Virus record (IMG/VR): IMGVR_UViG_3300026897_000014
Span: 1-27,310 of that record
Strand: one strand, 5' to 3'
Length of the DNA: 27,310 nucleotides
Origin: a virus
Lineage: Duplodnaviria > Caudoviricetes
Shown: positions 1-27,310 of the stretch, in pieces
Position numbering within the stretch: the stretch's first letter is position 1
How the letters are laid out: every line of letters begins with the position of its first letter
Translations under genes and position numbers: made by a program
The notes under the pieces: model-generated
The model's input: the letters and a program-made list of their open reading frames with translations, nothing else
The model's database searches: none
What the model was told of the DNA's origin: nothing

Positions 1-73
1 GCGCCTCGACGGCGCAGGGCTCGCCCTTCCGGCCGTGACGATCCCAGCGGTAGATGTAAGGCAAGTCGATCAC
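1..73 (-). CDS. Small phage hypothetical protein, N-terminal part (runs off the window start)
   Basis: GTG at 73 overlaps the ASCH stop (GTGA); reads MIDLPYIYRWDRHGRKGEPCAVEA with no stop to base 1. Confidence 0.6.
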   Translation of the reverse strand, partial: MIDLPYIYRWDRHGRKGEPCAVEA

Positions 74-555
74 AGCAGTGTCCCCTGCGGGTCGACCTGG
101 TGCATGACGTGCTGCTCCCGATCAGTCGGCAGCATCCACCGTGCAGGCGACGGCACATCCTCGGCTGGGCCGGGCTTCCATTCGAAGAAGCCGAGGGCGC
201 CGGCGCTGGGGATGAACGGGACCGGCTTGGCATCGGTGATGACCAGCCCGCGCGGTCCGAAGAACCAGGGGCTGTCCGATTCCTTGACGATGTCGACGAC
301 GCGACCAACGCCGACGATGCCGCCGCGCAACAGCTCGGCCGGTTGCGGCATGATGAAGCCGAGGTCGGCGCAGAATTCGGCGCAGTCCTCATATTCCTGG
401 CTGGTCATGCCTTTCGACGCGTGAATGGCGAATTCGCCACGAAATTTGAGGCCGGGGTTCGGCTGCCGCCACGACCGGTTTTCGATCGACTTCCACCCCA
501 TGACGACAGCGTAGGCCCATGGCTGGCGGATGGACAACGCGAGGCGGGGGATCAT
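70..555 (-). CDS. ASCH domain protein
   Basis: ALSIRQPWAYAVVMGWKSIENRSW (ASCH GxKxxExR motif), IHAS, GGIVG. Start set at 555 by ATGA overlap with the upstream stop at 552-554. Confidence 0.88.
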   Translation of the reverse strand: MIPRLALSIRQPWAYAVVMGWKSIENRSWRQPNPGLKFRGEFAIHASKGMTSQEYEDCAEFCADLGFIMPQPAELLRGGIVGVGRVVDIVKESDSPWFFGPRGLVITDAKPVPFIPSAGALGFFEWKPGPAEDVPSPARWMLPTDREQHVMHQVDPQGTLL

Positions 556-1064
556 GTCGGGCGCTCCCATGGGACAAGAGGAAGGTCATAAGACAGCGTG
601 AGCGGGTGCAGCGGCTGTCCGTCGAATGCCGTTCCCCAGCAATAGAGCGGGCATCCGACGCGATCGGCGATGGCTGCGACTTCGCGCCAGCGATTGCGCA
701 GACGGCGGGGCAGCTTGCCGAGTGTTCCCCAGCCGACGATATGCAGATCGGCGTCGCGCATGACCTGTTCGATGTGCTTGTCGTTGTCCGGCCCGACAGG
801 ATCCTCAGCGGCGCCGAGGTCGAAGATGTCAGTCGCGCGATAGGCAAACTTGTTGGCGATGATGAAACGGCCGATTCCTAGCCGGTCGGCGAAGCCATAC
901 CATTTGCGGATCGTGTGATCGTCATCCGCGGCGTCTGCAGTCGACGGGTTCACCATGATGCCGGCGGCGACTTTGCCCGTGCGGCAGAGGTCGCGTTCGA
1001 GCCTGAGGCGCCAGGTGCCGCAGTCGGACAGAATGGCGGACCGCCTGATGAGAAGGTCCGTCAT
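552..1064 (-). CDS. DUF1643 family protein
   Basis: SAILSDCGTWRLRLER, MVNPSTADAADDDHTIRK, NKFAYRATD, PLHPL motifs; ATGA-coupled start at 1064. Confidence 0.85.
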   Translation of the reverse strand: MTDLLIRRSAILSDCGTWRLRLERDLCRTGKVAAGIMVNPSTADAADDDHTIRKWYGFADRLGIGRFIIANKFAYRATDIFDLGAAEDPVGPDNDKHIEQVMRDADLHIVGWGTLGKLPRRLRNRWREVAAIADRVGCPLYCWGTAFDGQPLHPLTLSYDLPLVPWERPT

Positions 1065-1408
1065 GATGTCACCTGTCGGTCGGGTCCGGTCTGCGGGTTC
1101 TTGCTTGCAGTGTCCATCCATCTCTCGCCGTAAACGTGCACGACGCGCGTGCCGCGCTGCTGGAGCACGACGCCGGGCTTGCCTTCGCGCGTGACATAGT
1201 GGCCCTGCACCGTGCCGACGAAGCCGTCATGGTCGATGCGCGCCCATGTCCCGAACGGAACGCGCATGTCGGCTGGTAGGCCGACTTCCGCCCCGCGCAG
1301 GCGCAAGATTTCGTCGAGCAGGGCGTAGGCTTGATCGCTGGCGTAGACCGAGACAAGCCGCTGGGCGCGGTTCGCCTGCATCGCGGATATGATCTGGTCG
1401 ATGGTCAT
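1061..1408 (-). CDS. Hypothetical phage protein (115 aa)
   Basis: ATG at 1408 overlaps the RT stop (ATGA) with GAGGTG upstream; this is the 3' part of track ORF 1061..2119 (MTIDQIISAMQ...GFVGTVQGHYVTREGKPGVVLQQ). Confidence 0.75.
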   Translation of the reverse strand: MTIDQIISAMQANRAQRLVSVYASDQAYALLDEILRLRGAEVGLPADMRVPFGTWARIDHDGFVGTVQGHYVTREGKPGVVLQQRGTRVVHVYGERWMDTASKNPQTGPDRQVTS

Positions 1409-2388
1409 GATCTCACCTCGAGACTGCGGAGAAGGTTGCGGCTGTCGGCCCAGCCGGCGTGGCCGGTCCATGCGCCGAGGAACTTTTCCAGCCGCGCATG
1501 ATCGCCGGCTGCGCGGTAGGCCCTGATCTTTCGCCTGGCGCGGGTGACGCTGTCGCGGCGCAGCAGCTTGTGCGTCGGCCAGATGCGATAGCCGAGGAAG
1601 TTGACGCCGCGGGAGACCGGCTGGATGCTCCATTTCGAAAAGCGCAGGCCGAGTTGCTCGCGCGCCAGCGTCTCGATCGATGCCCGCACAGTGGCGAGGC
1701 GCTCCGACGATCGGCCGAGTACGACCATGTCGTCCATGTAGCGATACCAGTGTGGCTCGCGCAGCGTCTGGCCGAGATGCCGGTCGACGACGCCGCCATA
1801 GACGTTGGCGAAGATCTGCGACACCAGGCTGCCGATCGGCAGGCCCACACCTGTTCTGGGCAGCATCGCCTCGATCAGGCGGAGCGTTGCGCGGCACGAA
1901 ATCTTCGCCTCGATCAGCCGCCAGAGAACCGCCCGGTCGATGGATGCGAAGTAGCGTGAGAAATCGGTTTTCAGCGCGTAGAGCGGCTGGCCGTCGCGCG
2001 TCAGATGCCGCAGTTCGGCCTGCAGCAGCTTGACGCCGGCATGGGTTCCCTTGCCGGGTCGACAGGCGAAGGTGCGCGGCAAGAGCGTCGCATCGAAGAT
2101 CGGACCGACGACGGCGCAAAGCGCGTGCTGCGCGACGCGGTCGCGAAACGGCAGCGCGCTGATGGTGCGCAGTTTCGGGTCGAAGATCTGGAATTTATGC
2201 GGGACGCCCTGGACATAGGCGCCGGTGCGGATGTCCCGCGCCAGATCCTCGAGGTTGAGAGCCGAGAATTCCTTGAATTCGAGGAAGCCAGGCGACAGGC
2301 GCTTGCCGCGCGCGGTCAGCCGGTAAGCTTCGCGCATGTTGGCGTCGGCGGTGATTTGCTGCATGAGGTTGCGGTGCTTCTTCGCCAT
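1405..2388 (-). CDS. brt: DGR reverse transcriptase (Brt-like, 327 aa)
   Basis: YRYMDD catalytic motif, DGR-type GLPIGSLVSQ, KTDFSRYF, FRDRVAQHA, NFLGYRIW; no maturase or endonuclease extension. Confidence 0.96.
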   Translation of the reverse strand: MAKKHRNLMQQITADANMREAYRLTARGKRLSPGFLEFKEFSALNLEDLARDIRTGAYVQGVPHKFQIFDPKLRTISALPFRDRVAQHALCAVVGPIFDATLLPRTFACRPGKGTHAGVKLLQAELRHLTRDGQPLYALKTDFSRYFASIDRAVLWRLIEAKISCRATLRLIEAMLPRTGVGLPIGSLVSQIFANVYGGVVDRHLGQTLREPHWYRYMDDMVVLGRSSERLATVRASIETLAREQLGLRFSKWSIQPVSRGVNFLGYRIWPTHKLLRRDSVTRARRKIRAYRAAGDHARLEKFLGAWTGHAGWADSRNLLRSLEVRS

Positions 2389-2590
2389 CGCCGTCGCCTC
2401 AGATGCTCGCCGGTCGCGGGTTTCGATCCTTCGACAGGCTCAGGACTACTCCCCGCTTTACCGGACCTTGCAATGTGTTCGCCGAAGCCGGACGAGCGGG
2501 CTGACCACCCGGACGCGTTGCGCATCTGCGCTTGGCGTCCATGGCAGAAGGGCCGGCGAGGCCTTGACCGTCGCCGCGCAAGAAAGGGTC

Positions 2591-2709
2591 GTCACTGCGG
2601 CCGCGCGCGCCCAAGTTCTCGTTCGAGTTGTCCGGCCAGTTGTCGAGGTTCGCGTAGCGCGAGCCCGCGTTCTCGCCGTTGATCCAGGACCCGCCGAGGA
2701 TGGAGGCGC
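2591..2709 (-). repeat. DGR template repeat (TR)
   Basis: 119-bp ungapped match to 3160-3278 with 8 mismatches, all A in TR on the coding strand; 7 AAC codons; lies between avd and RT. Confidence 0.96.
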
Positions 2710-2727
2710 TCCGCATCATTTCCCCGC

Positions 2728-3099
2728 TCACCCGTTGCCCTTCGCGGTCTTGATCCACTGCCCGAGCATCGCGCCAGCCTCCGCTAGGTGGCGCAATGCC
2801 GTCCTGTGCTGGCTGGGCGAGATGATCTTGAGCGATGGCTGGGTCGCGAAGCGCAACCAGAAACGCAGCGTCGCCAGATTGGCGTCCGCCGCGTAAAGTC
2901 GTGATGGCTGCCCCGATTTTGCCGCCTGCCAGAACAGTTCGACCTGGTCGAACATGACCTTCATGATCGCGTCTCGGAGCGTGCCGTGGTGGCGCGGACA
3001 GCGTTGCAGGATGGGATAGAGATAGGTCACGGCCTGCTCGTATTTTTCGAGGATGGCCAGGCCCTTCGGCTTGGCGTTCTCGTCGCGGATGATGGTCAT
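2728..3099 (-). CDS. avd: Accessory variability determinant Avd (123 aa)
   Basis: ILEKYEQAVTYLYP...PRHHG...AAKSGQPSRLYAADANLATLRFWLRF...EAGAMLGQWIK, recognisably like BPP-1 Avd; positioned between VR and TR. Confidence 0.93.
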   Translation of the reverse strand: MTIIRDENAKPKGLAILEKYEQAVTYLYPILQRCPRHHGTLRDAIMKVMFDQVELFWQAAKSGQPSRLYAADANLATLRFWLRFATQPSLKIISPSQHRTALRHLAEAGAMLGQWIKTAKGNG

Positions 3100-3119
3100 G
3101 GGGCAAAATTTTTCGAAAC

Positions 3120-3139
3120 GCCGGCGCTTCCGCGCCGGC
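3120..3139 (-). promoter_or_regulatory. DGR target-recognition hairpin/cruciform downstream of IMH
   Basis: Perfect 8-bp stem GCCGGCGC-GGAA-GCGCCGGC beginning at the last base of the target stop codon. Confidence 0.85.
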
Positions 3140-4032
3140 TAGTTGGCAGGGTTCAGGTGGTCACTGCGGCCGCGCGCGCCCAAGTTCTCGACCGAGCTGC
3201 CCGGCCAGTAGTCGAGGTTCGCGTAGCGCGAGCCCGCGCTCCCGCCGCTGATCCAGGACCCGCCGAGGATGGAGGCGCAGGGGTTGTCGGGATCGCCGTC
3301 CGTGCCCCAATCCCAGAGATTGCCGGTCGCCTGCATCATGCCGAAGCGGCTGGTGCGCGGCGCGTCGAGGCCGGTGATTTTCGGATCGCGGCTGGCGGCG
3401 GTCTTTTCCGTCACGCCGAAGGCGGCGATGCGGAATTCGTCATAGGTGGGCGGCTGCTTGCCGTGATGGGCGAGGATGGCCGTCGCGGTGGCAAAGTCGA
3501 GCCTGTCGACCTTGCCTTTTCCGGCAATCGCTTTCGGCAAGTCGTTGCCGTCGGCGATCGTCACGCCGAACCGGCTGGTGCCGTCGGCCAGATGGTCGAC
3601 GCCGAGCTTGTAGATGTCCACCCACGCGCGCGCCCCGTCCGCCAGCATGATCGCGAACATGCCGCGCGGATCCGGGCAGGACGGGCGAAAGCCCTGATCC
3701 CAGATCGAGCACGGGTTGATCGCCGGGATGCTGTCGCCGCCGTTGCGCGCCTCGGCATTGCCGCCGGGAGCGAAGTGGAAGCCGCCGGCGACGTAGGCTG
3801 GCGCCGCAGTCTTGGCGGCAACGACGGTCAGCCTGTCGTCCTGCGTCAGCACGATGTCGAGGTCGGCGCCGGGAGCCATCACCGCCGGGTCGATCGGCAG
3901 GAGGAAATCCTCGGCGAAGCCGACGCGGAGCCTGCCATTGTCATGGATCTCTGTCCCGGCCCTGACGAAGATCGCATCGCGGCCCGCGGCGACGAAGATC
4001 GGGCGGGAGGAATCGCGGCGAATGATGTTCAT
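3139..4032 (-). CDS. mtd: DGR target protein, Mtd-like (beta-sandwich + C-type lectin fold), 297 aa, apparently lacking the N-terminal domain
   Basis: GGFHFAPGGNA, SIWDQGFRP..DPRGM, WVDIYKLGVDHLADGTSRFGVTIADG, HHGKQPPTYDEF, QATGNLWDWG, GARGRSDHL match recalled BPP-1 Mtd blocks; start 4032 has AAAGGA RBS (track start 4065); VR at the 3' end. Confidence 0.9.
   Translation of the reverse strand: MNIIRRDSSRPIFVAAGRDAIFVRAGTEIHDNGRLRVGFAEDFLLPIDPAVMAPGADLDIVLTQDDRLTVVAAKTAAPAYVAGGFHFAPGGNAEARNGGDSIPAINPCSIWDQGFRPSCPDPRGMFAIMLADGARAWVDIYKLGVDHLADGTSRFGVTIADGNDLPKAIAGKGKVDRLDFATATAILAHHGKQPPTYDEFRIAAFGVTEKTAASRDPKITGLDAPRTSRFGMMQATGNLWDWGTDGDPDNPCASILGGSWISGGSAGSRYANLDYWPGSSVENLGARGRSDHLNPAN
3160..3278 (-). 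repeat. DGR variable repeat (VR) with 16-bp GC-only element (3166-3181) and IMH
   Basis: Encodes ASILGGSWISGGSAGSRYANLDYWPGSSVENLGARGRSD versus TR ASILGGSWINGENAGSRYANLDNWPDNSNENLGARGRSD. Confidence 0.96.
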
Positions 4033-4074
4033 GTCGGTGTCCTTTCGGTTGAGGGGAAGTTGCATTTCGGGACT

Positions 4075-4491
4075 TCAGACGCTTCGATCGTGTTCGATCG
4101 CCTTGTCGGCTGGCTGGGTTCGCCAGTCGGGCCAAGTGCGCGCTTCGTTCTTCGCTTGCTTGGCAACAATCGCCGCGACGATGGTCTCTGGCTCCCATCC
4201 GGCGCGCCAAGCGTCGTCAAAGGTCAGAATGATGACGTCGACCCATTCCATGATATCGGCGGGATCGGCTTCGATCTCCGCGAGTTCCTTGCGAATGTGA
4301 TCGACAACGCCAGCCGTGCGCGTGCCCGGGCCAAAAGTGCGCTCGGAAAATTCGCGCTGGCGGCGCAGGTGTTCAACCAGGTTGAAGTCGCGGCTTTGCC
4401 TGTAGTGGGCAAGCGCCGCACGCGCCTGTCGCCATTCCTCGAGATATCGGTTGTTCGCCTCCAGCAGGTCGCGCTCGCGCTCCGGGCTCAT
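4075..4491 (-). CDS. DUF550 / dATP-dGTP pyrophosphohydrolase domain protein (MazG-like)
   Basis: HLRRQREFSERTFGPG..GVVDHIRKELAEIE..EWVDVIIL..DAWRAG..KQAKNEARTWPDWR; ATGA-coupled start at 4491. Confidence 0.85.
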   Translation of the reverse strand: MSPERERDLLEANNRYLEEWRQARAALAHYRQSRDFNLVEHLRRQREFSERTFGPGTRTAGVVDHIRKELAEIEADPADIMEWVDVIILTFDDAWRAGWEPETIVAAIVAKQAKNEARTWPDWRTQPADKAIEHDRSV

Positions 4492-4757
4492 GACTGCGCC
4501 CACATGATCAGCGCGATGGTCGCGCCTGCGACGGCGGCGAACAGGATCCACATCAGCAGCGCGAGCAGAACGATCGTCAGCGGGTTGAGCGGGCTCGCGG
4601 TGACGCCGTCGTCGGTTTCCTCGTCGGAAAGCCCTTCGGCGATGCGGAAGAGATGCTCGCTCGACGGCAGTTCGGCGGCCTTGCGGGCTTCGTCCCTGGC
4701 GTAGTTTTCCCGCAGGAAGAGCGCCGCCGGGTCGATGAATTCGTTGTTCGACATCAT
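4488..4757 (-). CDS. Small membrane protein
   Basis: GGGAGG RBS just after the dnaN stop; C-terminal hydrophobic stretch IVLLALLMWILFAAVAGATIALIMW. Confidence 0.7.
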   Translation of the reverse strand: MMSNNEFIDPAALFLRENYARDEARKAAELPSSEHLFRIAEGLSDEETDDGVTASPLNPLTIVLLALLMWILFAAVAGATIALIMWAQS

Positions 4758-4765
4758 GACCTCCC

Positions 4766-5905
4766 TCAAACGCGCATCGGCATCAGGACGAAGAGCGGCT
4801 GTTCGCCGTCTCCAACGGGCTCGGCGATGGCCGGATCACCGGGTCCGCCGAGGCGGAAGCGCACCTTGTCGGCGGTGACGGCGGCCAGCATTTCGAGCGC
4901 GTATTTGCCATTGAAGCCGATCTCGACGGTCGCACCCTCGCATTCGTCGATCGAGACCTCGTCGGTCGCGCTGCCGGAATCGGGGTTCGTCGTCGCCATC
5001 GAGAGCGGTCCGCCGGTCGCGTCGAAGCTCATCTTGACCGCGCTGCCCTTGCCAGTGGCCATGGTCATGACGCGGTCGAGCGCGGCGGTGAGCGCGACGC
5101 GGTCGAGCACGAACGAATTGTCATTGCCGGTCGGGATGACGCGTCGATAATCCGGAAAGGTGCCGTCGATCAGCTTGGACAGCAGCGTGCGGCCCGCCGC
5201 GTCCGCGAACATGATCTTGGTGTCGGACATCTGGATCGCGATGTCGCCTGCCGGCTTGTCGCCGATCAGCGATCGGATCAGGCCGACGGCGCGGCGCGGG
5301 ATGATGATGCCGGGCATCCTGTCCGGGTCGCCCGGCAGCGGCGTGCGCAGGCGCGCGAGGCGGTGGCCGTCGGTCGCAACGCAGGCGAGCTGGTCGCCGT
5401 CGGCATGCCAGTGGATGCCGTTGAGATAGTAGCGCGTCTCCTCGGTCGAGATGGCGAAGTCGACAGCGTCGATCATCCGCGCCAGCGTCGTGGCCGACAG
5501 GGTAAAGGCGTGCGGCAGGTCGCCGGTCGCCATCGCCGGAAAGTCGGCGGCGGGCAGGGTCTGCAAGCGGAACTTGGCGCGACCGGCGGTAACCGAAACC
5601 GCATTGGCGTCGACTGCCAGGCCGATCTCGACGCCATCGGGAAGCTTGCGCACGGCGTCGTGCAGCGTGCTGGCGTTGACGGTGAAACCGGCCCCGTCCG
5701 GGGCGTGTGCGGCGACACGGACGCGGATTTCCGTGTCGAGGTCGGAGCCGACGATCGTCAAGGCATCCTTGTCCTGCAGGATCAGCGTGTTCTGCAGGAT
5801 CGGAATGGTCGAGCGGCGCTCGACGGCCTTGGTGACCAGGGCCAGCGCGGGAAGCAAAGCCTCCCGCGCCACGATGATGTTGCCGGCTCCCTTGGCCATT
5901 TTCAT
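4766..5905 (-). CDS. dnaN: DNA polymerase III beta sliding clamp, phage-encoded
   Basis: VERRSTIPILQN, GSDLD, LHDAVRKLP, FAISTEETRYYLNGI, VATDGHRLA, SKLIDGTFPDYRRVIP, IGFNGKY, VLMPMRV. Confidence 0.96.
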   Translation of the reverse strand: MKMAKGAGNIIVAREALLPALALVTKAVERRSTIPILQNTLILQDKDALTIVGSDLDTEIRVRVAAHAPDGAGFTVNASTLHDAVRKLPDGVEIGLAVDANAVSVTAGRAKFRLQTLPAADFPAMATGDLPHAFTLSATTLARMIDAVDFAISTEETRYYLNGIHWHADGDQLACVATDGHRLARLRTPLPGDPDRMPGIIIPRRAVGLIRSLIGDKPAGDIAIQMSDTKIMFADAAGRTLLSKLIDGTFPDYRRVIPTGNDNSFVLDRVALTAALDRVMTMATGKGSAVKMSFDATGGPLSMATTNPDSGSATDEVSIDECEGATVEIGFNGKYALEMLAAVTADKVRFRLGGPGDPAIAEPVGDGEQPLFVLMPMRV

Positions 5906-6024
5906 TTCCTCACGCTGTCGGCGCTGCGCGCCTTGCTCCGGAAGGGGCGGGCCATCAGGCCCGACGCCCGCTTGGGCTTGCGGCCTGCGGCCGATAAGCC
6001 CGCGACTGCGGCCCGTGAGCGCAT
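5902..6024 (-). CDS. 40-aa ORF made almost entirely of the GTGAG structured repeat
   Basis: ATG overlaps the DUF2303 stop (TGATG) and TGA overlaps the dnaN start (ATGA); MRSRAAVAGLSAAGRKPKRASGLMARPFRSKARSADSVRK. Confidence 0.4.
   Translation of the reverse strand: MRSRAAVAGLSAAGRKPKRASGLMARPFRSKARSADSVRK
5909..5992 (-). repeat. GTGAG multi-hairpin repeat, copy 1
   Basis: ggcc-gca-ggcc gcaa gccc-aagc-gggc gtc gggcc-tgat-ggccc gccccttcc ggag c aa ggcgc-gca-gcgcc gaca gc gtgag. Confidence 0.8.
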
Positions 6025-7004
6025 CACGTCGCGCTCATTTCGGGCGTGCCCTCGAAGGTCGGCAGCGCGGTGTTAAGCGCGGCGTCCTTCAGGGTGGCGC
6101 TGACATGGTCGGTGATCGCCTGGTCGGGACGGTAGATCTGATACATCCAGACGATCTTCGCGCCCGACGGGCGGTAGCGCAGGCGCACCGGAATGCGGAT
6201 CTTGTCGCCCTGGTAGAAGGGCGCGACCGACAGGATGAAGATGCCCGGCACCTTGATCGGTTTGCCGTCCCCGTCGGTGTGGGTTTCTTCCCAGGCGATC
6301 TGGCCTTCGCCGGTCTGCAGCGTCGTCTGGTTCTTGATCTTCGACTCGACATGCACGCGCAGGCCGCGCGACAGTTCGACCACCTGCGCCGGCGTCGCCA
6401 CGCGGGTCGCAAACTCGCGCTCGAACAGGACTGTCTCCGCCTCGGTCGGCGCCGAGAGTTCGGGGATGCGATCCTCGAGGAACTCGGCGAACTCGCGCTG
6501 TTCCATCGGCTTGCCATCCGTGTCGACCCACTTCTTCCATTCCTCGGAGAGCGGGAAGGCGTAGTGGACGCGGTGCTTGCCGTTGGCGGCGAGGCCTGCG
6601 CTCTTCTGCTCGTGATAGTCGATCACGGCGGTGAGCGAGGGCTTGCGCCAGTTGGTGTCGGCGAAGATGACGCTGTCAGACGTCTTGTGGCGGTTGGTCA
6701 GGTTGCAGAACGCTTCGAAGGTCAGCGCGACCGCCTGGCCGGACTTGCGCTGCGGGTGCAGGCGATATTTCTCGAACAGGTGTGAGAGATCCTCGACGCC
6801 GGGCGCCACGCCACGCCGCAAAGCGACGGGAATGTTTGTCGGCAGACCGGTGCGCCCTTCGGCGGACAACGTAACGATCTCAATGCCCAACGCTTTCGCG
6901 CCGAGGTCTGCTGCGATGTCGAGGTCGAACTCGAAAGGGGAAAAGCTGAAGGGCCTGATCTCGCTGGCGAGTGCACCCAAGTCTGTCGTGTCGGCATTGT
7001 CCAT
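6024..7004 (-). CDS. DUF2303 (YfdQ-like) family protein
   Basis: LTAVIDYHE, HRVHYAFPLSEEWKKW, MEQREFAEFLEDRI, IKVPGIFILSVAPFY, RLRYR; AAAGGA RBS. Confidence 0.85.
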   Translation of the reverse strand: MDNADTTDLGALASEIRPFSFSPFEFDLDIAADLGAKALGIEIVTLSAEGRTGLPTNIPVALRRGVAPGVEDLSHLFEKYRLHPQRKSGQAVALTFEAFCNLTNRHKTSDSVIFADTNWRKPSLTAVIDYHEQKSAGLAANGKHRVHYAFPLSEEWKKWVDTDGKPMEQREFAEFLEDRIPELSAPTEAETVLFEREFATRVATPAQVVELSRGLRVHVESKIKNQTTLQTGEGQIAWEETHTDGDGKPIKVPGIFILSVAPFYQGDKIRIPVRLRYRPSGAKIVWMYQIYRPDQAITDHVSATLKDAALNTALPTFEGTPEMSAT

Positions 7005-7031
7005 TGGAAGATCCTTTCTCGGTTGGGAGGG

Positions 7032-7373
7032 TTAGCTGCGCTCGGACACGTCGCGGGGCTTGCCGGAGAACATGTCAGTTTGCTGTGGGTGCTCGGTCGA
7101 CAGCGAGCCGTCATCCATCACCCAGTAGAAGGACGAGCCGCGCACCGGCTTCGGCCGCTTCGAGTCGATCTCGGCGTCGATCGTGACGGTCGGGCCTTCG
7201 ACGCAGAGGTTGATCTTCAGGCTGACATTGCCCTTGATCTTGCTTTTCGGATTGCCGCCGCCCAGCTCTTTCAGCTTGGCCAGCGTCTCGGTGATTTCGG
7301 TGCCGAGAGCGGCGGCAACTTCGCCGCCTTCCAACATGCCGATGATGGTCTGTGCGTCGCGGATGCGTTTCAT
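7032..7373 (-). CDS. Small conserved phage protein partnering DUF2303
   Basis: GAGG RBS before ATG 7373; KGNVSLKI...SKRPKPVRGSSFYWVMDDGSLSTEHPQQTDMF, the pattern seen upstream of DUF2303 genes. Confidence 0.75.
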   Translation of the reverse strand: MKRIRDAQTIIGMLEGGEVAAALGTEITETLAKLKELGGGNPKSKIKGNVSLKINLCVEGPTVTIDAEIDSKRPKPVRGSSFYWVMDDGSLSTEHPQQTDMFSGKPRDVSERS

Positions 7374-7380
7374 GTTTGTC

Positions 7381-7480
7381 CTCACGGCCGTTTCGCCGCC
7401 GGTTGGGGTGGGTCGTTCGGAAGCGCTCGGCGGCTGGCCTCCGGACGGGGCGGCGAACGATCGCCGGCCCGCGGTCGCGG
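7381..7480 (-). repeat. GTGAG multi-hairpin repeat, copy 2 (intergenic, after ssb)
   Basis: ccgc-gacc-gcgg gcc ggcga-tcgt-tcgcc gccccgtcc ggag gcc a gccgccg...cggcggc gaaac ggcc gtgag. Confidence 0.78.
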
Positions 7481-7481
7481 C

Positions 7482-7991
7482 CTAGAACGGAATGTCGTCG
7501 TCGAGATCGCGGACGCCGGGCGACTGCTGGCCATTGGATTGACCAGACGTGCGCGAACCGCCCGACCGCGCGCCGTCGGCACCGCCTTTGACGCTACCGT
7601 AATCGTCGGGGCTTTCGGCGCCGGGAGCGCGGTTCGATTGCTGCTTGTCCAGCATCTGGATTTCGCCGCGGAATTTCTGCAGCACGACTTCCGTCGTGTA
7701 CCGGTCCGAGCCGTCCTGGCCCTGCCACTTGCGGGTCGAGAGCTGGCCCTCGACATAGACCTTCATGCCCTTTTTCAGATATTGCTCGGCAAGTTTGGCG
7801 AGGTTCTCATTGAAGACGACGATCGAGTGCCACTCGGTCTTTTCCTTGCGCTCGCCGGTGTTCTTGTCCTTCCAGCTTTCGGACGTGGCGATGCGGAAGT
7901 TGACGACCATGTCGCCGGAGTTCAGGCGGCGGATTTCCGGGTCGGCGCCGAGATTGCCGACGAGGATGACCTTGTTGACGGAGCCGGCCAT
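7482..7991 (-). CDS. ssb: Single-stranded DNA-binding protein
   Basis: [39 protein letters not shown], acidic tail DLDDDIPF. Confidence 0.97.
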
Positions 7992-8413
7992 TATTCAGTC
8001 TCCCTTGCCTGCGCGGCGGCCCCGTGCATCCGCGCAAGCTTCTCGTTTCGAATAGCAAGATCGAGCTGCATGCGAAGCACACGCGCAGATTTGATCGACA
8101 GGCGGCAAGGGATTTCGAGGTGGGCTAAAGAACGACCAATTGGCTCGGTAGCCACCACAAACTTCAATACGATCTCGTCTGAGATATATTCGATCCTTAC
8201 ACCCCGGTATGCCCACGCTGCAAACCAATCAAAGACCGTCGAACCCAATATATATTTTGGGAAATCCGGCACAGCTTTGATGGGCCAAAGACCCTCGATT
8301 GTTGTTCGCGCTTCCGGTGGTGCTGTCGGCCGCTCAAAGGGACAGTCGGCGCGGCTGCACCAATGTCCATCATTGTCACCACAGGGGCACGGCTGCATCT
8401 CGGGGGCGGTCAT
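7991..8413 (-). CDS. Hypothetical protein
   Basis: Coupled at both ends (TGATG upstream, TAATG with ssb); N-terminal CPC..HWC...CP; visibly AT-richer interior. Confidence 0.55.
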
Positions 8414-8637
8414 CACGCTGCCTTTGCGGTTTGTGCGCCGGCGGGCGCGGAAGGGTCGGGGTCGAGTTCGGCGAGCTGCGCCAGCAGGTCTGCGCCGATG
8501 ATGTTGCGCAGATGCGCGTCGGAGGCGGGCGTCAGCACGATCTCGCTGGCTTCGTAGAGTTTCTCGCCGATCAGCACGCGCAACGGCTCGCCGCTGGCCA
8601 GCCGGTCGACGGCGCGGCGGAGCAGTTGCGCCGTCAT
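8413..8637 (-). CDS. Hypothetical protein (74 aa)
   Basis: ATGA-coupled, fills the operon. Confidence 0.65.
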   Translation of the reverse strand: MTAQLLRRAVDRLASGEPLRVLIGEKLYEASEIVLTPASDAHLRNIIGADLLAQLAELDPDPSAPAGAQTAKAA

Positions 8638-8801
8638 GAACGCACCTGCTTGATCTTGGCGACGATCCGGCTTTGCGTCGGTGCGCGCGCGGATGCCGCG
8701 CGCTTGCCCGCTTCCTGCGGTGTCTCGGCCTCGATGTCGACCTTCGCCCCGTCGTCGAAATGGACGCGGAACGTGAAAACTGCGGGCGCTGTGGTGGCCA
8801 T
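8634..8801 (-). CDS. Hypothetical protein (55 aa)
   Basis: TGATG-coupled start; MATTAPAVFTFRVHFDDGAKVDIEAETPQEA. Confidence 0.65.
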   Translation of the reverse strand: MATTAPAVFTFRVHFDDGAKVDIEAETPQEAGKRAASARAPTQSRIVAKIKQVRS

Positions 8802-9559
8802 CAGCTGACCCTCGCGACGATGCCGAGGTAGCGCTCGAGCCGGTCGAGATAGGCGATCTCGGCCTTGACCGGCCCCCATGGCTTCAGCGAGCCGGTCAGA
8901 CGCGGCACACGCAGTTCCGCAGACGGAAGGCAGGCAGGAGCAACTTTGTCGAAGAAGTGATATGCCTCGGCAATCAGCATCCGGTTGTCCATCTCGGCCA
9001 CCTGGCGCGCGTAGATCGGCATGTGCTCGATTGGTGCGAGGCCGGCGACGCGGAAGACGACCCGGTCGATGGCATTCTTGGCGCACTCGATCGCATTCCT
9101 GATCGTCGAGGACGCTGCGGAGCGCCGGGCTGCCGGCATGGCAAGCTGGTGATAATGTTCGATCAGCTGGACCATCGGCCGCGTGATGTCGCCGGTGAAG
9201 GCCTCGTGCGCGTCGTGCAAGAGGAAATAGCCGGCAAGGACCTGGTCGCCGGTTTCGTTCATCAGCGCGTCGGCGCCCATGACGCAGTGCTGTCCGACCG
9301 AATAGGCCGCGCCCGGGTAGCGTCCGTTGAAGCGGGTGATCTTCGACAGGCCGTTGGCGATCTCGGTCCAGACAATGTCCGCGTCGCAGACATTGGCAAG
9401 ATCCATCGCCGAGCCATCTGGCCGGAAGGCAGGAACGATCGGCTTTGCCTCACGCCGCGCATCGGCGGCGTCGCCGCCTGCGGCTCCGGCGGGGCGGGCC
9501 ATGTGGCCCGACGGCCGTTGTTGCCCCAAGGTGGCGGCCTTGCGCTGCGCGGCCTTCAT
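8801..9559 (-). CDS. HD-domain 5'-deoxynucleotidase-like protein (YfdR/YfbR type)
   Basis: EIANGLSKITRFNG, YSVGQHCV, LLHDAHEAFTGDI, DNRML; ATGA-coupled start at 9559; the N-terminus is repeat-derived. Confidence 0.85.
   Translation of the reverse strand: MKAAQRKAATLGQQRPSGHMARPAGAAGGDAADARREAKPIVPAFRPDGSAMDLANVCDADIVWTEIANGLSKITRFNGRYPGAAYSVGQHCVMGADALMNETGDQVLAGYFLLHDAHEAFTGDITRPMVQLIEHYHQLAMPAARRSAASSTIRNAIECAKNAIDRVVFRVAGLAPIEHMPIYARQVAEMDNRMLIAEAYHFFDKVAPACLPSAELRVPRLTGSLKPWGPVKAEIAYLDRLERYLGIVARVS
9449..9550 (-). repeat. GTGAG multi-hairpin repeat, copy 3 (in frame at the HD protein N-terminus)
   Basis: gcaa ggccg...cggcc gtc gggcc-acat-ggccc gccccgcc ggag ccgc a ggcggc-gac-gccgcc gatgc gcggc gtgag. 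Confidence 0.8.
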
Positions 9560-10089
9560 GCGCCCACCTTCTGGAGCCCGGCGCCGACGCGGATGAGGAT
9601 GTCGGCGGTCATGTGGGAAAACAGCTCGGTGCGGTCGAGCACGCGGGCCAGAAGCGCCAGGCAGCGTTCGCGCTGGCTCGGCCACGGGTCGAGCTTCAGG
9701 GCGGCGACTGCTCGGCAATAGGCGTGCCAATCGACCGTGTAGGCCTGCGTCTGCGTTGCGCCGCGCGGCATCGGCGGGCGGTGCGCGATGGCTTCAAGCG
9801 CCTTGCGGACGATGTCGGGGGTCAGGTCGGGCATCGGCCGCGCCTGCGACACGAAGCGCTGGTCGGCGATCGTCTTGGCGGCCTGATGATGCTCGGCGAT
9901 CTCGGCCGCGGTGAAGCCGAGCTGAACCAGTTCGGCGACCGTCGCGCCGCCGCAGCCGCGCGCGGCGACGTCCAGCATCGCGTCGGCCAGCTCCTGCGCG
10001 CGCGGATGGACGGCTTCATCCGGAAAGGGATGCACAGGCCGCGTCTGCGCGGACGCGCGCGGCGTGAAGGTCTGGAAATGCGCCGTCAT
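9556..10089 (-). CDS. Hypothetical phage protein
   Basis: TGATG-coupled start (MTAHFQTF...), helical composition, GC-rich third codon positions. Confidence 0.7.
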   Translation of the reverse strand: MTAHFQTFTPRASAQTRPVHPFPDEAVHPRAQELADAMLDVAARGCGGATVAELVQLGFTAAEIAEHHQAAKTIADQRFVSQARPMPDLTPDIVRKALEAIAHRPPMPRGATQTQAYTVDWHAYCRAVAALKLDPWPSQRERCLALLARVLDRTELFSHMTADILIRVGAGLQKVGA

Positions 10090-10712
10090 CACAGCACCGC
10101 GACCATGAGGGCGATAAAGCCGATGGCGACGACGAAGCTTGCCAGTTCGCGCAGGGTGGCCAGCAAGTTCGCGCGGGAGTTGCGGCGGCCGGGAAATGTG
10201 CCAAGATGCCGCTTTTCGGGGAGGGCGAGGTGAAGAGCGTTCAACTGCTGCGCCGGAGCGATGGCGCGCTCGCAATCCGGGTCAACCCACGGAACTCTCC
10301 GCCAGTGGTGGTCGATCTCGACCCCGAGAACGCGGGCATCATTCTCAGCGGACTTGCGACGGCGCTCGCGGAAAGCGGCGATCTCGGCGTCGCCAACCGG
10401 GTGGTAGAGGGAGAGGTCGTCGCCGATCCGCCCAGCTTTTGTCCCGTCGCCTTGCCCGAGGTCATGGTCGAGAACAAGACGGGCGCGGTCGGCATGGTCT
10501 TCGCTCACCGATGGCTTGGGCCGGTTGCCGTCATGATCGGCCCCGAGGACGCGATTGCCCTCGGGCATGGCCTGATCCGAACCGCGAAGCACCAGGCGGA
10601 ATGAAGGTTCGAACGGGAAGAAGGTGCGATGCAGGCGTTCGAGCGGCAACTTGCCGCCGAGCGAGGCGGCGCGGGAGGCGTGGGACAGTCGGGGTGCTTC
10701 GGAAAGTGACAT
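10089..10712 (-). CDS. First ORF of the leftward operon, C-terminal transmembrane segment (true start uncertain)
   Basis: GGAG RBS before ATG 10712 and stop coupled to the next gene; ends ASFVVAIGFIALMVAVL; the middle is antisense to 10230..10604. Confidence 0.35.
   Translation of the reverse strand: MSLSEAPRLSHASRAASLGGKLPLERLHRTFFPFEPSFRLVLRGSDQAMPEGNRVLGADHDGNRPKPSVSEDHADRARLVLDHDLGQGDGTKAGRIGDDLSLYHPVGDAEIAAFRERRRKSAENDARVLGVEIDHHWRRVPWVDPDCERAIAPAQQLNALHLALPEKRHLGTFPGRRNSRANLLATLRELASFVVAIGFIALMVAVL
10230..10604 (+). CDS. Hypothetical protein, antisense to the leftward operon
   Basis: GGGGAGG upstream of GTG 10230; protein-like composition (KSVQLLRRSDGALAIRVNP...). Confidence 0.6.
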   Translation: MKSVQLLRRSDGALAIRVNPRNSPPVVVDLDPENAGIILSGLATALAESGDLGVANRVVEGEVVADPPSFCPVALPEVMVENKTGAVGMVFAHRWLGPVAVMIGPEDAIALGHGLIRTAKHQAE

Positions 10713-10745
10713 CGGGATGCTCCAGCGCGATTGCGATGGAGGCAA

Positions 10746-10796
10746 GTGATAATGCGGGTTTTATACCGCGTCAATACCGCAAGGTAAAAAACCCGC
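10746..10796 (-). promoter_or_regulatory. Leftward early promoter with two repressor operators (OL)
   Basis: GCGGGTTTTATACCGC (10754-10769) and AAGGTAAAAAACCCGC (10781-10796) match the OR consensus; TTGACG-N17-TATCAC on the minus strand. Confidence 0.75.
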
Positions 10797-10798
10797 GA

Positions 10799-11422
10799 TT
10801 ATTTTATGGGCAGGCCCAGCGCCGTAGCGAACGCTGCCGTCGCGCTTTCGCAAGAAGCGTAGGCCACGGCCCCCTTCGGCGTTCGCGTGATCCATGGGCG
10901 TGCGCGCGCACCGAGATGTTCGCGGGTGACGTCGCCGTCGATCTGAGCAACCGATATCCACGCGTCAGGTTCATGCGACAGGGCGAATTTCGGACTGACG
11001 CGCACTTTGCCGTATCTGGTCAGATCGTGCAGTGCGATCTCTCTCATCTGACCGGACGCGTCGTCGTGCAGCCGGACGATCCACCCAAGCGCCTCGATGT
11101 CAGCGGTATAGAGGCGGGCGGCGTCCGCGATGGCGGCCGCCGTGGCGCGTTCGCGGCGTGCCGGAACATAGGCGACCGCTCGCGCTTCAAGAGGGCTGCC
11201 ATCGCGCATGGCCCGGAGGTTCGAAACATCGTCGGATGGATGCACGAGCCGAGACACGTCGCCGACGACAAGCGCTGCCGCATGTTTGCAGAACTTGCCG
11301 CCCAGCCGTCCGCCCGGGCACGAGCAGAAGATCCTGAACGTCGGTCCTTCGCCCTCCGCGACAAGCTGGTAGGGCTTCTTGCCGGAGCCTTGCACCTGAA
11401 AGCGCAGCCGCCCGTCCGTCAC
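10799..11422 (-). CDS. SWIM zinc-finger protein co-transcribed with the repressor
   Basis: VQGSGKKPYQL...CSCP...FCKH (CxC-n-CxH); GTGA overlap with the cI stop. Confidence 0.8.
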   Translation of the reverse strand: MTDGRLRFQVQGSGKKPYQLVAEGEGPTFRIFCSCPGGRLGGKFCKHAAALVVGDVSRLVHPSDDVSNLRAMRDGSPLEARAVAYVPARRERATAAAIADAARLYTADIEALGWIVRLHDDASGQMREIALHDLTRYGKVRVSPKFALSHEPDAWISVAQIDGDVTREHLGARARPWITRTPKGAVAYASCESATAAFATALGLPIK

Positions 11423-12102
11423 AGCCCGAACAACTCGTTCAATGTCAGCACCTTGTGGACCGCTATGACGTGCGATTGATTGAGTTCGACCGTCGCTTCG
11501 GGATTGAGCTTGCCGACATAGATCTTGCTGCCACTGCGCCGCAGCAGGTGACCGATCATCGCTTCGACGCCGCCCGCTTCCGAATATTTCATCTGCACAA
11601 TGACTGAATCTCCAATCCGGGGCGGCTTGCCCGGATGAACGAAACGCAGGTCGCCGGGGCGATGCTCCGGTTCCATCGACGTTCCTTCGATGAAAAGCGC
11701 ATAGAGGTCCTTCGCGCCAGCCATCGCCGGGGGGCGGCGCGCCCAGTCGATCGCATTGTCGTCAAGCTGGAAGGCGCCCTTGAGATGCGACGCCGCCGCC
11801 GTGCCGCGCACAGGCACGTCGTTCGGCATCTGGGATGCTGGTGCGAGGCGGATATCGGCCCGCCGGACATTGCTTTTCGGATGGGCGTCCGCAACATCGG
11901 TCTTGGCTGTCAGCCATTCCGGCGTCGTCATCAGCGCTTGGGCGATCTTTTCCAGCGTGTCGATTCTTGGCTGGTCGCTCTTGCCCGTGAGGATGTTGCG
12001 GATCAGGTCGGGATTGGTCGAAACTTCGAGCGATGCGCCACGGGCCGACTTGCCGACCTGTTCAAGGCGCTGTTCAATCCGGGTCTTCAGGGCTTCGTTC
12101 AT
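11419..12102 (-). CDS. cI: CI-like repressor (HTH + S24 peptidase)
   Basis: N-terminal HTH (SARGASLE..PRIDTLEKIAQALMTTPEWL); S24-type LYALFIEGTSMEP..PGDLRFVHP; divergent from the cro-like gene. Confidence 0.9.
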   Translation of the reverse strand: MNEALKTRIEQRLEQVGKSARGASLEVSTNPDLIRNILTGKSDQPRIDTLEKIAQALMTTPEWLTAKTDVADAHPKSNVRRADIRLAPASQMPNDVPVRGTAAASHLKGAFQLDDNAIDWARRPPAMAGAKDLYALFIEGTSMEPEHRPGDLRFVHPGKPPRIGDSVIVQMKYSEAGGVEAMIGHLLRRSGSKIYVGKLNPEATVELNQSHVIAVHKVLTLNELFGL

Positions 12103-12105
12103 GAT

Positions 12106-12186
12106 GCGGTTATCCTACCGCTTTTGAGCGACGGTTGATTGCGGGAAAAAACCCGTTGACAGTGCGGTAAACAACCCGCATACAAT
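12106..12186. promoter_or_regulatory. Right operator: three operators and the rightward promoter
   Basis: GCGGTTATCCTACCGC (12106-12121), GCGGGAAAAAACCCGT (12141-12156), GCGGTAAACAACCCGC (12164-12179); TTGACA at 12156-12161 followed by CATACAAT at 12179-12186. Confidence 0.85.
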
Positions 12187-12212
12187 TGCGCCGTCATACC
12201 TGGAGTGTCATT

Positions 12213-12545
12213 GTGACCCTGATCGACCAGTTCGCCATTGTGGCCAATGCCTATTGCACCGCGCGCGACCTTTCCGTCGCCCGAGTTTCGACCATTGTCT
12301 TCAATGATGGATCGAAGCTCGGCGACCTGATGAGTGGCGCGGCCGATGTGACCACGCGCCGCTATGAAAAGGCGCTGCAGTGGTTTTCTGACAATTGGCC
12401 GGACAACACGGGATGGCCGGCGGAGGTCGCCCGACCCGAGACGCTGCAACAGAATGACGGTGAGGCCCCCAGCGCCGTCGAGGCCGGTTCCGTTCCCTCC
12501 CAAGCCGGAGCCGGCCACCCTTTGCTTGCGGAGCCGGCGGAATGA
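12213..12545 (+). CDS. cro: Cro-like regulator
   Basis: GGAG RBS, GTG 12213; LSVARVSTIVFNDGSKL...ALQWFSDNWP...WP pattern of alphaproteobacterial Cro-position proteins. Confidence 0.75.
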   Translation: MTLIDQFAIVANAYCTARDLSVARVSTIVFNDGSKLGDLMSGAADVTTRRYEKALQWFSDNWPDNTGWPAEVARPETLQQNDGEAPSAVEAGSVPSQAGAGHPLLAEPAE

Positions 12546-12604
12546 TCGCGCGCCGCAAGGATCTTCGCCCGGCGATGTTGCTCCTTCTGGAGCCATATGT
12601 GGCG

Positions 12605-12907
12605 CTACCTCGGCGTCCGGCGCTCGCGGGCGTTGATCATGATTGCCTCGAGGTGTTGCCGCGCAAGCTCGGAAACCTTGATCGTGAACAACTCGTCCTC
12701 GGACGCGGGCACAAGGTCGGCTTCCCGGTTGACCAGGGCCTGATCGGCCCGCCGTCCGAGCGCAGCCAGATCGGGATGCGTTTCGAGCAGCAGAGTGACC
12801 AGGGTTTCGAGCGCGTTGTTCTTGCCAATCAGGCTGATCATCAGCGCTTCCAGCTGATCGTGCGTGACGGCGTTGGCGACGCTTCGTCTCAACCTGCGAC
12901 TGCTCAT
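12605..12907 (-). CDS. Hypothetical protein antisense to the rightward operon (moron-like)
   Basis: GGAGG 8 nt upstream of ATG 12907; helical, protein-like sequence. Confidence 0.65.
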   Translation of the reverse strand: MSSRRLRRSVANAVTHDQLEALMISLIGKNNALETLVTLLLETHPDLAALGRRADQALVNREADLVPASEDELFTIKVSELARQHLEAIMINARERRTPR

Positions 12908-13030
12908 TCCGGCATCCTCCGCCGCTGTGTGATTCTGCTCCGCCGAGCATATGTGAAAATGGCATGCGGACCCCCTTAGAAGCGATCAGCCCTGGCGGCT
13001 GAACGTCCGCACATCACCATCCAACGACCA

Positions 13031-13073
13031 TTCCCGCCACGGGAAAAGCACATCGCTTTTCCCTGACAGGGAA
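13031..13073. promoter_or_regulatory. Two TTCCC-N5-GGGAA palindromes upstream of the CII-like gene
   Basis: TTCCCGCCACGGGAA (13031-13045) and TTCCCTGACAGGGAA (13059-13073). Confidence 0.5.
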
Positions 13074-13093
13074 AGCTTTGCCGGAGTTTCCCC

Positions 13094-13588
13094 ATGCAGC
13101 CCGACAATCTGCCCAGCGCCTGGTTCTACCGGTTGAAGGCGGCGCAGCGCGACCTGATCAAGCGGGCCGGCGGCATCGAGCGCGCGGCCGAGCTGGCGTC
13201 GATCTCGAAGAGCCAGATGGGCCGTTTCAACAATGACGGCGACCCGGAACTGATGCCGATCCCGGCCATACTGATGCTGCAGCGCGAGTGCGGCGTGCCG
13301 CTGGTGACCAGTGCCATGGCCGAACTGGAAGGGCGGCGGCTGGCCGACCCATCCGAGGCCGCTGCCGCCAATGGGTCGATCCTGTCCAGTTATGCCGAAG
13401 TGGTCGTGCAGGCGGGCGAGCTGATCTCCAAGGGCGCTCTGGCCTTCGCCGATGGCAAGCTGACGCCAGCCGAGGCCTCCGGAATGGACCGTGCCGCGGC
13501 GGCGCTGGAAATTGTCATATCGGAGCTGCGCAAGGCAACAGCCGGGGCGCGCAGCTCCGGCGCACTGTTGCACGGGCAGGGAGGCTGA
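13094..13588 (+). CDS. CII-like phage regulatory protein
   Basis: LKAAQRDLIKRAGGIERAAE..SKSQMGRF..MPI; DGKLTPAEA; position after cro; GGAG RBS. Confidence 0.7.
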   Translation: MQPDNLPSAWFYRLKAAQRDLIKRAGGIERAAELASISKSQMGRFNNDGDPELMPIPAILMLQRECGVPLVTSAMAELEGRRLADPSEAAAANGSILSSYAEVVVQAGELISKGALAFADGKLTPAEASGMDRAAAALEIVISELRKATAGARSSGALLHGQGG

Positions 13589-13589
13589 C

Positions 13590-14126
13590 ATGGGCGTTCC
13601 TCCCTCAGCCTATGCGCCAGCCGAGATCGACGCGATCGGCAAATGGCTGCGCGAGGATCTGTCCGCTGGCGAGATTGCTGCACGGCTGTCAGTTCAGCGT
13701 GGTGTTGCGGTGTCGCGGAACGCCATCATCGGCATCGTTTTGCGCAACCGCACTCTGAACGCGATCGGCTTCTCGCGCGGCGCGCGTCAAGGGCGCTTGC
13801 GGGGAGGGGCGCCGGTCAAGCCGCGCATGCCCCGTCCGCCGCTTCCAAAGGCCGCTCCGAAAGCTGCCGCATGCAGACCGCGCGCGTTAGAGACTGTTGC
13901 GCCCAAGCCGCTGCCTCGGTCCGCATTTGCGGCCGGCAAGTCAGGCGATTTCGTCGTCGTGCCGATGCCGTTTCTGCGCGCGGCCAGCGAGAATCGCTGC
14001 CTTTTCTTCGCCGCCGATCCCTGGACGCCCGACGGACCCGACATGCAGGTCTGCGGATGCCTGCGCCAGACGGTTTCGCGCAAACCCTACTGCGCGCTGC
14101 ACCTGGTTTGCGAGGCGGCGGCATGA
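13590..14126 (+). CDS. gcrA: GcrA-like cell-cycle regulator
   Basis: LSAGEIAARL...VSRNAIIGIVLR N-terminal domain, Pro/Ala linker, C-terminal C...CG...PYCALH; GGAGG RBS. Confidence 0.8.
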   Translation: MGVPPSAYAPAEIDAIGKWLREDLSAGEIAARLSVQRGVAVSRNAIIGIVLRNRTLNAIGFSRGARQGRLRGGAPVKPRMPRPPLPKAAPKAAACRPRALETVAPKPLPRSAFAAGKSGDFVVVPMPFLRAASENRCLFFAADPWTPDGPDMQVCGCLRQTVSRKPYCALHLVCEAAA

Positions 14127-16810
14127 ACGCCATCCCTGATCACGGCCAGTTCGACTATCGCCAGTTCATCGAGGCGAAGGTGCGGATCGCGCCGTCGCTT
14201 GGTTTCGAGGTCGATCCCGAAACGGTCAATCCGCTTTTGAAGTCGATGACGCGGGCGATTGTGCCATGGGCGTGCCGTGGCGGCAGGCGCGCGCTGTTCC
14301 TGCGCTTCGGCTTGCACAAGACATCGACGCAGCTGGAAATCCTTCGTCAGTGCATGATGCATGCGGGCGGACACTCCCTGCAGGTTGTGCCGCTCGGCGT
14401 GCGGCACGAATTCTTCCTCGAGCAGGCAGAGCGGCATCCGGACCTTGAACTCAAGTTCATCAACCGGCCCGAGCAAATGGGCGAGGCGAACGCGCCGGGG
14501 CCGGGCCGCAAGCTCATCCACCTGACGAATTACGAGACGATCCGCGACGGCAAGCTCGATCCGCTGCTGTTCACCGCGGCGTCGCTGGACGAGGCCGCCG
14601 TGCTGCGCGGCTTCGGCGGGACGAAAACCTTCCGCGAGTTCATGGCGACCTTCGCCGGCGACGATCGCAAGGCCGGCGTCAAGCATGCCGGCGTGCGGTA
14701 CAGGTTCGTCGCGACCGCGGTGCCGGACCCGAACGAATATATCGAGCTGCTCGCCTATGCGGCATTCCTCGGCGTGATGGATGTCGGCGAGGCGAAGACG
14801 CGGTTCTTCAAGCGCGACAGCGAGAAGGCCGACCGGCTGACGATCCATCCGCACAAGGAAGAGGAATTCTGGCTGTGGGTTTCGTCCTGGGCGCTGTTCG
14901 TGCAGAAGCCATCCGATCTCGGCTTTTGCGACGACGGCTACGAGCTGCCGCCGCTCGACATCCGCTGGCACGAGCTGCCGTCCGACCACCAGCAAGCCGG
15001 CGCCGAGCGCGACGGGCAAGGCCGGATGTTCACGGACACGGCGCATGGCGTCGTCGAGGCCTCGCGCGAAAAGAAGCGGTCGCTTGACCAGCGCGTCGCC
15101 CGGATGCTGGAGATTCGCGCAGAGGATCCCGCCGCGCACCGGCTGATCTGGCACGATCTCGAAGCCGAGCGGCATGCGATCGAGGCGGCGGTTCCGACTG
15201 TCCAGTCGGTCTGGGGTTCGCTCGACGACGACACCAAGGAAAAGCGCGTCGTCGGCTTCGCACGCGGCGAATTCGCCGAACTGGCGACCAAGCCGGTGAT
15301 CAACGGCTCCGGCTGCAATTTCCAGCATTTCTGCCACTGGAACATCTATCTCGGCATCGGCTTCAAGTTTCACGACTTCATCCAGTCGATCTTCCGGACG
15401 CAGCGCTTCGGCCAGACGGAGCCGGTGCGCGCCGACCTGATCTACACCGAGGCCGAGCGCGGCATGCGGCGCGAACTGGAGCGGCGCTGGAAACAGTTCG
15501 AGGTACAGTCCGAGCGGATGGCGGTGATCATCCGCCAGTTCGGCCTGGCCGAGCGGTCGCTCGAAGCCGGCCTGACGCGGGCGATGAGCGTCGAGCGCCG
15601 CGAGGTGAGGGGTCAGGGCTACTGTGTCGTGCACAACGACACGGTCGACGAGACGTCGCGGATGGAGAGCGACAGCGTCGACCTGATCGTCACCTCGATC
15701 CCGTTCTCGACCCAGTATGAATATTCGCCGTCCTATCTCGACTTCGGCCACACCGACGACGACGCGCATTTCTGGGCGCAGATGGATTTCCTGATCCCCG
15801 AGCTTCTGCGCGTGCTGAAGCCCGGCCGTGTGGCGGCGATCCATGTCAAGGACCGGATCGTGCCGGGCGGCATCAACGGCTTCGGCTTCCAGACCGTCAG
15901 CCCGTTCTCCGACGATTGCATCGCGCGCTTCCGCGCCGCCGGCTTCGCCTTCCTGTCGCGCGTCACCATCGGCACCGACGTCGTGCGCGAGAACAACGGC
16001 ACCTACCGGCTCGGCTGGACCGAGCAATGCAAGGACGGGACGAGGATGGGCAATGGCATGCCCGAATATTTGCTCAAATTCCGCAAGGCCCAGAGCGACC
16101 GGACCAAGGGCTATGCCGACATTCCCGTGGTCAAGCCGAAGCCGGATTTCGTGTCCGTGATCGACGGGCGGCCGGTCTCGGCCGGCGACGACGATTTCGA
16201 CGCCAAGCGCATCGTCGCTATTCCCGGCACCGGCTATTCGCGGGGCCGCTGGCAGATCGACGCCAATGGCGTCTGGCGATCGTCCGGCGACCGGCCGCTG
16301 CTGCCGGACGAACTGGGCCGCGTGATGCGCGGCGCGGGCAAGGACATTTACCGCGCTTGGCGCAAGTTCTCCGCCGAGACGATCTACGATCACGCGACCC
16401 ATGTCGCCTTCACCGAAGAGCTCGACGCCGCTGGTCGGCTGCCGCCAACCTTCATGATCGCGCCGCCGCATTCGGCCCACCCCGAGATATGGACCGACGT
16501 GGCGCGGATGCGGACGCTGAACATGCTGCAGCAACGCAAGGGCCGCGAACAGCATCTGTGTCCGCTGCAGTTCGACATTGTCGAGCGGGTGATCGAGCAG
16601 CACTCGATGCAGGGCGAGACGGTGTTCGATCCATTCGGCGGCATCATGACTGTCCCGTACTGTGCGCTCCGCATGGGCCGTCAGGCGATAGCTGTCGAAC
16701 TCAACCCGGCCTATTTCGACGATGGCTGCATCTATGCCGAAGCGGCTGCCACGGGCGGCCCGGCGCCGGGCCTGTTTGATCTTCTGGCGGCGGAAGGGGA
16801 GGCGGCATGA
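14123..16810 (+). CDS. SF2/SNF2-like helicase fused to an N4C/N6A DNA methyltransferase (895 aa)
   Basis: FGLHKT, LDEAA, TAVPDPNEYIEL, QRFGQ helicase motifs; VDLIVTSIPF, RVLKPGR, HLCPLQ, VFDPFGGI, VELNPAY methylase motifs; ATGA-coupled start at 14123. Confidence 0.88.
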   Translation: MNAIPDHGQFDYRQFIEAKVRIAPSLGFEVDPETVNPLLKSMTRAIVPWACRGGRRALFLRFGLHKTSTQLEILRQCMMHAGGHSLQVVPLGVRHEFFLEQAERHPDLELKFINRPEQMGEANAPGPGRKLIHLTNYETIRDGKLDPLLFTAASLDEAAVLRGFGGTKTFREFMATFAGDDRKAGVKHAGVRYRFVATAVPDPNEYIELLAYAAFLGVMDVGEAKTRFFKRDSEKADRLTIHPHKEEEFWLWVSSWALFVQKPSDLGFCDDGYELPPLDIRWHELPSDHQQAGAERDGQGRMFTDTAHGVVEASREKKRSLDQRVARMLEIRAEDPAAHRLIWHDLEAERHAIEAAVPTVQSVWGSLDDDTKEKRVVGFARGEFAELATKPVINGSGCNFQHFCHWNIYLGIGFKFHDFIQSIFRTQRFGQTEPVRADLIYTEAERGMRRELERRWKQFEVQSERMAVIIRQFGLAERSLEAGLTRAMSVERREVRGQGYCVVHNDTVDETSRMESDSVDLIVTSIPFSTQYEYSPSYLDFGHTDDDAHFWAQMDFLIPELLRVLKPGRVAAIHVKDRIVPGGINGFGFQTVSPFSDDCIARFRAAGFAFLSRVTIGTDVVRENNGTYRLGWTEQCKDGTRMGNGMPEYLLKFRKAQSDRTKGYADIPVVKPKPDFVSVIDGRPVSAGDDDFDAKRIVAIPGTGYSRGRWQIDANGVWRSSGDRPLLPDELGRVMRGAGKDIYRAWRKFSAETIYDHATHVAFTEELDAAGRLPPTFMIAPPHSAHPEIWTDVARMRTLNMLQQRKGREQHLCPLQFDIVERVIEQHSMQGETVFDPFGGIMTVPYCALRMGRQAIAVELNPAYFDDGCIYAEAAATGGPAPGLFDLLAAEGEAA

Positions 16811-17391
16811 CGCCCGACGCTTCCAATGCCATGACCTTCAATGCCATGGCGCGACGCGTTGACGGCGCTGGCGCGACCGCCTTCGAGCTGCGCGACCGCG
16901 TGGCGCGGCACCATGGCGTGACGGTCGCGGACATCACCTCGCGCATCCAGTCCGGCCCGGCCAACACGGCGCGTCAGGCCTGCGCCTTCCGGCTGTGGAC
17001 CGAATGCCGGCACCTGACCCTGAAGCAGGTGTCGCGGCTGATCGGTCGGGCCGACCATTCGTCGGCCATTCACGCCATCCTGGCCGGTGCGCGGTCGCGA
17101 GGCCTGATGGTCTCCCGCGTCTCGGACCTGCGCGAGCCGCATGGCGACGACCTCGACTGGACGAAGCTCGCCTACCATGTTGCCGGCCACCGCGAGACGC
17201 TGGGCCTGCCGCTGGTCGCCGTCGCCGCCAGAGCCGGCGTCAGCCGCGCCGAATGGCGCAAGGTCGAGAATGGCCGCTCCGTCTCTGCCGGAACCATGCT
17301 GCGCATCTGCCGCGCGATCGATGCGGACCCGATGGGGTTCCTGCCCTCTGACACACATGAAACCCCTGTGGAACATCGGGGGCAGGGATGA
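16807..17391 (+). CDS. DnaA C-terminal-like HTH plus XRE-type HTH protein
   Basis: ARQ...LTLKQVSRLIGRADHSSAIHAI (DnaA domain IV-like), then RETLGLPLVAVAARAGVSRAEWRKVENG. Confidence 0.7.
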   Translation: MTPDASNAMTFNAMARRVDGAGATAFELRDRVARHHGVTVADITSRIQSGPANTARQACAFRLWTECRHLTLKQVSRLIGRADHSSAIHAILAGARSRGLMVSRVSDLREPHGDDLDWTKLAYHVAGHRETLGLPLVAVAARAGVSRAEWRKVENGRSVSAGTMLRICRAIDADPMGFLPSDTHETPVEHRGQG

Positions 17392-17672
17392 TTGCGGATC
17401 GGCAACACATCACACCGTTCGGCCTCTGGTTGCTCGGATGGCAACCCAAATTCCGGCGATGGGGCGCATTCGACCTTGAGCGGGGATGGATGCTGAGTTT
17501 TGCCAATGGCAGGACGCTGGCGGTGTTTATGGCGAGGCCTGACTACGACATCTGGGGTGGTCGGCTCATCTTCTGGGGCCACGTAATGGCGCTACACATT
17601 GGTCCTTTCCGATGGCGCTGGTGGCGCCGCGCTTTCATCGTAAGTCATGTCGGAGTTCGCCATGCGACCTGA
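17388..17672 (+). CDS. Trp/Arg-rich hypothetical protein
   Basis: ATGA-coupled; atypical codon usage. Confidence 0.5.
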   Translation: MIADRQHITPFGLWLLGWQPKFRRWGAFDLERGWMLSFANGRTLAVFMARPDYDIWGGRLIFWGHVMALHIGPFRWRWWRRAFIVSHVGVRHAT

Positions 17673-17955
17673 CTTTTCGCCCTTGATGCTGAAGACCTTC
17701 CTATACGCGCGCGCCGTCGCGCGGGACGGCTTTGCCAGGGATGAAGCCGGGCAGATCGCGGCGCGGCGCGCCGTCGCCGACGAACTCGCCGAGCAGACCG
17801 GCCTGCCCTGGTCGACCATCCGCGCCGCCTTTGCCGGCCAGTTGAAGGACGCAGGCAGCCGCGCCGCGATCTGGGCGGCGCTCGGCCATTTTCCATCGGA
17901 TCACGGCATCGTCCTCGATGCCCCGCGCGAACGACAGAAGGAGGCCTCCGCATGA
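17662..17955 (+). CDS. Hypothetical phage protein
   Basis: GGAG RBS before ATG 17662; MRPDFSPLMLKTFLYAR...; coupled to the next gene. Confidence 0.7.
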   Translation: MRPDFSPLMLKTFLYARAVARDGFARDEAGQIAARRAVADELAEQTGLPWSTIRAAFAGQLKDAGSRAAIWAALGHFPSDHGIVLDAPRERQKEASA

Positions 17956-18254
17956 AAAAGTCTCAAGTGCCCTCCCAAGTCGGCAAGGCCGACCGGGCGT
18001 CGCCCGCCCCGCCGGAGGGCCAGCCGCGAAGCGGCGGTGCGGCCCGTGAGGCCAGTTTCGGCACGCGTGGCAGCGTCGATCCGCGCCGTCTGGCGCGGAT
18101 GCCGGAGCACATGCAGCGCGAAGGTTTGCTGCTGCTGCGCGAGATGGGCGCGAACCTGCTGAACGCCGCCTTCGACGCAGGCATGGGGCCGGTCGAGGCG
18201 GAGAAGATCATCACTGGGCGGACATTCAGCCTGGAAGCGGAGTGGGGGCTATGA
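17952..18254 (+). CDS. Hypothetical protein with a repeat-derived N-terminus
   Basis: AAGGAGG RBS; ATGA overlaps at both ends. Confidence 0.7.
   Translation: MKKSQVPSQVGKADRASPAPPEGQPRSGGAAREASFGTRGSVDPRRLARMPEHMQREGLLLLREMGANLLNAAFDAGMGPVEAEKIITGRTFSLEAEWGL
17983..18050 (+). repeat. GTGAG multi-hairpin repeat, copy 4
   Basis: gcaa ggcc gacc gggc gtc gccc gccccgcc ggag ggcc a gccgc-gaa-gcggc ggtgc ggccc gtgag. Confidence 0.82.
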
Positions 18255-20821
18255 TGACGACTGCAACGGGCGAAGCCCGCAAGTCCGACCGGACGCCGCG
18301 GCTCGTGCCGCGCCCGATCTTTGACAAGGATGGCGGAGCGCCAGGCGGCGCAGCCGCCGAAGCGGCGCGTGAGGCAAATGAGGTTCCCCTGATCGTTGAC
18401 AGTTTCGCTGGCGGCGGCGGCGCGTCGACCGGCATCGAGATGGCGCTCGGGCGTTCGCCCGACATCGCCATCAACCACAATCCGGCGGCACTCGCGCTGC
18501 ATGCGGCGAACCATCCCCACACGCTGCACCTGTCGGAAAATGTCTGGCAGGTCGACCCGCTCGACTATGTGCGCGGGCGGCATGTCGGGCTCGCCTGGTT
18601 CTCGCCTGACTGCAAGCACTTCTCCAAGGCCAAGGGCGGCAAGCCGGTCGAGCGCAATATCCGCGATCTGGCCTGGGTCGTGGTGCTGTGGGCGAAGCGT
18701 GTCCGGCCCGACGTGATCATCCTCGAAAATGTCGAGGAATTCCGCGACTGGGGTCCCTTGATGGAAGTCGAGCGGGCCAGCGCGAATGGCGATAGCAACA
18801 TCGTGTTGATGCCTGATCCCGCCGCGCGCGGCCAGACCTTCAAGCAATGGCTGAAGCAGTTGCGCAAGGAGGGCTACAAGGTCGAGTGGCGGGAGCTGCG
18901 CGCCTGCGATTATGGTGCGCCGACCATCCGCAAGCGGCTGTTCCTGATCGCCCGCTGTGACGGCCAGAAGATCGTCTGGCCAAAGCCGACGCATTATCCT
19001 CCGGCCTCACGCGCTGAAGGCGCTCCGGAGAGGCGCAGCAAAAGCCGCGGCGGCCGGTCGACCGCTCGGACTTCGTCCGACAAGCCGGATTACAGTCAGG
19101 CAACCAAGCCCTGGCGGACGGCGGCGGAGATCATCGACTGGTCGTTGCCGTGCCCGTCGATCTTCGCCACCGGTCCGGAAATCATGGCCGAGCACGGCTT
19201 GCGCGCCGTCCGTCCGCTGGCCGATGCGACGATGTCGCGGGTCGCGCGCGGCGTGAAGCGCTACGTGCTGGACGCGAAAAAGCCGTTCCTGGTCAACCTG
19301 ACGCATGGCGTTCGCACCGAGGATCTGGACAGCCCGTTCAACACCATCACCGGCGCGCATCGCGGCGAAAAGGCGGTTGTGTCGCCGTCGCTGGTTTCGG
19401 TCGCGCATGGCGACAGCGGCGGCAGGCGGGAATATCCGCTGGATGATCCGTTCGGCGTCGTGACCGCCGGAGGCATCGGCCATGCCGTCGTCGCGCCGTC
19501 CGTCATCAAGTTTCAGACCGGTTCGACCGGCAGCCCTGTCGACGAACCGCTGCACACGATCACCGCCAACAGCTTCAAGAAAAAGCCCGGCGGCGCGGCG
19601 CCGGTGGGCGTCATCGCGCCGGTGTTGTCGGCCTATTTTGGTCGCGGCGATGGTTCCGATGACAGGTCCGCATCGCTCGCGGACCCTCTGAAAACGGTGG
19701 TCACGGAAAACCGCCATGCTGTCATCGCCCCTGTTCTTTCCTATGCCCAGCAAGGCGGGGCCAACCGCAGCGTCGAGGATCCCGCGCACACGATCACAGC
19801 CAGCGCGAAAGACCAGAACACGCTGATCGCGCCGACGCTGATTCAGACCGGCTATGGCGAGCGGGAAGGGCAGGCGCCCCGCGCGCTCGACCCTCAAGCG
19901 CCTCTCGGAACCGTCGTCGCCGGCGGCGTGAAGCACGCGGCCGTCATTCCGACACTCGTAGGCTGCGGCGGACGCGCCGGGCAAAGCCGTGCGCGCGGCG
20001 GCGACGAGCCGATGGCGACGCAGACCGCCAAGGCGGATGTCTGCGTCGCGGCTGCCTTCGTAGCGCAGCACAACAATGACAGTCGGCGCGATGGCGGCGT
20101 GAACCCCGGCCGTCCCGCCGATCAGCCGATGTCGACGCTGACGGCAAACCCGCAGCAGGGCGTTGTCGCCGCGCACCTGATGACCATGCGCAACGCGCAG
20201 AAGCCCTTTCAGGGCGCGGACGAGCCGACGCACACGATCACGGCTGGCGGGGCAGGGCAGACGCTGGTCAATGCCTTTGTCTCACGCCAATTCGGTGCAT
20301 CAATTGGCCACGGTCTGGACGAGCCATCCGCAACGGTGACCGCTGGCGTGAACAAATCCGCGATCGTCGCGCCCTTCATGCAGAAATATTACGGCACCGG
20401 CGACGGCGCCCGCGCCGACGAGCCTCTGCATTCGGTCACGACGAAGGACCGGTTCGGCTTCGTTGAGGGCGAAATTGTATGGCCACCGTTCACCGAGGCG
20501 CAGGCCGCGCGCGCCCGCCAGGTCGCCGATTTCCTGCGCGCGCATGGCTTCTGGGATGAGAGGGAGTTCGTGACGCTGTCGATCGGCGGCGACCTCTTCA
20601 CCATCGTCGACATCGGAATGCGCATGTTGGTCCCGCGAGAACTGTTCTCGGCGCAAGGCTTCCCGGTCAATTACGTCATCGACCTGGAATTCAACGGCAA
20701 GCCCTTGCCGAAGGACGCCCAGATCTCGTGCTGCGGCAACAGTGTGTCGCCGCCGCTCGCCGAAGCTCTGGCCGGGGCGAACTGCGCCCACCTGGCCGTT
20801 TACCGGGAGGCTGCCGAATGA
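18251..20821 (+). CDS. C5 cytosine DNA methyltransferase with a repeat-expanded variable region (856 aa)
   Basis: DSFAGGGG (I), SPDCKHFS (IV), ENV (VI), RKRLF (VIII), RML..REL..AQGFP (IX), GNSV (X). Confidence 0.93.
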   Translation: MMTTATGEARKSDRTPRLVPRPIFDKDGGAPGGAAAEAAREANEVPLIVDSFAGGGGASTGIEMALGRSPDIAINHNPAALALHAANHPHTLHLSENVWQVDPLDYVRGRHVGLAWFSPDCKHFSKAKGGKPVERNIRDLAWVVVLWAKRVRPDVIILENVEEFRDWGPLMEVERASANGDSNIVLMPDPAARGQTFKQWLKQLRKEGYKVEWRELRACDYGAPTIRKRLFLIARCDGQKIVWPKPTHYPPASRAEGAPERRSKSRGGRSTARTSSDKPDYSQATKPWRTAAEIIDWSLPCPSIFATGPEIMAEHGLRAVRPLADATMSRVARGVKRYVLDAKKPFLVNLTHGVRTEDLDSPFNTITGAHRGEKAVVSPSLVSVAHGDSGGRREYPLDDPFGVVTAGGIGHAVVAPSVIKFQTGSTGSPVDEPLHTITANSFKKKPGGAAPVGVIAPVLSAYFGRGDGSDDRSASLADPLKTVVTENRHAVIAPVLSYAQQGGANRSVEDPAHTITASAKDQNTLIAPTLIQTGYGEREGQAPRALDPQAPLGTVVAGGVKHAAVIPTLVGCGGRAGQSRARGGDEPMATQTAKADVCVAAAFVAQHNNDSRRDGGVNPGRPADQPMSTLTANPQQGVVAAHLMTMRNAQKPFQGADEPTHTITAGGAGQTLVNAFVSRQFGASIGHGLDEPSATVTAGVNKSAIVAPFMQKYYGTGDGARADEPLHSVTTKDRFGFVEGEIVWPPFTEAQAARARQVADFLRAHGFWDEREFVTLSIGGDLFTIVDIGMRMLVPRELFSAQGFPVNYVIDLEFNGKPLPKDAQISCCGNSVSPPLAEALAGANCAHLAVYREAAE
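18268..18373 (+). repeat. GTGAG multi-hairpin repeat, copy 5 (in frame at the methylase N-terminus)
   Basis: gggc-gaa-gccc gcaa gtcc-gacc-ggac gcc gcggc-tcgt-gccgc gcccg...ggag cgcc a ggcggc-gca-gccgcc gaagc ggcgc gtgag. Confidence 0.82.
19006..19080 (-). repeat. GTGAG multi-hairpin repeat, copy 6 (antisense, in frame inside the methylase)
   Basis: Minus strand: tcggac-gaa-gtccga gc ggtc-gacc-ggcc gcc gcggc-tttt-gctgc gcctctcc ggag cgc cttca gcgc gtgag. Confidence 0.78.
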
Positions 20822-22221
20822 TCACGCTTCTGAAATCTGCCGCCGCCATGGCGATACTGCTGTTCATGCCCCCAGCGCCAGCTCTGGCGCAGTCGAGGCC
20901 GAACTTCGTCATGATCATGACGGATGACCAGGACCTCGCGTCGCTTGCCTACATGCCGAAAACCCGCGCGTTGCTCGCCGACAAGGGTGTGACGTTTTCG
21001 AACAATTTCGCGCAGTTCCCGCTGTGCTGCCCCTCGCGCGCGACCATCCTGTCGGGCCAGTTCGCCCACAACAATGGCGTGCGTGGCAACTCGCCGGTCT
21101 GGAATGGCGGATATGCGGCATGGAAGCCGACAGAGGGCAACTCGCTGGCGCCATGGATGCAAAACTCAGGATACCAGACGGCGTTCGTGGGCAAGTATCT
21201 GAACGATTATGAGCGGGAAACATACTATGTGCCGCCCGGATGGGCGAAATGGCGCGGATTGAAGAAGGTCAACTATTGGGGATGGATCGACTATAATGGC
21301 GACGGAACGCTCAAGACAGGGACGGGAGCAGAAGAAGACTACCTGACGGACAATCAGACGAAGCGGTCGGTCAACCTGATCAAGTTCGCCGAGCCGCCGT
21401 TCATGAATTTCACCTGGACGTTCGCGCCGCATGTCGACACGGGCACCACGACCGCGATCCCGGCACCGCGCCACACAGGCCTGTTCGACGCGATCGCCAT
21501 GACGCGTTCGCCAGCCTTCAATACGCAACACACGACCGGCAAACACCCGCTGTTTGCCGCCTTTCCGCCCCTGTCGCCCGCCTCCGAAGCGGCGGCCGAG
21601 ATCAACTGGCGGCGCTATACCGAAAGTCTGCTCGCGGTCGACGACATGGTCGAGGCCATCGTCAACCAGCTCACCGTGAGCGGCCATATCAACAATACCT
21701 ACATCATCTTTACGAGCGACAACGGAAATCTCCATTGGGAATTCAAGCGCAATGAAAAGCTGCTGCCCTATGAGAGGTCGATTCGCACGCCGCTGATCAT
21801 CCGCGGCCCGGGCGTCCCGCAAGGCGTGACCCGCAACGAACTCGTGCTCGACGCCGACCTGACCGCAACCATCCTCGACCTCGCCGGAACCGCCTACGGC
21901 CGCGTGCTCGACGGCAAGAGCCTGGCGCCGCTGCTGTCGACCAACGCCGTGCCGTGGCGCAGCGCCGTGTTCCTGACCGGCCTTTATGACGGCGGCCAGG
22001 TCTATGATCAGAGTTACACGCGATGGAACGCGGTGCGCACGGCGACGCGGAAATATATCCGGGCCAGCGACGGGCACGAGGAGCTTTACGACCTCGACGC
22101 GGATCTCTGGGAGCGGTTCAGCGTCGTGGCGGATCCCTTCTATGCGGGCGATCTCGCGGCTCTGCGCGCGCTCGAGGCACAACTGAAAACCTGCGCCGGC
22201 GCGAGCTGTTGGGTGGAATGA
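20818..22221 (+). CDS. Secreted Cys-type sulfatase (467 aa; resembles the N-acetylglucosamine-6-sulfatase type)
   Basis: Signal peptide MITLLKSAAAMAILLFMPPAPALA-Q; RPNFVMIMTDDQD, CCPSRATILSG (CxPxR), GYQTAFVGKYLN, NTYIIFTSDNG, ELYDL; ATGA-coupled to the methylase. Confidence 0.92.
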   Translation: MITLLKSAAAMAILLFMPPAPALAQSRPNFVMIMTDDQDLASLAYMPKTRALLADKGVTFSNNFAQFPLCCPSRATILSGQFAHNNGVRGNSPVWNGGYAAWKPTEGNSLAPWMQNSGYQTAFVGKYLNDYERETYYVPPGWAKWRGLKKVNYWGWIDYNGDGTLKTGTGAEEDYLTDNQTKRSVNLIKFAEPPFMNFTWTFAPHVDTGTTTAIPAPRHTGLFDAIAMTRSPAFNTQHTTGKHPLFAAFPPLSPASEAAAEINWRRYTESLLAVDDMVEAIVNQLTVSGHINNTYIIFTSDNGNLHWEFKRNEKLLPYERSIRTPLIIRGPGVPQGVTRNELVLDADLTATILDLAGTAYGRVLDGKSLAPLLSTNAVPWRSAVFLTGLYDGGQVYDQSYTRWNAVRTATRKYIRASDGHEELYDLDADLWERFSVVADPFYAGDLAALRALEAQLKTCAGASCWVE

Positions 22222-22223
22222 TG

Positions 22224-22493
22224 TCAGCGCGTCCGGATGCCGGTGACCAGGATGCCGCGTTCTCGTGCGGCGGCGACAAAGGCCTTGCGCGCGTCGGACG
22301 GCGGCGCGACGCCTTCCAGCGCCCGCAGGCAGGCCGCGCGGGCGGCGCGGCGCTTGGCGGTCTCCGGTCCATCCGGCCATTTGTAGAGCAGCGTCTCGGC
22401 AGCCTCCCGCGCAGACTGCACCATGCGGATATTGCCCGGCGTCAGATGCACGGCCACGGACTCGGCAAACCGCTTGTCGGGATCACTCATCAT
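22224..22493 (-). CDS. DUF982 family protein
   Basis: VQSAREAAETLLYKWP...ARAACLRALEG...ARKAFVAAARERGIL. Confidence 0.8.
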   Translation of the reverse strand: MMSDPDKRFAESVAVHLTPGNIRMVQSAREAAETLLYKWPDGPETAKRRAARAACLRALEGVAPPSDARKAFVAAARERGILVTGIRTR

Positions 22494-22722
22494 CACTCGC
22501 ACTCGAACCAGCGAGTTGAACGCGCCACCGCGAGGGCGGTTGCAGTTCTTCGAGAAGTGATTCGCTGTGTCAGCGTGGCTGTTGGCAGCCTGTGTCAAGG
22601 CTGTGGATATCCACCGAAGCACCCACCTGTGAATCGTGGGCAGTTTCGCGTTTTTCGAACGCGCTCGGCGCTGTCGATGCGTAATTGTTGGGTCCTGTTG
22701 ATTCGCTACTTCAGGATGCGAC

Positions 22723-22926
22723 ATGAAACCCAAGATTATTTCCATCACGCATCGCCAAGACGAGGCGTGGCAAGCTTATGTGGAATGCGAGCGGCGCGCC
22801 AAACGCTCGCTGAAGACGGAGGACGGGCGTCGTGCCGGATTGGCGTGGCGGCGGTTCATCAACTGCTTTCTGCCGCGAGATTTGGCAGCGCGTCTCGGCG
22901 AGGATTCCGACGGCATGGCCGGCTGA
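22723..22926 (+). CDS. Small hypothetical protein
   Basis: AGGA RBS; AWQAYVECERRAKRSLKTEDGRRAGLAWRRF. Confidence 0.65.
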   Translation: MKPKIISITHRQDEAWQAYVECERRAKRSLKTEDGRRAGLAWRRFINCFLPRDLAARLGEDSDGMAG

Positions 22927-22963
22927 AACAACATACTCCTCTGCATGGGGTCATCATCGGCCC

Positions 22964-24367
22964 ATGACCACGGATATTGATCTCTTCGTCGAAGAAGCCC
23001 GCGGCATATCTATAGGCGACGCTGCCGTTCGGCTGGGCCTCACGTTCAAGCGCGGCTCCGGCGCCGAGCATCCGCAGCCTTGTCCGGCCTGCGGTGGCAA
23101 GGACACGTTCTCGTTCAACACCGAGAAGAACGCCTGGAATTGCCGGCGCGGGGGCGTCGGCGGCAAAGATGCGATCGGCATGGCTGCGCATGCGCACGGG
23201 CTCGATCTCAACCGACGTGATGGCTTTCTCGGCGCCTGCGAGCTTGTCACCGGCCGGGCAATTCCCGATGGCGAGGAGCGCGAGAGCGACGACGATCGCG
23301 CCGCGCGGCTCGACCGGCTGGAACGGCAGCGGCGGCAGAACGAGACCGAGGCCGGACGGCGCGCCGACGAGCAGTCGGACTTTCGCGAAAAGGAACGGCG
23401 CAAGGCGCGCGGCATCCATGATGGGGCGTCCGTACTCGGCCGCTCAGATCCGGTCATTCGCTACATGGGTGTGCGCGGCAGCCCGCATGTCGACCGGCGC
23501 TGGCTACGTTTCGCGCCCAGCCTGACCTATTGGCATGGCAGCGATGAGCGCGGCGATCCGGCGGCTTTGTTCTCCGGCCCGGCAATGGTCGCGGGGTTCT
23601 ATGGCCCGGGCATGGAGTTGATCGGTTGTCACATCACCTGGATCGACCTCGATCGCGGGCCGAAATTCCGGCCGGACCTGTTCGGTCTGACCAAGGACGG
23701 CGTCCAGGCGCGCCGGCCGGGCTGGGCCTATGGCGACCCGCCGCCATCGCCGGAAGATCTCGCGGCCGGTCTCTACGAGCGCCTGCCGACCAAGAAGATG
23801 CGCGGCTCGAAGAATGGCGGGCTGATCCCGATCGCCGGCGACCCGGCGGCTGCGCGATGGGTCGGCGGCGAGGGGATCGAGAACGGCTCGGCCTTCGGCT
23901 GCTGGGAAGGTTTGCGCGATGACACGTTCTATTTCGCCGCCGGCGATCTCGGCAATCTCGCAGGCCCGGCCGAGGCCTCGTCGCGCTTTGCCCATCCGAC
24001 CCTGAAGAAGCCGGACAAGAAGGGCGTGCTGCGGTCGGTGATGGTGCCAGGGCCGGTGCCCAAGCGGCGGGAGGCAGAATCGGGCGCAGCCCGCAAGCCC
24101 GACCGGGCGTCGGGCGGTCAGCCCGCCCCGTCGGAGGGCCAGCGAGCGGACGCGAGCGATGCGGCCCGTGAGACCGATCAATCCATGTGGATCGGCGCGC
24201 ATGTGCGCGAGCTCGTGCTGCTTGGCGACGGCGATTCCGAACCGGTCTTCACCGCCACGGCGATGGCGCGCGCAAAGGCGCGAATGGCCGCGCCGGAGCG
24301 CCAGATTTTCACGGCCTGGCCGAAGGCGGGGACCGATTTTGCGGGCATGGCGGCGGGGTTGACGTGA
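22964..24367 (+). CDS. P4 alpha-type zinc-ribbon / TOPRIM-like primase
   Basis: PCPACGGKDTFSFN...WNCRRG..GKDAI; GCHITWID; GEGIEN; LLGDGDSE; GTDF. Confidence 0.85.
   Translation: MTTDIDLFVEEARGISIGDAAVRLGLTFKRGSGAEHPQPCPACGGKDTFSFNTEKNAWNCRRGGVGGKDAIGMAAHAHGLDLNRRDGFLGACELVTGRAIPDGEERESDDDRAARLDRLERQRRQNETEAGRRADEQSDFREKERRKARGIHDGASVLGRSDPVIRYMGVRGSPHVDRRWLRFAPSLTYWHGSDERGDPAALFSGPAMVAGFYGPGMELIGCHITWIDLDRGPKFRPDLFGLTKDGVQARRPGWAYGDPPPSPEDLAAGLYERLPTKKMRGSKNGGLIPIAGDPAAARWVGGEGIENGSAFGCWEGLRDDTFYFAAGDLGNLAGPAEASSRFAHPTLKKPDKKGVLRSVMVPGPVPKRREAESGAARKPDRASGGQPAPSEGQRADASDAARETDQSMWIGAHVRELVLLGDGDSEPVFTATAMARAKARMAAPERQIFTAWPKAGTDFAGMAAGLT
24082..24172 (+). repeat. GTGAG multi-hairpin repeat, copy 7 (in frame inside the primase)
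   Basis: gggc-gca-gccc gcaa gccc-gacc-gggc gtc gggc-ggtca-gccc gccccgtc ggag ggcc a...gatgc ggccc gtgag. Confidence 0.82.
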
Positions 24368-26154
24368 CGAAGAGCATGATGCCGGCAGAGGTGGCGGCGG
24401 CGCTGGAGGCGATGCGCCTGCAGCAGGAGGTCTATGGCGGCCCCGCACCCCTTGGGCAGGACGCTTCGCCGCCTGCAGCAGATGATGAAGGTGAACCGGG
24501 CACCGCGCCGAAGCGCGGCTCGAAGGTCGACATGGAAGTGGTGCTGCACTGCGCCGCGCTCGACCATTCCGACACCGACAATGCCGAGCGCCTGCTGGCG
24601 CATTTCGGCGAGGATCTTCTGGTGCTGGCGCAATCGAAGGCGCGCACCGCTGCCTACGCGGTCTGGACCGGCACGCATTGGGACATCGAACTTGGCGAGC
24701 CGCGCGCGCTGGCGATCGCGCAGCAGCTCGGCGGGCGCATCGCGCTCGAGGCGGGCGTGTTGAAGATGACCGAAACCGAACAGAAGCTCGTCGACCGCGC
24801 CGAGGCGGCGTTGAAGAAGGATGCGAGCGAGCAGACGGCGGTCGAACGCGCCATGGTGGCCAAGGCCGAAAAGGCGGCGGAGGCCTATCGCAAGCGCGTC
24901 ACGCGGCGGATGACGCATGCGGTGTCGTCGAAGAACAAGGGCCGGCTGGAGGCGATGCTGGCCTGCGCCGCGCCGCATATCCAGCGCGGCCCGGACCTGT
25001 TCAACGCCGATCCGCTCAAGGTCGCGGTCGGCAGCCACACGCTGACCTTCCGCAAGGCGCCGAAGCGCGTTCCGAACCCGGACTACACCGATCCGGACGT
25101 CAGCCGCGAGGATGTGCCGGAGTTCATCATCGGGAACGATGCGACGCTGACAGCGCGCAAGGGGCACGACCGCGCCGACCTGATCACGCAGGTCGTGCCC
25201 GTCGCCTACAATCCGAAAGCCGACTGTCCGAAGTGGAGCGCCTTCCTGGAGCGGATGCTGCCGGTGACCGACGTGCGGCGCATGGTCCAGGTCGCGTCCG
25301 GCCTCGGACTGATCGGCCTGACGGTGCAAAAGCTGTTTTTCCACTATGGGTTCGGCGCCAATGGCAAGTCGGTCTACATGGAGACGCTCTGCCGGCTGCT
25401 CGGCGACTGGTCGGTGACCTTGCCATCGGAATCGTTCACCGGCGAGGCGAAGGCGGGCGGGGCGGCCAATCCCGACATGGCGCGGCTCTACGGCCGCCGC
25501 ATGCTGCGCGTCAAGGAACTGCCGGAAGGCGAGGACCTGCGCGAGAACCTGGTCAAGGATCTGACCGGCGGCGAGCACTTCACCGTGCGCGACCTGTTTC
25601 GCGGCTATTTCGATTTCAAGCCGATCTTCACCGGCCACATGTCGGGCAACGGCTATCCGAAGATCAGCGGCACCGATAACGGCATCTGGCGGCGCATGGC
25701 CGTGGTGCACTGGCCGGTGACGCTGGAGCTTGCCGAGCAGCGCGAGTTCGAGACCGTCGTGTCGGAATTCGTGCCGGAATATCCCGGCATCCTCAACTGG
25801 CTGATCGAGGGCGTGATGATCTTCCTGCGCGAGGGGCTGGTGATCCCCGCGGCGGTCCAGGCGAAGACGCAGGAATATCGCGACCAGATGGACCCGACCT
25901 CGTCCTTCTGCGCCCGCTGCGTCATGCTGTCGGAAAAGGACGACCTGACCGCCAAGGAATTCTATCAGGCCTATTGCGACTTCACCGTCGACCAGGGCGG
26001 CAAGCCGATCTCGCTGACGCGCTTCGGCCTGATCATGCAGAAGAAATACCGCCGTGAAGACGGCCGCATCGTCCGCTATCACGGCGTCAAGCTGCAGGAC
26101 GTTCCCGCCCGCCGAACCGATGGCCAGGCCGATTTCGAGGGCCATTATCGATGA
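24364..26154 (+). CDS. P4/D5-family primase-associated SF3 helicase
   Basis: DTDNAERL, D5_N-like region, Walker A GFGANGKS, VKDLTGGE, DNGIWRR, GILNWLIEG; GTGA-coupled start. Confidence 0.92.
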   Translation: MTKSMMPAEVAAALEAMRLQQEVYGGPAPLGQDASPPAADDEGEPGTAPKRGSKVDMEVVLHCAALDHSDTDNAERLLAHFGEDLLVLAQSKARTAAYAVWTGTHWDIELGEPRALAIAQQLGGRIALEAGVLKMTETEQKLVDRAEAALKKDASEQTAVERAMVAKAEKAAEAYRKRVTRRMTHAVSSKNKGRLEAMLACAAPHIQRGPDLFNADPLKVAVGSHTLTFRKAPKRVPNPDYTDPDVSREDVPEFIIGNDATLTARKGHDRADLITQVVPVAYNPKADCPKWSAFLERMLPVTDVRRMVQVASGLGLIGLTVQKLFFHYGFGANGKSVYMETLCRLLGDWSVTLPSESFTGEAKAGGAANPDMARLYGRRMLRVKELPEGEDLRENLVKDLTGGEHFTVRDLFRGYFDFKPIFTGHMSGNGYPKISGTDNGIWRRMAVVHWPVTLELAEQREFETVVSEFVPEYPGILNWLIEGVMIFLREGLVIPAAVQAKTQEYRDQMDPTSSFCARCVMLSEKDDLTAKEFYQAYCDFTVDQGGKPISLTRFGLIMQKKYRREDGRIVRYHGVKLQDVPARRTDGQADFEGHYR

Positions 26155-26194
26155 TCCCCGCACCCCTGTTTCACCTTGGCGTTTCCGCCTGCAG

Positions 26195-26497
26195 ACTGGT
26201 CAAGTTATTGAATTTGCTCGCATTCAGGTTGCGACACTTGCACCACTTCGCGACACTTCGCGACACTTGCAACAGCGAAGATTGATGAGCGATTTCAATG
26301 GCTTGCGATAGTTTGCACCAGTTTTCCGAGGTCTATATGGGTGAGAGAGGGGTCCGGGGGAAAAGTTTTTTCATGTCATAGGCATCCAAAAACTGTCGCA
26401 ACTCCCGCTACTTCCTTCCAACCCATTGAAACAACGAAGGAAGTGTCTCTCTCCAAACTATCGCTGAAGTATCGCTAAGTGGTGCGAAGTGTCGCAA
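26195..26497. other. Putative phage replication origin region (iteron-like direct and inverted repeats, IHF-like boxes)
   Basis: AT-richer non-coding gap after the helicase; tandem GCGACACTT/GCACCACTT units at 26229-26270 with an inverted copy at 26477-26497; WWTCAANNNNTTG-type boxes at 26201-26213, 26293-26305 and 26419-26431. Confidence 0.6.
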
Positions 26498-26507
26498 AGG
26501 GATCAAG

Positions 26508-27310
26508 ATGAAAACCGTGACGATGGAAGAACTGCTGACCTGGGCTTTCGTGAACGAATTGCCGAAAGGCGGCGGTGTGGACGGGCTGGACAATGCCAAT
26601 TCGGCTTGGCGGATGCTGGAAGCGTCATCGTGGGGCAAGATCACCAGCTTTGCCGAACTCGGCACGTTGATCGATCGCTCGAGCGGGCCGAACTATTTCA
26701 TCGAGCAGGGCGAGCCGCACGAGGACGCGGTGACGGTCGGCCGCGCGGTGGCGCAGCTGGCGGCCTGCGACATCGTGCTGCCGTCCAGATGGAACCCGCT
26801 TGCCGACTGGCCGGACACGGATGGCCAGCTGGGCAGCCTGGCCGCCGCCGCCGTCGCCCGCATCCGCAAGCGGATCGAGGATCGGACGCCGGCGCGGCGC
26901 GGATCGGAAATGGTCAGCCTCGTCGTCGGCACGGCGATCCTGTCGCGCCCGCCCGACTGGACGGCGGAACCGTCGAAGGTGAAGCTGATCGAGCGCGGCG
27001 GGAAGCCGGCCTGGTTTGTCCAGCGCGCGGTGACCGACACGCTCGGCAACCGCCACACGATGGAAGTGGACGGCTTCAATGCGCGGACGGGCCGTCCGCA
27101 AAAGGGCGCCTATCGCAGGTTCGAACTGTCGGTCGCGCCCGACGGCGACATTCTCTCGCGCCTCGACCATCAGCTCTGGGTCGCGGTCAACCGGCGGCTG
27201 GAAGCGGAGATCGCCGGTGCGCTGATCGCGCATCGGCTGGTCAGCGCGGAACGGTCGATGACGCCATGGCTGGAGCGGGAAGACGAGGGCGTGGCGATCG
27301 TCGGGGCGGC
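26508..27310 (+). CDS. Conserved-looking phage hypothetical protein, partial (runs off the window end)
   Basis: AAAGGGA RBS; MKTVTMEELLTWAFVNELPKGGG...; probably absent from the ORF track because it reaches no stop inside the window. Confidence 0.8.
   Translation, partial: MKTVTMEELLTWAFVNELPKGGGVDGLDNANSAWRMLEASSWGKITSFAELGTLIDRSSGPNYFIEQGEPHEDAVTVGRAVAQLAACDIVLPSRWNPLADWPDTDGQLGSLAAAAVARIRKRIEDRTPARRGSEMVSLVVGTAILSRPPDWTAEPSKVKLIERGGKPAWFVQRAVTDTLGNRHTMEVDGFNARTGRPQKGAYRRFELSVAPDGDILSRLDHQLWVAVNRRLEAEIAGALIAHRLVSAERSMTPWLEREDEGVAIVGA

Follow-up and report, generated by a model that had tools for sequence, protein, structure and literature searches.

Why would a temperate phage carry a complete BPP-1-type DGR among its early genes, rather than with its tail genes? 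In a DGR, a reverse transcriptase (RT) and Avd make an error-prone copy of the TR RNA, mutated at adenines, and this cDNA takes the place of the VR in a target gene. The window (the whole 27,310-nt stretch of viral DNA analysed) contains such a cassette. A preliminary description placed it in the early leftward operon and suggested that it may diversify an early, possibly intracellular protein or serve a remote target.

By gene calls and profile matches, the window covers the early half of a temperate phage genome. The leftward arm encodes an HD phosphatase, ssb, DUF2303, dnaN, DUF550, DUF1643 and an ASCH-like protein, and the rightward arm encodes a CII-like protein, GcrA, two methylases, a primase and a D5-like protein. 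There are no structural genes in the 27,310 nt, and the place of the tail module in this phage is deduced from its relatives. The genes from 10712 to 70 all have one orientation, and most genes in the arm overlap or nearly touch (the gene call at 10089-10712 is uncertain). The control region has the following features.

10746 to 10796, minus strand: predicted leftward promoter (read by eye) with two operator-like sites (10754-10769 and 10781-10796)
11419 to 12102, minus strand: CI-type repressor, peptidase S24 (PF00717)
12106 to 12179, no strand assigned: three operator-like sites at the cI/cro switch (sequence pattern)

Operator-like repeats mark both the cI/cro switch and the start of the leftward arm; the pattern used in the search was built from those same sites, which makes its shuffle test partly circular. 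The promoter scanner did not list the leftward promoter at 10746 to 10796, and the promoter and terminator scan of the window was not above shuffles (1 versus 1.4 and 11 versus 9.6, respectively). The promoter itself is a reading by eye, and transcription through the DGR cassette is predicted.

The other positional claims hold. All parts of the cassette are on the minus strand of the leftward early arm. Profile matches confirm the neighbours, with DUF550 (PF04447), dnaN, DUF2303 and ssb upstream of the cassette and a 115-aa gene, DUF1643 and the ASCH-like gene downstream. The stop codon of the RT and the start codon that follows share 4 nt (ATGA), as described. Contigs of the probable source sequencing run, which are not independent of the record, match positions 1-5443 with zero differences. 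The parts of the cassette are as follows.

4040 to 4045, minus strand: ribosome-binding site ahead of the target start (sequence)
3139 to 4032, minus strand: DGR target gene, an Mtd homologue of 297 aa (alignment and structure model)
3156 to 3278, minus strand: VR (TR/VR alignment; top repeat family in the window)
3166 to 3181, minus strand: GC-only tract of the IMH, 16 nt, with the same tract in the TR at 2597-2612 (sequence)
3120 to 3139, minus strand: target-recognition hairpin after the target stop, with an 8-bp GC stem and a GGAA loop (sequence)
2728 to 3099, minus strand: avd accessory gene, 123 aa (PF22296, E 1e-28; NF033474 above cut-off)
2587 to 2709, minus strand: TR with 24 adenines (TR/VR alignment)
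2399 to 2719, minus strand: short ORF through the TR and spacer in the VR frame, ending 10 nt before the RT (inside ORF 2399-3106; translation hypothetical)
2389 to 2586, minus strand: TR-RT spacer, predicted structured part of the DGR RNA (26-sequence alignment)
1405 to 2388, minus strand: DGR reverse transcriptase, 327 aa, with YMDD at residue 217 (PF00078)

By every sequence feature tested, target-avd-TR-RT is an intact BPP-1-type DGR. It resembles the BPP-1 DGR (mtd-avd-TR-brt; NC_005357) and its Mtd (PDB 1YU0-1YU4, 2IOU) in gene order, Avd, adenine-specific VR, RT (54% identical to Brt), GC tract, GRNA hairpin and the β-sandwich plus lectin fold. Over 123 nt, 8 of the 24 TR adenines but only one of the 99 other positions are changed in the VR. 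Eight of the nine mismatches are therefore at template adenines, with a chance probability of about 6e-6 (calculated by hand), and the remaining one is at the 3' IMH end. TR and VR diverge right after the 16-nt GC tract, giving the IMH/IMH* difference. The GC tract, IMH and GRNA-loop hairpin are those defined for BPP-1 in passages of PMC3240598. A hairpin stem of at least 6 bp is found in 49 of 76 relatives (46 with a GRNA loop) versus 8 of 304 control windows (none with GRNA). The spacer has 43 predicted pairs, 15 with compensatory changes in the 26-sequence alignment, and all 48 early loci compared have an in-frame ATG ahead of the TR.

The source-run contigs, an assembly form that drops rare variants, contain a single VR allele. 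Relatives that are 90-98% alike have differing VRs, and identical copies share the VR. Across 79 TR/VR pairs, 901 of 1,839 adenines differ and only 63 other positions do, as counted by an aligner that tolerates A mismatches. The choice of amino acid at AAC codons is strongly non-independent (chi-square 95), a pattern in which enzyme bias and selection are indistinguishable. Aromatic enrichment over tail VRs is not significant (86/416 versus 6/49, p 0.19).

The target aligns with Mtd (E 2e-47) from target residue 4, which corresponds to Mtd residue 58. It consists of the β-sandwich and the C-type lectin domain, with the VR at the C-terminus of the lectin fold. The structure model is confident (pLDDT 92.6), and its TM score versus Mtd 1YU4 is 0.86 over the query and 0.69 over Mtd. 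There is no room for the N-terminal β-prism, because an in-frame stop lies 14 codons upstream of the target start; an upstream start restoring the prism is excluded in the window by the same stop. Mtd_N (PF18454), present in BPP-1 Mtd, is matched by none of 66 aligned targets. The prism is the presumed tail attachment, according to parts of PMC10743442, and prism and sandwich promote the Mtd trimer, according to parts of PMC6328139. The homotrimer prediction for the target scored 0.20, short of the 0.42 mark, and was given no weight.

The target therefore departs from a tail receptor-binding protein in two defining respects, the anchor and the tail-gene setting. It has no tail-anchoring N-terminal extension, and neither in the window nor in any of 78 related loci is it encoded with tail genes. 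In BPP-1, mtd follows a tail-fibre gene, precedes the lysis genes and encodes the prism. By contrast, the window cassette lies among early genes and its target has no prism, and two or three targets are common among relatives.

The target could instead work as a lectin in solution, either set free at lysis or produced inside the cell, and serve to mask receptors or debris or to block superinfection. To our knowledge, surface receptors are the only ligand class of the Mtd fold, and parts of PMC5758913 describe such surface binding in BPP-1. A short Mtd at another locus (L155, below) sits between tail and lysis genes, as a released protein might. However, a lipobox is found in none of 76 targets and no signal peptide is visible in the aligned N-termini (9 of the 76 have one mildly hydrophobic 19-mer). 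The operator-like sites predict repression in the lysogen, and release would be better served by late expression. A soluble lectin is thus quite unlikely.

No effector domain is fused to the target in a domain search, PADLOC has no match for the target or six window neighbours, and NCBIfam has nothing for the target. Outside the VR, the target body has a dN/dS of 0.08-0.40 in 36 of 37 pairs (the pairs are not independent), indicating that the scaffold is under purifying selection.

Related loci were taken from viral scans (26, and the best 80 of 126) and a genome scan (66). Genes were called with our own script, and part of the neighbours were labelled with PHROGs. After removal of near-copies, short contigs and long-target loci, 78 loci were kept, a few of which are one prophage in two collections. 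The loci were sampled by likeness to the window, which favours finding a clade but not a shared context. None of the 78 has a labelled structural gene within ten genes upstream. Early markers are near the RT in 72 loci, an integrase is downstream in 40, and head or terminase genes are six to eight genes downstream in 10. Most loci have two targets (46) or one (29), with three in 2 and none in 1. The lengths of 76 targets span 287-319 aa, a range that is partly by construction, since relatives' starts were chosen near the window's start (two had none there); as an independent check, the best 120 of 1,232 database matches are 287-330 aa.

In quick, unrooted trees, the early RTs form one side of a branch with an SH-aLRT of 99. 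L149, which has no context, is labelled structural by default in the RT tree, and L157_S0 is a wrongly included long branch in the target tree. The target labels on L137 (251 aa) and L118 (111 aa) arose from clustering errors and were disregarded. The named hosts of close loci are mostly Hyphomicrobiales (Mesorhizobium, Rhizobium, Shinella, Bradyrhizobium, Nitrobacter and others), and the host of the window phage is presumably similar. Non-pathogenic lysogens among the loci are Bradyrhizobium sp. YR681, Mesorhizobium sp. SP-1A, Shinella pollutisoli KCTC 52677 and Rhizobium sp. BK602. No cultured phage of the clade is among 50,697 records.

The cassette is found in either early arm and moves between arms among relatives. 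A comparison of synteny with and without the cassette, as the preliminary description proposed, gave the same arm minus the cassette in all three phages found with that arm. This presence and absence fits an accessory gene. Such dispensability and mobility, together with one locus that has decayed to a target-RT fusion, would also be expected of a selfish or stranded cassette with the target as a passenger. That the target body is under purifying selection, that hairpins and spacer are conserved, and that remote targets are retained far from the RT all argue against a passenger, which is highly improbable.

The alternative that the cassette serves a remote tail target is not supported. A profile search over 35 whole records was sensitive enough to recover every early-type TR, and in the 14 early-type records with a completeness of 90% or more (one phage is represented twice) it found no VR beyond the early targets and the TR. 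The window also has no second VR. The search for remote VRs of the TR did find some in relatives, but these targets are anchorless and lie in the other early arm (L115/L120, L107, L130) rather than in a tail module.

Among 32 early-type records, a further Mtd in the tail module is present in G010 only, so that an early cassette and an anchored tail Mtd coexist in one phage. The contig breaks off within this tail Mtd, shortly ahead of the VR. Its counterpart in a sister phage, a gene 93% alike, is followed by an avd of its own and has a VR that mismatches the early TR of G010. It is unlikely, although unproven, that the early TR of G010 is shared with the tail Mtd, since the sister-phage VR does not match.

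The seven tails that could be mapped are mutually unrelated, and each has its own fibres. Four of these records have tail-fibre or J-type modules, and three have a baseplate or sheath.

A contig binned as Cellvibrionaceae appears to be transitional. In it, a tail DGR and its 484-aa anchored Mtd sit among baseplate and sheath genes; about 25 kb away, CII-like, methylase and replication genes surround a 317-aa anchorless Mtd. One TR matches both VRs, with 15 of 26 adenines changed in the tail VR and 11 of 22 in the early VR. The RT of this contig branches close to the base of the early RTs, with weak support (86), and the early target branches beside the late group in the target tree. These relationships suggest a route from a tail DGR to a remote early copy and then to relocation of the machinery, with the direction read from unrooted trees.

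Late modules, too, contain Mtd variants in which just 4-26 residues precede the β-sandwich.

L151: short-N-terminus Mtd, terminase-portal
L161: short-N-terminus Mtd, portal-head morphogenesis
L160: short-N-terminus Mtd, after the head-tail adaptor
L155: short-N-terminus Mtd without an RT, after the tail fibre and chaperone, between tail and lysis genes

A missing prism alone therefore does not exclude virion attachment. The target could be a virion accessory, such as a head decoration or auxiliary spike, that is attached by its β-sandwich and encoded early, with the DGR tuning adsorption as in BPP-1. Besides these genes inside head and tail modules, the fold and the match of all 66 aligned targets to tail family phrog_11262 point this way, and parts of the surveys PMC8144416 and PMC5758913 read phage targets as mostly tail proteins. 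On the other hand, none of the 78 loci follows structural genes, unrelated tail types share one target protein family, anchored and anchorless forms coexist under one TR, and the target tree places the short late variants apart from the early group. A virion accessory is unlikely.

Because the target has no anchor, its early position is clade-wide, the tails are unrelated and an anchored tail Mtd coexists with it, this indirect, sequence-based evidence supports an early and probably non-virion target. The proposal of an early, possibly intracellular target is thus partly supported, with action inside the cell a prediction. The preferred reading, to which we give a probability of about 0.5, is that the target is a hypervariable binder, free in the cytoplasm and produced once the prophage is induced, with host defence proteins as its most likely ligands. 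The short Mtd variants in late modules, the surface receptors that form the only known ligand class of the fold, and the lack of PADLOC matches weigh against this reading. The early position and missing export signals are consistent with cytoplasmic counter-defence, and the counter-defence role is suggested by the neighbourhood and by general knowledge of lambdoid early arms.

The location and anchor evidence would apply equally to an intracellular binder against competing phages or mobile elements, and the one to three separately diversified paralogues could suit such a role. Against it, the predicted repression in the lysogen limits use against incoming phages, and there is no fused effector domain, making this very unlikely.

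For a binder of host proteins, the target, Avd, TR RNA and RT would be on one repressor-controlled leftward transcript, and both mutagenesis and the target protein would start at induction or infection. The lectin tip of the target would catch host proteins, most likely defence proteins, and selection would favour progeny whose tip is useful. Probably the family arose when a tail DGR gained a second target at a distance, and the machinery later moved beside that target. A broader and more tentative proposal is that, in alphaproteobacterial temperate phages, a binder from the tail tip has become a free "antibody" that works inside the cell. It would be an early-expressed library of hypervariable lectin tips, carried on one to three scaffolds in each genome, diversified anew whenever the prophage is induced and selected for neutralising host defence proteins, and the shared-template genomes would record the transition.

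The preliminary description considered whether homologous early cassettes are already described as tail DGRs, and one is in part. In the GenBank DGR survey PMC5758913, category 'a' (Mtd domain) is read as tail-diversifying and of Mtd-like size, and Table S1 includes Bradyrhizobium sp. YR681 NZ_AKIY01000214.1, which is locus L126. This one member is thus catalogued as Mtd/tail-type, by homology alone. Its row is blank for structural homologues within 20 kb, and the survey passages and rows concerned do not mention anchor loss or early position. No description of an early anchorless-Mtd clade was found in the literature searched, which was mostly outside the subscription journals; members may be listed in the target tables of PMC8144416. 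The parts covered of PMC11792537, PMC8867640, PMC11661182 and PMC10053308 have nothing on such a clade.

The proposed different use of a BPP-1-type DGR fits an anchorless early target across the clade. It is less new than suggested, since second targets near methylases are published. Parts of PMC8008677 (Quimbyvirus) and PMC12629997 (four prophage species) describe distal second VRs near methylases in gut phages, and propose that these targets act in phage-host conflict. They are alike in being phage DGR targets off the structural genes and near counter-defence genes. They differ in that the distal gene, as described there, is the second target of a tail-linked DGR, whereas in the window clade the whole machinery, and all targets in the 14 near-complete records, are outside the tail module. 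The window clade also has an Mtd-derived scaffold and hosts that are mainly Alphaproteobacteria. The short second target (tgt2) of tentaclin DGRs, in the parts of PMC10743442 covered, is likewise a lectin target without the β-prism; it also lacks the β-sandwich, is from gut phages and is proposed to bind host cells.

Phage DGRs are taken to tune tail proteins, and the few non-structural targets in the literature are second targets that lack an explanation. In the window clade as a whole, the DGR serves mainly an anchorless early protein, and the "major tropism determinant" database labels on these proteins may mislead. With a solved homologue, a confident model, natural pairs with and without the cassette, and named cultured lysogens, a non-tail role for a DGR target is directly testable. 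If the ligand is a defence protein, the family would be a counter-defence system with programmed diversity, and its target a binder scaffold compatible with the cytoplasm.

The TR of the early loci (related DGRs located among early phage genes) may itself be translated, either as an extension of the RT or as a coupling leader, because an in-frame ATG lies upstream of the TR in 48/48 of these loci and the frame that it opens continues into the RT in 39 of the 48. The two other frames stay open in 15 and 4 loci. The window has its own short ORF at this position:

2399-2719, minus strand: short ORF through the TR, ending 10 nt short of the RT

At the related locus L072 (around 8700-10000) the TR-RT spacer is extended to 754 nt and contains small ORFs.

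In the VRs of the early clade, the bases at the first two positions of AAC codons do not vary independently. A second-position T together with an unchanged first A is nearly absent (2 observed vs 25 expected), and a second-position G mostly accompanies an unchanged first A. This pattern could be a bias of the RT.

A single TR is common to an anchored tail Mtd and a remote anchorless early Mtd (L137:9962-10915 and L148:9482-12723); the taxonomy of the Cellvibrionaceae bin that holds them may be erroneous. Three further loci have the following target arrangements:

L102:9959-12076: target-RT fusion of 705 aa without avd, in Mesorhizobium norvegicum
L114:10932-12810: three targets in tandem
L116:9055-11843: three targets in tandem

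The fusion likely originated by a VR-TR deletion that kept the reading frame. Two of the three targets in L114 are identical except in the VR. Mtd genes with a short N-terminus also lie within head or tail modules (L151, L160 and L161, around 9800-12600; L155:9998-11026), each preceded by a small gene (52-146 aa), and are possibly decorations or split anchors.

DUF5131 (phrog_2045; L032:11636-12775), which matches the PADLOC candidates PDC-M41B and PDC-M30B, is a common neighbour in many early arms and occurs in DGR-less arms too. Two other genes belong to the window:

20818-22221, plus strand: sulfatase gene with a hydrophobic N-terminus, flanked by a C5 methylase and DUF982
10799-11422, minus strand: SWIM zinc-finger gene, immediately after cI

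The sulfatase gene has no match in the first 98 related loci. The slot directly after cI, where the SWIM gene lies, is frequently occupied by lysogeny or immunity genes.
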